A DNA stretch of 64,000 nt, taken from NCBI GenBank assembly GCA_009103225.1, contig RHPI01003599.1, positions 295,859 through 359,858 of the forward strand. Direction: 5' to 3'. Below, one piece after another: positions 1 through 64,000 of the stretch. This stretch comes from Chlorokybus atmophyticus (taxonomy: Eukaryota; Plantae; Mesostigma and Chlorokybus algae). Below the pieces are notes generated by a model. That model did not search any database. It worked only from the letters and a program-made list of their open reading frames with translations, and was not told the DNA's origin. Each line of letters opens with the position of its first letter. The first letter of the stretch is position 1. The translations under genes and the position numbers were made by a program.

Positions 1-160
1 CTCTCTCTCTCTCTCTCTCTCGCTCTCGCTCTCGCTCTCGCTCTCGCTCTCGCTCTCGCTCGCTCTCCCTCTCGCTCTCGCTCTCGCTCGCTCTCGCTCT
101 CGCTCTCTCGCTCCCTCTCTCGCTCTCTCGCTCTCGCGCTCTCTCCCTCTCGCTCTCGCG

Positions 161-204
<44 letters not shown>
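1..204. repeat. (CT)n/(CTCGCT)n microsatellite
   Basis: Directly visible pyrimidine-rich simple repeat at the window start. Confidence 0.95.
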
Positions 205-213
<9 letters not shown>

Positions 214-563
214 AGTATCTCACTCTTGTCTTGTTTGATCCCCCCAGGTTATGACCAGCAGGGTGATGCGGAGGCCTGCTGCTGGACAGGCTAGGATAGC
301 GCTTCAGAGGCTGTCTGCGCCAACTTGACGGCCTGGAGGGTCCAAGCCCGTGCAGCCGCGCCCCCTCACAGAGGCTTTCGCGCAGTGTTGCCACATCCTT
401 CGCTCCTCCTTGGCCCATTCTTCTTTCCCCCAGACAGACCTCTAAAGCGCAGCACAGTGAAAGAGAGCAACAAGGACCTCTCGTTGTTGTCGATAGGTAG
501 GTAGTCTTAGGAGAGTATTGCTCAGTTGCAGTTGTTTAGTGTAGCTGGAGCGAGGGGACTGTT

Positions 564-645
564 TTTATTTGAGTAAGCTCAAGCTACAGTTGGTAACGAA
601 GTACTTTATTTGAGTAAGCTCAAGCTACAGTTGGTAACGAAGTAC
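564..645. repeat. 41-bp perfect tandem duplication
   Basis: TTTATTTGAGTAAGCTCAAGCTACAGTTGGTAACGAAGTAC occurs at 564-604 and 605-645. Confidence 0.9.
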
Positions 646-1068
646 TGGGGAGCCTCTCACCTCCAGAGCACAGCGCCGTGCCCAATGCCTCTCCTGCCTC
701 TTCTTTCACAGCGAGCACGCATGTTAGGGCTGTGTGTGCATAGTGACTGAATTCTGCGTAAATGATTATTCTTCCTTCTGAATGTTGCTGTTGCATCCGG
801 CAGCCAAACCCACAACAGGCTAGCGCTGGTGCTAGTGCACGCTGTTGAAAAGGAATGCGTGTGCTCACACTGCTATCAAGCTCCACAGCAGTGCTATGAC
901 AGTAGGAACAGCAGTTCAATCAATAACTAGTACTAAACAGCTCCCGAATCACATGAAGCATACAAATCAAAGCAAAATTGCACAAATCGCATGCAGCCTG
1001 ACTGGCAACATGATGGCCGATACAGCCAGTTTTGGTTAAGTGCCGCTCTTGACTGCCATTGCATTTGC

Positions 1069-2870
1069 TCACCATGCTGGACCCTCCGCAGTTTGTTGGC
1101 AACAATCATTGCCAAGTGGAGGGAGAACAGACCGCACACAGGCAGAACTAGCGCCTGAAAGTGCTGATATACCGCACAGAAAATTGAAATTCACAACCCG
1201 CACACACTGACTATGCACAGTTGCGTTGAAGTGGACCCTGTTTAGGACAAGCCAACAGCTCCTCGTGGCCTGTGTGGGCGCTGACGCAGATCGAAGAGGC
1301 GCACGATTGACGACTTCGCCGTATTTGGAGCCGGCGAGCACGGTCATTGCTAGACGCCGTGGCAGTGCATCAATATTAACAGCCATGGCACTGCAGACCT
1401 TCGCAACAAGCAGACAGTCGAAGCACAGGAGGAAAATGGCGCAGACGATGCGTTGAACGCAGTTAGACGCCGAAGGCAGGGAGAGCAGCACGAGCTCGGC
1501 AGCAAAAACGGCCCGTGGGACAAAGATCGACGCCGTCACGCCGGACAGGCAGTACACGCAGGCTAGGAGGGACCCGGAGTGCAGAAGATAAAGCCCCCAG
1601 CCAGCAACTGGGTGCATGCTGGGGACGATTCAGAGAGGTGCGAGGAATGCAAGAGCCAGACTGCAAAAGCCAGCGGCTTCGCCTGGTGGGGAAGGAGTAG
1701 CGAGACTGGCCTGCACCATGCCCACCGGTGCCCGCGCACCTTGCGTGCTAGAGCGACTGCTAGCAATGCAAGCACCACCGACCCTACCGCTCCGACTACC
1801 GCCGCAGGCAACTCCACCAAGTACCCCAGCAGCGCTCTTCGCGTCTCATGCCATTGATACGGCAACTGCAAAGGGCAACAACAGAATTATCAGCCCCAGA
1901 GACAGCGCCTGCAGACTCACGGCTTCTTTCCATCAGCTGCAAAAGGTGAAGAGAGCAGTTACCGACTGAGCATGCAAGTATAGTGGACAGGCGAGTATCG
2001 ACAAACTAACCCATGCAAGCAAGACGAAGCACGATGACATTGATTGGAAGGGGTGTGCCAAGCTGTGAAGCGAGCGAGGAACGAGCAGTGCACGGCACGA
2101 AATTCAGTAGTTCTCGGGAGGAAGCGCTCCACCAGTACCAAGGCTTGAGCTGCGACATGCCGGGGAAGGTGATGACGGACTTGGCAGAGCAGGGGACCTC
2201 CCACTGGAAGCGCTGTTAGTAGTACAACTGGTCCATTTGATAGCCAAAAGGCAAGCGGAACAGCCATGGGCCTGTGGAGGCGCGTCGGGGTTGAAGAGCG
2301 GCGCTCCAAGCAAGCCCCCGAAGTTGGAGTTGAGGAATCCTTGGTCGCCACCATCATAAGATTTGAGCGCATGCGTGCGTACGTGCGAGCATGTCCATGA
2401 GAGTGTCATTTGAGGGCGCGAGGACCACGAGCCCCATGTGAAGTATGCATGGGTTGATGAAGGATGAGCAGCAGTCCCCGCACTTGAATAGCTTGTCCAC
2501 GTCCCTCAGAAACAGATTGTCCGCGTCCAGCAGCACCCTCTTGTACTCCGTCAACCCCCACGCCCATAACTGCGGCAATGAACACCCAGCAATAAAGCTC
2601 GGCCCCCTGTCGGCATTGGCAACTAGAAACGACGAGCCACAGTGATCGCATTGCCAAAGTAATGGCATACACTGACACAAATACTTTTTGGGTTACCAAC
2701 AGCCGCATTGGCAGCTAGTAAGCCGGTTCACAATGCGCTGACAGCTTAGCTGCAAATTCAGCTGCGATGCACACCGAAAGCTCAATGCGAGTGTAATACT
2801 CGAAGCAGAACGTAAAAATAGACTGCTACATTGTGCAAACAGCGAGAGAGAGCGAGAGAGAGCGAGAGAG

Positions 2871-2901
<31 letters not shown>

Positions 2902-3353
2902 CGCACCTTCATGGCGTGGACGAAGCGGGGGTCGTTGCGCCGCTGTTTAGCATAGGGATTGGAGCATTCTCCACTTCAACAACGCGTACTTTGTCCTCAC
3001 GAGCCAACACCTCCCTCCACTTGACGAAAAGTTGAGACTCACCAGGGCCACCAGGTCCTGCTGCGTCCCGAACGACCTTAGGCTCCTGAGCATCACCCTC
3101 GTGGCCTCGAAGAACTCGTAGTCTCGGGTCGTCCCCAGCGTACAATATCGCCGCATAGGCATTCTCGTTCTTTGCCTCACCCTTCTCCTCCCTGGCCAAC
3201 AAACTCCTCAGCGTCTCGTAGGATGACAATACTGTTGGAGAAGCCAAGCTCGTTTCCCCCGGCTGCCTCTACGACTTGGCCGCACCAGCAGCAGACCAAT
3301 AGTGCAGCAGCCAGCAGCGCCCACTGGAGGCGGAGGCGGACGCCTCCCTCCAT
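1069..3353 (-). pseudogene. PGSIP8: GT8 glycosyltransferase, PGSIP7/8-like, disabled
   Basis: Signal peptide from ATG 3353, then NAYAAILY, GTTRDYEFFEATRVMLRSL, LDADNLFL (DxD) with FINPCILHMGL, DGGDQGFLNS, RLPFGYQMD, VITFPG..LKPWYWWS, WHETRRALLGY and HPVAGWGLYLL. These are collinear with plant PGSIP7/8 but interrupted by several frameshifts (~3135, ~3030, ~2960, ~2270) and an in-frame TAA (YY*QRFQW). The 3' end is approximate. Confidence 0.85.
2843..2901. repeat. (GA)n microsatellite in GT8 intron
   Basis: Directly visible. Confidence 0.9.
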
Positions 3354-3360
3354 GCTTGCG

Positions 3361-3661
3361 NNNNNNNNNNNNNNNNNNNNNNNNNNNNNNNNNNNNNNNN
3401 NNNNNNNNNNNNNNNNNNNNNNNNNNNNNNNNNNNNNNNNNNNNNNNNNNNNNNNNNNNNNNNNNNNNNNNNNNNNNNNNNNNNNNNNNNNNNNNNNNNN
3501 NNNNNNNNNNNNNNNNNNNNNNNNNNNNNNNNNNNNNNNNNNNNNNNNNNNNNNNNNNNNNNNNNNNNNNNNNNNNNNNNNNNNNNNNNNNNNNNNNNNN
3601 NNNNNNNNNNNNNNNNNNNNNNNNNNNNNNNNNNNNNNNNNNNNNNNNNNNNNNNNNNNNN
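3361..3661. other. assembly gap (N run)
   Basis: N characters. Confidence 1.
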
Positions 3662-4038
3662 CTCTCTCGCTCTCCCTCTCCCTCACGCCGCCACCCCAAT
3701 GCCGTCTTCCCCCCACAGCGCACCTACGAAGCTCCTTCACCACGCCCCTCCTCCCCCTCCTCCCCTCCATACTCCTCCCCCTCCTGCTCCTCGGCCTCCT
3801 TCTCCTTCTTCGCCGCCGCCGCCGCCTGGTTGTGCCTACAGGCAGCCACTGTCTCTCCCCTTCTCTACGCCGCGCCAGCTGGCGTTTGTTGCTGCTGGCG
3901 TCAGGACACTTTGCCGCGGGAAGGTGCAATACGTTAACCTTGAAAGTGCTAGTTGCCAGCTGGCAGGTTGTTAGCTACGTGGCGGCGGCGGCGGCGGAGT
4001 TGTGCGCAAGCAGTTAGTGCGGGTCGTTGGCTGGCGGC

Positions 4039-5504
4039 ATGGATGTGGGGTCCATAGAGGTGGCGCTGGGGAGAGACCTGACGTGGTTGGAGAGGCAGTG
4101 GGCCACGCACACAGCTGGCTGGACGCCCAACCAGCTGTTCTGCCTCACATTCGTCTACCTGCTCGCCGTGGTCTTGCTTGGGAACGCCCCCTACGCTTTG
4201 CTAGACCTTTGGAGACCAGCCTTCAGTGAAAAGTAATCACAGCGGTCCAGAAACTGCGTCTCCTCTTGTGTGTGCATGTGTTCGCTCAGTTGTGCTCTTC
4301 CCAGATGCCGTTGCGAAGTGCTTGGCATGGCTTGCACTGGACTTCAGCTGAAGCAGCTTAGCTGAGTTGTCACATGGCAATTACTTACTTGCATGTGTGT
4401 TGCATGGCTGTTTGCTTGACATGTTCGTTGAACACGCATGCAGGTACCGGTTGCAAGTTGCTTCTGAGGCAGAAGCGCAGCGCACGCCGGCATCGTTGTT
4501 TAGGGTTTTCAGGGATGTGCTGCTGCTTTTCCTAGTTGTGGTGCTGCCGCTGCAACTGACCTCCTTCCCGGTCTTTAACATAGCTGGCATCCGCACCGGC
4601 TACCCGCTGCCCACCGGTTGGGAGATTCTATTGCACTTGGTTATCTGTTTTATTGTTGAAGACTATGGCAATTACTGGATACACCGTTGGATGCACTCCC
4701 CATGGTATGACTTATCCAATGCTGCTTGTGCAACATGCATGCACGTGCGCTGTACTGTTGTGAAGCTTGCATGCACTACAGGCTTTACAACAAGATCCAC
4801 TACATGCATCACGAGTACACGGCGCCAGTTTCAATGTGTGCCTCGTACGCTCATCCCATAGAGATTATTGCACTCGGGCTGCCCACCTTTGCCGGGCCTG
4901 CGCTTCTCGGCTGCCACTTGATTACGCTCTGGCTGTGGATACCGCTACGAGCTCTGGAAGCTACTGAGACACACAGCGGGTGAGTGAAACTGAGTATCAC
5001 CAAGCTGTGTTACTGAGTGTTGCGAACTCAAGTATGCTGATTGCTTGCTTGCTTGTTTGTGTCACCAGGTACGACTTTCCTTGGACTTTCACCAAGTTGA
5101 TCCCCTTTTATGGTGGAGCTGAGCACCACGACTACCATCACTTTGTTGGCGGCACAAGCCGCAACAATTTTGCGTCGGTGTTTACTTACTGTGACTGGTT
5201 GTATGGCACAGACAAGGCAAGTTGTTGCTCAATTGGGCTGTCGTATTGCACAGTTAGTGATCAACTTGACTGTGTAAGGTCTAATTTTGCTCTTGTTGAC
5301 AGGGTTATCGAGCATACAAAAGCCTTGTCAAGGTACTGCTCTCTTCATTGTACTCCTCTTGAGCTCTGTGCGTGTCCATCTTTGCCGTTCTTCTCCTGAC
5401 ATATGTTGGTTGTGCTGCAGAAACAAAAAGTGCAGCCTGTGAGTGCAGATTTGGGAGAGCATGGTATCAATGGCACTGCGCATTTGCATGCCAAGGAACA
5501 GTAG
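4039..5504 (+). CDS. SMO1: C4-sterol methyl oxidase, SMO1 type
   Basis: Exons 4039-4232, 4444-4704, 4782-4979, 5069-5216, 5303-5332 and 5421-5504 join in frame. The three His boxes are HRWMH, HYMHH and HHDYHH, with DYGNYW, THSGYDFPW and YGTDKGYR. The N-terminus EVALGRDLTWLERQW is typical of plant SMO1. Confidence 0.92.
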
Positions 5505-6493
5505 TGGTTGTTGTAGTGCTTAGATCATTGAATACACCAATAATGCACATGTACAGTTGGTGTGCCAGGCGCTGTACACATTGGTCAGGCATATTCACGT
5601 TAAACACTTGCCATCCTGTTGGGTATAATTGAGCGATAATTCTAGGACACTATCAGTCGTAATGCCATAACCAACGTGAAGATGCCTTGAGGTAATCACT
5701 GCAACAGACGATTGTATAGACGCTGTCACTCACGCTATGTGTCAGTCCACGCGTTGCATGGCAGATATGTGCATCTGCACACTTGTCTTTGAGAACTTGG
5801 TTGTTGGTAGCATGGATATCGTGCATGCGGGCAGATGCAGCATTGCCTAGTTGCCATTGACCCAGTTGAAGGGTTAAAGGCAGGAAACAGCTAGGCAGTG
5901 ACATGGTCAAAAAAGCCAACCTGCCATGGAAGACTGGGCGTACACCGAAAATCTGGGCCCCAGCTCAGCATTGCCGACATTGATGCAGAAGCCAAAGAGA
6001 CGGCCCATCTATGCCCAACCATCCCTGTTGTGCTGGGTGGAGCAGAAGTTGTGGCAAAGTGCAGAATGCCACTGAGGTTGGTAACTGCAACAACACGACA
6101 GCCTGCATAGGGGTCCTTTTCTCAGGAGCATGGTTGCATGAAAGCAACACCATCAGCTCGCTACATGAGGACTGAGGCAGGCAAGTCATCATCAGCCCAG
6201 CCCACGACATGGCCAAAATGTTACACAATCATATCACACAATCGACCACTTTCATACATTTGCCAAGCACCCGACTTCTGACACCACAGCATATCTCTTA
6301 TTAATCTGTGCCTGTCCCTATATTGCACAGTCTGCATCTCTCATCTGCGCATCAACACCTTTCTGACCACCTTTCTGATATGCACATAACCAGCGACTTC
6401 CACTAGTGATAGCTGCACAAGCTGTGCACCAATAGCACCGGTCAAACATAGCTCACAGGAAGGCTATGCCACAACTTCAATACTTGTTCCCCG

Positions 6494-8402
6494 CTACGCC
6501 GGTGTTGGCAACGAGTTGTGCGCATACTCATCCTGGGCAAAGTACTTCCCAGCAACGGCAATCAGGATGTTGAGGTGCGGCAACATATCCCTTGGCACAC
6601 CCTGCACGCAATGCGCATAAGAACATGCAGATACTCATTTTAGCTCAGTGAAGACAGCACAACTCACAAAGCACATCAGGATTGCCCAAACGACTGCTGA
6701 TCATACCTGGTCGGCCCGCAGAGTTGCACAATGCCGTAACAGAGACCTCAGGGCAGCGGCTGTGCTGGCATCGATGGGCATGTCCAATCGTGCGCAGAGT
6801 GCAAACAGCCAGCTGGCTCGATGCGGCGTCAGCACTGCATGGGTATTCTCAAGATTCCACACATGTCGCCGCAACATCGCTGCCGTCGTCGCCTGTGCAA
6901 GCCGCATCAGTCTCAGTGTGTGTTGTCGTTTGACTAGTGTTGCAGCTTGCGCTTGTATGCCTGTCAACAGTGTGAATTGTCATATGTACTTATGACTGAC
7001 CTCGTCTAGTCTAAGGAGCAGTCCCAGGAGCGGTGGCACTGGTCCTCCATCCGAGCGGTCCTCATAGTTCACGCTAAGAGACCCTGATGTTGCATCTTCA
7101 GCCTGATGCTCTGAATTTGACTGCAAGCGAAATGAGCATGGTAAGAGTCGGGCAATGAACAACCCAACAATTGACTTGAGAGGTTAACGCAGCCGCAGCA
7201 AGTTGCACCTACCTGCACAGAGCGGAAGCACAATGCATCCCACGCACGCGCGTCTGTTGTGGGTGGGATGCGCAAGTCCGGCAGGTGGGACGTCGTTGGC
7301 ATCTCGACATGTGCTAGTGCCTGGGCATGGCAGTTGCATTGCCATATAAATGATTCACCACAACTGATGTAGATGGTGCACATGGATGCGTATAATACAC
7401 AAGCATTGACCATGGACACAAACCACGACACTTACCGCACGCAGTTCGGCAAAATCTTTTAGAAATGCTGCTTCCCAGTCAGGGCGAGGTCGCGCGTAGT
7501 CTGGTGCAGAGGAGGCATCTGGTACTGAGCTAACAGATGGCACATATGAAGTGCGCTTGGCATCGTATTGTCGCGGATTGATGTTCTTGGCTGTTACTAT
7601 CTTTGGGCACTGTGCTGCCTCCCAGCTGCACGCAAAGACACAGCTGCTTATGAACTGAAGCAAACCCATCAGTACTATCACTACTGTCACCGTTAGTGTA
7701 CACTCGATGGGGGTGGGGGTAAAGATGCTCACCGCACACGGCGTAAGTACTCTGCACCATCCGCGGGAGGCCCTGCGCTGAAATCGGGCTCACCGCCAAC
7801 GTCCAGGGCTTGTGTCTGAGCTTGTCACTCTCAGTATGGGCGTACAGCAGTGCATGTTACCACACACGTGCACATGCTGGGATGCGCATGAACGCACATA
7901 ATAACACTCTGCGGCAGCATGCAATTGCAAACTTTTGCCATGCATCGCTCATGCATCGCTCATCCGCCATGCATAAAATCAAACACATCAACAGCTGATG
8001 TGCACTGCTAGTACTCTGGGAAGCACGCACGCTACAACGGCAGTGCTCAAACCACGCAAGGTAAGTTGGTAAGTACTGGCTACCAATGCCAAGTTCAGTT
8101 GTGGAAACTTTGCCTTTTCCATCAAACCCGGAAACAAAACAAGCTGATGAGGGAGTGACATCTTTGACGGGAATCATGATACATGCAGTAACTACTGACT
8201 TTCTTGAGCATCGTGTCAAGCCTTCAATGCAATGCTTCACAGAGCCATTCTGCCCTAATGTTACCTGCAGCGTCTCTTCCTCTCCGCTGTCATCCTCCTC
8301 GCCTTCCGCGCTGCCGCCCGCGTAATACGCCTCTTCTTCGTCCTCTCCCAAAGCCAGCCTGCCCAGGGCGCTCCCTACACGGCTGAATTCCGGATCCGCC
8401 AT
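6494..8402 (-). CDS. GEMIN2: Gem-associated protein 2 (SMN complex, SIP1 family)
   Basis: Acidic N-terminus, hallmark GEPDFSAGPPADGAEYLRRVR|WEAAQCPKIVTA, then PRPDWEAAFLKDFAELR, PPLLGLLLRLDEV, ASWLFALCARLDMPIDASTAAALRSLLRHCA and C-terminal LNILIAVAGKYFAQDE. Stop at 6494. Confidence 0.88.
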
Positions 8403-8887
8403 GTGGGCGTAACGACTGCGCCGGTGTCAAGCGACGCTAACAATGCTTGACAACGCCTGGCTTTCTACTCGTGAATGAAGTGGCAATGGCAGTGCACAAA
8501 CGCCTGTGCACGAAACCAGTGAGTACCTTGCACGTTGAGCGTAAAAAATGGATGTCCACAACCTTAAGCACGCTGAGCCATGGCCATGATTGCACATGCA
8601 GTTGAAACGCCAAGACGAGTATTTCAGCTGAGCATGGCTAACAGACGCTGTGGTTGTGTCGCTTACCACAGCAGCAGTGAAGGAGGGGCCTGAGCAACCA
8701 CCCCAGCTGCTCAGCTCTGGTAAAGAGCAGCAGCGCCGTCCTTACGCACAAGCAGTCCCCCCCCCGCCTGGCGCCTAATCACACACTTGCCGCCGCAGTG
8801 ACACTCTCCGACTAGCTGACACCGCAATCACAACCGCCGACAACGACGACGACACCGTCCACGCTTACGACTGCTCCACTCAAGTGC

Positions 8888-8896
8888 TTAGGGTTT
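8888..8896 (-). promoter_or_regulatory. telo-box (AAACCCTAA) in GEMIN2/F-box divergent promoter
   Basis: Exact TTAGGGTTT between two head-to-head genes. Confidence 0.5.
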
Positions 8897-9460
8897 CGCT
8901 TTAGACTGACGCTTTTCGTTGGATATTTTTGTGGGTTTGTGTGGGCTTTGCGTCACAACATTTGTACGGCCGCTGCTTCTTAGGTGCGGCTTGTGCGATA
9001 ACGCACAAGCCGCACACGTGTACGGCGAATTGGCCTGCGTTGGCCTGGTCTGGCCTGGCCTGGTCGGGTCTGGCCTGCTTGGTCTCTTAGCCTTTCCTGC
9101 TGCTCCGGTCTGTGTGCTGCTTGCGTGGAGCGGAGCCAGCAGCGTGCAACTTGGCTAGAGAAGTGGATGGCCTCGCTGTGGTGCGTCCATGTTAGCTTGA
9201 GCTTGAGCGGTGCTGCTATGGATCAAGCAAGCAACGCAAGCAAGCTACAGTGTAGCAAAGCGGTCGAGCAAACCCAACAACCAAGTCAACAGCCAAGAAA
9301 CTGAGCACCCAAGTAAGTAAGCAAGCGAGCTAGGAAGCCAGCCAGCCAGCCAGCAAGTAAGCCAGCATTGGCAGCAAGGCAGCCAGAGCAAGCAGCTGTG
9401 CAAACAAGCATACAACCAATCAAGGACACGGACAGCGACGGTAGCAGCGACAGCGACGGC

Positions 9461-11610
9461 ATGGAGGCTCCCTGGTTGGAGCAAGCTGCCAACGGCGCTG
9501 CCGGTGGCCGGTCGCCGGCGCAGGGCTGGCGAAGGGGAGGCAGCAGCTCCGCATCCAGAAGGTGAGCGGTGGCGGGAGTCTGCTGCTAGCAGGCGGACTG
9601 TGAGTGCAATTGTGTACAGTCGCACACTACAGCACTTTGAACGCTGTAGACCTTGGTGTCAAGTAAGCAGCGAGATTTGTTCACGCAGCTGATTGCTATG
9701 GGCTTCAGTTTGTCGCACAGATTTACGCATAGGAACTGGCACAGCAGCATGGTCCTGTGACCTGTGACCTGTGCCAAGCAGCGACAATGCCGACATGTGT
9801 CAACTTTGAGATGCTAGTTGAAACTGCACAGAGTGTTGTAAGTACATGCAGCTGCTGCTTACACATGTTCAGCATGCACAGGTTGGTGCTGCCATCTTCC
9901 TCGTCCTCATCCTCTCCATCGTCATCACTGTCCTCGTCGCCCACGTCGCATGCCTCCCCGTGCATCCATTTTACAGCCGACGGTTGCAAAGCTTTGAGCT
10001 TCAAGCAGGCTGCCGCTGAATGTGATCATTCACTTAGTCAAAGCAGACACTGCAGCGATGACAGCAGCAGCGATGGCGGGGTCGAGCTACCAGGCAGCGT
10101 GTTGAGGAACATCTTCGCTCGCCTGGATGCAGCGAGCCTTGCAAAGGTAGTATAGTCTGCTTGGCATTGCTCGTTAAGAAACCTTTCTTGATACGTGTTA
10201 CATTGTTGTCTGCAATGCAGGCAAGCTGCACTTGTGTATTCTGGCGAGACGTGGCATACGATGATCTGCTGTGGGAGCAGCATTGCCTTCAGCGCTGGCC
10301 TGCTGCGAACAAGGTACAACATAGTCTCACGTCTGTAGATGTGTTTGTTGTTGGGGAACATACATACACATCAGCATTGTGAGCAAAACGTCTCCCTAAT
10401 TTAAGTCTGCGTTCAGTGAGTTGATATCATGAGTGGATGTAAACACAGCTTTCAGCGAGGCTGACTTTGCATGCAATGCTGGTTGCAGGTGTTGCAAAAG
10501 CTTGGGGCAGCTTCGTACCGGCAGTTGTTCGAGCGCCTGGCTCAAGCAGGGCCGGCGAGGCATGTCCGTGGAGAGGATGATGCCAGCACCAAGATCCAGG
10601 ATCTGTCCTTCTTTGTAAACTATTACTGTTGTGGACGGCCGCTTGTTTCTGAGCTGCTGTCAGAGGGCCGCAGGTACTTGTGTCGAATGCACTCAAGTGT
10701 TCACATACGCTTGCAGGCACATGCACATACGCATGTGCACACGCGCGCGCACACAGGCACACGCGCACGCGCATGTGCGCACACGCAGGCGCACATGCAT
10801 ATGAGACAGGACACAGTCAGTCAGCCACAAACCTGTTGCGGGTTTGCGCACACCACATGGTGTCCATAGCAATGTATTGCTATGGACGCGCATGTTGTGA
10901 GCCTTCTGTTGGTTGCAGTTAACCATTTGCATCTAACACCGAGTTGCAGGTTGGGCAGGCGCTATGTGCATGACGAATTTAACTTGCGTGTGCCGTTTGG
11001 GCGCTGTGTGACGTGCGTGCCGTCACACCAGACGCCTAACAGAAAACACATGGCTCGTGCAACATGGCATGTCATTAAGCACTCCACTGGCAAGACCGCG
11101 TGCATATTGGATGCATCGTCAGAGCTCTACTCCGATGCACTTGATGTTGATGATGGCCAGGTAGGCGGAGACCTAGGTGCATGCATGGCGAATCGCTAAT
11201 AACTGCTCTTATTGCCCGTCAACACCAAGCAATCAATGTCTATGACATGTAATTGGTAACCTCAACACCTTGATTGATCAGCACTACAGTTGCTATCTGT
11301 GACGTTTTGTGTTGCATCATGACTTCTGATAGTCTTTCACTCACTTTCACAAAACAGAGGAGAACATGTGGAGCTCTGCATATTGCGGAGGCTGTATTCC
11401 TGAGAGATCTGTGTTGTGCAGGTGCGCCTGTTCATGAAAAGGCTGCCATCCATCTGGAGAATTATTAGAGTTTATGCCTGCGTGGACTGGCAACTTACGG
11501 CTGCTGGTTGTTGCGATCACATGCAACTGTCGCTGCGCTTCAGTCACGGCTATGTATCGTGCCAGGCATTCTGCAAACTGGTTGATGAGCTGCCATTCAT
11601 CTGGACATAG
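9461..11610 (+). CDS. F-box protein
   Basis: The spliced F-box motif is LPGSVLRNIFARLDAASLAK|ASCTCVFWRDVAYDDLLWEQHCLQRWP. Further exons lie at ~10490-10674, ~10950-11160 and ~11422-11610. Start and C-terminal exons are less certain. Confidence 0.7.
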
Positions 11611-12626
11611 GCCACTTTATTGCTTTTGCCGAACGCGGATGCTTGTATTGACCCAGTTTGTCTATGGAGGGGTAGTCTCTTTTGTACATCAAACGCGCGG
11701 TGCATATGACCATGCATTGAACATGTAACGAATGAGGAATGAGAATCGGCACAGCATCACACAGCAGCCATGAACACGATAAGCCAACAACCGGGCTACA
11801 CAACTATGCCACTACTCTACTCTATCTATACCACCCCCGTTAGTCATGCAAATTAGTACATGCAATTCCGTATTAGCCAGCACTGGCAGCCAACGCATGT
11901 CAATGACAATGGAGGTTGAGAGATTCCAAATTACTTGCACGCATGTGCAGCTAGTTAGTCTTCCAGGTCTTGACGTCAGCAAGGAGCATGAGCAGACGGA
12001 CTCCCACTCCCACTCCCACTCTCCCGTTCTTCTTCACCCACACCCTCACTTCCGCCGTCCCCTGGCAGTCCATCGTGTAACCCTCGTCCAGGGCCCCTCT
12101 GCCCTGCCCCTTCGGCAGCAGCGGTGCTTGTGAGTCTTGGCAGTTGGTAAAAATGTCGTTGCTGGCAGTTAGGTGCTGCTGGTCGCTCGTGTCATTGGTT
12201 GATTCATGCACGCAACTGCAACCGTAGGTACTTTTGTGCCTGCTTGTGGTTGTCTGAGGGCGCAGGCGCATAGTGTTGATGTAGGCTAGCTTACAGCACA
12301 TATTGCACTGGTTGGTATAGTGCGGTGTTGCATCATGTTTTGCTCCTGGATCGCGCAACATTTTTAGTGAGTAAAAACCTGTCTGCATCTTGCGCATGAA
12401 GCTTGTTTGTGCATGGGATCACGCCTGGATGCATGAAGACACCCCCGCTGACCAGCCAAACGTGCACAGGCATGGTCATGCCTGTCTGCGACACTGACAT
12501 TGCTCACTATATGTATGTATAGTTGTACTGTGCACTATTAGCAAAGAATAGATCCGTTGTCACCAGCCATAGAGACATGCACGTATCACTTCTGGTAACT
12601 TATTGCAACATGGTGTACATCGACTG

Positions 12627-15600
12627 TCAGCTGTACACTTTTCCCGGTTTGCACACAATGAAGTCTGCCAGGTCGGAGTAATCATCATCAGAAGCTTGCT
12701 CGTCATTGCTCTGCAGAGCAGCATCAATGAAGGGATTCTGGCTCCGAAGACTCTTTCGCTTCCGCTTTCTCCTGTGCATAACGGACTCACATCACTGATA
12801 ACAACTCGTGTCATGTTTGAGTCTCACTCAAACAACGGGCGTAAGTCGCATGTACTATATGTACCGGTGGCACTGTATAGCGTATGACTCTGTGTAGCAA
12901 CACATGTGGGATGCGACCATGCTCTGTCTAGCAATACCGATGCTGTGCAACAACCAAAAGCATCAAAGACTAACCTGCTTGAAAGCCTTATGTCGGCACC
13001 CCCCACAACAAACTGGGCTGCAGAAAGCTGTACTTCCTTGACATGTGATGCATCTGGAGCGGTGTTGAAAGGCAAATCGGGCTTGGTGTCAGTTTCACTA
13101 CTCTCGTGTGAGCAGCTTGCCTTAGGCTGCGCAACAAGCTGCTGCTCCAGATCAGATAGCAGTGTTGCAGTGGACACCGCAAGGTGCGAGAGTTCAATGT
13201 CAATAAAGCCGACAACACTGCTGCCAGCTGCTAATTGACTTGGGATTTTTTTGCTCTTGCGCACACTGGCCGTGCTTGTTGCGCAGCAGCTGCTGATCTG
13301 GTCGTGCATGGATGACGAGCAACTTTGAAGACAAGCTTGCTTCAACTCCGTACACATGCGCGCAAATACCACCACAGTGTCGTGTACAGAAGCGCAGGCT
13401 GAGGGTCGCTGCAACAGGACAACAATCAGGTCTCCTACTTGTGTGCGCCTGTGTATGCACATGTCTCATGTGTGGCACATGCATGACTGCTGCTAACTGG
13501 CTGCTACAGTCACCACAGATGCAGCGAGTGGACAAATAACAGAGCATAGCCAAGTGAAGTACTACCAGATTGTACCTGGCTGCTGGCGGTCTGCAACACC
13601 AGCGAACCTGCAGCAACAGCGAGCGCATTGACTTCGGCGATGAACGCCAATGGTGCTTGCAACTGGTGCCTTGCATCTGTCACAGCTGTTGATGCTGCTT
13701 GCAGTGAGCTGGCAGTGCTGCTGCTCGATCTATCTTCTTCTGCACCTTCAACAGTTTGTAGAAACACCTCCAGTAGTTGTTCCACTGCAATGGTGCAGGC
13801 AGCTATCGCCTTGCAGCAGGCTCGTAAGAGCAAGCCAACTGCTGGTGCAGGAAAGGTTGTCGCTGCTGTGCATGCTTCCGCCATGACCTTCAAGCAGTGT
13901 GTGGCCACTGGTAGGGATTCAATATCGGCTACTGCAGTCAGTTGCTCAAGGGGTTGGAAGGCCAACCTCAACATGCAGTGCAGTGAGACGCTGAGTGCAG
14001 CTAGTACGCAGCTGCTGTTGCCCGCCAACAGGACTGGTGGCTGGACGCAGCCGGAACTCTCTTTGTTGTTGCCAAAGGTGCTTCCAACAGATCGAACTAC
14101 CTCCATTGCTACCTTCACAGCTGATTCTGTATTCAGTAGCACCAGGACTGTTCGCAACACTGTTCTCAACAGGCCATCCTGCACAAGCAACTGTCAATAA
14201 CACAGCAACATTCCGGAGTTCCTCAAAGCACAATGTCATTAATAGTCGACAGCCGCGAACACATAGAGCTACAAGACCTGCGAGAGGAGCTGATGTTGCA
14301 AGAGGTCGAGCAGCACAGTTGCCACGGAATGTGCATAGCGGGAGGAAGGTGTTGAGGACTTGAACAGCATGACAAAAAGCTTGCAGTAACCCTCCAGCAC
14401 GCTGACCTGCGCGATGTTAACCAGTTGTCAGATTGTTCATTGATATGGTCGCTCAATTGGCAGTGCGCTAGCAGGCCACATTAGATGACTCACAGGTAGG
14501 CCCCGATGGACGGCAGCCTGCGCCACATTGGCGATATGCACTGCTGTTTCACCGACAACTTGCTCTGCGGATTCAACGCCTGGTTGAACTTCAAAGCCAA
14601 CGTGTTGCTCGGCAATGGCTTGCTCAACAGCAATCGCAGATGCCGGGCGGTATTCCATGGGTATAGACGATAGCAGTCGAAACCAAGCAGACATCGGCTC
14701 ATCCAAGCCATGAGAACTAGAAAGAAAAGACATAGCCAGCAGTGATATGGCTGCCTGATGCACCGCAGCAGTATCCGCCAAGTTGCTTGCTTCTGCCAGT
14801 ATAGCACCTCTGCCCGAAGAACGCCTGCACCTGTCAGCCTTGAGCGGGCTTGAACTGCGCCGGACGGTTTTCACTAGCTGCGCAGTAGCATATGCCGCAA
14901 GACTTGAGGCAAAAGTATCCGGCACAGGCAATTGTCTTAGCTGCAAACCATCTGGAGCAGAGCTGCAGTGCAGCAGCTTGAACGCCAGGTGTGCAGCAGT
15001 GACGGCTGAGTCCTTAACATCTGAACTCGTTGACAATGAAAGTCTTGTGGTCAACATGTCCAAGATATGTGTCAGGCACTCGGAGGTTACCAGGTTGGAT
15101 GATGCCGCAGCAGTCTCAAGTAGCTGCGCCATGGCTGTGGTTGACAACTGGGCTGAGGCTTTGCGAGTGCTTATTGCAGCCTTACTGAGAACAGCATGTA
15201 TGCCTGCTAGCTGCAAGGGCACAGAGCTCGCACATGGTGAAGCATGCAAGCATGTCGCAAGGGATGGTTCTGCCAGCAGTCCCTCCAAAAACACCTGGCA
15301 CAACTGGCTCTCAGAATAAGAGCGCGTCCTCCATATAGTGTCACGCATACTACCAACACTTACACCAGGCTTATAACATTGACAGTACACAACCAAAGCA
15401 CAGCGCTTCCAGGGTACACACCTCAACGAGTTCACACACAAGAGCTGCTCTCTTCTCAAACGTTATTTGCTCCAATGGACATGTTTGCTCATTCTGGCCG
15501 AGTTCAAGTCCAGGGGCTGTAGAACCCAGCTGAGCAGCACGAGCAAGACGTTTATAAAGTGGTTCTGGACTCGTCACTGTGTCGCAGGTGGAAACACTCG

Positions 15601-18362
15601 GTAAAAGCAAGGCCAACAGACTGTCCAGGCTACAGAGCTGTTGAAGGATGCCAGACACCGCACGCTCGACAGCAATAGGCGTCTCCTGAAAAACAAGCAT
15701 GCTGAGTATCACTGGCACGTCAAGTCTTCAACAACTAGCGAAGGATGAAAACCTGGGTCCTGGCACCTTGCATGTTATTGTTATGGTGCGAAGCAGGCAA
15801 TACACCACTGCTGGTATTGGGAGTGCAAGGACTGCATGACCATTGGTCTGTCTGTACAGTGCCTCAATAATAAACTTCACAGGTGGACTGCAAGCTGTGG
15901 CAATTTTGGTCTTGGCTGACGGGCCTGCAAGTGTAACACCTGGCAGCAACTGGCGCATCAGCATAGCTTGCAGAGCCTCTGTGAGCTCTGCGGTCATTGG
16001 GCCAGCTGAGTGCAACGCATTTGCGAGGCCAACCAAAACCTCGCAGCGGCTGTTCTGCATACAGGTCCAAGTCAAGTTCTCAATAAAGAGCAGGATGGTA
16101 CTAGGGTACGTACCGGCGATGAGGTTACTGTAGCTTCAAAGGCATCAACAAGCCGCACTTGATATGATGTGGACACCCTGCTGAGAATGTTGCTCATGCA
16201 AATACCAGCAACAACCGGTTGCCTGCTTGCAAGCGCTTGGAGCACTGGCATAGCTTCTTCCACCGCAGGAGCCTTGCCAAGCGCCAACCCCCACAGACGA
16301 GCAGCTTTACTCTGCAGCATATGCGAGGTAACTGCCAGCAACTCTGCCCAGAAACTACTGGCAGCACCCGGTGACATCTCAGAGCACAGGGCCTCAAGCA
16401 GAAGAAGGCCGACCTTGTCCGTCCTAGCGCTTGCGACTAACTCAAGCGCTTGGTGTAATAGCCTTGGCTGAAGGGCCGGCTGCTCCCGAAACAGCTGCAA
16501 GACAAGCGGCTGCGCTGCGGCACAACCTGCTACAGCCAAGGCAATGCCGACTTGCGCCAGATAGTCAGCCATGCCCGCGTGCACCGCCAGCAGGTCTTTC
16601 ACCACCATTCCCCAATCAGTGCAATGCTTGCAATCAAGAGCAGCTGCAACAGTATGGAGACAGCTTTCATCCATGACCAGAAGCAGGGCGCACTCTAGCC
16701 AGGCACTCTGCTTCGCCTGATATGACGACTTCAATTCAGGACTCTGACTGGTGAGTGCTTCCAACATGACGCCACGCAGTTGGCTTCCGGACTGCAGAGC
16801 AGCTTGAAGAGAAGTGAAGAAGCTCAGCCTGCTCAATGGTGGTGCTGCTTGTAGCAAGATGCACCAACAGACACTATATCTGGGCTGTTGGGACACCGCT
16901 GCAAGTTGAAGTAATGCTGGTGAACACCGCAAGAAATCTTTATTGCTGCATATAAGGTCTGCCTGAGCTTCGACGCGCCAACAAATTGGCTCAGACAGGG
17001 CCCACACGAGCTCGCGGGGCAACTCTGAAAAGGCAGTCAACATTGAAGGTAGCATCTGGGTTTGCCAAGGTGAGCTGAGCAACTCCTGCGTGATTGCGAA
17101 GGTAGCCTCAGTCACCGGGCATGCTGCGTGTATTTGAGGCAACCGCTCTTCATGAGTGTCTGCCTTGCCAGAATCAGTGTCACAGCACCCGCTGCAGTCG
17201 TGCAGCCGTTGCACAGCACTCACAGCACTTGGGAAAACTTCCCAGCACCCAGCACAGCCTTCATACTGCAAAGGCTGCCTGGCACACATGCACATTGTTA
17301 CTCTTATGGAGGCACCAGGAACAAAAAGTGTTAGTCTGCATAGGCATGCTATCAACAAAAGTTACCTCTCTGCATCATCCCCTGCGCATGCAGCGTCCTG
17401 CTTGTCACGCCACTCCAAAGCCCGCAGCACAGCCTTTGAGACCCGTACGTATTCTGGCAGTGTGACCATGTCTTCCTCACTGCTGTGTGATTCTGGCCCA
17501 TGCTACATTTGCAAGTCAACTTCAGAACGACCTCATGCAATACACTGCCGCATCGCAGCCTGTGACCATTGCGTTCACCACTGACAATGCTCACCGTTTC
17601 AGTGTGTGGCACTATTAGCAGCGGCTCATCAGCGCAAGCTTCGGTTGTGGCACCGTCGATTCTGGAGGGGGACCAGGCCCCATAAAGTAACCACGCACGG
17701 ATGTCGATGATGATGCACGAGGCGACCAGGCCTGCCATGGCATTGCAGTCAACAGTCTGATGCGTAGCTGATCTTGGGGACAAACAAAGACTGCGTTGTT
17801 TTGCTAAACATACTGTTGCAACACACTCAATTATACTGCATGCTCCTTGCAATGTTGTGAGTAAGTGCCAAGCGCTTGAATACCAATACTGTCGTGTTCA
17901 AGCCTTTGTACAACGGAGCTAAAAAGCAAGTGCAACCATGGCATGCTCCCACTGCGTATGCATCACCATGTTGAATCTAAAGTGCGGTAACAGGTCCGCT
18001 GTAATCAACCATGCTGCAATCCACAAAGTTAACTTGATAAGCATGCACACACAGGAAATGCATGATGAACATGTACGGAGATCTTAAGCGTAACTTGCGA
18101 GGCTACGAATAGATTCACCTGTGAAGACGCCGTGCTGCAGCAGAGACAAAGCCACCAGGGCGGTCTCGCCTCGCAGCCTGGGAGAGCTCAACAGAGCCCT
18201 CAGCAGCAACTGCGCCCGCTTGCCACCGTCGCCTGCGTCCAGGACAGCACGGCTGCGCAGAGCCCGCACAGCTGTCGCCGCCTGCTCCTCAGTCAGCCCA
18301 GCCACATGGCGCCTGAACGCCTCCGCACTGCGTCGGAAAGCACCCACCAGCGCCTCGGCCAT
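12627..18362 (-). CDS. FANCI: large alpha-solenoid protein, FANCI-like
   Basis: ATG at 18362 and long open exons (e.g. 16072-17358, 14437-15459, 13510-14190, 12824-13462). CWEVFPSAVSAV...QELLSSPWQTQMLPSMLTAFSELP and AQPLVLQLFREQPALQPRLLHQALELV recall FANCI solenoid 1/2 motifs. The last exon ends SQNPFIDAAL...DDYSDLADFIVCKPGKVYS* at 12627. Family assignment is from remembered motifs only. Confidence 0.5.
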
Positions 18363-18484
18363 ACCCAAAAGGCTTCTGCTATCATCAGCTTGCCCAGCCA
18401 AGCCAATGGCTACGCCCCACGCAGCCACGCCCTCCCCTCGCCCATCCCGCCACCACCAGCCACACCACCACTGCCGCCGCCGGC

Positions 18485-18493
18485 TTAGGGTTT
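18485..18493 (-). promoter_or_regulatory. telo-box in FANCI-like/NAPE-PLD bidirectional promoter
   Basis: Exact TTAGGGTTT in the 383-bp gap between the divergent ATGs. Confidence 0.5.
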
Positions 18494-18745
18494 GAGCCAC
18501 GCAAACGGGCATGGCGGGAACTCCCCGATATCAATTGTAGGGCTGATACCAAGCAGGTCTATCCTGATATACGCGGTGCTCGGTACATGTCAGTACCGTA
18601 CGTATTGTACGATACACTGTACGCTCGGTACCGTACGCCACGTTCAGACTGGCAGTGGTGGCGGTCTGTGTCACGGCTTGAAGCTGAAGTGCGAGCATGC
18701 TGCTGAGCAGTTTACAGCAGAGCAGTGTACTGCAGTGTAGCAGTG

Positions 18746-21497
18746 ATGGGGGCGAAGCAGAGTGCTGCGCATGGCGGGGCGGCAGCGGCGGCGGCGGCTG
18801 CCTCCCGCCCGGCGCATCACCTGCCTGATGGTGGTTTCGTGAACCCATGGTGAGCAGCGCTGTTAATATTTGCGTGTGCGCTTGCGGGCGGGAGGATGCT
18901 TACACCTTATTAGATAAGTGCTTGTAGTCTTGTATGGTATGTGGCTGTGCTGGTGCGTCGTGGCAGCACGAACTTTGGTCTGTATGCGCTTGCGTACGCA
19001 GAGTAGTAGCTTTATTATTTTTGCTGCTCGCAGCTATACGAATTGCTGTGTTGTCTGTAATAGAAGTTGGTGCAGGCCGTCTTTTACACCTCATCAAAGT
19101 GGCCTCGTGACGTTTCTGAAGCTACGCTTTCAGGTGCTGTGTGTTTTGCGCAAATAAGGTTTCAGAACTGTTGGCAGCTTGCAGCACTTGCCATTGGCAA
19201 CTGCGGAATCTATGAGTGTTGCTGTTGCTGAGCAATAGCAGTGCAGGAGTGGGACACAAAGCGTAGCGAAGCAACGAAAGAAGTTGTTGACGCATTGCCG
19301 GTGAAGCCTCCTGATTGGGAGCGCATAGCAGCACCGCCTGAAGGACATGTGCAGGTCAGCAGGTGCTTCCGAAACAACTAGTGTGTCTGTCAAGGTTGGC
19401 AGTGTTACTGAGCAGTTCTACTGATCACATGCTAATCGTTTCAACATGACTACATGCAGGCCACATGGATTGGGCATGCAAGCTTCCTGCTGCAGTTTGA
19501 CGGCGTCACTATACTCACAGATCCAAGTAAGCCGTTAATGCGTTGCTGCTGGGCACGCGCGAAACTAGGCTTTGTAACCGAACCATTGCAGGCAGGGTTA
19601 TTTGTGCATGCAGTCGAGCAGAGGTCATAGCTAGACACATGCGCTGGGATTACATGCATGGAGTTTAGGTGATGTGCATCAAACCGCTGTGACAGATATG
19701 CGCATGTTCAACCTCCCTTTCTCTGTGCAGTTTGGTCTGATCGCTGCTTTCGCTCGCAAGCAATCGGCCCCAAAAGGCAAGCACAGTATACAAGCATGCT
19801 GCTGCATGCAGGTGTCTGACCATGTTCTTGACTCACTGCAGTCTTGGCGTCTACACGCCATCATTGTAAGCAGCACGTCACTGACCACCATTTTGTGCAC
19901 AGAATTGTGCCTCCCGCATTCCCATTGGCAAAACTGCCTCCCATTGATGTGGTGATTATCTCTCACAACCATTATGGTGAGAAAACACCTTTGTTGCTGT
20001 ACCTCAGGGCTATGCATGATGAGCAGGCTTGGGTGCATTGCTGAAGATGTTCATGACCTGCTCAATACGACTGTCCAATACAGATCACTTGGACGAAAAC
20101 ACCATCAAAGCGCTGGGCAACCGACCATTGTACCTCGTGCCGCTGGGCGTGAAAGAATGGTACTATTGGATTGTTGTAACGAGTACATGTCATTGCAGTT
20201 TTGGGCAACATCATGGCTGACTGACGGAGCAGTTACGTGCTGCAGGATGGAGAAGTTTGGCGTAACTAATGTGGTGAGTTGCGGTTGATATAGGCATTGC
20301 TTGCTGATTGTTTACTTTACATCCAGCCTGAAGTGCAAGACCTGTAACAGAAAGAGCTGGACTGGTGGGAGTCGCATGAAGCCAAGACATTGTCAGGACC
20401 AACGCTGAAGGCTGTGTGCACTCCTTGCCAGCACTTCTCAGGGCGATGGCTGGATGATAGGAATAAGGTAAGGAGGGAAGAAGCTTGCCTGCTGCTTTGC
20501 AGGTCATAAGATGTACAGTGCCATGTGCAATGTAGTCATGCGTTTCAGGATATGTTGATGTTCGTCAACGTTGGATTGATTGCTGATTCATGTCCAGACA
20601 CTGTGGAGCTCTTGGGTTCTCGAGGGTCCCACCAAGAAGGTGTACTTTGCTGGTGACACTGGCTACCGCTCAGTCCCGAAGGACTTCCAGGGAGTTGAAA
20701 CGGGTGCGCACCTGTTCTGACAGCTGTTTGTGACTGCTATGTTTGGTTAACCAGCGCCACTTGGGGCGGTTGTTGCCAACCGAAACATTCTAACAGTGGT
20801 GACTTATCGCAGATATAACGCCTGTATGTCCAGCGTTTGCTGAAATAGGAGCCAAGCATGGCCCCTTTGACTTGGCATTGATACCCATTGGAGCGTATTC
20901 TCCTCGGTGGTTCATGTCGCCGGTTCACTGCTCCCCAGGTTTGCCTTTGGTTAACATCGTCACCAATCGTGCAGCTCGTGTTGGTCTGACTCGTGTGCTT
21001 GACCAGAGGACGCTGTGGCACTTCATCTGGCAGTGAAGTCAAAACAGTCAATTGGCATGCATTGGGGTGAGTGCAACACACATACGCAAGCACGCACGTA
21101 CATGCTCACAAATGCACATAGAGACAGCCAAGCACCTGCACGCATGCCCTCCAACTCGCACACAGGCAGCAGTTGATACTGGCATGTTTAATGCATCGCA
21201 ACTCAGCATGTCATGTCTCAGCCCATTGCTGTGAATGCTTATGCGCTGGTTTGCAGGGACGTTTGTGTTGACTGATGAGCCAATCCTTGAACCTCCCAAG
21301 CGGCTGATCCAAGTACAACTTGCCTGCTCATCTGGATAGTTTTGTCCAGCGTAACAGTTGATGGGGTTGCCTGTGTTTTGTTACTGGTAATCTTGCTAAT
21401 TTGTCGTGCGCTGCAGGAGTTGAAGCGCTTGAGTATTGATCCAAGCAGCTTCATAACGTTGCAGCATGGAGAAACCCAAAGCTTTCCAACAGCCTGA
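18746..21497 (+). CDS. NAPEPLD: N-acyl-phosphatidylethanolamine-hydrolysing phospholipase D (metallo-beta-lactamase fold)
   Basis: About 13 exons give [44 protein letters not shown] (HxHxDH), [72 protein letters not shown]. Stop at 21497. Confidence 0.92.
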
Positions 21498-23496
21498 AAT
21501 GGTGGCGAAGTTTAAGTGTTTAGTGTTGCAGCTCACCAGGATCATAACTAGGTTGGGCACAAGCCATCTGTTGTTGAAAGAGAACCGACCATTTGTAACA
21601 CGATAACTTCTTCATACCCATTGATTATTGACCTGTCTGGTGAACTGTGTTATATTCACTGATCGATGTTGCATGGTGTTAGTTAATGTGGTGAGCGATC
21701 GTGTAGTACATACATTTTTATAGAAAATCAACATCTCGTGTTTTGTCCAAGCTACTCTACATGTGTAAGATCATGACAAACATCATGCATGAGTGTGGGG
21801 AGCAGTTCTACTGCCCACATGTATGTCGTGGGGCTTGGGCATGACTTGTGTATGACTGATGCATGACCCGTGCATGACTGTGCCTGTCATGCTGCTTCCT
21901 AATTGAGTGTGCTATGCTAACAGTCGTAAAATCGCCTGTATTACAATGGTCTGTTGGGGTCTGTTGGGGTCTTGACTGTGGTGCTAGCTATGGGTACATG
22001 CAGGCAGTGGTAAGACTCAAACAACAACCTAAAGCGCTGGCGGCGGGCATTCCATGGCGGGGCCCAAGCTTGTGTCGTCGTCGTCGTCATGTATGCTGGG
22101 CGGCGCCACGGACACAAGGCCTAACCTCTACTTCTGCCTCTCATGTGCCCTCTGCATGTTGTTGCCGTGCTGAGTCTCTACTGCTTCTGCTTCTCCTGCT
22201 GCTTGAGGGTCTAGCTGTCTATGTTGAGCCAATAGTTTCGTCCTGGCATAATAGCTCTGCCTTGGCCCCTGTCTAATTCAGTGCTGTGCTTGCCGTGCTT
22301 GCTGTTCTGCTCTATGCTGTTGTGACTTGCATTGTGCACGATATCTTTGAGTGTGCCTAGCGCAGCTCTTATGTGATCTATGCATAGGTCCATCATTGCT
22401 AAAATCACCCAAGAGTCTTGGGCCAAAACCTCACATGAGCGCTAAGTTACATGCTTTGTACTTCATAAATCGTAGTTACTCCACTCTATGGTTGTTCACA
22501 ACATTTGGGCATCATGCGCATTGTTTTCCTTTATAACATTCTCACGCATTTACAAACCAATAACGCCGGCAATTGCAAAGTGGCAAACCATTTAAATCAG
22601 CGCGAGTTGCGGTAGTACAGGAGCGTATTTGCCTTTTCTATATTGCATGAGATTGATATTATAAAATTGTGATCATGCCACCTTACCTTAATTAGATAAG
22701 TGCTGTATACTTACACCACCGGGTGAATGATAGCTGCAGCTCTAGTCTTGCATGAGTGAACAATGTTTCGCTACCAACATTACAAATGTCGTAATGGCCA
22801 TGTTTTGAAACGGTTAGTATTGATTATTATCAGTCCATAATTGTCGTAGTCAAAATGTTGTAACGGCGGTGCAATTTGAATGTGGGCATATAAGCAAGTA
22901 ATGATGATACAGCTAATAAATTGTTATCACAGTAATACCATAATAATACTACAATAATACAATATAAGTCATAACAGGCTAATGGTTCAATACGATGAGT
23001 ATTGCACCGATTGCTCTTGTACAACAGTTCGAACAAATATATAAGGTTGTAGTAGACGCGATATTCCGTAAGACAGGTTGTAATGAGAAGCATGGCGCTT
23101 GTCAAAGTCACCACAATCAATGCATATGTAATTATAAATGATATTAATATGTGCAAAGCTTAACAATAGCTTACAAGCATCCTGTCAATTTTGTCGCACT
23201 TATGAGCTTGCACCTTGGTGTAATTGTAAGAACACCTATGAATTAACGCAACTTCAATTTCCGCTTACGAGATTTTATTATTACGCAAGAAATAACATAC
23301 AATTGTTACATAAAAAGTCACATTAACTTGCACACCATCAACCGTGTATTGGGGAATAGGAGTAGGTAGTCATAAATGGCGTTGTCGGAGGGTCATCATC
23401 ATAACAATTTGGGCTTTCGTGTACCTTAACAGTCTAACAGCGCAAATGCCCCACCTTCAACGCTACAACCCGGGAGTGCCGGCTGCTTTTTCAGAG

Positions 23497-23747
23497 CGGA
23501 TAATCTCGTCTCCATCAGACAGGCGGGACGAGAGAGATCCTACGTGGAGGGCAAAAGCCAATCCGCGCGGCTATTGGCTGCGTCCGACCGCCACTGCGCC
23601 CTCCGATTGGACCCCGCGGACCGCACTTAAAAAGTCGTCTCCCCGCCCAAAACCCCGGCTAGAAACCCCTAGCCTAACCCCGAAAAGGGCAGTGAATGCA
23701 GCCGTTGAATCACTCCATTGATTCACGCAAAATTTTAGCGTGAATCA
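23497..23747 (+). promoter_or_regulatory. candidate light-responsive promoter of Lhca1
   Basis: CGGATA (23497), TACGTGG (23541), CCAAT (23558) and a palindrome at 23719-23747 upstream of ATG 23954. These are short motifs that could occur by chance. Confidence 0.3.
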
Positions 23748-23953
23748 GGTGACTCACTCAGTGCGGTTAAGCTTTTAACTCAGTTTAGGGCGCTGCGGCT
23801 GTGGGCGTAACTGAGGGCTAAAGAGTGAGGCGGCGGGCATAGAGAGGGTGTCGTCGTCGTGGTTGTTGTCGTAAGCGGGTGATTGTGTTTGAACGAGAAA
23901 GGTCGGCGGCGCTACTACTACTTCGAGGAGTGTAGCAGGCTGTGTCAGCAGCA

Positions 23954-25048
23954 ATGGCGGCAGCAATGGCTCAGGGCGTGGCGGTGATGCGGTCGTCCTT
24001 CCTGGGCGCCAAGCCCCGCACAGCCATCCGCGCTGCGGCCCCCGCCGCCGCCCCGGTCCGCTCCCTCCAGGTGTTCGCCGCCCAGAAGGTCAAGAGCTGG
24101 CTGCCCGGCAGCGACCCCGTGCCCTACCTCGAGGGCCTCCCCGCCAACTTCGGCTTTGACCCTCTTGGCTTCGGCAAGACCAAGAGCAACCTTGAGCGGT
24201 GAGCAAGCAAGCACGCATTGAAACCCTAGCCAGCTTGGCCAGCTCAAACAATGCACAGCTTCTCAGCGTTGCAAGCATGCATGCAATACCAGCATTGCTC
24301 CGGTCAGTGTGGTGCATTGTGACGTTGTTTTGAGGGTCCTAAGCTGTCATTGTTGGGGATAGGTTCCAGCAGAGCGAGCTGATCCACGCGAGGTGGGCTA
24401 TGCTCGGTGTGGCTGGTGTGTTGCTGCCCGAGCTGTTGGGCTTCGGCAACTGGATCGACGCCCCCAAGCCCTACCTCGCCGGCGGCACTGGCACCTACTT
24501 CGGCATCCCCGTGCCCTTCACCCTCCCCATCCTCGTCGCCATTGAGTTTGTTGCCATCGCCTGGGCCGAGCTCGCCCGTGGCCAGGCCGACTCACAGGTA
24601 AACAAACCACACCACATTTTTCAATGTACATTGCTGGTGTTTTAGATCTAGTTGTGTCAGCGGTTGTGGCAGAGTGCTTTTGCTGCTGTAAGTTGCCAGC
24701 TGTCTCACCACTGCTTTGAACAGGATGCCAAGACCTACCCCGGCGGTGCTTTCGACCCCCTCGGTTTCTCCAAGGGCGCCAACCTTGAGGAGCTGAAGGT
24801 CAAGGAGCTCAAGAACGGTGAGTTGTGTCATCAACATGTGGTTGCGGCTAACACCTAGCCTACGTTGTGCACAATGCTGACTATGTTTGTGTTCCCTTTC
24901 AGGCCGATTGGCCATGGTTGCCTTCCTCGGCTTCGTTGTCCAGGCTGCTGTGACCGGCCAAGGCCCGCTTGCCAACCTTGCTGCGCACATTGCGGACCCG
25001 TGGGGCGTGAATGCTGCCACCAACGGCGCCCTCCCCTTTGTCCAATAG
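23954..25048 (+). CDS. LHCA1: photosystem I light-harvesting chlorophyll a/b protein Lhca1
   Basis: Exons 23954-24198, 24363-24597, 24724-24817 and 24903-25048. Transit peptide, [49 protein letters not shown] and HIADPWGVN. Short Lhca1-type loops and strong GC3 bias. Confidence 0.93.
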
Positions 25049-27337
25049 ACGGTTTGACAGAGTCCCAAACATAACCTTCCTCACTCCCCCACCTTAGACC
25101 CAACCCCACTGTAACATTCGCCAGCCTGCAAAGCACGGAGACATATGCAACAATCTGATTATATACATTGTATTGAGTTGCCACCATTTTTGTGTTGGGT
25201 GGGTTGTTGACCAGCTGGACCGGTCCACATGCACCTGTGAATGCATTGTGGCATGCGGTTCTGTGTACGTCTCTGCAATAGCGAAAAAGTCAGTTCATTA
25301 TCGTCTGCATGCATGGACTGGCATGTGACTTTGGGTGTGTTGCTGGCAGAGCAATAGTCTATTTGCAGCCATTCACACAGCAGCCCTGCGAATTGTTTAT
25401 TGGAGGAAACTGTGGTGCAAGGTGATCGTCCATCATATACATTAATGAGAGGCTGCCAGTGGTAAGATGTAACTTGCAGTGGTACAACAGAGTCCATGGC
25501 GACAACATCACACATCCATCAATTGATGCAATTACAACGCTGCAGTTGCTAGTGGGTGTGCTTGCCACTCTGTGTTGTCAAGCAAGTGCGCAGAAACTGA
25601 CATTAGCCGCACTAGCAAGTTGCAATTATCTGAATATCATGCGCTATCTGAATGCATCTTGCGAGGCTGCGGCTTCCACAAGGGAAAAAGTGATCCGCCA
25701 CCCGCGACATGGTGTGTGACCATGTGTTCACTTTGATAATGGAGACTAGCTTCATCGTAAGCTGCAAGAGATTGACACGCATGTTCGGGTTCGTGTCCAT
25801 GTATAGTCAACGGAATGCTTGTGCACTACAGCGGGCTCAGCGCGTGGCTCTGTTGGAGAAAGCCTCGACAGCCGTGTCCAGCTCCGGCTGGCCACCACAA
25901 CGACCTGCTCCTATGACAACCCCGTCGGACGTGGCATTGCTCTTTACGTGAGGCCTGCGCGGCTGACGCGCGCTGGCATGCACAGTTGTATTGTGAAGTG
26001 CATTCGCGTTGTGATTGTCTTGAATTGCGTGGTTGCATTAGCAAATTTGCGTCGTTGCATTAGCGTTCGTTAAGATGGCCACGATGCACATCGGCTACTT
26101 TGTAGAACTTGCTTAAATACATCAAGCCATTGGGTGGCTGTTGTATGAGCAGAGTCTACTTTTGACATGCCGAGTGGCGGTTCTCGTTGTTATGATTTCT
26201 TATAAATAGACGATCGGCCCTGCCAAATGGCGCATATTCGTCAGCGTCATGATGTTGTTCAGGCTGCGCACATGCAAGATGGCAATGGCAAATGCCTTGA
26301 TCGATCAACAGCATTAGAAATACTGAAAAGCTTTAAGTGGATCACCATGCTAAGGCTTACCCTTTTCGTGTTTGTGTGCTTTTGCTCAGTAGTTCGAGAC
26401 TTCTCCTAACGCTGCACACAAACTTCCGCCAAACCTTGGGGCTGCAGATGAGCATCGCGGGTGAGAGACCGCCCCGGCATACCAAAGGCTTCAGTTCTTT
26501 CATTAGCACGTATAAACTGACGCCGCGAACATGCACCCTTGCGTGACAGCCTTGGTAAGCTCCGCTATGATCGGTCCAGCACATGTAGTGGTCAAACGCA
26601 GTAGCATGGTAGGTCAAGTGCTGTGGGGTTGTGCACAGCAGGGTAAGTAGCGTGCATGCATTCAGACCTAAGCTTTATGTGTGGCTGTTGAACCAGCAGC
26701 GAAAAATAGCAGCAACTTCTCATTGACGATCGTGTGGACGTGTGTCGACAATCACGTACGTATCATGCTATGCCAGCTCTCGCTTTGTTACTGCCTGACA
26801 AGCTTTGGGGTATTTCTGAAAATCGTCAGCATGCTTAAGTTTTGCGGCATAACATAACGGTACATCTACGGAAAGCGTCATTGCCTCCGCATCATGATGT
26901 CCAGTATCTCGCCTTTGTCGAAGTGCACCCACAGAATCTTGATGAATTTGTCGTCATCAAGATCGTCAGGCACTGCCGACACAAACTTGATGAGGCTCGT
27001 GACATAGGCCATGGGCCAGACTATAAACTTGGGCGGGTGGATGCCGCATGTAACGATATACGGGTTGTGCCTCTCTATCCACCGCGGGCACCACCACCAT
27101 CACCTGCATATAATGCGATGACCAGTTGGCCCACATGAGGGTGATGGACAATCCTGAGCGCACAAGTACTTACTTGTACCCAGGCGCCTCCTTGAAAGCT
27201 GCCGGCTTTGTTCTCCTTGGTGCATGCGGTAATGTCCTTCGCAAGGTCAAGAAATGAATCTTGTTCTTAGCAGCTTGGTCACAACATGGAAAGCATCCAG
27301 TGAAGAAAAGACGCAATGCCTAAGATCACATTAGCAC

Positions 27338-27631
27338 TTAACATCTTGACCAAGTTTTCCTTGGTGCATCTAAAAATGTGAGCAGTGCTAAATACTCATG
27401 CATCGAGTTGTTCAAGCATTTGTGGACTGCCACCCAGCGCACATCGTAAAGTAGTATGTCAATTCCGGGTTCAGCAAGTTTGTACCAGAGTTTAGCTGCA
27501 CGCTTTAAAGAGCGTAATACGTACACACGGACTGAAGCAACTCTCAAGGTCTTGAAAAGTCTGCACCTGTCAACCAATAAGGGCAAGCCGAGAACAAATG
27601 AACAAATTATAATATGCCCGCAAGAGCACAC
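27338..27631 (-). mobile_element. possible degenerate hAT-type transposase fragment
   Basis: LLYDVRWVAVHKCLNNSMHEYLALLTFL resembles the hAT 'RW' motif region, in AT-rich context. No TIRs found. Confidence 0.3.
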
Positions 27632-28746
27632 AACCTGTCTACCGTATTAGCAACTTACTTGGCTTATGTGGCTTATGTGGTCTACAATAAGGCTATGTGT
27701 TGGATCAGACATATCGGAGGCATATAAGCCATATACCAAAGTACACATCAATAGTTGTACAAATCGTTGTTAAAGGAACTGCTATCCTACAAGTCAATTG
27801 CAACCTTTCCTTCCGCTGCACATAACGCCTACCTTTGTAAAATGATCACTTCCCTTGCCTACGCCCAAAAGCATGCAATCACACGCGTGTAGCATACCGT
27901 CATCTATAAGCTGGTGCGTTGATAGAGTTTAATTGGGATGTGATGTATGTTCTAATATTTATTTATTTATTCTATTGAGTGTTGTGACTGCATTGCACAT
28001 GACCTCCAGCAAATGATGAACTAGTTAAGTTAAATAATTCACATAACTGAGTTGTACACTTGGGGCATAACGATGGAGACCATGCAGTCAAGACAGCATT
28101 GTGTATGAAAGTGGTATACGGAGATGTATTGGCGCCATGCCCTGCAAGCAATCCACCCGAACAACTATGTTGGAGTACCAACGTAGAACGCCAAGCTCAA
28201 GGATGCAAATGTGTACGTAAGTCCGGAAGGCCAATGTGTGCAAACGTGCACGGCCATATACAACCCACCGGCTACTGCAACATTGATCTGATAGCATGTA
28301 GCTGTTTATTGTTGGGGATTATACCGCCCACAAATGTTGCAGACTCCAGATGCCTTCCCAAAAGTGTCAAAAGTCCTAGCCGCCAGCGGGATGCAGCAGT
28401 AGTGTAGACCATCGGGGGAGAGCAAGTACACATGGCGAACGCACCAGCAGGGTAGACACCAAAACCGATACCAGGTGCAACTCGAAAACAATCGACCACG
28501 ACAACACCATAGGACGCCAATTATGAAGGGGGCAAGATCTCCGCCGTAGCATGTGCATATTTGCCCAGGCTTCATACCAGCCATTAACGCATCAACGCAT
28601 CAAGCAACAGGCATTGGGTCCATCAGTTGTAGAACTAGCAAACTCTGTGTTATTTTACAGTACTTCAAGACTTGCGCCTAATGCAGTCACACTACACAGC
28701 CAATACAAGGATGCGCGCACATATGCGGCGTAACATCCTTTGTACA

Positions 28747-31030
28747 CTAGAACTCAAGCTCGCCTCGCAGCACAATAACCGCGCACCCACCCACCTTGAC
28801 AGTCTGTATGTTGTCCGGGTCCCCAACCACCTCCACATCCGCCTTCCCCGGCCGGTTCATCCAATGACCCTTGGTCACACAAACACAAAGTGCTTGAGAC
28901 ACAACACAAGGCTCACACGCGCGCACGCGCACACACACACACACACACACACATACTGACCCTCGCTCTCACCTGCTCTGCGACGAATTTGGGGGTGTCA
29001 ATCAGTCTGTACTTCCACAGGTATGCTGCCATAGACCCCGTGCCGGATCCCGTGAAGGATTCCTCGAAGAGGTCCGGTGGCGTGCCAAAGTGTCGCGCGA
29101 AGGTGTGGGCCTCGGGCGTCACGCCGCCCAACGCGAACAGGTGCGGACTGAGGAAGTCCGCCTTTGCACGGAACGCCTCGTACGCGCGGATGTCAACCAC
29201 CTGAGCCTTACGAAGAGTGTCCAAGTCCTTCACGGGGACCATTAGCTGCGGAGTGCCTGTGCTCACTGTCTGGAGCGGCGCATCTGCATAAAGCATGCTG
29301 TCAACTCTATACGCACGCTTGCACGCACGCACGCACACAGGCGCGCGCGTGCATGCACACACACGTGCAGATGAATGCATACACGCATGCGCGCGTGCGC
29401 ACTTCTGATACCCATGCATGCACATTCATGCATGCACACACGCACGAAAACGCATACGTGCGCACGCACTTGTGCACAGACATACACCTTCGCACCCGCA
29501 CGTACACAATGCAGGCGCGCAAAGTTGCAGGCATACCAGGCATGGCATCGTCCTCGGTCAGGCCGAATAGCGGCATCACGTCCCTGGCTTGATACAACTT
29601 CATAAACACCGGCGGCAGCTGGTTCATAACAACCTTCCAAAACCAACACAACTCTATCAAACCCGTGGACATCAACTCACTGTTATCAAGCAATAAAAAC
29701 CACTCTCACACCTTCTCAACACGGCCGTCGCAGCCCGCAATCGCCTCCACTTGTATGATCTGTCCAACAGACGAGCCGAGTTGCAACGGGACTGTTACAG
29801 AGTTGCGGCCGTTGAATTGCATCCGCCCGCACTCGAACAACGCGTATATGCCGCCGATTGTTGTGTTGCCCGCCAGCGGCAACTCCTGCGCACACGCGGC
29901 AACATAAATGTGCGTGCTTGCCTAAGCAATGTGCATACATGTTTGCGAGGGTTTGCACACCTGTGGGCACATGCTTGCAACTAGGTAGGTAGACACACAG
30001 TCACACACAAACACATGCATGCACACGCACGCAACAAAAGTTCATACCACTTGTTCAGCACCAAACCACTCAATACATGGTAATACATGCTAGCTATACG
30101 CACTTTTGCAACCATACGCACACCAAGCAAGCTACTACTCAAAGCGAGTCCTCTCTCACCTGTGCTGAAGTGAAGTAGCGCAGCCTCACTTCAGCTGACG
30201 AGTCCTGCGCCCGCAGCACGAAGGCCGTCGTGGACAGATTCATCTCACGCGCAATGGCCTGTTGTTGTGCAACAACAACAACATTTTCTCAGGTGAGGCA
30301 AACCTTCGAGACCGACACAACAAGCGCTTATGCATGTGCGTGTGCACGCAAATGCACACACACACACGCGTACGTGCACTCACACATGCATGTGTGCGTG
30401 CATGCACAAGTTCACACAAACGTGTCACACCTGCATGGTTGGGATTGTGAAGTCGTCCGCATCGAACACCACCACGCACGGGTTGCCCGCCAGCGGCGAG
30501 GCTGTGAAGGTGTCCACCTGCGTGATGATGATGATGATGCAATCACGGCATCAACATGAAATGACTAGTACTCGTTGCTGACATTCAAGCAAGCAGAAAG
30601 CAAAGAAAGAAGACAGCACGCAAGTGCCTGAAAAAGAAGGGAGGGAGAATAACAACACATCAAGATTGGACAAAGGCAACACAAGATGAGACAAAGGCAA
30701 CAGTAACCAAACAAACAGCACACAGACCCTGCGCTGAGAACATCTCTTACAGACAAGGGAGTTGAGAAAGACAAAGTAGTTACGAGATATGCCAAGCAAC
30801 ATGCTTGGTGTGACTTGCATGCATAATTGCTTGCTTGCTTGCATGCTTGCTTGTAAGCATGCCGTGCCACTCCAGCAATCCTCTCAGCTTCATCATCACA
30901 CCTGTACAAACTGGTGTGCTGGCAGTCCGTCCGCCACCAGCGGGCTTCCTGGCCGCTTCACCCCACTGCCAGAAGAAGCAGCGGTGGAGGCGAGGCCAGG
31001 AGCAGAGGAGGCGGCGGTGTCGGTAGCCAT
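28747..31030 (-). CDS. phzF: PhzF/phenazine-biosynthesis-like isomerase (DAP-epimerase fold), 339 aa, catalytic residues substituted
   Basis: Exons 31030-30902, 30517-30431, 30258-30160, 29885-29712, 29633-29537, 29283-28973 and 28869-28747 join in frame. Motifs are QVDTFTASPLAGNP, AREMNLSTTAF, ELPLAGNTTIG, VSTGTPQL, FARHF, EESFTGSGTG, EQGHWMNRPG and VKVGG. Confidence 0.92.
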
Positions 31031-31568
31031 GGGCCTAGTATGGGGGACAGCAATCACCAGTAGCAGCAGGAGGAGTAGTAAGAAAAGTTGTTGACAAGTC
31101 GCAGTCAGCCGCCGCCCGCCTCAATATCGACTTTTCAAGAGATTCTGCTGTTAGGCTTGTGATTTTCTGTCTCATGCGTTTGCTTTGCTGCACAGAGGAA
31201 GCGCTATCATACAAGAGTGAAGCTTGCTCTATTGCTCTAGCAGAAGCATGCATGGCACAGACACAAGCACATATGCATGCGTGGTGTAGCAACCACGTCT
31301 CTCCGCCCCCCCACNGCCCGCCGCCGCCGCCGCCACCGCCACCGCCGCTGAGACTAGTGCAAGAACTGCTGCTTGCTTGCACACAGTGTGCGTCCTTTTC
31401 TCCAACTCCAAATGCGTCTTTGTCGTTTTTCTGACTTCGTTCGTGCTGCATAATGCACTTGCGTGGTACTCTCCACCTCATGTGAGCTGTGAGAGTGTGC
31501 GGCATGCTGGCATGTGGCATGCAGGAAGCCAAGCATTCATTCACCCCCCCCCCCCCCACCCCCCCCCC

Positions 31569-31993
31569 NNNNNNNNNNNNNNNNNNNNNNNNNNNNNNNN
31601 NNNNNNNNNNNNNNNNNNNNNNNNNNNNNNNNNNNNNNNNNNNNNNNNNNNNNNNNNNNNNNNNNNNNNNNNNNNNNNNNNNNNNNNNNNNNNNNNNNNN
31701 NNNNNNNNNNNNNNNNNNNNNNNNNNNNNNNNNNNNNNNNNNNNNNNNNNNNNNNNNNNNNNNNNNNNNNNNNNNNNNNNNNNNNNNNNNNNNNNNNNNN
31801 NNNNNNNNNNNNNNNNNNNNNNNNNNNNNNNNNNNNNNNNNNNNNNNNNNNNNNNNNNNNNNNNNNNNNNNNNNNNNNNNNNNNNNNNNNNNNNNNNNNN
31901 NNNNNNNNNNNNNNNNNNNNNNNNNNNNNNNNNNNNNNNNNNNNNNNNNNNNNNNNNNNNNNNNNNNNNNNNNNNNNNNNNNNNNNNNNNNNN
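31569..31993. other. assembly gap (N run) flanked by poly-C
   Basis: N characters. Confidence 1.
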
Positions 31994-32626
31994 TTCCCCC
32001 CCCCCCCCCCCCAACCACCAATGCACACCAGTGCTATGTGCTGCTGTCTGATGGATGAGGTGTGCGGTGGCATGAATCGTGTCGTGTGCACGAAGTGTAA
32101 CGGGATGATCAACATTGACAGTTACAGGACTCACAGAAGTCTGCTGTATATTTTGCTTTATTTATTGAGCAACGCACATGTACAGCAGTGGTGCGTCTGC
32201 AAGTTAGCACACTGTGTACTTGAATGTAGCCTGATACTTGCAGTTCAAAGGATCAACAAGCCAAGGGAAGGAAAGGGGTGTTAAGGGGGCCACCTTTTTT
32301 CCCTCCTTAAACTCCATCACCGACACGCTGTATAAACATGACCTTGGCAAGAAAACACCTAGTGATGGATGGGTGCTTACAATACGTACACACATGGCTT
32401 CAAGCACAAACGCATCGCACGACCAAGCGGACAAGGTTTACACCCCACGTTGTCTGCCACACACTTGGCTGGCCAATCCCAACTATATGGTCTATGCTGT
32501 GCAAACAGTTGATGAGAAGCTCAATTGCAAGAATGATGAAGAAGGGTTGAGTAACTGCAAAAGTGGCAACAAGACATTTAGAGAGACGTGCGCCACTGAG
32601 CTACACCCCTCCCTTGCTCCCTTTCT

Positions 32627-34784
32627 CTAGAAGCCAACGCGCTGCAGTCCGAACACATCGCGGGTCTGCGCATACACGTCACTCTTTATGTGTCTGAATC
32701 AACAACACAAAGGACAGAATCACACGCACACATTCACACAAACAACTCACCTGCGTGGGCAGCCTGTTGTCCGCGACGAACGCACTGACCGCCCAGAGCT
32801 CTCGCTGTCTGTGTGTAAGTGACGCCCACATCACGGGTGGGTTACAACCACACCACCAAAGCACACACACCACACCACTTCAATATTACCATCACCATCA
32901 CCATCACCACCATCACCGCCATCATCACCACCATCATCACCATCACCACGAACAGCACTGCATGCGCATGCGCGTGTGCGTGCGTGCGCATGTGGCACAC
33001 ACGGCACCCACCTCGAGTTGTACTCTATCGTCGTGACGGTGAAGCGCGACACCTCAACCATGGCGGAGAAGCCATCAGTTGACTCGTACGCAACAACCTG
33101 CACGCACAAGGGTAACTGGGTGAGTGACACATGAGCATATGTGCCTGGTTGTGTGAGACACATGCACACACACACACACACACCTGTGTTCCGCCCTGAA
33201 CGGTGACGAGTCGTCCGTCCACGAATCGGATCCCGTCCCCGCGCACCTCCTGGGGCGGGGTCACGCTGATGCGGCTCACTTGCTTGTCGCTGATGCGGAT
33301 CTGCGCGGGCGTGGGACGAACACGTCACACAGTAGTCAGTCACCACATCCATACACGTGCGCGCGCACGCGCGCACGCACAAGCGCCTGCACACACACAC
33401 ATAACACGAATTGCGCATGATGCTTTGGTCAGCACGCAAACAGTGTGTTCCCGTCGTGTACCTTGAATACGTCTCCTGTCCCTGAGTTGGCGGTGATGAT
33501 GTGTCCATCCGAGTACTCGATGCCGTTGACTCCAAACCCGGAAGGCGCCGAAAAGTCGGGTCCATCCAGCCACACCTGAATGCGCCATTTGTGAATGTGT
33601 GTGAACAGAGACTGCAACAACAGTGAGACATATGTCCACATGCACCCACCTCTGCGTTGTTGCAGTCCGGGCACGCGCCAGATCATGCCCCCGGGGGGGG
33701 TCCGTGACGTAGGCAGTGCCGTCCGGGGAGGCCACCACGTCGTTGGAAGCGTGGGGACGGAGCCTGGCGTGCGTGCGTGCGTGCGTGCGTGCGCGCGCAC
33801 GTTTATGTGGGTGTGCGTGCGTATAAAGCGCGTGTGAGGGTGAGAACTGTGGTTGCAGGTCCAGCCAGCGTGTGCGCATGACTGTGTGCGTGTGCGCGCG
33901 CATGAGGTGACAATGCTTGATGGGTTGTGTGTGTGCCTTGTTACCAACTCATACCTTTGCTCTTCGTTGAGGGTTGTGCGTAGGTCCACAGACCACAGGA
34001 ACTTCTTCTCCGTGGCGTCAAATACAGCGAGACCCGCGTACACGCCAGGGACAGTGGCCCGATCACGCTACACACACACACGCGCAACTCCTAAGCTACG
34101 AAACTCTACAAGCCGCATGCACACAAGCACACGTACACACGCGCAGGCACTCACCCCAGTGCAGGTGTCCGCCATGGCAGCCAGCAGCCTCTTGCCATAG
34201 CCGTTGCTGTTGTAGTCCAGCTGCACGCCGAAGCTCCTGACGGCCGCGGCGCCAGCGGGGACGGGGATACGCGACCACACGTGCACGCGACCGCTGCGGG
34301 GGTTCACCTGCGTGGGTGTGGGCACATGTGGGTTAAGTGTGTGTGGGCGAAAGAGGCACGGCGTCAAGGTCTGGGACTTGCACACGTTCGCGTATGTGCA
34401 TGCGCATGCATATGTGTGTGCCTATGTGTCCGTGTGCGCATGCACGTACATGTGCATGCAAGTCTAATACGCGGAACACAAAGCGGTGAGCATTGCATGC
34501 ACACATACACGCATGTGCACACGGACACACAGACTCATACCCACCTTATTTATCCCATTCGTCCGTATACTCCCCGTCATATAGTTATTCCCGCACGGCT
34601 CGTACTTGAACGACTCCGGGTACAGCCGCGGGTACACCACCGTCAGGTTGCGCAGCTGGTAGCGGACGATGCCCTCCGCGTTGCACTGGGAAAAGTTGTT
34701 GTTGTTGTTGTTGGCGTGGGAGAGAGAGAGGGAAGCAGAAAGGAGGAGGAGGAGGAGGAGAATGGTGGGGAGGCGGGGAGACAT
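32627..34784 (-). CDS. secreted SMP-30/gluconolactonase-like (calcium-dependent phosphotriesterase superfamily) beta-propeller
   Basis: Signal peptide MSPRLPTILLLLLLLSASLSLSHA, then LYPESFKY..YMTGS, AGLAVFD..LWSVDL, SNDVVASPDGTAYVTD, GFGVNGIEY..IITANSGTG and GDGIRF. The last exon is TRDVFGLQRVGF*. There is a reading-frame problem at the G8 run 33693-33700. Confidence 0.75.
32888..32949. repeat. (CAT/CAC)n trinucleotide repeat in intron
   Basis: Directly visible. It produces a spurious poly-His ORF. Confidence 0.9.
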
Positions 34785-36052
34785 GATGTTGGGATGGGAG
34801 AAATGTGGCTTGGCTGCGAGAGAGGACGGGTTAGGGGGGGCGAGATCTTCCAATGTGATGCATGCGCAAGTCAATGTGTTGGTGCTATGCATTGTCGGCC
34901 GAGTGGGCTACATTGGATGTGCGTGCATGTGAGCATTGATGGACAAGTGTGTGGGTGTGGGGAGCACGGTGGTGTGCGTTTCGGATGTGCATTCTGCGCT
35001 TGTGCACCACGTGAGGCGGCATAGCCAGGTTACATGTGAATGGGCACACCTGTGTGCAACAACCTTGAAATGCATGTACGGGTTGCACACAGCCCTGCCG
35101 CATGCACGAATATGTTACCTGATGCGCCTGATACTGCCGAGCAGATGCAACCACAACACAACAAAGCAAGGAAATGCCCACGTGCCCACGTGCACCCGCA
35201 CAACTCACATGTGTGAGAGTGGCAGTCAGCCACCCAGGCAGCAGGAGCAGGTGTAGGAGCAGTAGTTGTGCATGCAACTTCCTTGCAATCTTCACCCTTC
35301 TCTTGCACTGCCCCAAAACAGTTGTCGTTCCAACCTATACCAACGTACACACTGTGGGATGTGCTGCCGCCACGGTGGGGTGATGCAGCGCTGAAATGGT
35401 ACCTCACCCCACCCTCCCACCACCACCGTGGTGCACTGCCAGCCCACAAAACCGCACACTCTATTGCCTTCTCCCCGAATTTTCGTCTCACTAGCAAACG
35501 AATGTTATCGTGCTGTTGCCAGCCACACAAGGCACGGCACGGCCATTGCGCATTGAACCATCATCAATTCATCATTACGACCAGCACTGCTAGTGGAGTG
35601 CTAATGGAGCATCAAATGGAGTGCGCGACTGCTAACTTAGAGGGTCTTTACACCTAAGGTTCGAGCCTCGCGGTTATCAGACGTGGCGGCGCTTTTCGTT
35701 CTAACCTAATAGAGGCACCAGTTACACTAGTCGATTAGGCCGCCGGTTAGTATCGAGCTGCTTAACCTCGATGCCAGCGTGGCTATTGGTCTGCAATGCA
35801 TTGCAGTGCATTATCAATCTTTTCCTAAACCACCTCTCGAGCGGCTTTAGGAAATGTTAAGGGGGGCCGCGGCAGTTGCGGTCGCGTCTGAGTGGACGAC
35901 AAAGCCTGAGCTGATACTCGCGCCTTTTGTCGTGTATTTCAAACATGCCGGCGCTTGGGGTTTTTTAAGACTGCGACGGCGGAGTTCGCAGGGCAGGCGG
36001 CGGTGGTGGCGGAGGCGGTGGCATTGCGAGGTGGTTTGTTGTGTTGCTTGCT

Positions 36053-38002
36053 ATGGACGCTCAGCACATGCAGCATCTGTGGCATGCACTGCAAGCTAGT
36101 CAACCCACTGCTGCACCAGGTAGACTGCACTATGCTGCGTCCACGTCACCGGATGTAACCCTTGATGGCTATTGGGCGCAGCGAGCGCATGAGCTACTGC
36201 AGCACATCCCTCCCAACCCAGCCACAGGACCTCGTCTGGTGCAGGTGTGATTGCATGTGCGTGCATGCGTGCGTGCGTGCGTGTTCACGCGTATGTGTGT
36301 GTGTGTTTGTGCATGTGTGCGTGCGCGCGTGCGTGCGTGTGTGAGTGTGATTGCATATGTGTGTCTGTGTGTGTCTGTGTGTGTAAGAGTGTGATTGCAT
36401 ATGTGAGTGCGTGCGTGTATGTGCAGTATAGTGCGTGCGTGCGTCAGTGTGAGAGTGTGGTTGTACTTGTGAGTGTTTGCGTGTTTGTGTGTGTGTGAGA
36501 GTGTAATTGCAGATGTGTGTGCGAGTGTGATTGCATGCGTGCGTGCGTGCATTCAATTCATGCATCACTCAGTGGCGTGATTGTGATCTGCAAATGCCCA
36601 TCCCAGCACTCGCAATGTCTTGGCCAGACGCACGCCCCGACTCGCCGCCCAGCACCGTGCCGACTGAGCCCATCCCGGCTCAAGAGCCCCCGGCGCACAC
36701 CTAAACTGCGCCGGTGCATTGCCCAACGCCTGAGCATGTTGCGCGAAGTGCCCCTTCGAAGAAGAAGAAGGCCACGCCTGCAGCAGCAGGTACACGTGTG
36801 TGCACAGTCTGGATGAGCTTGCGTGCTGCATGCATGTGCTAGAATGTGCACGTGTGCACAGTGCGAATGTGCTTGTGTGCTGTGTTGTATGTGTGTGTAG
36901 AGTCAAGCAATTCGTGCATGTGCGTGCATGGTGATACAATAACTGTGCATGTGTGTGCACAGTCAGAATCTGCTAGCATGCATGTGTGTGCACACTCACA
37001 GCACCTGCATGCACGTGCACAGTCAGTGTTGAAATTTGTACATGTGCATGGCTAGAGGCTGTGCGCGTGCAGGTGTGTAGAATGAGAGTAGGTGCTTGCA
37101 TGACTGCCCGGCGTGTACTGTGCAGGCAAAAAGCGTGCAGGAACGTGGAGTGCAGCGGAAAGCATTTGGTTGATTGCTGCACACAAGGAGTCCCACGAGA
37201 AGTGGGCCACCGGCGTCTACCGAGCAAGCAAGAACAAGACCTTGAAGTGGAAGGAGATTGCAGCAGCTGCATCTAAGCTTGCCAGGGAAGCCAATGGGGT
37301 GTTCGAGCGCACACCCGCTCAGTGCGATGATAGGTCAACCACTTGCTGGTTGTTGTGTGCATGTGAACGTATGTATGCAGCCAGGGTTCGTGTATGTGAG
37401 TGGGTAGTGCGCCTTGCTAACATGTGCATGGGCTACAGGTGGAGCAACATGAGGTTGCAATACTATGAGATCCGTCGCTTTGCTAGGCGGTCAGGCGCAC
37501 CCGACTACTTCAGCCTTGAGGTAGATCACAAGGAGTGGGAAGTGCCCAACAACTTGCTGGGCAGCAACATCCGTATCTACGAGTTGATGGAGGACGCGTT
37601 GGGCAGCACCGCAGCTGCAGAGCCACCCACCTCTTTCACCGCCGGGGGAGGTGAGGAGCAGCCATCAAAGACTTGCCAAGGTATGTTCATGTTGTCAAGC
37701 AAGACTGCCTGCCACACTTGGCAATAGCATGCTTACGTTGTGCTATTCTAGATAAGACTGCTGGAACCACGGGTAAGAAGCGCAAGGCCAAGGTCTCTTT
37801 CATTAGTGACACGATCAACCGCTAGTGTGAGCAGCAAGAACGTATGGCAGCGGAGCGCGCCGAAAGGGAGGCAGCTGCTGAGCAGATAGAGCTAGCAGCA
37901 CTCAAGGCAGAGGGGGATAAGCAGTGCTCAGCTATCTTAAGTCTAGGAAAAATGCTGAGTGAGGCTATTATGACACTGCGTTCCGCTGAGTGCATGTTGT
38001 AG
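36053..38002 (+). pseudogene. Harbinger Myb/SANT-like (trihelix-type) DNA-binding protein
   Basis: TWSAAESIWLIAAH...KWKEIA...RTPAQCDDR|WSNMRLQYYEI..PDYFSL is a Myb_DNA-bind_4-like pattern with a coiled-coil tail. In-frame stops at 36702 (TAA) and 37823 (TAG). Confidence 0.8.
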
Positions 38003-38081
38003 CAAAATCATGCATTTTGTATCTGTAGCAGGGAACAATGATACAAGTAGGGTTAGTGTTGCAACGTGATAGCAATTCGCA

Positions 38082-39449
38082 CTACATGAATTGTTCCGCT
38101 AGTAGGTCTCTGACCAAGCTACCAGTGTTGTCTAGGTTGTCATTGTCTGCAGTAGCATGCAGGGCCATATCTCCATTAGCATCTAGCGCATAGTCTAAAG
38201 GCTCCTCCCCCGCTCTAACACAGAAGTTGTGGAGTACACAACATGCACCAATAACATTAGGCACGGACAACACGTCGCTACTGATAGTCTCCTTCAAGAT
38301 GCGCCACCTGCTTTTTAGCACCCCGAACGCTCGTTCAACAGCCATGCGTGCGGACGAGTGGCGGAAATTGAAAACACTCTGCCACTCAGGTAAAGCATCA
38401 CGCTGTCCAGGGTAGGGCACGATCAGGTGTTGAGTTAATGGGTATGCAGCATCACCGAGAATGTAAGGGGTCACACGATCACCAGAGTGAAGTGTCAGGA
38501 TGGGCTCTTGCATGATGGTCTTGTCTTGGTAGATGGATCGATACAACCCGGAATTGCTGAACACCCTTGCATCATGCACACTGCCGGGCCAGCCGATGTC
38601 GATATGGGTGAAATGCAGGTTGTAATCGACCACGGCCTGCAGCACGCATGCAGTTTTATGTACGACACAACTTGTGGCGACACAATGCATGGGTCATACT
38701 TGCATAGGTTGCATAGATAGGTACACGCTTACTTGAAGGATGATGGAGTAGCTGCCTTTGCGGTTGAAGTAATTAGCAGCGTGTGGAGTAGTCAGCTTCT
38801 TGATTATAATGTGACTGCCATTTAAAGCGCCTACGCAGCCTGGGAATCCTTTAAAGGGAGGGTAAATACCCTCCCAACGCGCCATTACTTGCCTCAAGCG
38901 CGCACGCTCCGGCCATGCTATTAAGGCACGCAGTTCTGCACTGACAACTCGCACAAATTGCTCACAAATTTAGCAAGCACTAGCAGTGCTTACGCCCATC
39001 AACTCACTTAACACATGATAAGGGGTACCATATCCAAGCCTATGCAACCCTATGGCAACCCGCTTATGCAATGGTATCGCTTCTCTAAAGCGTGTAACGG
39101 TTTTAAATAACTCAGTGTTAGATAAGGCCTGGCACAAGGCATTGAACAAAGCTGCACTCATACGAAAGTGAGTCTTCCACATAGCATCAGGCCAATGTAC
39201 AGACACGACTCTATTAAACCACGCTTGTATCCGCGGAAAGCAATACCAAATGTTGACATGCTCTCGCATCGTAGCAACAGCCGCCCATGCAGTGCTTGTG
39301 GAGTGCATGTCCTCTCCATCTGCTGGCAAGGATAGCAAACGCTGACGCCGAGCTTGGTGACTGGTCAACGCCTGCCTAATTGTGGCGATCAACGCCCCAA
39401 TGATGGCCAGTAATATGCCTCGCATTACTGCTGCTGCTGGAGCATCCAT
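38082..39449 (-). pseudogene. Harbinger DDE (DDE_Tnp_4/HARBI1-like) transposase
   Basis: FRMSAALFNAL, KRVAIGLHRLGYG, FPGCVGALNGSHI, YFNRKGSYSIILQAVVD, GWPGSVHDARVF, YILGDAAYPL, FNFRHSSARMAVERAFGVLKSRWRIL. In-frame TAA at 38970-38972 and first catalytic Asp replaced by Asn at 38820-38822. Confidence 0.93.
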
Positions 39450-41956
39450 GTGACTCTGCACACACAAAAGGCTAAGAACTGACTGGACTAAGTGAACAGC
39501 AACACACGCACACGCACAGGTCGGCTCTGCACACACATGCATATGCCAACTCTCACTGTGCATGCGCGAGCACCCCCCCACCCCCCCCTCCCACACACAA
39601 CCTTTACGCTCACACACACGCACTCACTCGGCACACACATGCAAACACATGAACGGAGTCCGTCTCTGCACACATAGAACCAACACACACTGACACATAC
39701 ACGCACGCACGCTGACTCTGATTTTGTACACACAATAACTCCTGCGCTCACGCACACACATGGACACGTACGCATGCCTACCTGCCGTTGCCGACTTGCA
39801 AGCAGCTGTTCCCACCCACATGCTGCCCCCCACCGCCGCCACCCACCACGCCGCCTTTTAGGCCGCCTCGGCCGCCTCCCGTGTGAGCAAATCCTACACC
39901 AGTATCGCGGGAAACGACGCAAACTTTTGTTAATTTAACTGCCAAAAACATAGTCTGAACCCGGCAGTGAGATTAAGGGGGACGATTGCTTAACCTGTGC
40001 TAACGTGGCAAGGTTAGGCGCTGTTAACCTTCGCACCTTTAACCTTAGATGTAAAGACCCTCTTAGCAGTTGACGCAGACAATAAAGCTACCCGGTATCC
40101 ATGATGTCGTATCATAAAGGTAATCCCCGTCAGATGTATGGTACACAACAAACGGATGTATACAGATGTATCCTCACTTGAAAATGTGAGCTTTTGCTTC
40201 ATTGTCTTTACGTTTGCTGTAATTCACCGCACAACTTTACCATTGCGCAAGATACATTGCTTTGAAATCTCCTTATGCATCCTTAACGAGGTTATTCGCT
40301 TGCAGCGAGGTGTTTCTATAAAGGTAGAACGTAATTAAGTTGATTTAGTTGTGATATCTTAACGGCAAAGCCCCCAAAGTGCGACGTGAATTCACATCTA
40401 CCCCGCGAGTCCATTTTGCAACCAATTGCAGGTGACAAATCATGTTGAGGTTGGTTCCGGATTATAATGGTATGTAAAGCATTGATATGTATTAACATTC
40501 ACACAATAAAAATATGCGCTAAAATGTGTGCGGTGTGCATTATAGCATTAAGATTATTGCTATATCAATATAATCGAATATACGTTACATTGACCACATT
40601 AGCATGTGAGGACCTGGTAAAAATTACAGAATCAAATAGTTCTATTTTTGGATAGAGTGACAACGGTGACGGCAATGATGGCGAATATCAAGAAGACATC
40701 CGTAGTGGCAGACCTGTATGGACATTATAGTTTGACGGCAATGTTAACACCGCCGCCAACCTCCAGTGTGCATGCATGTATGTTATTTTATTGCGCATGT
40801 CAATCTGAAATGCGTGATTGAGTTCCACGGTTGACGAGTCGTCATCTTTGCGCAGAAAAATGCGTTACTGCACAATGATGGCCCACGTAGAGCATGACGT
40901 TGGAGGCATTGGGGTACATGGTTCATAGTCGAAATTAGACGGACGGTGGCCGCCTTCACGTCCAGAGGTTCTCCTCGCAACCGCCTCTGCCGCCACCGCT
41001 GCGATCACCGCAACGGCGACACTTGTCGTGACGCTTGCAAGCTGCTAATGCACATGTACAACAACGTGCGAGCTCGTCCGCCCTTGCCGGGCGCCTCCGA
41101 TATGGATCGGGGCGACCAAGGAGACGCTAATAGCGCAAAGCCGGTTTTTGACAGTTAATCTGTGCACGAGCTAAAAACAAAAAGGGCCATTCACGATTTA
41201 AAAGGTGTGGTCCAGCTTATAAACGTCATACTATGTGCGGCAAGCACGGCGTGCACATTCCTAGCACGCTATGCCGTAAGATCATAAAAGCCTTTGTGTG
41301 AAGATCTTGCTTCTTTGGAATTGCCTTTATTTATGTGCATGACAAAAACTTTGATTTGCACAAGCACTTAGCGAATGTGCTTAAAAACATTGTACGTCTT
41401 AAGTTTCTGAACGCACATTAAGGAATTGCGCAGGCGTTTAACCCCAATTGGATGGACTTATCCTTGCCTTGTGCTATATGCGCTAAAGAGTGGCATCGAT
41501 AGTGTTAGAGTAATTCAACATCAAAAAGGTGTATGATAAGTACATTGAATATTGATTAATTAGGAAAACTTGTGAGACTATTTTCACTGAGACACTGTTG
41601 TCAATCCAGAGCGTGCGCAGCAGCCCTAGTTGCATCATACTATCCAACTGACGTTGAGAACACTAATATTTCATCGTATTTATCCCATATTGGAACATAC
41701 TATCAGAAATACTATGCCACCGATACATTTGGCTTATATGATGCAATCTATGACTTGCACTCATATATTGAGTGTGTGTACATCTATTGAATTTCCGTTG
41801 CACGCGGCGGCTGTGGTGAGGTGTTTGAGCCTAGGGAATGGTTGCATACACTGCGAATAGTCAGTATTATTATTAGCACATTGTGCAACGCACTGTCACA
41901 TAACCAATCGTATCTTGATCGTATTTAATCTCAAATGTGTGAAAATACTACGAAAC

Positions 41957-42016
41957 GAATGCAAATACAATATGACATAAATACTCGAGTATTTATGTCA
42001 TGTTGTATTCGTATTC
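41957..42016. repeat. 60-bp loopless palindrome with 30-bp perfect core
   Basis: ATGACATAAATACTCGAGTATTTATGTCAT (41972-42001) is a perfect palindrome, with imperfect extension on both sides. Confidence 0.9.
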
Positions 42017-43817
42017 ATATTGATATTTCGTATCGTGTAACTATGGCAGCAGCCGTACAAGTATGGCAATGTGTTTTATTGCCGGTGGGTTGGGCGATTG
42101 AGGATGCGAAGTGAATATGATCCTGGCTCAATGAAAGAGTCGCAATGATACCAGTTAGCGCCGCATACATCAACTCACTGATACTCTTCTAGCAATCATC
42201 TTCGTATGGCCCTTATATATCCCATTAAACATATTGCCACATGCGATGCTACATGATCGTATGTGTGATATGTTTGATGGCATAAACAAAGGTAAATGAA
42301 GACGGCTGTTACGATAACGGTGAGCTGATGCGGCGCTAAATGGGAATTGCTGCGACTATTTAAATTGAACACATGACGGGCGACCAAACAAATTATTATG
42401 CTTGGACAGGCATGCGCAAGGCTGCTATGCTGTGCGTAGCAACCTTGCGCATGCATAAATCGGCCAGTGGTGTCATGGAGAAGCTTGCGGAGGTTATTGT
42501 ACACATGTGTTGGCTACCTGAGATCCGTCCGCTTTCAACATATGGCTCACGTTGTAAGTCATGCTATGGATGACGCGGAGCACGGCCGTCCCAACAACCA
42601 TGGCCAAACGTGGCAGCGTTGCCAACGCAAGTGGCTACCGACGTGCGGTATCTTGTTGCTTCGCGTAAGGCCCTCATGAATGGACATCTGGGACTCATTT
42701 GCACTTTTCCTAATATTGGCATCAAAGATCGCTGTTCTCAAAATACGGCTAAGTGCGCACTGTGTGGTGGGACAGCCATAGAGTCAGTAGCTGCATGTGC
42801 TTGAAGATTGTCCACTCCTGCTCATCAGAGGAGCAGAGGGTGAGATCGCTGCTCTTCTGAAACCTGTCACACTTGCCCCGCACCGTGCGCGACGCAGATA
42901 ATGGCCATATACCCGTCTCCCTCATCAACACGAAGTATGGACAACAATTAAAGAATGCCATGGTTGACAAGTTTGAAACAATGGTCATGAGGCCCATTGA
43001 CCCCTTTCGCACGCACGTAGGCCGGCATGAAACATGATACATGGGTGGAAGCCATCAACTGGATCAACATCACAGGTTTAGTCCGCACAGCAGCCACCGT
43101 AAGGTGCAGAAAGTCACTCACATGTACAAATACAGAATGTAGTGTGAACACGCAAAACAGGTGGCGTGCATGGACGATGGCTAGCAACAGCAGTGCAGCA
43201 GGCACTGTGTTGCGGCGCGGTATGCAGGCAAGCAGCAAGCCGGGAGCTGGAAGATCCGGACGAAGTTAAGATGAAGCTAAGTGCTGAGTTTGATGTGAGA
43301 GTTCTATGAGAGCCTCTCCAATTTTCAGAGGCTAAGCTATTCTTGAAGATTATCATTGATAGGGACATCCGTTGACCTTTATCATATAACAAATATCGTA
43401 CGTTTTATTGTACAATCGTATATGATATGATATCTTATATGAAAAAGCGTACGATCGTTGATATGTGATCATATAAACAAGCGTGTGGTTTGGTTCGTGT
43501 CAAAACATCGTATTACGCGCTGAAAAGTCACGAAATTGCGGATGAAGTACTACTCAATGAATCATCTGCATGATGATTACAAACACCTTCCGCAATTGTT
43601 TGCGCAATTTTGGTTGATACATTGCTTGAGTGTAACACTAAATCTTGCGTAGCCGCATGCTGCATAACCACAGGCACTTCAAGACATTTCACGCAACACA
43701 ATTATGCGAACCGGCTAAACAATTTTGCTTCAATTCGCACATCATCAAAAATGCTTCTCAATGATGTGCAAATCATAAATTTAAAAAGGTGTGATTTATA
43801 TGTGTCTACATTTGGGG

Positions 43818-43823
<6 letters not shown>

Positions 43824-43859
<36 letters not shown>
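43824..43859. repeat. (TG)n microsatellite
   Basis: Directly visible. Confidence 0.95.
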
Positions 43860-43860
<1 letters not shown>

Positions 43861-45297
43861 AACACACACTTGATTCTTACAGCATACAGCCGTGAACTGC
43901 AATATACATGGCCTGCAATATAGATGGCCGTTCTTCACGCGCCGCGTTGCTCGTATATGTTAGATGCACCATATGTGGCGTCATGAATGACGGACGGCAC
44001 TGGCAGCCTGTTGCACCGCATACAATGTACGTGTCACAGTTAAGTGTAGCGCAAACGGTCTACCATGCATGGTTTTTAGCAATTCAACCACCATTCATGG
44101 CATAAGCGGATGTAATCATATGTGGTGCTCTATATTTGCCGCCTCTTACGGCGCAAGAATCCGCGACTTGTAAACATACGTGACTATAAGATCCCACCGT
44201 ATTGTTGGTTAATTTATCAAATGACGTTGTGCTCCAGTAAAATCCAAACATGGTTCAATCATTTGACTCACAGCGAGTTCTTTATAATTGACAACTGTTT
44301 CTGTGTTGCATACGTCGCTAACCATTGCGGCTATTATTGCGATTTCTTATCGTTGAGACATTTTGAATGTACCAAAAGAATATGACATCTTGTGCAACAA
44401 TCCAGCACCCCCTGCTTTGCATATCAAACGGCATAGTCATGCTGTTGCGGCAGGCGTGGGCGATGCTCTATTGAGGATGGGCAGCGGTGGAGGCGATGCT
44501 CGACTAGGGACGCCCGTACGCGATACCGCTAATGATGTGACGTTGGACAAGATGGCCCATCATAGTGTAAGCATAGCGCAGTAACGCGGGCCACTAGCAT
44601 TGTGATGCCGTGTGTGCGGTTGGTGTGTTGTCAAGCACGAGAGTAGACGACACTTGGACACTAGTGTCAACATCCGGATTTAATTGTCTTCGCTACTATT
44701 TCGGCTCCTGTCGAAACTGCCAACCACTAGCCACTATGCCATAGTTTGGATGGTTGATAGGATTTCGCCTCCGCTCCACTCTGTTGCATTTACCTACCTA
44801 AAGGCGCATCATTGTGTCCGTTGCAATTGCCTGATTTAACTTGTATTGCTGCATTGTGTTGTATTCAGTGTAGGTGTGCGTGCCTTCGCATTTGTATGCA
44901 TGGTCAGCCTATATAAACACCTGTGCGTGGGTGCGGTCACAGCAAAGCTGCATGAGTACATCATGCTAACGGCAACATTGTTGGCACACATGGTCCAGTT
45001 GGAAGATATGCAACCGCATATACTTCAAAGCGTGTTGCATATGATCCGCCCGCGCACACATGTCCTGCAAACTGTGTGGTGATGTCCCAATGCCAGTTGC
45101 AACGGTCCATCGAAGAAGCATGACCTCCTACGTAATGCGCATAACACGACCTACACTTCGCTGTGCAGTTACAAGTAACAAACAAATACCACTGTATGTA
45201 CAACTCCGCCAATGCTGCAACAATCACAGCCATGAAGAATGAGCGATGTAGGAGTTTGCACTGCAACAGCAACTTACAGAACTCAACCAAACTCTTG

Positions 45298-46986
45298 TCA
45301 GCTGGCAGAAGTGTAAAGGCGGCGGACGTCCTCGAGCGTAGCGGGGGCAAGTGTGATGGGGCACCGTGAGTGCGTCTGCACGTAGGCGAATAGGCAGGGG
45401 TAGCAGAAGGCGTAGCCGGAGACGGCGCTGAGAGCGGGGTTGGTGCGTGTCCGGAGGCAAAGCGGGCAACGCGATGGGTCCGGCGGGAGTCTCACGCCAT
45501 CGGGGGCGGGTTTGGGCGCATGTGGGGGCGGGGGCACGGGCAGCACGGCGGGAGCGCCGACGCGCTCTTCCGCTCCTGAACTGTACCACCATTCCAACAC
45601 TTTGAACAGCAGCACAGACATGATCAGCGCGCTTGAGGCGTAGTCCGCCGTCGCGTGCCCGACCCTCAGCCACGCCCTCCGCAAGAACCGCCAAAGCCTC
45701 GGGCCGCTCCCGCTCACTGCCGACAACGCCCGCAACCGGAACGTTTCTTTCCTGCGCGCCGCCGCCATCTGCAAGGCGCGCACAGATCTGAACAAACATG
45801 TGTGCGCACCAACCACTGTGCGTCTTTGACGCATGCGTGACAATGCAAGGTAGATGCCAAAGCTAGTGTGGCTTACCAGTTGTTCGGCGGATGCACGAAC
45901 CACTGTGAGCCTGAGCGTATGCAGAAGCGGCGTGAAGTAGGGTGTGGCCTCCAACAGGTAAAGCAGTTGATACGCAAAGAATGCACCTGTCAACAGATGA
46001 TATGAGAAACGCTACCTTTGCAAGCAGGTCAGGTCATCACAATGCTACAGCAATGCCAGGTTCTCACCCTCGTAACCGGCATGTATCCACGGATACACAT
46101 AGCCAAACAGCCGAGCGAGGCTGCTGGGGCCAGGACCTGCTTGACTGGTCGTAGTTGAGCCCCGGCGTTGCTGGGCATCGTTGTGGTTGTTGTTGACACC
46201 GTCCTCGTCCTCGTCATCAACAGTGGTCAACCCGATGGCCGCGAGCGCGCCGCCCTGACGGGCCTGGTAAATCGCATCCAACTTTGCTTTGATGTATGGC
46301 ACTCCGACCTGCACCATTTGCAATGTCAAGGTTACTTATGACGTGCATTACGCTGATTAGTTGTATTAGTGGTAGTATTGCGTGCGTGCGTGCATGCATG
46401 CGGGCGCGCGAGTGCCCATGGGCGCACGCGCGTCATGTGTGTGTTCGCACGTGCGTATGTGCTTGAGCGCACACGCGTGCATGCATGCATGTGTGCGCCA
46501 GCTGCGTACCAGTAACAGCATAGATAACCTGCGCTGCCGAGCCGTCAAACGCGCACTCGCATTGTTTCTAGCACCGGCAGAACTCTGCACAACTCTACGA
46601 AGGCCGTATAGGTTTTCCGAAAAGGATGCATCTGCCATCCACGCAATTGATTGATCAAAACAAAGTGGTAAATACCAACAAAGTGTAATGTATGCGTGGC
46701 TGCACAACCGCAAGAGTGCTGACCACAACCATTGGCACGCGTGTAAGAAAAAAGACTTACCATTAGCGCTAAGGGAGTGTGCTTCAAGTGCCGCATGCAG
46801 GGCCGCAAACACTTCGTCCGAGTGGTTGAGCGCAAAGCCGAGGGCGCCCCCACCACCCCTCCGCGCCGCAGCGACTGCGAGCGAGTACACTGCCGCCGCT
46901 TTCACCATCGCAGGCAAGCGCTCGGCCGCAACCATCTCAAAAAATGTTGGGCGGGCGCCGTCGCCGCCCGCCACATGGAAAAACAT
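45298..46986 (-). CDS. PEX12: peroxisome biogenesis RING protein PEX12
   Basis: MFFHVAGGDGARPTFFEMVAAERLP, DASFSENLYGLRR, VPYIKAKLDAIY, YPWIHAGYEG, FFAYQLLYLL, LFKVLEWWYSS, and C-terminal RING CPLCLRTRTNPALSAVSGYAFCYPCLFAYV..CPIT. Confidence 0.93.
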
Positions 46987-47922
46987 CCTCTCTCTGCAAG
47001 GAGCAAGTGTCTGGGGTTAATGTGACGCATGGCATTGCAGGATGTTGCAAATATCTTCGCTGCCTTGGCCTGGAGTTGCTGTGTCCGTGTGTTTCACCTT
47101 CAAGACTTGTGCACGTGAAAACTTTGTAACACCTAGCAGCTGCTCTGACACGATAATGTTGTGTAGTATTGGTGGTCGTAGCTTTGGTGTGGTTGTGTTG
47201 AGTTGGCAGTTTCAGCTTAGTACTCAACGCTTGCATGTGATATGCTTGTCCGTGTGCACGTCAACCCAAACAGCAGCTTCGCGGGGTTGAGTTGGCGTGC
47301 ATGCATCGTGTAGTCTGAAGCAGCAGTCAAATCCAACCATTTGTTTGCTATGTTGAGCAAAGCACCGCCTTCCACAGTCGTTGCATCACAAAACACCTTG
47401 AGTTACAACTTGCTCGTAACACATACAAACCGGCTGCAGCAGGCTACGTTGGACAGCTGCAATTCATCGCTTTCACTAACAGTGCTGAACCTGGCTGGCT
47501 GCACTTGCATGCTGCGCCGTCAAGCACCACCGGCTGCTTGATTGTGTGCAGAACAAGCACTTACCAGCGGCAGCGTAGCGTCCCAGCTGGCCAAGCTTAT
47601 GCTGCAGCAGACAGACCAATTCGAGACTTGCTTCTGCCGCCTCCTGCCCACCTGCTTAAGCCACCACTCCTTCAGCTAGCCGCACCCAAGCGCCAGGATC
47701 GCTCACCTACACAGCTGTCACACCTACTGCTCCAAGTCCTCGTCCCCCACCTCCACCTCCTTCTCCTTTACCACCTCGTCCTGTACCTGTTTCTCCACCT
47801 CCGCCTCCTCCGCCAATTGCTCCTCCACCTCCTACACAACAACCTACTTGAGCATGCCGGCCTTATCTTTGAAGGTGTAGGCGAAGGCGGCGGGGTTGGC
47901 GTCCTGCGGGCGGGCCTCCGGC

Positions 47923-50175
47923 ATGGAGGCGGCGAGGCTGGCGGAGGCCATCGTGAAGGAGCAGCTGGGCGAGGTGGCTAGCGCTGCGTGCGGGGCGCTG
48001 CTGCGCAAGGGGGCGGGGGCGGGCCTGGCGCTGCCCGTGGTGGCCAAGGAGGCGAACCTGCCTCCCGGCCAGGCCAGGAACGCCCTGCTGGTGTTGCTTC
48101 AGCAGAACTGCGCCCAGGCCCACAGGGTAGGCGGCGGCGACACCGGGCAGCCCGCCCAGCTGGTCTACCTGGCCTGCCTGGATAGGATCCTGGGCCGCCC
48201 ACGCTTCCCCCGCTACCTACGCACCGCCGCCGACCTCCTTGGTCCCCAGGCCGAGGCGGTCGTCGAGGGACTGCTGGAGCACGGCAGACTCACACTGCCT
48301 CAGCTCACGCAGCGAGCTGCCGCCCGAGACAAGCCTGGTGGGTGCGCATGGCATTGATCACATGCATGCTGCTGGTGTTGTTCAGGTGTGTGTAACTTCT
48401 GACTTATGCTTTTTAAGGAACACGATAGCGGGATCAGTTGACCAAGTGCATGCACTGGTATCTGTTAAATAACTTGTAAAGTGATTGATTACCCAAAGGC
48501 AGTCCTGTTACAGTAGGTATAATTCATATACCTGTGACAGGGTGATAGCACTATTGTGCGCATGCAGCCAAACCTTTGGTCTGCAAGTCAGTGTCGGTAC
48601 TCTATGAACGTTCTCAAGGCACAGATGGTATGCATGATGCCAACCCAAAAACTGTATATATTATGTACACTGCATGCATCGCACTGGGTACGGTATGCAA
48701 GGAGCACCGCACGGTGTCTCAATTGCATGGCACACTCGTGCATGCAGTATGTGCGTTTACAATTCTGATTGCATTGTTGCAATGCCCTATTGCTTAACAG
48801 GTGCAGAAACTTCAGACGCCACAGACAAAGTCAAGCCCGCGCTCCGCCAGCTGTTGGAAAGGCGATTGGTGGAGCGAGCGCCACCGCCTGAGCTGCCCTT
48901 CCCTTCATTCACTTCAAAGGCAGCACCTGTGCGAGGCCGATCCAAGGTGTGTTGTGTATGTTGGTTACATGTTGTCATCCCTTCATTCAGCCTCATGACA
49001 TGCCCTTTGACTCAAACTTAGACTCCAGATCCAGCGACTGCCGCAGCGGAAGCAGCAAAGACTGAGGCGCGGCAGCGCTATGCACAAATACGGTTTCGCC
49101 AACTGGATGGTCTGGAAGATGAGCCGACATCTCCTCCAGCAAAGAAGGTGCATTGCATTTGATTTCATCATTGTCTGATAGCAACAATCACCACCACAAC
49201 AACATCACAGAGACACAACAGCATAACAACAACATCAAAAACCCATGGATGCTTCTTGTGCAGCGGCGTATAGGGGCAGCTGCTGGTGCGGTGACTGGAT
49301 CCGAAGCTGAGGTGTTGTGGCGAGTCAACACGGAGGAGTTCGACCGCATCTTGAAGCACGAGGCTTGCGTGGAGTACGTGTCTTCTCGCTTTGGTGGCGC
49401 TGCTGCAGCCCTGTGCTCGGCTCTACTCGCGCAATCAAGAAAGTTTGAAGCACCCGTTCCGGAGGTCATGTCTCTTACATGGTCTTTGGACCTGCTTGTT
49501 GAGGCCGTTCAGAGTGGCAGCGGGGTCGTCACGCACACGCGCATGACAGAGTCTCAAGCCTCTGCACTGTTGCGCCAGATGGAGAATGATATCGATGCTC
49601 CCGTTGTTACAACGGTTGACCCCATCGCTCCATCCTTTGCTGTTCGAATACAGGGCGTGTTGGGTCGCATCCGTGATAATGAGGTTGAGGCGGTCGTTCG
49701 AGGGCGCTTTGGCACGCCGGCTTGCAGGATCTACCGGTTGTTGGTGCGGCGGCGATTGTTGGAGCAGAAACAGATTGCCGAGATGTCGATGCTGCCAGTG
49801 AAAGACGCGCGTGAGCTGCTCTACCGGCTGCTGCGCGAGAGGTACCTCAGCTTGCAGGAGGTGGCGAGGACGGCGGACCACGCGCCCGCGCGCACGTTCT
49901 ACCTATGGCGCGCGGACGCGAGCGCCGCGTGCGAGCTCGCGACGCAGCAGGTGCACAGGACGGCGTACAACGTCCGCGAGCGACTCCACTTTGAGCTGCA
50001 GCAGGAGCAGGAGGTGCTGGACCTGCTCGAAGCGCAAGCTGCCTCCGCCACAGGAGTGACCATCACCGCAGCTCAACGCCTGCAGCTGGAACGTGTGCGG
50101 CGCGTGGCAGCTGTGCTCGAGAGCTCAATGCTGGCACTGGACCGCCAGCTGATGCTGCTCACAGCGGAGTCCTGA
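47923..50175 (+). CDS. POLR3C: RNA polymerase III subunit RPC3 (RPC62/RPC82)
   Basis: Exons 47923-48337, 48801-48946, 49022-49147 and 49264-50175 total 1599 nt (532 aa plus stop). Motifs include LLVLLQQN, RPRFPRYL, LLEHGRLT, LWRVNTEEFDR, RFGTPACRIYRLL, LEQKQIAEMSMLPVKDARELLYRL and QEVARTADHAPARTFYLW. Confidence 0.93.
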
Positions 50176-52782
50176 ACCTGTTCAACCACATCACCCCCGG
50201 CTCTTTACGCCGCAGTGCAAGCCACCAGAGGGGCGAGCTCAGGTTTGGCCTCAATGGGTTGGACTGCATTTGTACTCTGATTTAACCCGCGTGACAGACT
50301 CTTCGCATGCATGTAGGTACATGGATAGTGTCAAGCTCATCATATAACTGGGACAGCATGCCTCCGGTTGTTGGCCGTGACACGCGGGCTTTCTTCCCTT
50401 CAACTCCCTGTTTGAGCTTGTGTGAGCGCCGCAAGAGCATGCTTCGACGGTATGCTACGTATTATGTGAGCTGAACGTTGTGATACTGGATGTATCAACC
50501 AGCTGTCAGTCAAGTAGGGTTGGTTGCAGGGGGGCTTGTTTGTTGCTGAGGTATGTTAGTGTAAGCGATACTGAGTTGAAACCAGCTGTACAAGTACTGC
50601 GAGCTGTACTAGTACAGCAATGTACTGCATGAAATCGTGTAAGAGCAACACTTTGTCGTGAACATGTCTGTCATCAGACCACAGACGCTCCAGAACATAA
50701 TATTACCTCTTCCGGGGTGAGAGAGTCCGGGCCTGGATTTAACACATTGTTACCAGCGAGCAACAACAACAAGCGCACCAATATACGTAGTAGTGTAGGT
50801 AGGGGTAGTAAGAGGTTGGGCAGCAATCGCACCAGAGCAGCTGATGCACACGTAGTTAGGGTCTGAGAGCATGACAAAGTTGCATTGTATGATGAGCAAG
50901 AGAGTAAACATGCTGACATGCCCAATTGGAGAAGGCACATGGACGCAGTTCCTTTAGTCAACAGCTGCATCGCCCAACACACCCCTAAGTGCCCAATCCT
51001 AGGATGAGCATGGTCCGGGCAAGTGCCGTTCACTTGCAGTCCGGCCACGGATGGGAGAGGCGACAACGGACATGGTGGCTGACATAGCGAGTACCTCGGA
51101 CAGCGGAGCAGTGAGGGCGAACCTTTGGCACCCGGCCGCCAACGCTGGGCTTCTCTCCTCCTCCTCCTCCCCCCCCGGCCCCCCCCCCCTTCTCCTCCTT
51201 CCCGCAGGGCCTCCCTTTCTGGAGCGTGCGGCAGCGGCAGTAGCGGCCGCGCCCGGGTGAGGGCTGTAGCAGGCAGCGATACCGACTGCTGAGGCGGACG
51301 CAGCGCTAATGGAAACGTTGTGACGTGCTGGCCGCGTTGTACTTAGCGTGTGATGCTTGTATGTTGGTGTATATGTGAACGTGCAGTGTGTAGGATGCTG
51401 CGTGTGTAGGCATGCACGTCAGCCGCTGGGGCCTTGCTGTATGCTACTGTAATATATATATATATAGAGAGAGAGAGAGAGTTCTCCTCCTTGCATACAA
51501 GCAAGTATGGCACATGCCCTGCCATTGCTTGCAATGTGTGCATCGGGTTGCGGTACATGCAATCCTATGAGCCGCGTGTGCGGTCGCGCAGCGCATGACG
51601 TACCCATTACCCTTCACATTGAGGGACAACACGCTTTCAGCATGCGAGAGCGTGTGTGCAGAAGACCTAAGGTATATATGTGTGGGAGAGCGCGAATGCA
51701 CACGTGTTAGGGACCATGCCTCCTTATGTTACATTGGAACCATAGGCATATCAATGTTGGCAGGTGGAAACGCGTGAAAACAAAACTAGACAAAAGAACC
51801 AAAGTATACCTTGCAGAATTGGAGAAAACAAGTGCCGAACGTCATATGACAAACTACTCTGACGGCTTCGGCCATACTTGGGGTCCTTCCCATGCCGACG
51901 TTCCTCGAGGGCGATTCTGTGTAAATTTTTTAAAGTCGGCCATTGTGGCTTTCATCTTTTCTACTTCATCGCTTACCCGATTGACGTCCTGAGCACACAC
52001 CTTTGATCAGAAGTGTAACAACAATAACACGGCCTATGTCAATCGCAAACGCAACACTCACAGCGCGCATCGGAAAGATAATTGCTGCCGCTACAGCGCC
52101 CGGCAAATTGCCCTGCAGGAGTTTCTTGACATTGAGAGTGTGTCTCACAGGCGGCGGCGGAGGCATACGCAAGGGAGGAGGGGACCCCAGCGGATGGCCT
52201 CCGCAGCCGCCCACCACACCGCCATCAACCATCGCCCCGCCCCGCCCCGCCCGGCTTCCACCCCAAACCCCCCGTCCAATGGCGTACCTTGGGTATCAGG
52301 ATCCGCCTTTGCTATGCTGCAGCGGCGAAGGCGTACACCAAACCAGCGGACCGAAATCCTCAGGCTACCTTTGTCAGCTGGAACTGAGTTGTTGGAGTGA
52401 GCTGAACGCAGGCGGAACTTGAATGCTGCGCCATCAAGCAGCCGGCTTCCGGCTTGTCAGCGTGCAGGCTAAGCACGCTGACAGCGGAGCGTCCAAAGCC
52501 GCCGAGCTTACGCTGCAATAGACAGCAATGCCGACTTAGCTCGCTCCTGCTGCTTTCCTTCCCACCTGCTTGAGCCACCACTCCTACAGCTAGCTGCCTC
52601 CCAGCGCCGGGCTCTAACACCAACAGAGCTGCCACCGCTCAACATCTGCTCGCGCACCCCCTCCACCACAATCTCCACCTCCTCCACCACCTCCGCCGCC
52701 GCCGCCTCCAACCCGTAGATCCTACACAACAGCCAGCGTGGGCATGCTAGTGTTGTCCTGTAAGCGGGCCTCCTCCTCGGCA

Positions 52783-55106
52783 ATGGTGGCGGCGAGGCTG
52801 GCGGAGGCCATCGTGAAGGAGCAGCTGGGTGACCCGCTGCGTGCGGTGCTGCTGCGCAAGAGTGCCGGTGCTGGCCTGGCGCTGCCTGTGGTGGCCAAGG
52901 AGGCGCCAGGCGAGGCTAGGCTAGGAACGCCCTGCTGGTGCTGCTTCAGCAGAAATGCGCTCAGGTCCACGGGGTAGGCGGCGGCGTCAGTGGGCAGCCG
53001 GCCCAGCTGGTCTACCTGGCCTGTCTGGACAGGATCCTTGGCCGCCCACGCTCCCCATGCTACCTACGCACCGCCGCCGATCTCCTCGGACCCCAGGCCG
53101 AAGCGGTCGTCGAGCGCCTTCTGGAGCACGGCCGACTCACACTGCCTCAGCTCACGCAGCGAGCTGCCGCCCGAGTCAAGCCTGGTGGGTGCGCATGGCA
53201 ATTGCATGCATGCGCTGTGCATGCCGTTGGTTTTGAGCAGGTTTGTCACTTGACTGCTGCCTGCTAGACATGACGCAGCGGCGTACATTGTTCAGTTGAT
53301 TGAATGGTTGCACCATGGTGTTGTTCGACTTGTAAGCTGTCATACACAATGCTTGTCGTTAACTGCTTACTCTAGTTACTGCTTGGAGTTAACATGGTGT
53401 TGTCATAATGTTGCCAAAATGTTGGTTGCAAACAAAGCTTCAGTCTGCAAGTCAGCTTCGATATCTTCACTGGACATGTCTATGGCACAATTTGGCATGC
53501 TTGTTGCATACACTCACTGCAGTGAACAAGCTCTTGCGTACCATACAAGAAGCCATGTTTGCATGGCATTTGAGTTGCACGGCATTTGAGTTGCACATAC
53601 TTGTCATGCAGTACCTGTTTACAATACTGTTGCATTGTTGCGTTATATTACCCTTAAACAGGTGCAGACACTTCAGACGCCACGGATAAAGTCAAGCCCG
53701 CACTGCGACAGCTGTTGGAAAGGCGATTGGTGGAGCGAGCGCCACCGCCTGAGCTGCCCTTCCCTTCACTTCAAATGCAGCACCTGTGCGATGTCGATCC
53801 AAGGTGTGTTGTGTATGTAGGTTACTTGTTGTACAAACCTTCCGTTCAGCTTCATGATATGCCCTTTGACTCTAACTTAGACTCCAGATCCAGCGACTGC
53901 CGCAACTGAAGCAGCAACGACTGAGGCGCGGCAGCGCTATGCACATATACGGTTTCGCCAACCAGATGGCCTGGAAGATGAGCCGACATCTCCTCCAGCA
54001 AAGAAAGTGAGTTGCCTTACTTGCTGGTGTTGTCAACTGGCGTTTATACACTATGGTTTTAACAACACCACAACATTACAAAACTATCACAACAACACGA
54101 ACCGATGGATGCTTTGCGCAGCGGCGTATAGGGGCAGCTGCTGGTGCGGTGACTGGATCCAAAGCTGAGGTGTTGTGGCGAGTCAACACGGAGGAGTTTG
54201 ACCGCATCTTGAAGCACAAAGCGTGCGTGGAATACGTGTCTTCTCGCTTCGGTGGCGCCGCTGCAGCCCTGTGCTCGGCTCTACTCGCGCAATCAAGAAA
54301 GTTTGAAGCACCCGTTCCGGAGGTCATGTCTCTGACATGGTCTTTGGACCTTCTTGTTGAAGCTGTTCAGAGCGGCAGTGGCGGTGTCACGCACACGCGC
54401 ATGACAGAGTCTCAAGCCTCTGCGCTGTTACGCCAGATGGAAAATGATATCGATGCTCTCGTTGTTACAACTGTCGACCCAATTGCTCCATCCTTTGCTG
54501 ATCGAATACAGGGCGTGTTGGGTCGCATCCGTAATAATGGGGTTGAGGCCGTCGTGCGAGGGCGCTTCAGCATGCCGGCTTGCAGAATCTATCGATTGTT
54601 GGTGCGGAGGCGATTGTTGGAGCAGAAACAGATCGCCGAGATGTCGATGCTGCCGGTGAAACACGCGCGTGAGCTGCTCTACCGGCTGCTGCGCGAGAGA
54701 TACCTCAGCTTGCAGGAGGTGGCGAGGACGGCGGACCACGCGCCCGCGCGCATGTTCTACCTATGGCGCGCGGATGCGAGTGCCGCATGCGAGCTTGCAA
54801 CACAGCAGGTTTGAGCATGTGTGCGCGTGCGCGTGTGCGTCGTTACGTGTCCGTTGTGTATAAGCAGTGTATCCTTCTCAGGTGCACAGGACAGCGTACA
54901 ACGTCCGCGAGTGACTCCGCTTCGAGCTGCAGCAGGAGCAGGAGGTGCTGGACCTGCTCAAATCGCAAGCCGCCTCTGCCACGGGCGTGACCATCACCGC
55001 GGCTCAGTGCTTGCAGCTCAAACGCGTTCGGCGAGTGGCAGCTGTGCTCGAGAGCTCAATGCTGGCACTTGACCGCCAGCTGATGCTGCTCACAGCGGAG
55101 TCGTGA
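52783..55106 (+). pseudogene. POLR3C: POLR3C duplicate, disabled
   Basis: Collinear with the intact copy but has frameshifting indels in exon 1 (~52905-52945), a 4-bp deletion in exon 2 (~53765) and CGA>TGA at 54912. Confidence 0.92.
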
Positions 55107-56134
55107 AAGCTTTTCAACTACATCCCCGCCCGCTCATGCCGCAGTGCAAGCCACCAGAGGGGCGCGCTCAGGTCTGGTCTTAATGGGGTGGACTGACAGT
55201 TGTGTTGTTATAACTGCATACATGACAATAAACGACCGCGTGACAGACTCTTTGCATGTAGGTACATGGACAGTATCAAGCTGATCATACGACTGGGACA
55301 GCATGCCTCCGGTCATGGGCTGTGACACGCGGGCTTTCTTCCTATCAACCCCCTGTTTGAGCTCGTGTGAGCGCCGCAACAGCATGCTTCGATGGTATGC
55401 AAAGTAATATGTGAGCCGAACGTTGTCATACTGGATGTATCAACCAGCTGTCAGTACGGTTGGTCGCAAGGGGGCTTGTTTTTTGTCCCGTGTGTCACTG
55501 TGATTGACACTGAGTCAAAACCAGCTGTATAAATACTGCGAGCTGTACTAGTACTACAATGTACGTGAAATCTAGTGAAAGTGAGCAACACTTCGGGGTG
55601 AACAATTTTGTCGTCAAGCCACACACGCTCCAGTGCATAATCTTAGCTCTTGCGGGGTGAGAGAGTCCGGGCCTGGGTTCAATACCATGTCACCAGCGAG
55701 CGACAACGACAAGCGCACCAGTATATGTAGAAGTGTATAGAGCGCTGATTGTGAGTGTACGTAGGGGCAGCAAGAGGTAGGGCGGCGATCGCACCAGAGC
55801 AGCTGATGCACATATAGTAAGGTTTGAGAGCATGACAAAGTTGCATTATGACATGTGCAAGAGTATAAAGATGCTGACATGCCCAATTGGAGAAGGCACA
55901 TGGACGCAGTTCTTTTGGTCACCAGCTGCTTAGCCCAACACACCCCTAAGCGCCCAATCCTAGGATGGGCATGTGCGGGGCAAGTGCCGTTCATTCACTC
56001 CAGTTTGGCCACGGATGGGAGAGGCGACAACGGACATGGTGGCTGACATAGCGAGTACCTCGTATAGCGGAGCAGTGAGGGCGAACCTTTGGCACCCGGC
56101 CGCCAACGCTGGGCTTCTCTCCCCCCCCGCCCCC

Positions 56135-56242
56135 NNNNNNNNNNNNNNNNNNNNNNNNNNNNNNNNNNNNNNNNNNNNNNNNNNNNNNNNNNNNNNNNNN
56201 NNNNNNNNNNNNNNNNNNNNNNNNNNNNNNNNNNNNNNNNNN
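56135..56242. other. assembly gap (N run)
   Basis: N characters. Confidence 1.
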
Positions 56243-57976
56243 CCTCTCTTTCTCCTCCTTGCCTACAAGCAAGTGTGGCACATGCGCTGCGTAGAGCTCT
56301 CACCATGGGCCCTGCCATTGCGATGTGTGCATGGGGTTGCGGTACATGCAAACGTGTGAGCTGCATGCGCGCCCGTGCCACGCATGGCGTACCCCTTACC
56401 CTTCACATCAAGGGACAACACGCTTTCAGCATGAGAGCGTGTGTGCGGAAGACCTAAAGTTTATATGTGTGGGAGCGAGTGCATGCGTGTTGAAAACCAT
56501 GCTTCCTTATGTTACATTGGAACCATAGGCATGTCAATGTTGGCAGGTGGACACACGTGAAAATACAACTCCACAGAAGAACCAACGTACACCTTGCACA
56601 ATTGGAGCAAACAAGTGCCGAATGTAATACAACAAATTACTCTGGCGGCTTGGGGTTGGGGCACACGTTCCTTGAGGGCGATCCTGCGTAAAATCTCTCA
56701 ATCTTTCATCAGCTTCACTTCATCGCATATATCCGTTTGACGCCCTGAGCACCTTTGGTCAGATCCAAGTTCATCACATCGCTGCGCAGGACAGCAGCTG
56801 CTTGTGCAGGGCAGGCGGCGGCGCTTCAGCTGGCGACACACAGACAGCGAAGGGCCTGAAAGAAGGTAAGGTAGGCCTAGCGGGAAGTGAAGCAGCGCTT
56901 CCTGTTGAGCGAGTGTGTGCTTGCCGTCTGCGGCCTGAAGCTTTCGTGTTTGTGCTGCGCGAGTGTTACCTTGCTGCCTGAGTCAACGTCTCGTCTTATG
57001 CCGGCGCACGTCGTCGGTGTTGCCGTTGCATGCAGCGCCATGATTATGTCCATCACGTCACAGCAAGCCGCCCTCATTACCCCATTGCCAATTGTCCATC
57101 AACACAATCATCCCTCCCACACTCACCACGCCTCACTGGTTGATGTCCACATGCAGTTGCGTGTGCATTGCTCGCTGATGCATTGCGTGCATAGCCTAGC
57201 CTCTAGCACTGGCTGGCGTCCTTTTTTTTGCAAAACTTCCCACCTCCCTTCCTCTACCTATTTGTTGTTTAGCCGCATCCGCTTCCGACCTTGGGTGTCT
57301 GCTTGGCTGCTTTGCCCTCCTGCCCTCTGCTGCTCTCACTATCTCCATCCTGGCGTCAAGCACCAGCACCTTCACCTCCCATCGCCTGCCACTTCCCACC
57401 TGTCTAGCTCCCTGCAATTGAATCACTGCAAAACAGCAACGCGCACCTGTTCACGAGCAGGTGTCGGCACCTGCTTTGGAGCTGCTTGCAACCGCCGAGC
57501 GCTATGCATTGTCCTGTCAAGCAGAGCTGCTGACAACTGGTATGCATGCACGCGTTATGGATCTGTCCAGCAATATGCTTTTCAAAACCACCAAGACTGG
57601 GTCCACCATGATATGCATGGTGGTCCACACAGTTCGGTGCTGCATCGTCTTGTCAGCTTGCTACTATCCCGTATTGTGGGCATGGCCCCAGCTGCTTGAT
57701 TACGATCAGCAAGTTGTTAGTGGCTGCAGACGTGCCCGAATAGCTACGCATGTCGGCGCGCATCAACTTGTGCATCATCATGTCGTTGCAGGCCAAAAGC
57801 AACGTAATGGCGCTGGCTGGGATCATGCTGCCATCATTGTACATGTCTGGTGCTGCTGCCCTCGTTCATGCACGCGTCAGCTTGGGTCATAGGTGTGTGT
57901 GCACACACCAAGCGGATGACATCTCACCAATGGCAGTTACGCTCCTGAAAAGCCCCCATGGCTTGTTGATGGCAGC

Positions 57977-59529
57977 ATGCCTTCACCCCGCAACAAAATT
58001 GGTTGCCATTCAGGGCAGTGCAGCGCAGGCTTTGGCACCTACCATCTGCACCCGCCCCATCTCAGCAGCTTTCTCGAGAATGTTCGAGTGTAGTGGTGCG
58101 GGCGGATGCATCGTCGCCGCAACGCAGGTATCATCTGGGCTACTGTTTGTTATTTTCACGATGGTAGCAGCAAGTGCATCTTCAACAAGAGACATGCAGG
58201 TGCAGGGGTGCTAAAGTGGTGTTATGGGTCAAGCGACAGTGGCCACCGCGTCCCGTTCAGCCCGCTGTTAAGATTGCTGTCTTTGATTATGAGACGGTCA
58301 CCGATGTCTGCGCCACTGCTAAGAAAGGGCATGCTCTGGACAAGTACGATGTTATATTGCTCGAGGTACGTATCAACTGTCCTTGCATGTGATGGCGTGG
58401 CTAGAACCTCAGCATTCGTGTTGCCAGGCCTATGACGATCAGGAGCAACTTTTGCTGAACACAACAACGGTCCAAGAGCTCCTGCATCGAGGTTTGTAGC
58501 GCATGCGCACGCAACGCGTGAGACATTGCTTACCATGCGCGTCAGTAGTAGATGTGTTGATGTTTTGGGTTGGCATGCAGATCTGGGTAGCCGGGAGCGT
58601 CCAGTGTTGGTGAAGGGACCAGAGACTCCCTCCAAAGCAGTGCGCATCTGGGATGCCCAGTCAGGATTGCGTCTGGTTATGATGTTTTCGCAAGACGACT
58701 TGGTTAGATATCTCCGGCTGCAAGGCTGGAGTGGGTTGATTGACTTGGATACAGAGCCGACCGATATAGAAGTAAGTGATTTCGACATGCTGGAGCCTAC
58801 CAAAACCTACCGCGGCGCAAATGTTGGCATTGAACTTATGCTTAGTGCGCAAAGAGTGCAGCAGCTTGTGGCTTACACGCGGGGGAAGCAACACGCATCC
58901 GCAACAGCTGTGTATACGGGAACCGCACATCTGGCGCGCGTCACCCAAGCCACCATTGTTGGAGACAAGGTTGCCTACCGTGCTGTCCTACAAAGAAGCC
59001 ATTCAGAATTTGACGGACTTGCCTTGCTTGAGGGTTTTGCACACCCTCGTTTCAGTCATGTTACTACCGCTCTCGTCGCCTATGCGGAGAACCTGGACTA
59101 TGGCAGAGAAAAGGATGTGATTGATTTCCATAAGAAAGTCGCCCTACTCGAACAGCAACTCCGGCATGCTCCCGAACAAATCCAATTCGTGACAGTGAGT
59201 TTCTTGATGGTCGACTCGTTTGTCTGGATGGTTCTCATCATACTGATCGTTGGCAACTTCTCTGTCACAGGAAGACAACCATGCGCACTACAATGCGCAG
59301 CATATCGTACGTACTGCGATTGACTGCAATGCACATGTTGGTGAGTTGTGTTGTGTGCCTTGCAGTTGCAGGAGCTGTGAAATGAGAACTAACAAGCACT
59401 TACCCATTTGTTACAGTACCATTCTTCAGAGCGCCATGGCTGCACCCAGACATTGTGCGCAACCGCGTGCATAAGGAGTTTGGGGTGCTTCTCTCCACAG
59501 TTGGTGTTGGTGAGACCCCCGTTTTGTGA
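57977..59529 (+). pseudogene. uncharacterised Crinkler-like (Ubl header plus putative REase fold) protein, copy A; exon 1 frameshifted
   Basis: Exons 57977-58127, 58206-58365, 58428-58491, 58581-59194, 59271-59340 and 59417-59529. Exons 2-6 join in frame and end at TGA 59527-59529. Exon 1 has a 7-bp deletion relative to copy B. Confidence 0.65.
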
Positions 59530-61539
59530 TGCTGCTTCCGCTAGCTGGGTCCTTACGTGTGCCTCTTGGCTTCTTACTGAATGTTGCCATGTAAGAGAGG
59601 CTGAGCTGGACATATGCGAACTGCTGTACGTCTCTGGTAAAGGGTTTTGGGTTCGTGCATTGTGCACTCACTGCATGGAACATGTAAAGCACATGAAACA
59701 ATCATGCACGCTTGAATGGCTGTACAGGTTGCTGAGCAGACGCATAACGTTGACAGCCTCCGAGCCCCGCTAGCATGTGCGCACGCGCAAGGGCTAGCTG
59801 AGGAGGGAGTGGGAGGCTGTCGACCATTGTGACTATTGCTGCTGTAGACGTGGACTGATGACACGTTGTGCGTGTGAAGTAGCTGCGTGTGCATGCAGGC
59901 ATGCCCAACACTCTGATGGTTGGGCAGTTTGAGGCATGGGGTCAGCGTGCAGAAACTTGGCTGAGTGCGGTGGTTGTGCACAGGGCATAACTCTTCCTGG
60001 TAGACATCACGCACTCATGCACTCACAAGCAGGCAGGGAAACACAGCAACATCCTCCTGGTTTGATGAGAATCGCCAAGACTGAACGCCCTTGTTGAAGG
60101 CCGTCACCATTGCCATTGATATCACCCTTTAGCATTGTGAAGTGGTCGGGTGCTGCTATCAATGTGGGAGACGGTGAACTACAGAGATCGCACCCGCGCT
60201 ACTTGGCATCAATGGCGTGAGCCTGCAACATGTGCGTACATGGCATGAAAAGCATTATTGGTAGTGGCAATGAAGCTTCCTAAAATGTTCGCCCAGAGTC
60301 AATCAGGATCACTCTTGCTTGTTGAGTTTATTGTATAACATGATGCAAAGCAGCAGCAGTTACGGTGTTGTGTACCCTGTTACATGAGGATGGTCAACAG
60401 TCTGGGGTTGGCATGCTTGGCACCAAATGTAGAAACAGTTTGAAAACGGAGAGGCTCGGCCAGCAGTGTTACAGAAACAACACACGCAAGTTGCGGGGAG
60501 GGGGGACACAAATCTTTGCATTGCCTTCTCACTTGCTTGGGCGAGCTTTCTCAACGCAGTAGTTGGCACTCCAACACTAAGCATGCTTCCAACACCATCT
60601 ACAACATAGTTCTTGCTATGGAAATTCACATGCTGCGTTGGGGAGCGGTAGGTTATCATTGCCCTATGCCCTATGCCCTCGTTACCACCAACTTGCTCCC
60701 ATCAGCAGCAGCAGCCCTGTACTGCAAACCTGCTTGTATGTACGTGCGTGATGGACTGGACTGGACCCTTCACTTGCTTCAGAGCGGTGCGGTGGAAGCT
60801 CTCGAGACGAGTCATCAGTCTTTGGCACATGCGCTCTCGACTTGCGTGTGGTGAGACAGAAATTCTGTCACCTTCCATACTGACAGGCAATCTGGGTGCT
60901 GTTCGCTGCGAAAGACAGACAGACACACGCACACACACACCAACATAATACGCATCATTGGACTGCATTGCCCTGTCCATGGATCAACACAGAGTTGCAT
61001 GGATGTCTGCATGTGTTGCATCGCATTGTGTTGTGTCTTGACCACGCGATGTGGGAAGGGCAGGACGTCGTGCGCAGGCTCCATCATCAGCAGCTTTCCT
61101 TCTGCTTTGACTACCTGACCTGTCGTGGGCGGGGGAGGGTTCGCCCTTGTGGTCCACCACACCATCGTGGAGGTGAGGAGCAGCTTGGCGCTGACTTCGT
61201 CTCTGTCGCTGTCGTCAAGGCCGTTGCCGCCCTTGTGGGCGTGCGACGTGACGGCGGCAAAGTAGTGTAGTAGGTGCTCTGCGCTAGAGCACCACCAGCG
61301 GGCAGAAGCCCATGAGGCACGCCGGCTGCTCCGGCCTGGGCTTTCATCAACGGCCAAGCCCCTCCTCGCCGCCGCTTGAGCAAGACACCGCCAGGCCAGG
61401 GGCGGGACCAGGCAGACCACCGAGAGACTCGTTGGGCTGCTTCACACTCTGCTAACTAAGGGTGGGCTCAGAAGACCCCCCGGGTCAGCAGGACGCCCTA
61501 CCCTCCCACCCGACGGCCCGACACCCATCCTTCCTGCCC

Positions 61540-61940
61540 TCTCTGTCGACGGCACACGCTCACGGTTTGTCTCGCGCACAAGCACGCTCTGTTTTGTCAC
61601 ACACGCATGCACAAGCGTTTTCTGCCTCACGCGCTCGCACACATTGCGCACGCTCTGTTTGTAACACGCGCACGCCATGCCGCACGCGCATGCATGCACA
61701 GGCATAGGCATAGGCACATGCACACGCACAAAAGCACAGGCACAAACGTTTTCTGCCTCACACGCTCAGGGTTTGTCGCACGCACTGGCGCGCGCGCATG
61801 TGCATGCATGCATGCATGTGCCCACGCATACGCACGCACGTGCGCGCCTGAGCGAGAGAAGGTCACACGCAACCTCCATCGCACGCATGCGCGCCCATGT
61901 GCACACGCGCACAGACGCGCGCGCGCTCTCAGCTAAGCGG
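61540..61940. repeat. degenerate CA/GC-rich minisatellite
   Basis: Recurrent units such as CACGCTCTGTTT(T)GT(C/A)AC and CGTTTTCTGCCTCAC. Confidence 0.6.
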
Positions 61941-62624
61941 CGCTGCTCCAGGGTGACGTCGATGCAATCGCCGTTTTGTCTCCCTCCCTCTCTTGCACGT
62001 GTCTTCGCTCGGGCTCGTCTCTCATGCACGTACGCATAACTCAGCTCGCACAATGCAATGACATGTGCACCTGTTCATGAGCAGGTGTCGGCACCTTTGG
62101 AGCTGCTTGCAACCGCCGAGCGCTTTTCAATGCCCTGCCTCAAGCAGAGCTGCTGACAACTGGTATGCATGCACGCGTTGTGGATCTGTCCGGCAATATG
62201 CTTCTCAAAAGAACCAAGACTTGGTCCACCGTGATACGCATGGTGGTCCACACAGTTCGGTGCTGCTTCGTCTTGTCAGCTTGCTACTATCCCGAAATGT
62301 GGGTATCGTGCGCATGGCCCCATCTGCTTGAATACGATCAACAAGTGGCTGCAGATGTGCCTGCCTGAATGGCATAGCATGTATTCTACACATGTCGGCG
62401 CGCATCAACTTGTGCATCATCATGTCGTTGCAGGCCAGAAACAACGTGATGGCGCTGGCTGGGATCATGCTGCCATCATTGAACATGTCTGGTGCTGCTG
62501 CCCTCGTGCACGCACGCGTCAGCTTGAGTCACAGGTGTGTGTGCACACCAAAACAGATGACATCTTGTCAAACCACTCGCAGTTACGCTCCTGAAAACCT
62601 CGGCATGGTTTTGTTGATGGCAGC

Positions 62625-63980
62625 ATGCCTTCACCCCGCAACAAAAGTGGCGGTCGGTTGCCATTCAGGGCAGTGCAGCGCAGGCTTTGGCACCTACCAT
62701 CTGCACCCGCCCCATCTCGAGAACATTGGAGTGTAGTGGTGAGAACATATGCATCGTCGCCGCAACGCAGGTATGTGAGCTACCGTTTGTTATCTTCATG
62801 TTGGTAGCAGCGAGTGCATCTTCAACAAAAGGCGTGCGGCTGCAGGGGTGCACAAGTGGTGTTATGGGTCAAGCGGCAGTGGCCCCCGCGTCCCGTTCAG
62901 CCCGCTGTTAAGATTGCTGTCTTTGACTATGAGACGGTCACCGATGTCTGCGCCACTGCTAAGAAAGGGCATGCTTTGGACAAGTACGATGAAATATTGC
63001 TCGAGGTATGTACCAGTTTTCCTTGCATGCGATGGTCAAAATTTCAGCATTCGTGCTGCCAGGCCTATGACGATCAGGAGAAACTGTTGCTGCACACAAC
63101 AGTGGTTCAAGAGCTCCTGGAGCGAGGTTAGCAGGGCATGCGCATGTGAGACATGCACACCTTGTGCGTCAGCTTCAGCTTCAGATGTTGGTTTGCATGC
63201 AGGTTTGGGCAGAGAGGATCGTCCACTGCTGATCAAGGGCCCGGAGACTCCCATGAAAGCAGTGCGAATCTGGGACGAACGGTGGGGACTGCGTCTGGTC
63301 TTGATGTTTTCGCAGGACGACTTGGATAGATATCTTGACGTGCAAGGGTGGGTTGGGTTGATAGACTTGGATACAGTCGACCCGCCCACCGTGGAGACTG
63401 ATTTCGACATGTTGGAGCCTACCAAAACCTACAGCGGCGCGAATTTTGGCTCTGAACCGCTGCTTGGTGCGCAGCGAGTGCAGCAGCACGTGTATTACAC
63501 ACGAGGGAAGCGACGCGCACCCGCAACAGCTGTGCATGCGGGAATTGCACGTCTGGCGCGCGTCACACAAGCCACCATTGTTGGAGACAAGGTTGCCTAC
63601 CGTGCTATCCTTCGCAGAGGCGGTTTACGGTTGGCAGAATACGACGGACTTGCCTTACTTGAGAGATTTGTACACCCTCGTTTCAGTCATGTCTCTGCCG
63701 CTCTCGTCGCCTACGAGGAGAACCGTGACTATGGCGGAGGACAAGATCTAGTTGAGTTCTACACGAACATCGCTGTACGCAATGAGCAACTCCGGCTGCC
63801 TCCCGAAGTTCAGTTTACAACAGTAAGTCTCTTGATTGTCAACTCTGAGTGTGTCTGCATGGTTCTCAGTATACTAAAGCTTTTGGGCTATGACAACTTA
63901 TTTGTTACAGGAGGACAAGGATGCGCACTATGATGCGGAACATGTTGTACGTAGTGCGATCGAGCGTGGTGCACATGTTG
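62625..63980 (+). CDS. uncharacterised Crinkler-like protein, copy B (last exon beyond window), predicted ~390 aa with mitochondrial-type presequence
   Basis: Exons 62625-62770, 62846-63005, 63063-63126, 63203-63822 and 63911-63980 all join in frame with GT-AG borders conserved in copy A. Domain names are inference. Confidence 0.75.
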
Positions 63981-64000
63981 GTGAGTTGTGATGTGCCTTG

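Follow-up and report, generated by a model that had tools for sequence, protein, structure and literature searches.

The PhzF-like gene on the minus strand of the 64,000-nt stretch of Chlorokybus atmophyticus DNA analysed here (referred to as the window) raises the question of what becomes of a PhzF-family protein when the residues that carry catalysis in PhzF are replaced in an otherwise intact reading frame. To our knowledge, PhzF proteins form a very large family, and nearly all of its members have no assigned function outside phenazine biosynthesis.

The gene extends from position 31030 to 28747 and comprises seven exons (1020 nt; 339 codons plus stop), with all introns bounded by GT..AG. 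Exon 1 (30902-31030, minus strand like all features of the gene) carries the start codon (31030-31028) and encodes an N-terminal extension of ca. 35 residues, after which homology to the bacterial N-terminus sets in. Exon 2 (30431-30517) opens the PhzF domain with a GNP motif in which the equivalent of PhzF Asn18 is kept. Exon 3 (30160-30258) encodes EMNLSTTAF, where a Thr codon (ACG, 30231-30229) stands in place of the Glu45 equivalent, and exon 4 (29712-29885) encodes LPLAGNTTIG, with an Asn codon (AAC, 29867-29865) at the His74 site and Thr as the next codon, at the Pro75 site; outside this motif, exon 4 is the most divergent portion of the algal protein. Exon 5 (29537-29633) ends in phase 1 and is bordered by the transcript joints 29631/29710 and 29283/29537. 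Exon 6 (28973-29283) encodes the second half-domain with the motif EESFTGSGTGS, in which a Glu codon (GAA, 29062-29060) occupies the Asp208 site and is followed by Ser for the next Pro, while T-G-S is kept. Exon 7 (28747-28869) ends in the TAG stop codon (28749-28747), and the transcript joins 28868 to 28972.

Alignment of contigs from public sequencing runs to positions 28600-31200 confirmed the earlier note in its statement that the reading frame is intact over seven exons and carries the Thr, Asn and Glu codons. A 1365-nt transcript contig from run X1 (study P1, 2013) covers exactly the seven exon blocks with 0 differences from the genome, and contigs from run X2 (study P2, 2021) display the same joints with a single difference, a G-to-A change at 29114. 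This change is synonymous (CCC to CCT in Pro252) and constitutes both the sole difference between genome and transcripts and the sole polymorphism seen between strains. Five of the transcript joints have CT..AC ends, equivalent to GT..AG on the minus strand, and the sixth (28868/28972) adjoins a skipped microsatellite and is visible as the adjacent record positions 305 and 306. The transcribed region further includes a 5′ leader of at least 159 nt (31031-31189, with contigs reaching 31189) and a 3′ untranslated region (28600-28746), the transcript contig extending past 28600 (position 37 of record 1 of run X1). The PhzF-like gene is transcribed and spliced as modelled, although contig depth cannot quantify or rank its expression. 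At the three codons, where reads with Glu, His or Asp would have spoken for a canonical site, the spliced RNA contigs of two independent studies carry Thr, Asn and Glu instead. These matching transcripts rule out sequencing error, mis-splicing, mis-annotation and RNA editing as the source of the three codons, and the remark that Glu-to-Thr needs two base changes, which had been used to argue against sequencing error, holds as well.

A number of further features surround this transcript. In the leader, an upstream ATG at 31175 opens a uORF of 46 codons in another frame. This uORF stops at 31035, 4 nt short of the main ATG, and may restrict how much of the PhzF-like protein is translated. Ala, Ser, Gly and Pro abound in the N-terminal extension encoded by exon 1 (ca. 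35 codons), charged residues are few, and no bacterial relative has a counterpart of it, with the alignment starting near residue 36; the extension may direct the protein to an organelle or form a disordered tail. TG/CA microsatellites lie within intron 6 (28911-28964) and intron 3 (29991-30038), and both were skipped as repeats in the read alignment. Within intron 1, positions 30827-30862 give a 36-base match, with loose ends on both sides, to a 3128-nt contig of run X1, which may reflect a short repeat common to another transcript. Runs X3 and X4, deposited under two other organism names, match intron sequence of the gene without a difference and behave as DNA; they probably stem from this same alga, differently named or present in a mixed sample, and not from independent species. 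Assembly gaps (runs of N) occur in the window at 3361-3661, 31569-31993 and 56135-56242, of which the gap at 31569-31993 lies ca. 380 nt farther upstream than any base seen in transcripts and hides part of the promoter region.

Family membership was examined exon by exon, against both family profiles and PDB chains. Matches to PF02567 were collinear for exons 2, 3, 6 and 7, which correspond to positions 1-29 (23.8 bits; E = 3.7e-5), 30-61 (35.4 bits), 146-234 (26.8 bits) and 245-281 (14.1 bits), respectively. TIGR00654 likewise matched exons 2, 3, 4, 6 and 7 collinearly, the match of exon 4 (positions 70-94) being weak, and the ESM Atlas confirmed the family assignment and revealed nothing beyond it. 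When exon 3 was aligned to PDB chains, its Thr fell opposite the catalytic Glu of YddE and PhzF (SE-T/S motif), and alignment of exon 6 to 3EDN and PA4716 placed its Glu opposite the Asp of ED..TG. Exon 4 alone gave no PDB match, and the equivalence of its Asn with the His74 site was obtained via the bacterial relative P0107. Over its whole length, this protein can be aligned with PhzF (1T6K), and its AGHP then falls on Ala72-Gly73-His74-Pro75 and its LEDPFTGS on Glu207-Asp208...Thr211-Gly212-Ser213. The alignments of exon 3, exon 6 and P0107 to PDB chains thereby bear out the assignment of the changed residues to Glu45, His74 and Asp208 of PhzF. In view of its 53-60% identity to relatives that match PDB chains of the PhzF family end to end, the algal protein would adopt the two-domain DapF-like fold.

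In PhzF itself, Glu45 acts as the proton shuttle, and His74, Asp208, Gly73, Gly212 and Ser213 hold the ligand (PMC4586147). More specifically, Asp208 holds the substrate amino group, and the clamp on the ligand carboxylate involves the Gly73 backbone and Thr211-Gly212-Ser213, with roles for Asn18 and Ser44 (PMC4586147). Replacement of Glu45 by Ala, Gln or Asp inactivates the enzyme in each case, and Glu45 has been called absolutely conserved in orthologues (PMC5524880).

The nearest relatives of the algal protein were collected by a word search with the stop-free frame around exon 6, in which only the exon was scored and candidates of 94-297 aa were seen. This search revealed more than 570 proteins, nearly all of 296 aa and with 64-75% identity over the exon, and those with names derive from Anaerolineales, Anaerolineae, Chloroflexota and a Leptolyngbya. 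A profile search extended the family to more than 6,500 members at E <= 1e-20. Local alignment of the joined algal protein with the bacterial relatives gave an overall identity of 53-60%. Where the alga carries Thr82, Asn112, Thr113 and Glu270, all full-length relatives (213/213) carry Glu, His, Pro and Asp, and Pro occurs in 212/213 at the position of algal Ser271. Invariance throughout the subfamily argues that Glu, His, Pro and Asp are essential there too.

Conservation of the remainder of the protein, as put forward in the earlier note, was equally apparent. Among 60 columns that are invariant in 111 relatives, the alga keeps 56, and the four exceptions are Glu to Thr, His to Asn, the adjacent Pro to Thr, and Asp to Glu. 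Compared with an overall identity of 60%, retention of 56/60 has a probability of P = 4e-9, a value that covers the branch as a whole and not the time after the last change. That all three catalytic residues should be found among the four changed columns has a probability of P = 1.2e-4. At least six nucleotide changes fell within the catalytic motifs, whereas the remaining 56 invariant codons, the 12 splice sites, the frame and the stop codon are intact. The ligand-clamp residues, namely the Asn of GNP, the Ser of NLS, Ala-Gly and Thr-Gly-Ser (equivalents of N18, S44, A72, G73 and T211-G212-S213), are also kept, and second-shell changes are found at P113T, P271S, A276G and G279S.

The rarity of this constellation was assessed through an exhaustive HMMER search with exon 6 against 1.84 billion representatives, which yielded 241 matches, of which the best 150 were read at the catalytic sites. 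Thr at the Glu site was found in none of these best 150 of 241 representatives. Glu at the Asp208 site, where the 213 nearest relatives all have Asp, is by contrast the natural state in 17/150, each of the type E-H-E. Because E-H-E is this common in the wider family, the Asp-to-Glu change is unremarkable on its own, which leaves two radical changes out of three. The claim of three rewired signature residues consequently stands for Glu to Thr and His to Asn and is weakened for Asp to Glu, and it had missed the adjacent changes of Pro to Thr and Pro to Ser. Among bacteria, the proteins P0242, P0270, P0235 and P0161 carry Q-Q-V, Q-D-D, Q-H-D or E-R-E at the catalytic sites; inactive-looking PhzF homologues thus apparently occur sporadically in bacteria, and loss of the Glu is not without precedent.

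At the DNA level, a degenerate pattern for the Thr motif was validated by its one match in the window and gave 0 matches in 185,579 prokaryotic species genomes and 241 million metagenome records. The corresponding pattern for the Asn motif gave 3 matches in the same collections, all by chance, with no tblastn similarity at the three loci. A second species with Thr, Asn and Glu was found in none of the representative, profile and DNA pattern searches, and the exhaustive representative search contained no algal orthologue, the best representative being 63-68% identical. An algal orthologue longer than the 94-297 aa seen by the word search would escape it. Profiles combining a scaffold with the exons were affected by MAFFT, which misplaced exons 4, 5 and 7; profile A3 was usable but dominated by the scaffold, and A7 was no better. 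In the search with the scaffold-dominated profile, the algal protein, expected at about the 87th place, was absent among the 120 matches listed. It seems that the algal protein itself is either absent from the collections searched or beyond the matches listed, so that the failure to find orthologues carries little weight. Among the sequencing runs, X5 of study P2 contained 6% of the words and may represent a diverged orthologue.

Two candidates that had appeared related were discarded: P0135 (335 aa; E-H-N), taken for a eukaryotic homologue, sits on a frameshift-ridden bacterial metagenome contig, and P0134 is a fragment. P0138 (319 aa), from a EukProt transcriptome, is a eukaryotic homologue with canonical E-H-D; it is rich in Asn, Lys and Ile, looks AT-rich, does not lie near the alga in the tree, and may represent a separate acquisition or a contaminant.

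Regarding the origin of the gene, a quick maximum-likelihood tree of 78 proteins placed the alga inside a tight, Anaerolineae-rich clade, beside P0064 and P0086 (SH-aLRT 92, not starred). The algal end branch measured 0.73, about twice as long as those of these two neighbours (0.30 and 0.36). Nesting within a bacterial clade, together with six transcript-confirmed spliceosomal introns, is consistent with an old transfer from a bacterium to an alga. A literature search gave no account of PhzF for Chlorokybus or for gene transfer into algae. Examination of the genomic neighbourhoods of the bacterial relatives revealed no conserved partner and neither a phz cluster nor phenazine genes. As phz neighbours are lacking there, the ancestral substrate was probably not a phenazine precursor.

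Three codon states that none of the 213 nearest relatives shares are thus found in an expressed gene whose remainder is conserved. Our preferred reading, to which we assign a probability of roughly 0.6, is that of an expressed bacterial-type PhzF-family protein that has lost its catalytic apparatus and kept its ligand clamp, with a slight lean to a non-catalytic binder. In this scenario, a gene of Anaerolineae-like ancestry would have become a functional nuclear gene, gaining six spliceosomal introns and the N-terminal extension. On the algal branch, the proton-shuttling Glu would then have changed to Thr, the His to Asn with its neighbouring Pro to Thr, and the Asp that holds the amino group to Glu with its neighbouring Pro to Ser, whereas the residues that determine the fold and clamp the ligand would have been retained. 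With the ligand clamp intact, a small molecule that bears a carboxylate probably still binds in the pocket, presumably one like that of the bacterial ancestors. Judging from the mutagenesis of PhzF, isomerisation through a Glu-mediated proton shuttle would no longer be possible, and the ancestral chemistry has probably been lost while the protein stays under selection. In predicting this loss of activity, we extrapolate from a distant relation, Pseudomonas PhzF (121 bits with P0107).

It is equally conceivable on sequence grounds that the site has been re-tooled. Glu270, which offers a longer carboxylate at the Asp208 position, could then serve as a single general base, with Thr82 and Asn112 hydrogen-bonding a leaving or polar group, an arrangement that we regard as possible but not likely. 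We are similarly hesitant about its outcome, which would be an elimination, another reaction or another substrate, as opposed to the two-point proton shuttle of an isomerase. Concentration of the changes in the catalytic motifs, accompanied by second-shell changes around an intact clamp, resembles remodelling more than random loss; in other subfamilies, a third-site Glu is consistent with function (E-H-E in 17/150), the gene is expressed, and the Cys-to-Thr exchange of the proline-racemase type offers an analogy from general knowledge. Relaxed selection limited to a dead active site would yield the same pattern, however, and with no second species found to share Thr, Asn and Glu, there is no sign of a conserved new active site. 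The fuller version of this proposal, in which an early-diverging streptophyte alga re-tooled an acquired pocket by removing the Glu shuttle and the His and by making the longer second carboxylate the sole base of a PhzF-family reaction not described before, acting on an ancestral-like ligand, appears rather unlikely to us. Against the nearest relatives, the substitutions are far from chance (P = 1.2e-4), and the new chemistry or substrate and the pseudo-enzyme suggested in the earlier note fit the sequence equally well. The pseudo-enzyme reading fits a relaxation confined to residues needed solely for catalysis, and base rates together with the lack of a second species conserving the new site lead us to lean slightly towards it.

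Loss of function might in turn have affected the gene as a whole, making it a recently inactivated copy, a pseudogene in the making that selection no longer maintains although transcription, splicing and the frame persist. A single lineage known to carry Thr, Asn and Glu and no orthologues found, an end branch about twice that of the nearest relatives, and bacterial relatives with degenerate sites (Q-Q-V, E-R-E) would all suit such a course. Neutral drift that had introduced at least six changes in the motifs would, however, also have struck the 56 other invariant codons, which are untouched; neither the frame nor the stop codon nor any of the 12 splice sites is damaged, expression was seen in two studies, and the one polymorphism is synonymous. 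Because these codons, splice sites and frame are kept and mRNA is made, the motif changes do not reflect decay of the whole gene, and we consider recent inactivation quite improbable. Even less probable, to the point of being only a slim chance, is that the ancestral reaction has been retained through a subfamily chemistry that, unlike that of PhzF, is independent of these residues. The bacterial subfamily is indeed not linked to phenazine genes and differs from PhzF at His155, which is aligned to Gln. Against such independence stand the invariance of Glu, His, Pro and Asp in 213/213 subfamily members and the fact that E45A, E45Q and E45D each kill PhzF (PMC5524880).

This locus encodes a natural, expressed member of the family whose swapped residues are precisely the catalytic ones, with hardly any other invariant residue altered, and it offers a clean test case for the loss or change of DapF-fold chemistry. 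It would also exemplify the fate of a horizontally acquired bacterial enzyme gene in a eukaryote. If binding without turnover is true, the algal protein could help to find the substrate of thousands of bacterial relatives; if it is merely a dead enzyme, its interest would be modest and local.

Among known systems, the closest counterpart is the uncharacterised 296-aa subfamily of Chloroflexota/Anaerolineae and some cyanobacteria (P0107, P0086, and P0034 from Leptolyngbya sp. FACHB-261), which is 53-60% identical to the algal protein across the domain as a whole and 64-75% identical within exon 6. It shares with the alga the same core length and the motifs GNPC, AIAREMNLS, PLAG, QTVSTGTPQLMVP, FARHFGTPPD, FTGS and AEQGHW, but differs in having Glu, His, Pro and Asp at the catalytic positions (213/213), no introns and no N-terminal extension. 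Pseudomonas PhzF (trans-2,3-dihydro-3-hydroxyanthranilate isomerase; 1T6K, 1U1V-1U1X, 5IWE) belongs to the same Pfam family, with AREMNLS and AG(H)P near-identical and the T-G-S clamp and Asn18 kept. Unlike this true PhzF, the alga has Glu45, His74 and Asp208 replaced and its gene is eukaryotic and intron-bearing, with no phenazine context in the bacterial relatives. The best PDB matches to exons 3 and 6 and to P0107 are E. coli YddE (1QY9) and Bacillus 3EDN (for P0107, E = 8.6e-40 and 7.8e-35), both of which we take to be structural-genomics members without an assigned function; in contrast to the alga, they have kept all three residues, namely the Glu, the His of CGH and the Asp of EDP.TG. 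Somewhat further afield, proline-racemase-like enzymes have a related DapF-like fold, and PF05544 gave weak matches on the bacterial relatives. In that group, trans-3-hydroxy-L-proline dehydratase is a Cys-to-Thr variant of a two-base epimerase, in which a catalytic base has been replaced by Thr. From general knowledge, it differs from the algal protein in belonging to a different family, in having Cys and not Glu replaced, and in that its variant is conserved across many species.

Follow-up and report, generated by a model that had tools for sequence, protein, structure and literature searches.

A tandem gene pair of a Chlorokybus-restricted family predicted to combine two beta-grasp modules with a C-terminal alpha/beta domain

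The stretch of DNA analysed here (the window) comprises 64,000 nucleotides of Chlorokybus atmophyticus (contig RHPI01003599.1), and its last part carries two genes in direct tandem orientation on the plus strand. The duplicated unit spans positions 57443-59355 in copy 1 and 62067-63995 in copy 2, with 81.8% nucleotide identity over 1976 aligned columns and a start-to-start distance of about 4.63 kb; the resemblance of the two copies exceeds chance by far. No third copy was found within the 64-kb window, and the open reading frames of the intergenic spacer (59574-61417) gave no Pfam match. Copy 1 corresponds to the JGI Chlorokybus atmophyticus model Chlat1/8116 (P0001, 487 aa, 100% match), copy 2 to Chlat1/8117 (P0002, 455 aa). 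No mention of the Chlat1 gene identifiers was found in the searchable literature. Exon mapping revealed GT-AG introns of 57-90 nt in both copies. Duplication and JGI models thus bear out an earlier note on this DNA, which had described two intron-containing paralogues; all peptides quoted there are present in the plus-strand translation of copy 2, with variants in copy 1.

In copy 2, the upstream part of the duplicated unit (62067-62623, plus strand, as all features below), in which the 5' exons of P0002 lie at 62198-62298 and 62439-62534, is followed by the leader exon (62624-62770) with its ATG at 62625. Exon A (62846-63005), which encodes the start of module 1 and has 95-98% nucleotide identity to copy 1, and exon B (63063-63126), encoding the middle of this module, precede exon C (63203-63822). 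Module 1 ends within this exon, which also encodes module 2 (about 63256-63441) and, after a linker, the core of the C-terminal domain (about 63523-63822). Exon D occupies 63911-63979, and the final exon lies beyond the window end at base 64000. With translation starting at the ATG at 62625, copy 2 is modelled as a protein of 389 aa, in agreement with the length of about 390 aa proposed earlier, and the three-module layout proposed with it holds as well.

Copy 1 begins with an upstream part (57443-57976) that contains stretches used as 5' exons by the JGI models and gave no Pfam match. Between the copies, identity reaches 90-97% in blocks within 57475-57926, compared to 65-93% in the main exon; the peptide around 57470-57520 presumably has a BTB-like look, for which Pfam provides no support. 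The counterpart of the basic leader exon (57977-58126, given as one part, with the donor GT at 58127) is followed by exon A (58206-58365, bounds taken from copy 2 homology), encoding the start of module 1, the first candidate beta-grasp module, and by exon B (58428-58491) for the middle of that module. Exon C (58581-59194, 100% to P0001) encodes the closing strand of module 1 together with module 2, the linker and the C-terminal domain core, exon D (59271-59340) a helix of the C-terminal domain, and the final exon (59417-59529) includes the stop codon.

The 5' end of copy 1 appears uncertain or degenerate, since the leader frame is broken and the JGI model deviates in this region. The ATG at 57977, named in the earlier note as the start, is indeed present, but its frame stops before the donor site of the leader exon, and the leader exons of the two copies show one length difference not divisible by three. 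The JGI model of copy 1, whose 5' exons begin inside the neighbouring RPC82 duplicate, uses a different frame and a later exon A acceptor (58234) and, hence, lacks the first strand of module 1. The two JGI models also differ in frame at their 5' ends, and the 5' portions of both look unreliable.

The main exon is kept as coding sequence under selection, as indicated by in-frame length differences, the lack of stops and an overall dN/dS of 0.47 between the copies. It is open over 204-206 codons in both copies at 19% nucleotide divergence (117 of 603 aligned nucleotides differ), an absence of stops that had a P of about 0.02 in a neutral simulation, and all five of its length differences are multiples of three. 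Along the protein, dN/dS was 0.13 for the module 1 exon (exon A), 0.34 for module 2, 0.44 for the linker and 0.74 for the C-terminal domain, part of which came close to 1; exon D gave 0.33. These values suggest that selection preserves the beta-grasp part and that the C-terminal domain is the least constrained, although the high dN/dS of the latter would be equally compatible with an active conflict domain under diversifying selection.

For database searches, the spliced proteins were the public models P0001 and P0002, while the remaining queries were single exons. When 1.84 billion proteins were searched with a HMMER profile, four matches were returned, every one from Chlorokybus. Word-index searches with exon C, a five-member profile and the domains of P0003, covering 5.8 billion clusters, returned only family members, and scans at the DNA level detected no relatives in JGI metagenome contigs or IMG/VR. 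Searches of Pfam-A with each exon and all five members gave zero matches at E<=10, NCBIfam, PADLOC and PHROGs gave no match, and sequence and profile searches of the PDB yielded chance-level matches only, none of them credible. The family has five annotated members on four scaffolds, all from Chlorokybus: the two window copies and three distant paralogues, among them P0003 and P0004. The three dispersed members are 23-36% identical and keep the module order, and all five show one architecture or truncations of it. As far as these collections reach, the family is an orphan confined to the Chlorokybus lineage, and its members carry no signature of a known family, in line with the earlier remark that the protein had no housekeeping identity. 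We read it as an ordinary lineage-specific family, one among many orphan families. A giant-virus or transposon origin was dropped, as no match of any sort was obtained.

AlphaFold models of whole P0002 and of exon C of copy 2 alone were both poor (mean pLDDT 38 and 48), and only the middle module, module 2, was moderately confident (pLDDT 54-72). Its model comprises about 65-80 residues in the order beta-beta-alpha-beta-beta. Using Foldseek, the best match of module 2 was the CIDE-N domain of FSP27 (probability 0.99, TM 0.55 on the target, 20% identity), followed by CIDE-A (probability 0.96) and then by PB1, DCX, UBX and SUMO. The best E-value was 0.03, so that none of these matches is significant; neither model had a match at E<=0.001, and a search against BFVD found nothing. 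A beta-grasp topology of module 2 is, thus, moderately supported by the model. The likeness to CIDE-N and PB1 domains (FSP27/CIDE-C, CIDE-A and the PB1 domain of MAP2K5) lies in the element order, with probabilities of 0.84-0.99, TM values of 0.42-0.57 on the target and 14-21% identity. Unlike these domains, module 2 stands in tandem with another predicted beta-grasp and is followed by a further domain, and the sequence profiles of ubiquitin, CIDE-N and PB1 gave no Pfam match at E<=10.

For module 1, we infer a beta-grasp fold from the element order beta-alpha-beta-beta-3/10-beta, in a model region with a pLDDT of 37-47 where the first strand is not predicted. The whole-protein model gave weak Foldseek matches over 130-157 columns to ISG15, di-ubiquitin and the F0-F1 region of the talin head. 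Akin to these tandem ubiquitin-like (Ubl) proteins, the family is predicted to have two successive small beta-grasp-like modules. In contrast to ISG15, linear di-ubiquitin and talin F0-F1, however, it has no C-terminal Gly-Gly conjugation motif and no sequence similarity to them, and comparison of the three modules by hhalign detected no internal homology, modules 1 and 2 included. Two small ubiquitin-like modules and a tail domain probably make up the protein; the basis of these fold calls is a single stretch of moderate confidence together with the order of secondary-structure elements. The Ubl reading in the earlier note is, hence, plausible, but module 2 is better supported than module 1, which had been claimed as the header.

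The C-terminal domain (pLDDT 35-52) showed the element order alpha-beta-beta-beta-alpha-beta in both low-confidence models. This order would be that of the PD-(D/E)xK superfamily, and the placement of the predicted motif in P0003 is similar as well, where an Asp starts one strand and, 24 residues further along, an acidic-x-basic triplet ends the following one. Alignment of the five members gave the motif as D...ExR in copy 2, D...ExL in copy 1, D...ExK in P0003 and H...DxR in P0004. The canonical form is, thus, found in one of four paralogues, and both window copies are non-canonical. In the window copies, Arg (copy 2) and Leu (copy 1) stand in place of the canonical Lys; the 'ExN' given earlier was probably one residue out of register. 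Unlike in the superfamily, P0004 has His in place of the Asp, Lys as the basic residue is confined to P0003, and the motif-bearing domain shows the weakest constraint within the protein; moreover, neither a structural nor a sequence match links the domain to known nucleases. Foldseek matches of the low-confidence model included no restriction-endonuclease (REase) structure, and Pfam, NCBIfam, PADLOC, PHROGs and the PDB contained no sequence profile matching this domain. The combination of AlphaFold and Foldseek recommended in the earlier note did not, therefore, bear out the PD-(D/E)xK fold claimed there, and what speaks for it is the element order and the D...acidic-x-basic motif. The C-terminal domain may be a pseudo-nuclease.

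The leader of copy 2 contains nine Arg and Lys residues and one Asp or Glu in 48 aa and is rich in Ser, Ala and Pro, a composition resembling that of a transit peptide. Arg-rich leaders, almost devoid of acidic residues and with much Ser, Ala and Pro, occur in three members; those of P0002, P0003 and P0005 have 13-17 basic (Arg and Lys) against 2-4 acidic residues (Asp and Glu), and an aromatic-Arg-Arg element is conserved directly before module 1. The mature parts of four of the five members are acidic (pI 5.4-6.1); P0003 alone is basic (pI 9.3). The leader may direct the protein to an organelle. These features would fit an organelle-targeted factor, with a mitochondrial or plastid transit peptide, a mature protein that would bind organellar DNA or RNA as a degenerate nuclease-like factor and the beta-grasp modules as adaptors, and the largely degenerate but nuclease-like C-terminal motif agrees with it. 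However, the leaders are read from the least reliable part of the gene models, where the two JGI models disagree in frame, Pfam revealed no RAP, PPR, OPR or other organellar-factor signature, and acidic mature parts are unusual for nucleic-acid binders. We regard such a factor as unlikely. Still less probable is that the genes are decaying or spurious, a recent segment duplicate whose open frames are annotation artefacts without function. The lack of relatives outside Chlorokybus, the disrupted leader exon of copy 1 together with the 5' exons that its JGI model takes from the RPC82 duplicate, the dN/dS near 1 over a portion of the C-terminal domain and the poor AlphaFold confidence are all consistent with decay. 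Against it stand the open main exon with its five in-frame length differences, the low dN/dS of the beta-grasp modules (0.13-0.34) and the three paralogues elsewhere in the genome, which have retained the module order at 23-36% identity and, therefore, argue for long-term maintenance of the family.

The earlier note had assigned the family to the Crinkler/CR (Crinkler-RHS-type) class, the modules of which are defined by shuffling among proteins. The window genes would then encode conflict proteins in which a Ubl header directs the delivery of an REase-fold toxin or pseudo-toxin, expanded in tandem. Such a layout of Ubl header and REase modules is described, also for free-living eukaryotes, in two reviews (PMC5289972, PMC12957317). 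Like the CR effectors of Zhang et al. (2016), as far as PMC5289972 relates them, the family has a predicted Ubl-like module before a variable C-terminal domain, and its genes are tandem paralogues that belong to a free-living eukaryote. Divergent relatives are dispersed over the same genome. Furthermore, module 1 is possibly a beta-grasp, the C-terminal element order fits in both models, D...ExK is intact in P0003, and fast evolution, as seen in the C-terminal domain (dN/dS 0.74), is frequent in conflict domains. However, the candidate Ubl module is not N-terminal but lies behind a basic leader of 30-136 aa, and the C-terminal domain falls into no recognised class of CR toxin domain (REase, kinase, NTPase, HNH and others). 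The modules of the family are shared with no other protein or taxon among 1.84 billion representatives. The lineage expansion consists of an array of two copies, in a window that ends at 64000, and three dispersed distant paralogues. With the motif non-canonical in both window copies, no REase among the Foldseek matches, no credible PDB sequence match and not one Pfam-A model at E<=10 for the five members, membership in the CR class found no support, and we consider it improbable.

We favor the view, with a probability of about 0.45, that the window contains a local tandem duplicate of a Chlorokybus-restricted family, the protein of which would consist of a basic, acid-poor leader, two tandem beta-grasp modules acting as an interaction unit, a short linker and a fast-drifting C-terminal alpha/beta domain. 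Module 2 would be closest to interaction domains of the CIDE-N/PB1 type, and the beta-grasp pair might be the conserved business end of the protein, a protein-protein interaction unit that pairs with partners or paralogues in the manner of CIDE-N and PB1 domains, a function suggested by analogy from the fold class alone. For the C-terminal domain, we envisage a nuclease-like module that has degenerated or lacks enzymatic activity, rather than an active toxin. There is a slim chance that the family forms a self-contained nuclease-control system, in which P0003, taken as an active nuclease on account of its basic pI and its intact D...ExK, would be restrained or directed by its acidic, degenerate paralogues, the window genes included, through CIDE-N-like pairing. 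The system would then be a convergent analogue of DFF40/DFF45 (CAD/ICAD) in animals, or a branch of CR-type conflict proteins not recognised so far.

The main practical value of these results is the correction of the public annotation, in which both gene models look unreliable at the 5' side and the copy 1 model lacks the first strand of module 1. Chlorokybus stands at the base of the streptophytes, and families restricted to it bear on the inventions and losses that preceded the arrival of plants on land. A nuclease-control arrangement, if true, would have its origin in the earliest-diverging streptophyte lineage. Should both the beta-grasp pair and the nuclease-like tail hold true, the family would represent a compact, unclassified architecture and, in a free-living alga, possibly a system for conflict or regulation.

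Within its final 6.5 kb the window carries a direct duplication (57443-59355 and 62067-63995), with 81.8% identity over 1976 aligned columns and a spacing of ~4.63 kb. It contains two tandem paralogues, designated copy 1 and copy 2; a third copy of the duplicated unit was not found within the window. All peptides quoted for them in an earlier note are present in plus-strand translations. Queried by word search, the main exon matched two public gene models, P0001 (Chlat1/8116, 487 aa, with 100% identity to copy 1) and P0002 (Chlat1/8117, 455 aa, copy 2). By the naming of these models, the window corresponds to C. atmophyticus scaffold Chrsp75. Exact mapping of these models onto the window defined exons of copy 1 at 58234-58365, 58428-58491, 58581-59194, 59271-59340 and 59417-59526 plus the stop, and exons of copy 2 at 62624-62770, 62846-63005, 63063-63126, 63203-63822 and 63911-63979, the final exon of copy 2 lying past the window end. 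Introns between the conserved exons are GT-AG and 57-90 nt long in both copies. Counted from the ATG at 62625, copy 2 comprises 389 aa, in line with the ~390 aa estimated before. P0001 and P0002 were searched as spliced proteins; the rest was searched one exon at a time.

Sequence and profile searches of Pfam, NCBIfam, PADLOC, PHROGs and PDB yielded no credible match. A HMMER profile search of 1.84 billion representatives, covering proteins of every length, returned four matches (P0002, P0003, P0004 and P0005), all of them Chlorokybus models; the three distant paralogues P0003, P0004 and P0005 lie on other scaffolds (Chrsp187, 109 and 99). Additional word searches added no new relatives, nor did scanning metagenome and viral contigs at the DNA level. 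As judged from these searches, the family is an orphan of five members in a single lineage, Chlorokybus. In the five-member alignment, the members share one order of parts (leader, module 1, module 2, linker and C-terminal domain) or a truncated version of it, P0003 being without module 2, P0005 without the C-terminal domain and P0004 short at both ends. In copy 2, module 1 corresponds to 62846-63245 and the C-terminal domain to 63523-63979 plus the last exon.

Both copies are real genes, at least from module 1 onward. Within the main exon (exon C) 117 of 603 aligned nucleotides differ between the copies, yet neither contains a stop, an outcome for which neutral simulation gave P ~0.02, and the five length differences are each divisible by three. 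Nei-Gojobori dN/dS between copy 1 and copy 2 was 0.47 overall. Constraint is uneven along the protein, with dN/dS of 0.13 in exon A, the first part of module 1, 0.34 in module 2, 0.44 in the linker, 0.74 in the C-terminal domain and 0.33 in exon D, which encodes a helix of the C-terminal domain.

A second tandem duplication (47915-51868 and 52775-56651, 84-88% nucleotide identity, spacing ~4.86 kb) adjoins the paralogues and carries the RNA polymerase III gene RPC82/POLR3C. POLR3C winged-helix ORFs are kept in both duplicates (49153-50172 and 54053-54811), the second being shorter. An ORF on the minus strand at 45298-45990 shows weak Pex2/Pex12 and C3HC4 RING matches, all under the Pfam cut-offs, and could belong to a peroxin gene as one of its exons. 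A Harbinger-type transposon, or what remains of one, at 37113-38687 comprises a DDE_Tnp_4 transposase ORF (38082-38687, minus strand, E 7e-32) beside a Myb/SANT-like DNA-binding ORF (37113-37724, plus strand). Assembly gaps at 3361-3661, 31315, 31569-31993 and 56135-56242 sum to 835 bases, the last lying immediately upstream of the paralogue locus. Ahead of copy 2, the spacer (61400-62050) is a low-complexity stretch rich in CA/GC, in which Tandem Repeats Finder reported a single weak 12-nt array, at 61693-61744.

Synonymous divergence between the copies is ~0.15 in the 5' exons, below the 0.38 of the main exon. The stretches upstream of each copy (57475-57926 and 62096-62567) are 90-97% identical, compared with 65-93% for the main coding exon; frames are open on both strands in both copies, which at this identity is no guide to coding status. 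The simplest reading of the upstream identity, together with the synonymous divergence, is that gene conversion later than the duplication homogenised the 5' half. Ahead of module 1 the JGI models of the two copies use different frames. In the P0002 frame the leader is basic and has an aromatic/Pro-Arg-Arg element at its end, directly before the first strand; this frame is favoured because P0003 and P0005 have similar leaders. The leader exon of copy 1 differs from that of copy 2 by one non-triplet length difference, which the JGI model of copy 1 sidesteps by changing frame and using an acceptor further downstream; the first strand of module 1 is thereby lost from that model. The ATG at 57977 proposed earlier for copy 1 opens an ORF that ends upstream of the exon's donor site. 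The first three small exons of P0001 come from 56305-57294, the leading one (56305-56341) sitting within the second RPC82 duplicate and the other two just 3' of it. From this arrangement, the 5' annotation of P0001 looks chimeric.

AlphaFold runs rested on five sequences only and gave poor results: mean pLDDT was 38 in the run on P0002 and 48 in that on exon C from copy 2. Module 2 (~63256-63441) was the sole moderately confident stretch (pLDDT 54-72), modelled as beta-beta-alpha-beta-beta. Its top Foldseek match was the CIDE-N domain of FSP27 (probability 0.99, TM 0.55 on the target), followed by CIDE-A (probability 0.96) and thereafter by PB1, DCX, UBX and SUMO domains. Since no match attained E<=0.001, the predicted assignment is one of fold class, not of family. 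Module 1 was modelled as beta-alpha-beta-beta-3/10-beta at pLDDT 37-47, and the whole-protein model weakly matched the tandem-Ubl proteins ISG15, di-ubiquitin and talin F0-F1. These models are consistent with modules 1 and 2 forming a tandem beta-grasp pair; hhalign detected no homology between the two. In both models the C-terminal domain followed the order alpha-beta-beta-beta-alpha-beta, though with a pLDDT of 35-52. No nuclease structure was among the Foldseek matches.

In the five-member alignment, an Asp opens one predicted C-terminal strand in three of the four members with the domain, P0004 having His. An acidic-x-basic triplet at the end of the following predicted strand reads ExK in P0003, ExR in copy 2, DxR in P0004 and ExL in copy 1; the 'ExN' read previously was probably off by one residue. 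Because constraint along the protein is weakest in this domain, its motif positions differ between the copies and the canonical D...ExK occurs in P0003 only, an active toxin explains these sequences less well than a degenerate or non-catalytic module. Alternatively, the weak constraint could reflect diversifying selection acting on a conflict domain.

We tentatively favour, at a probability of roughly 0.45, a lineage-specific family with a tandem beta-grasp core and a drifting C-terminal domain. The conserved core would serve interaction, the C-terminal domain would be a candidate nuclease-derived fold, and the pair in the window would have arisen by local duplication followed by partial gene conversion. 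Next in rank, and doubtful, is an organelle-targeted factor, at which the basic, acid-poor leaders hint. Slightly less probable is the Crinkler/CR effector class to which the earlier note had assigned the family: three of its four defining features tested were lacking, with no header or toxin profile matched, the candidate Ubl module not N-terminal and no modules shared outside Chlorokybus atmophyticus. That the genes are decaying or spurious is unlikelier again, given the coding constraint between the copies and the persistence of divergent paralogues on other scaffolds. Least probable is a nuclease/inhibitor set working via CIDE-N, or a cryptic CR branch. As an orphan of a basal streptophyte with probable ubiquitin-like modules, the family merits a line of annotation but causes no surprise.
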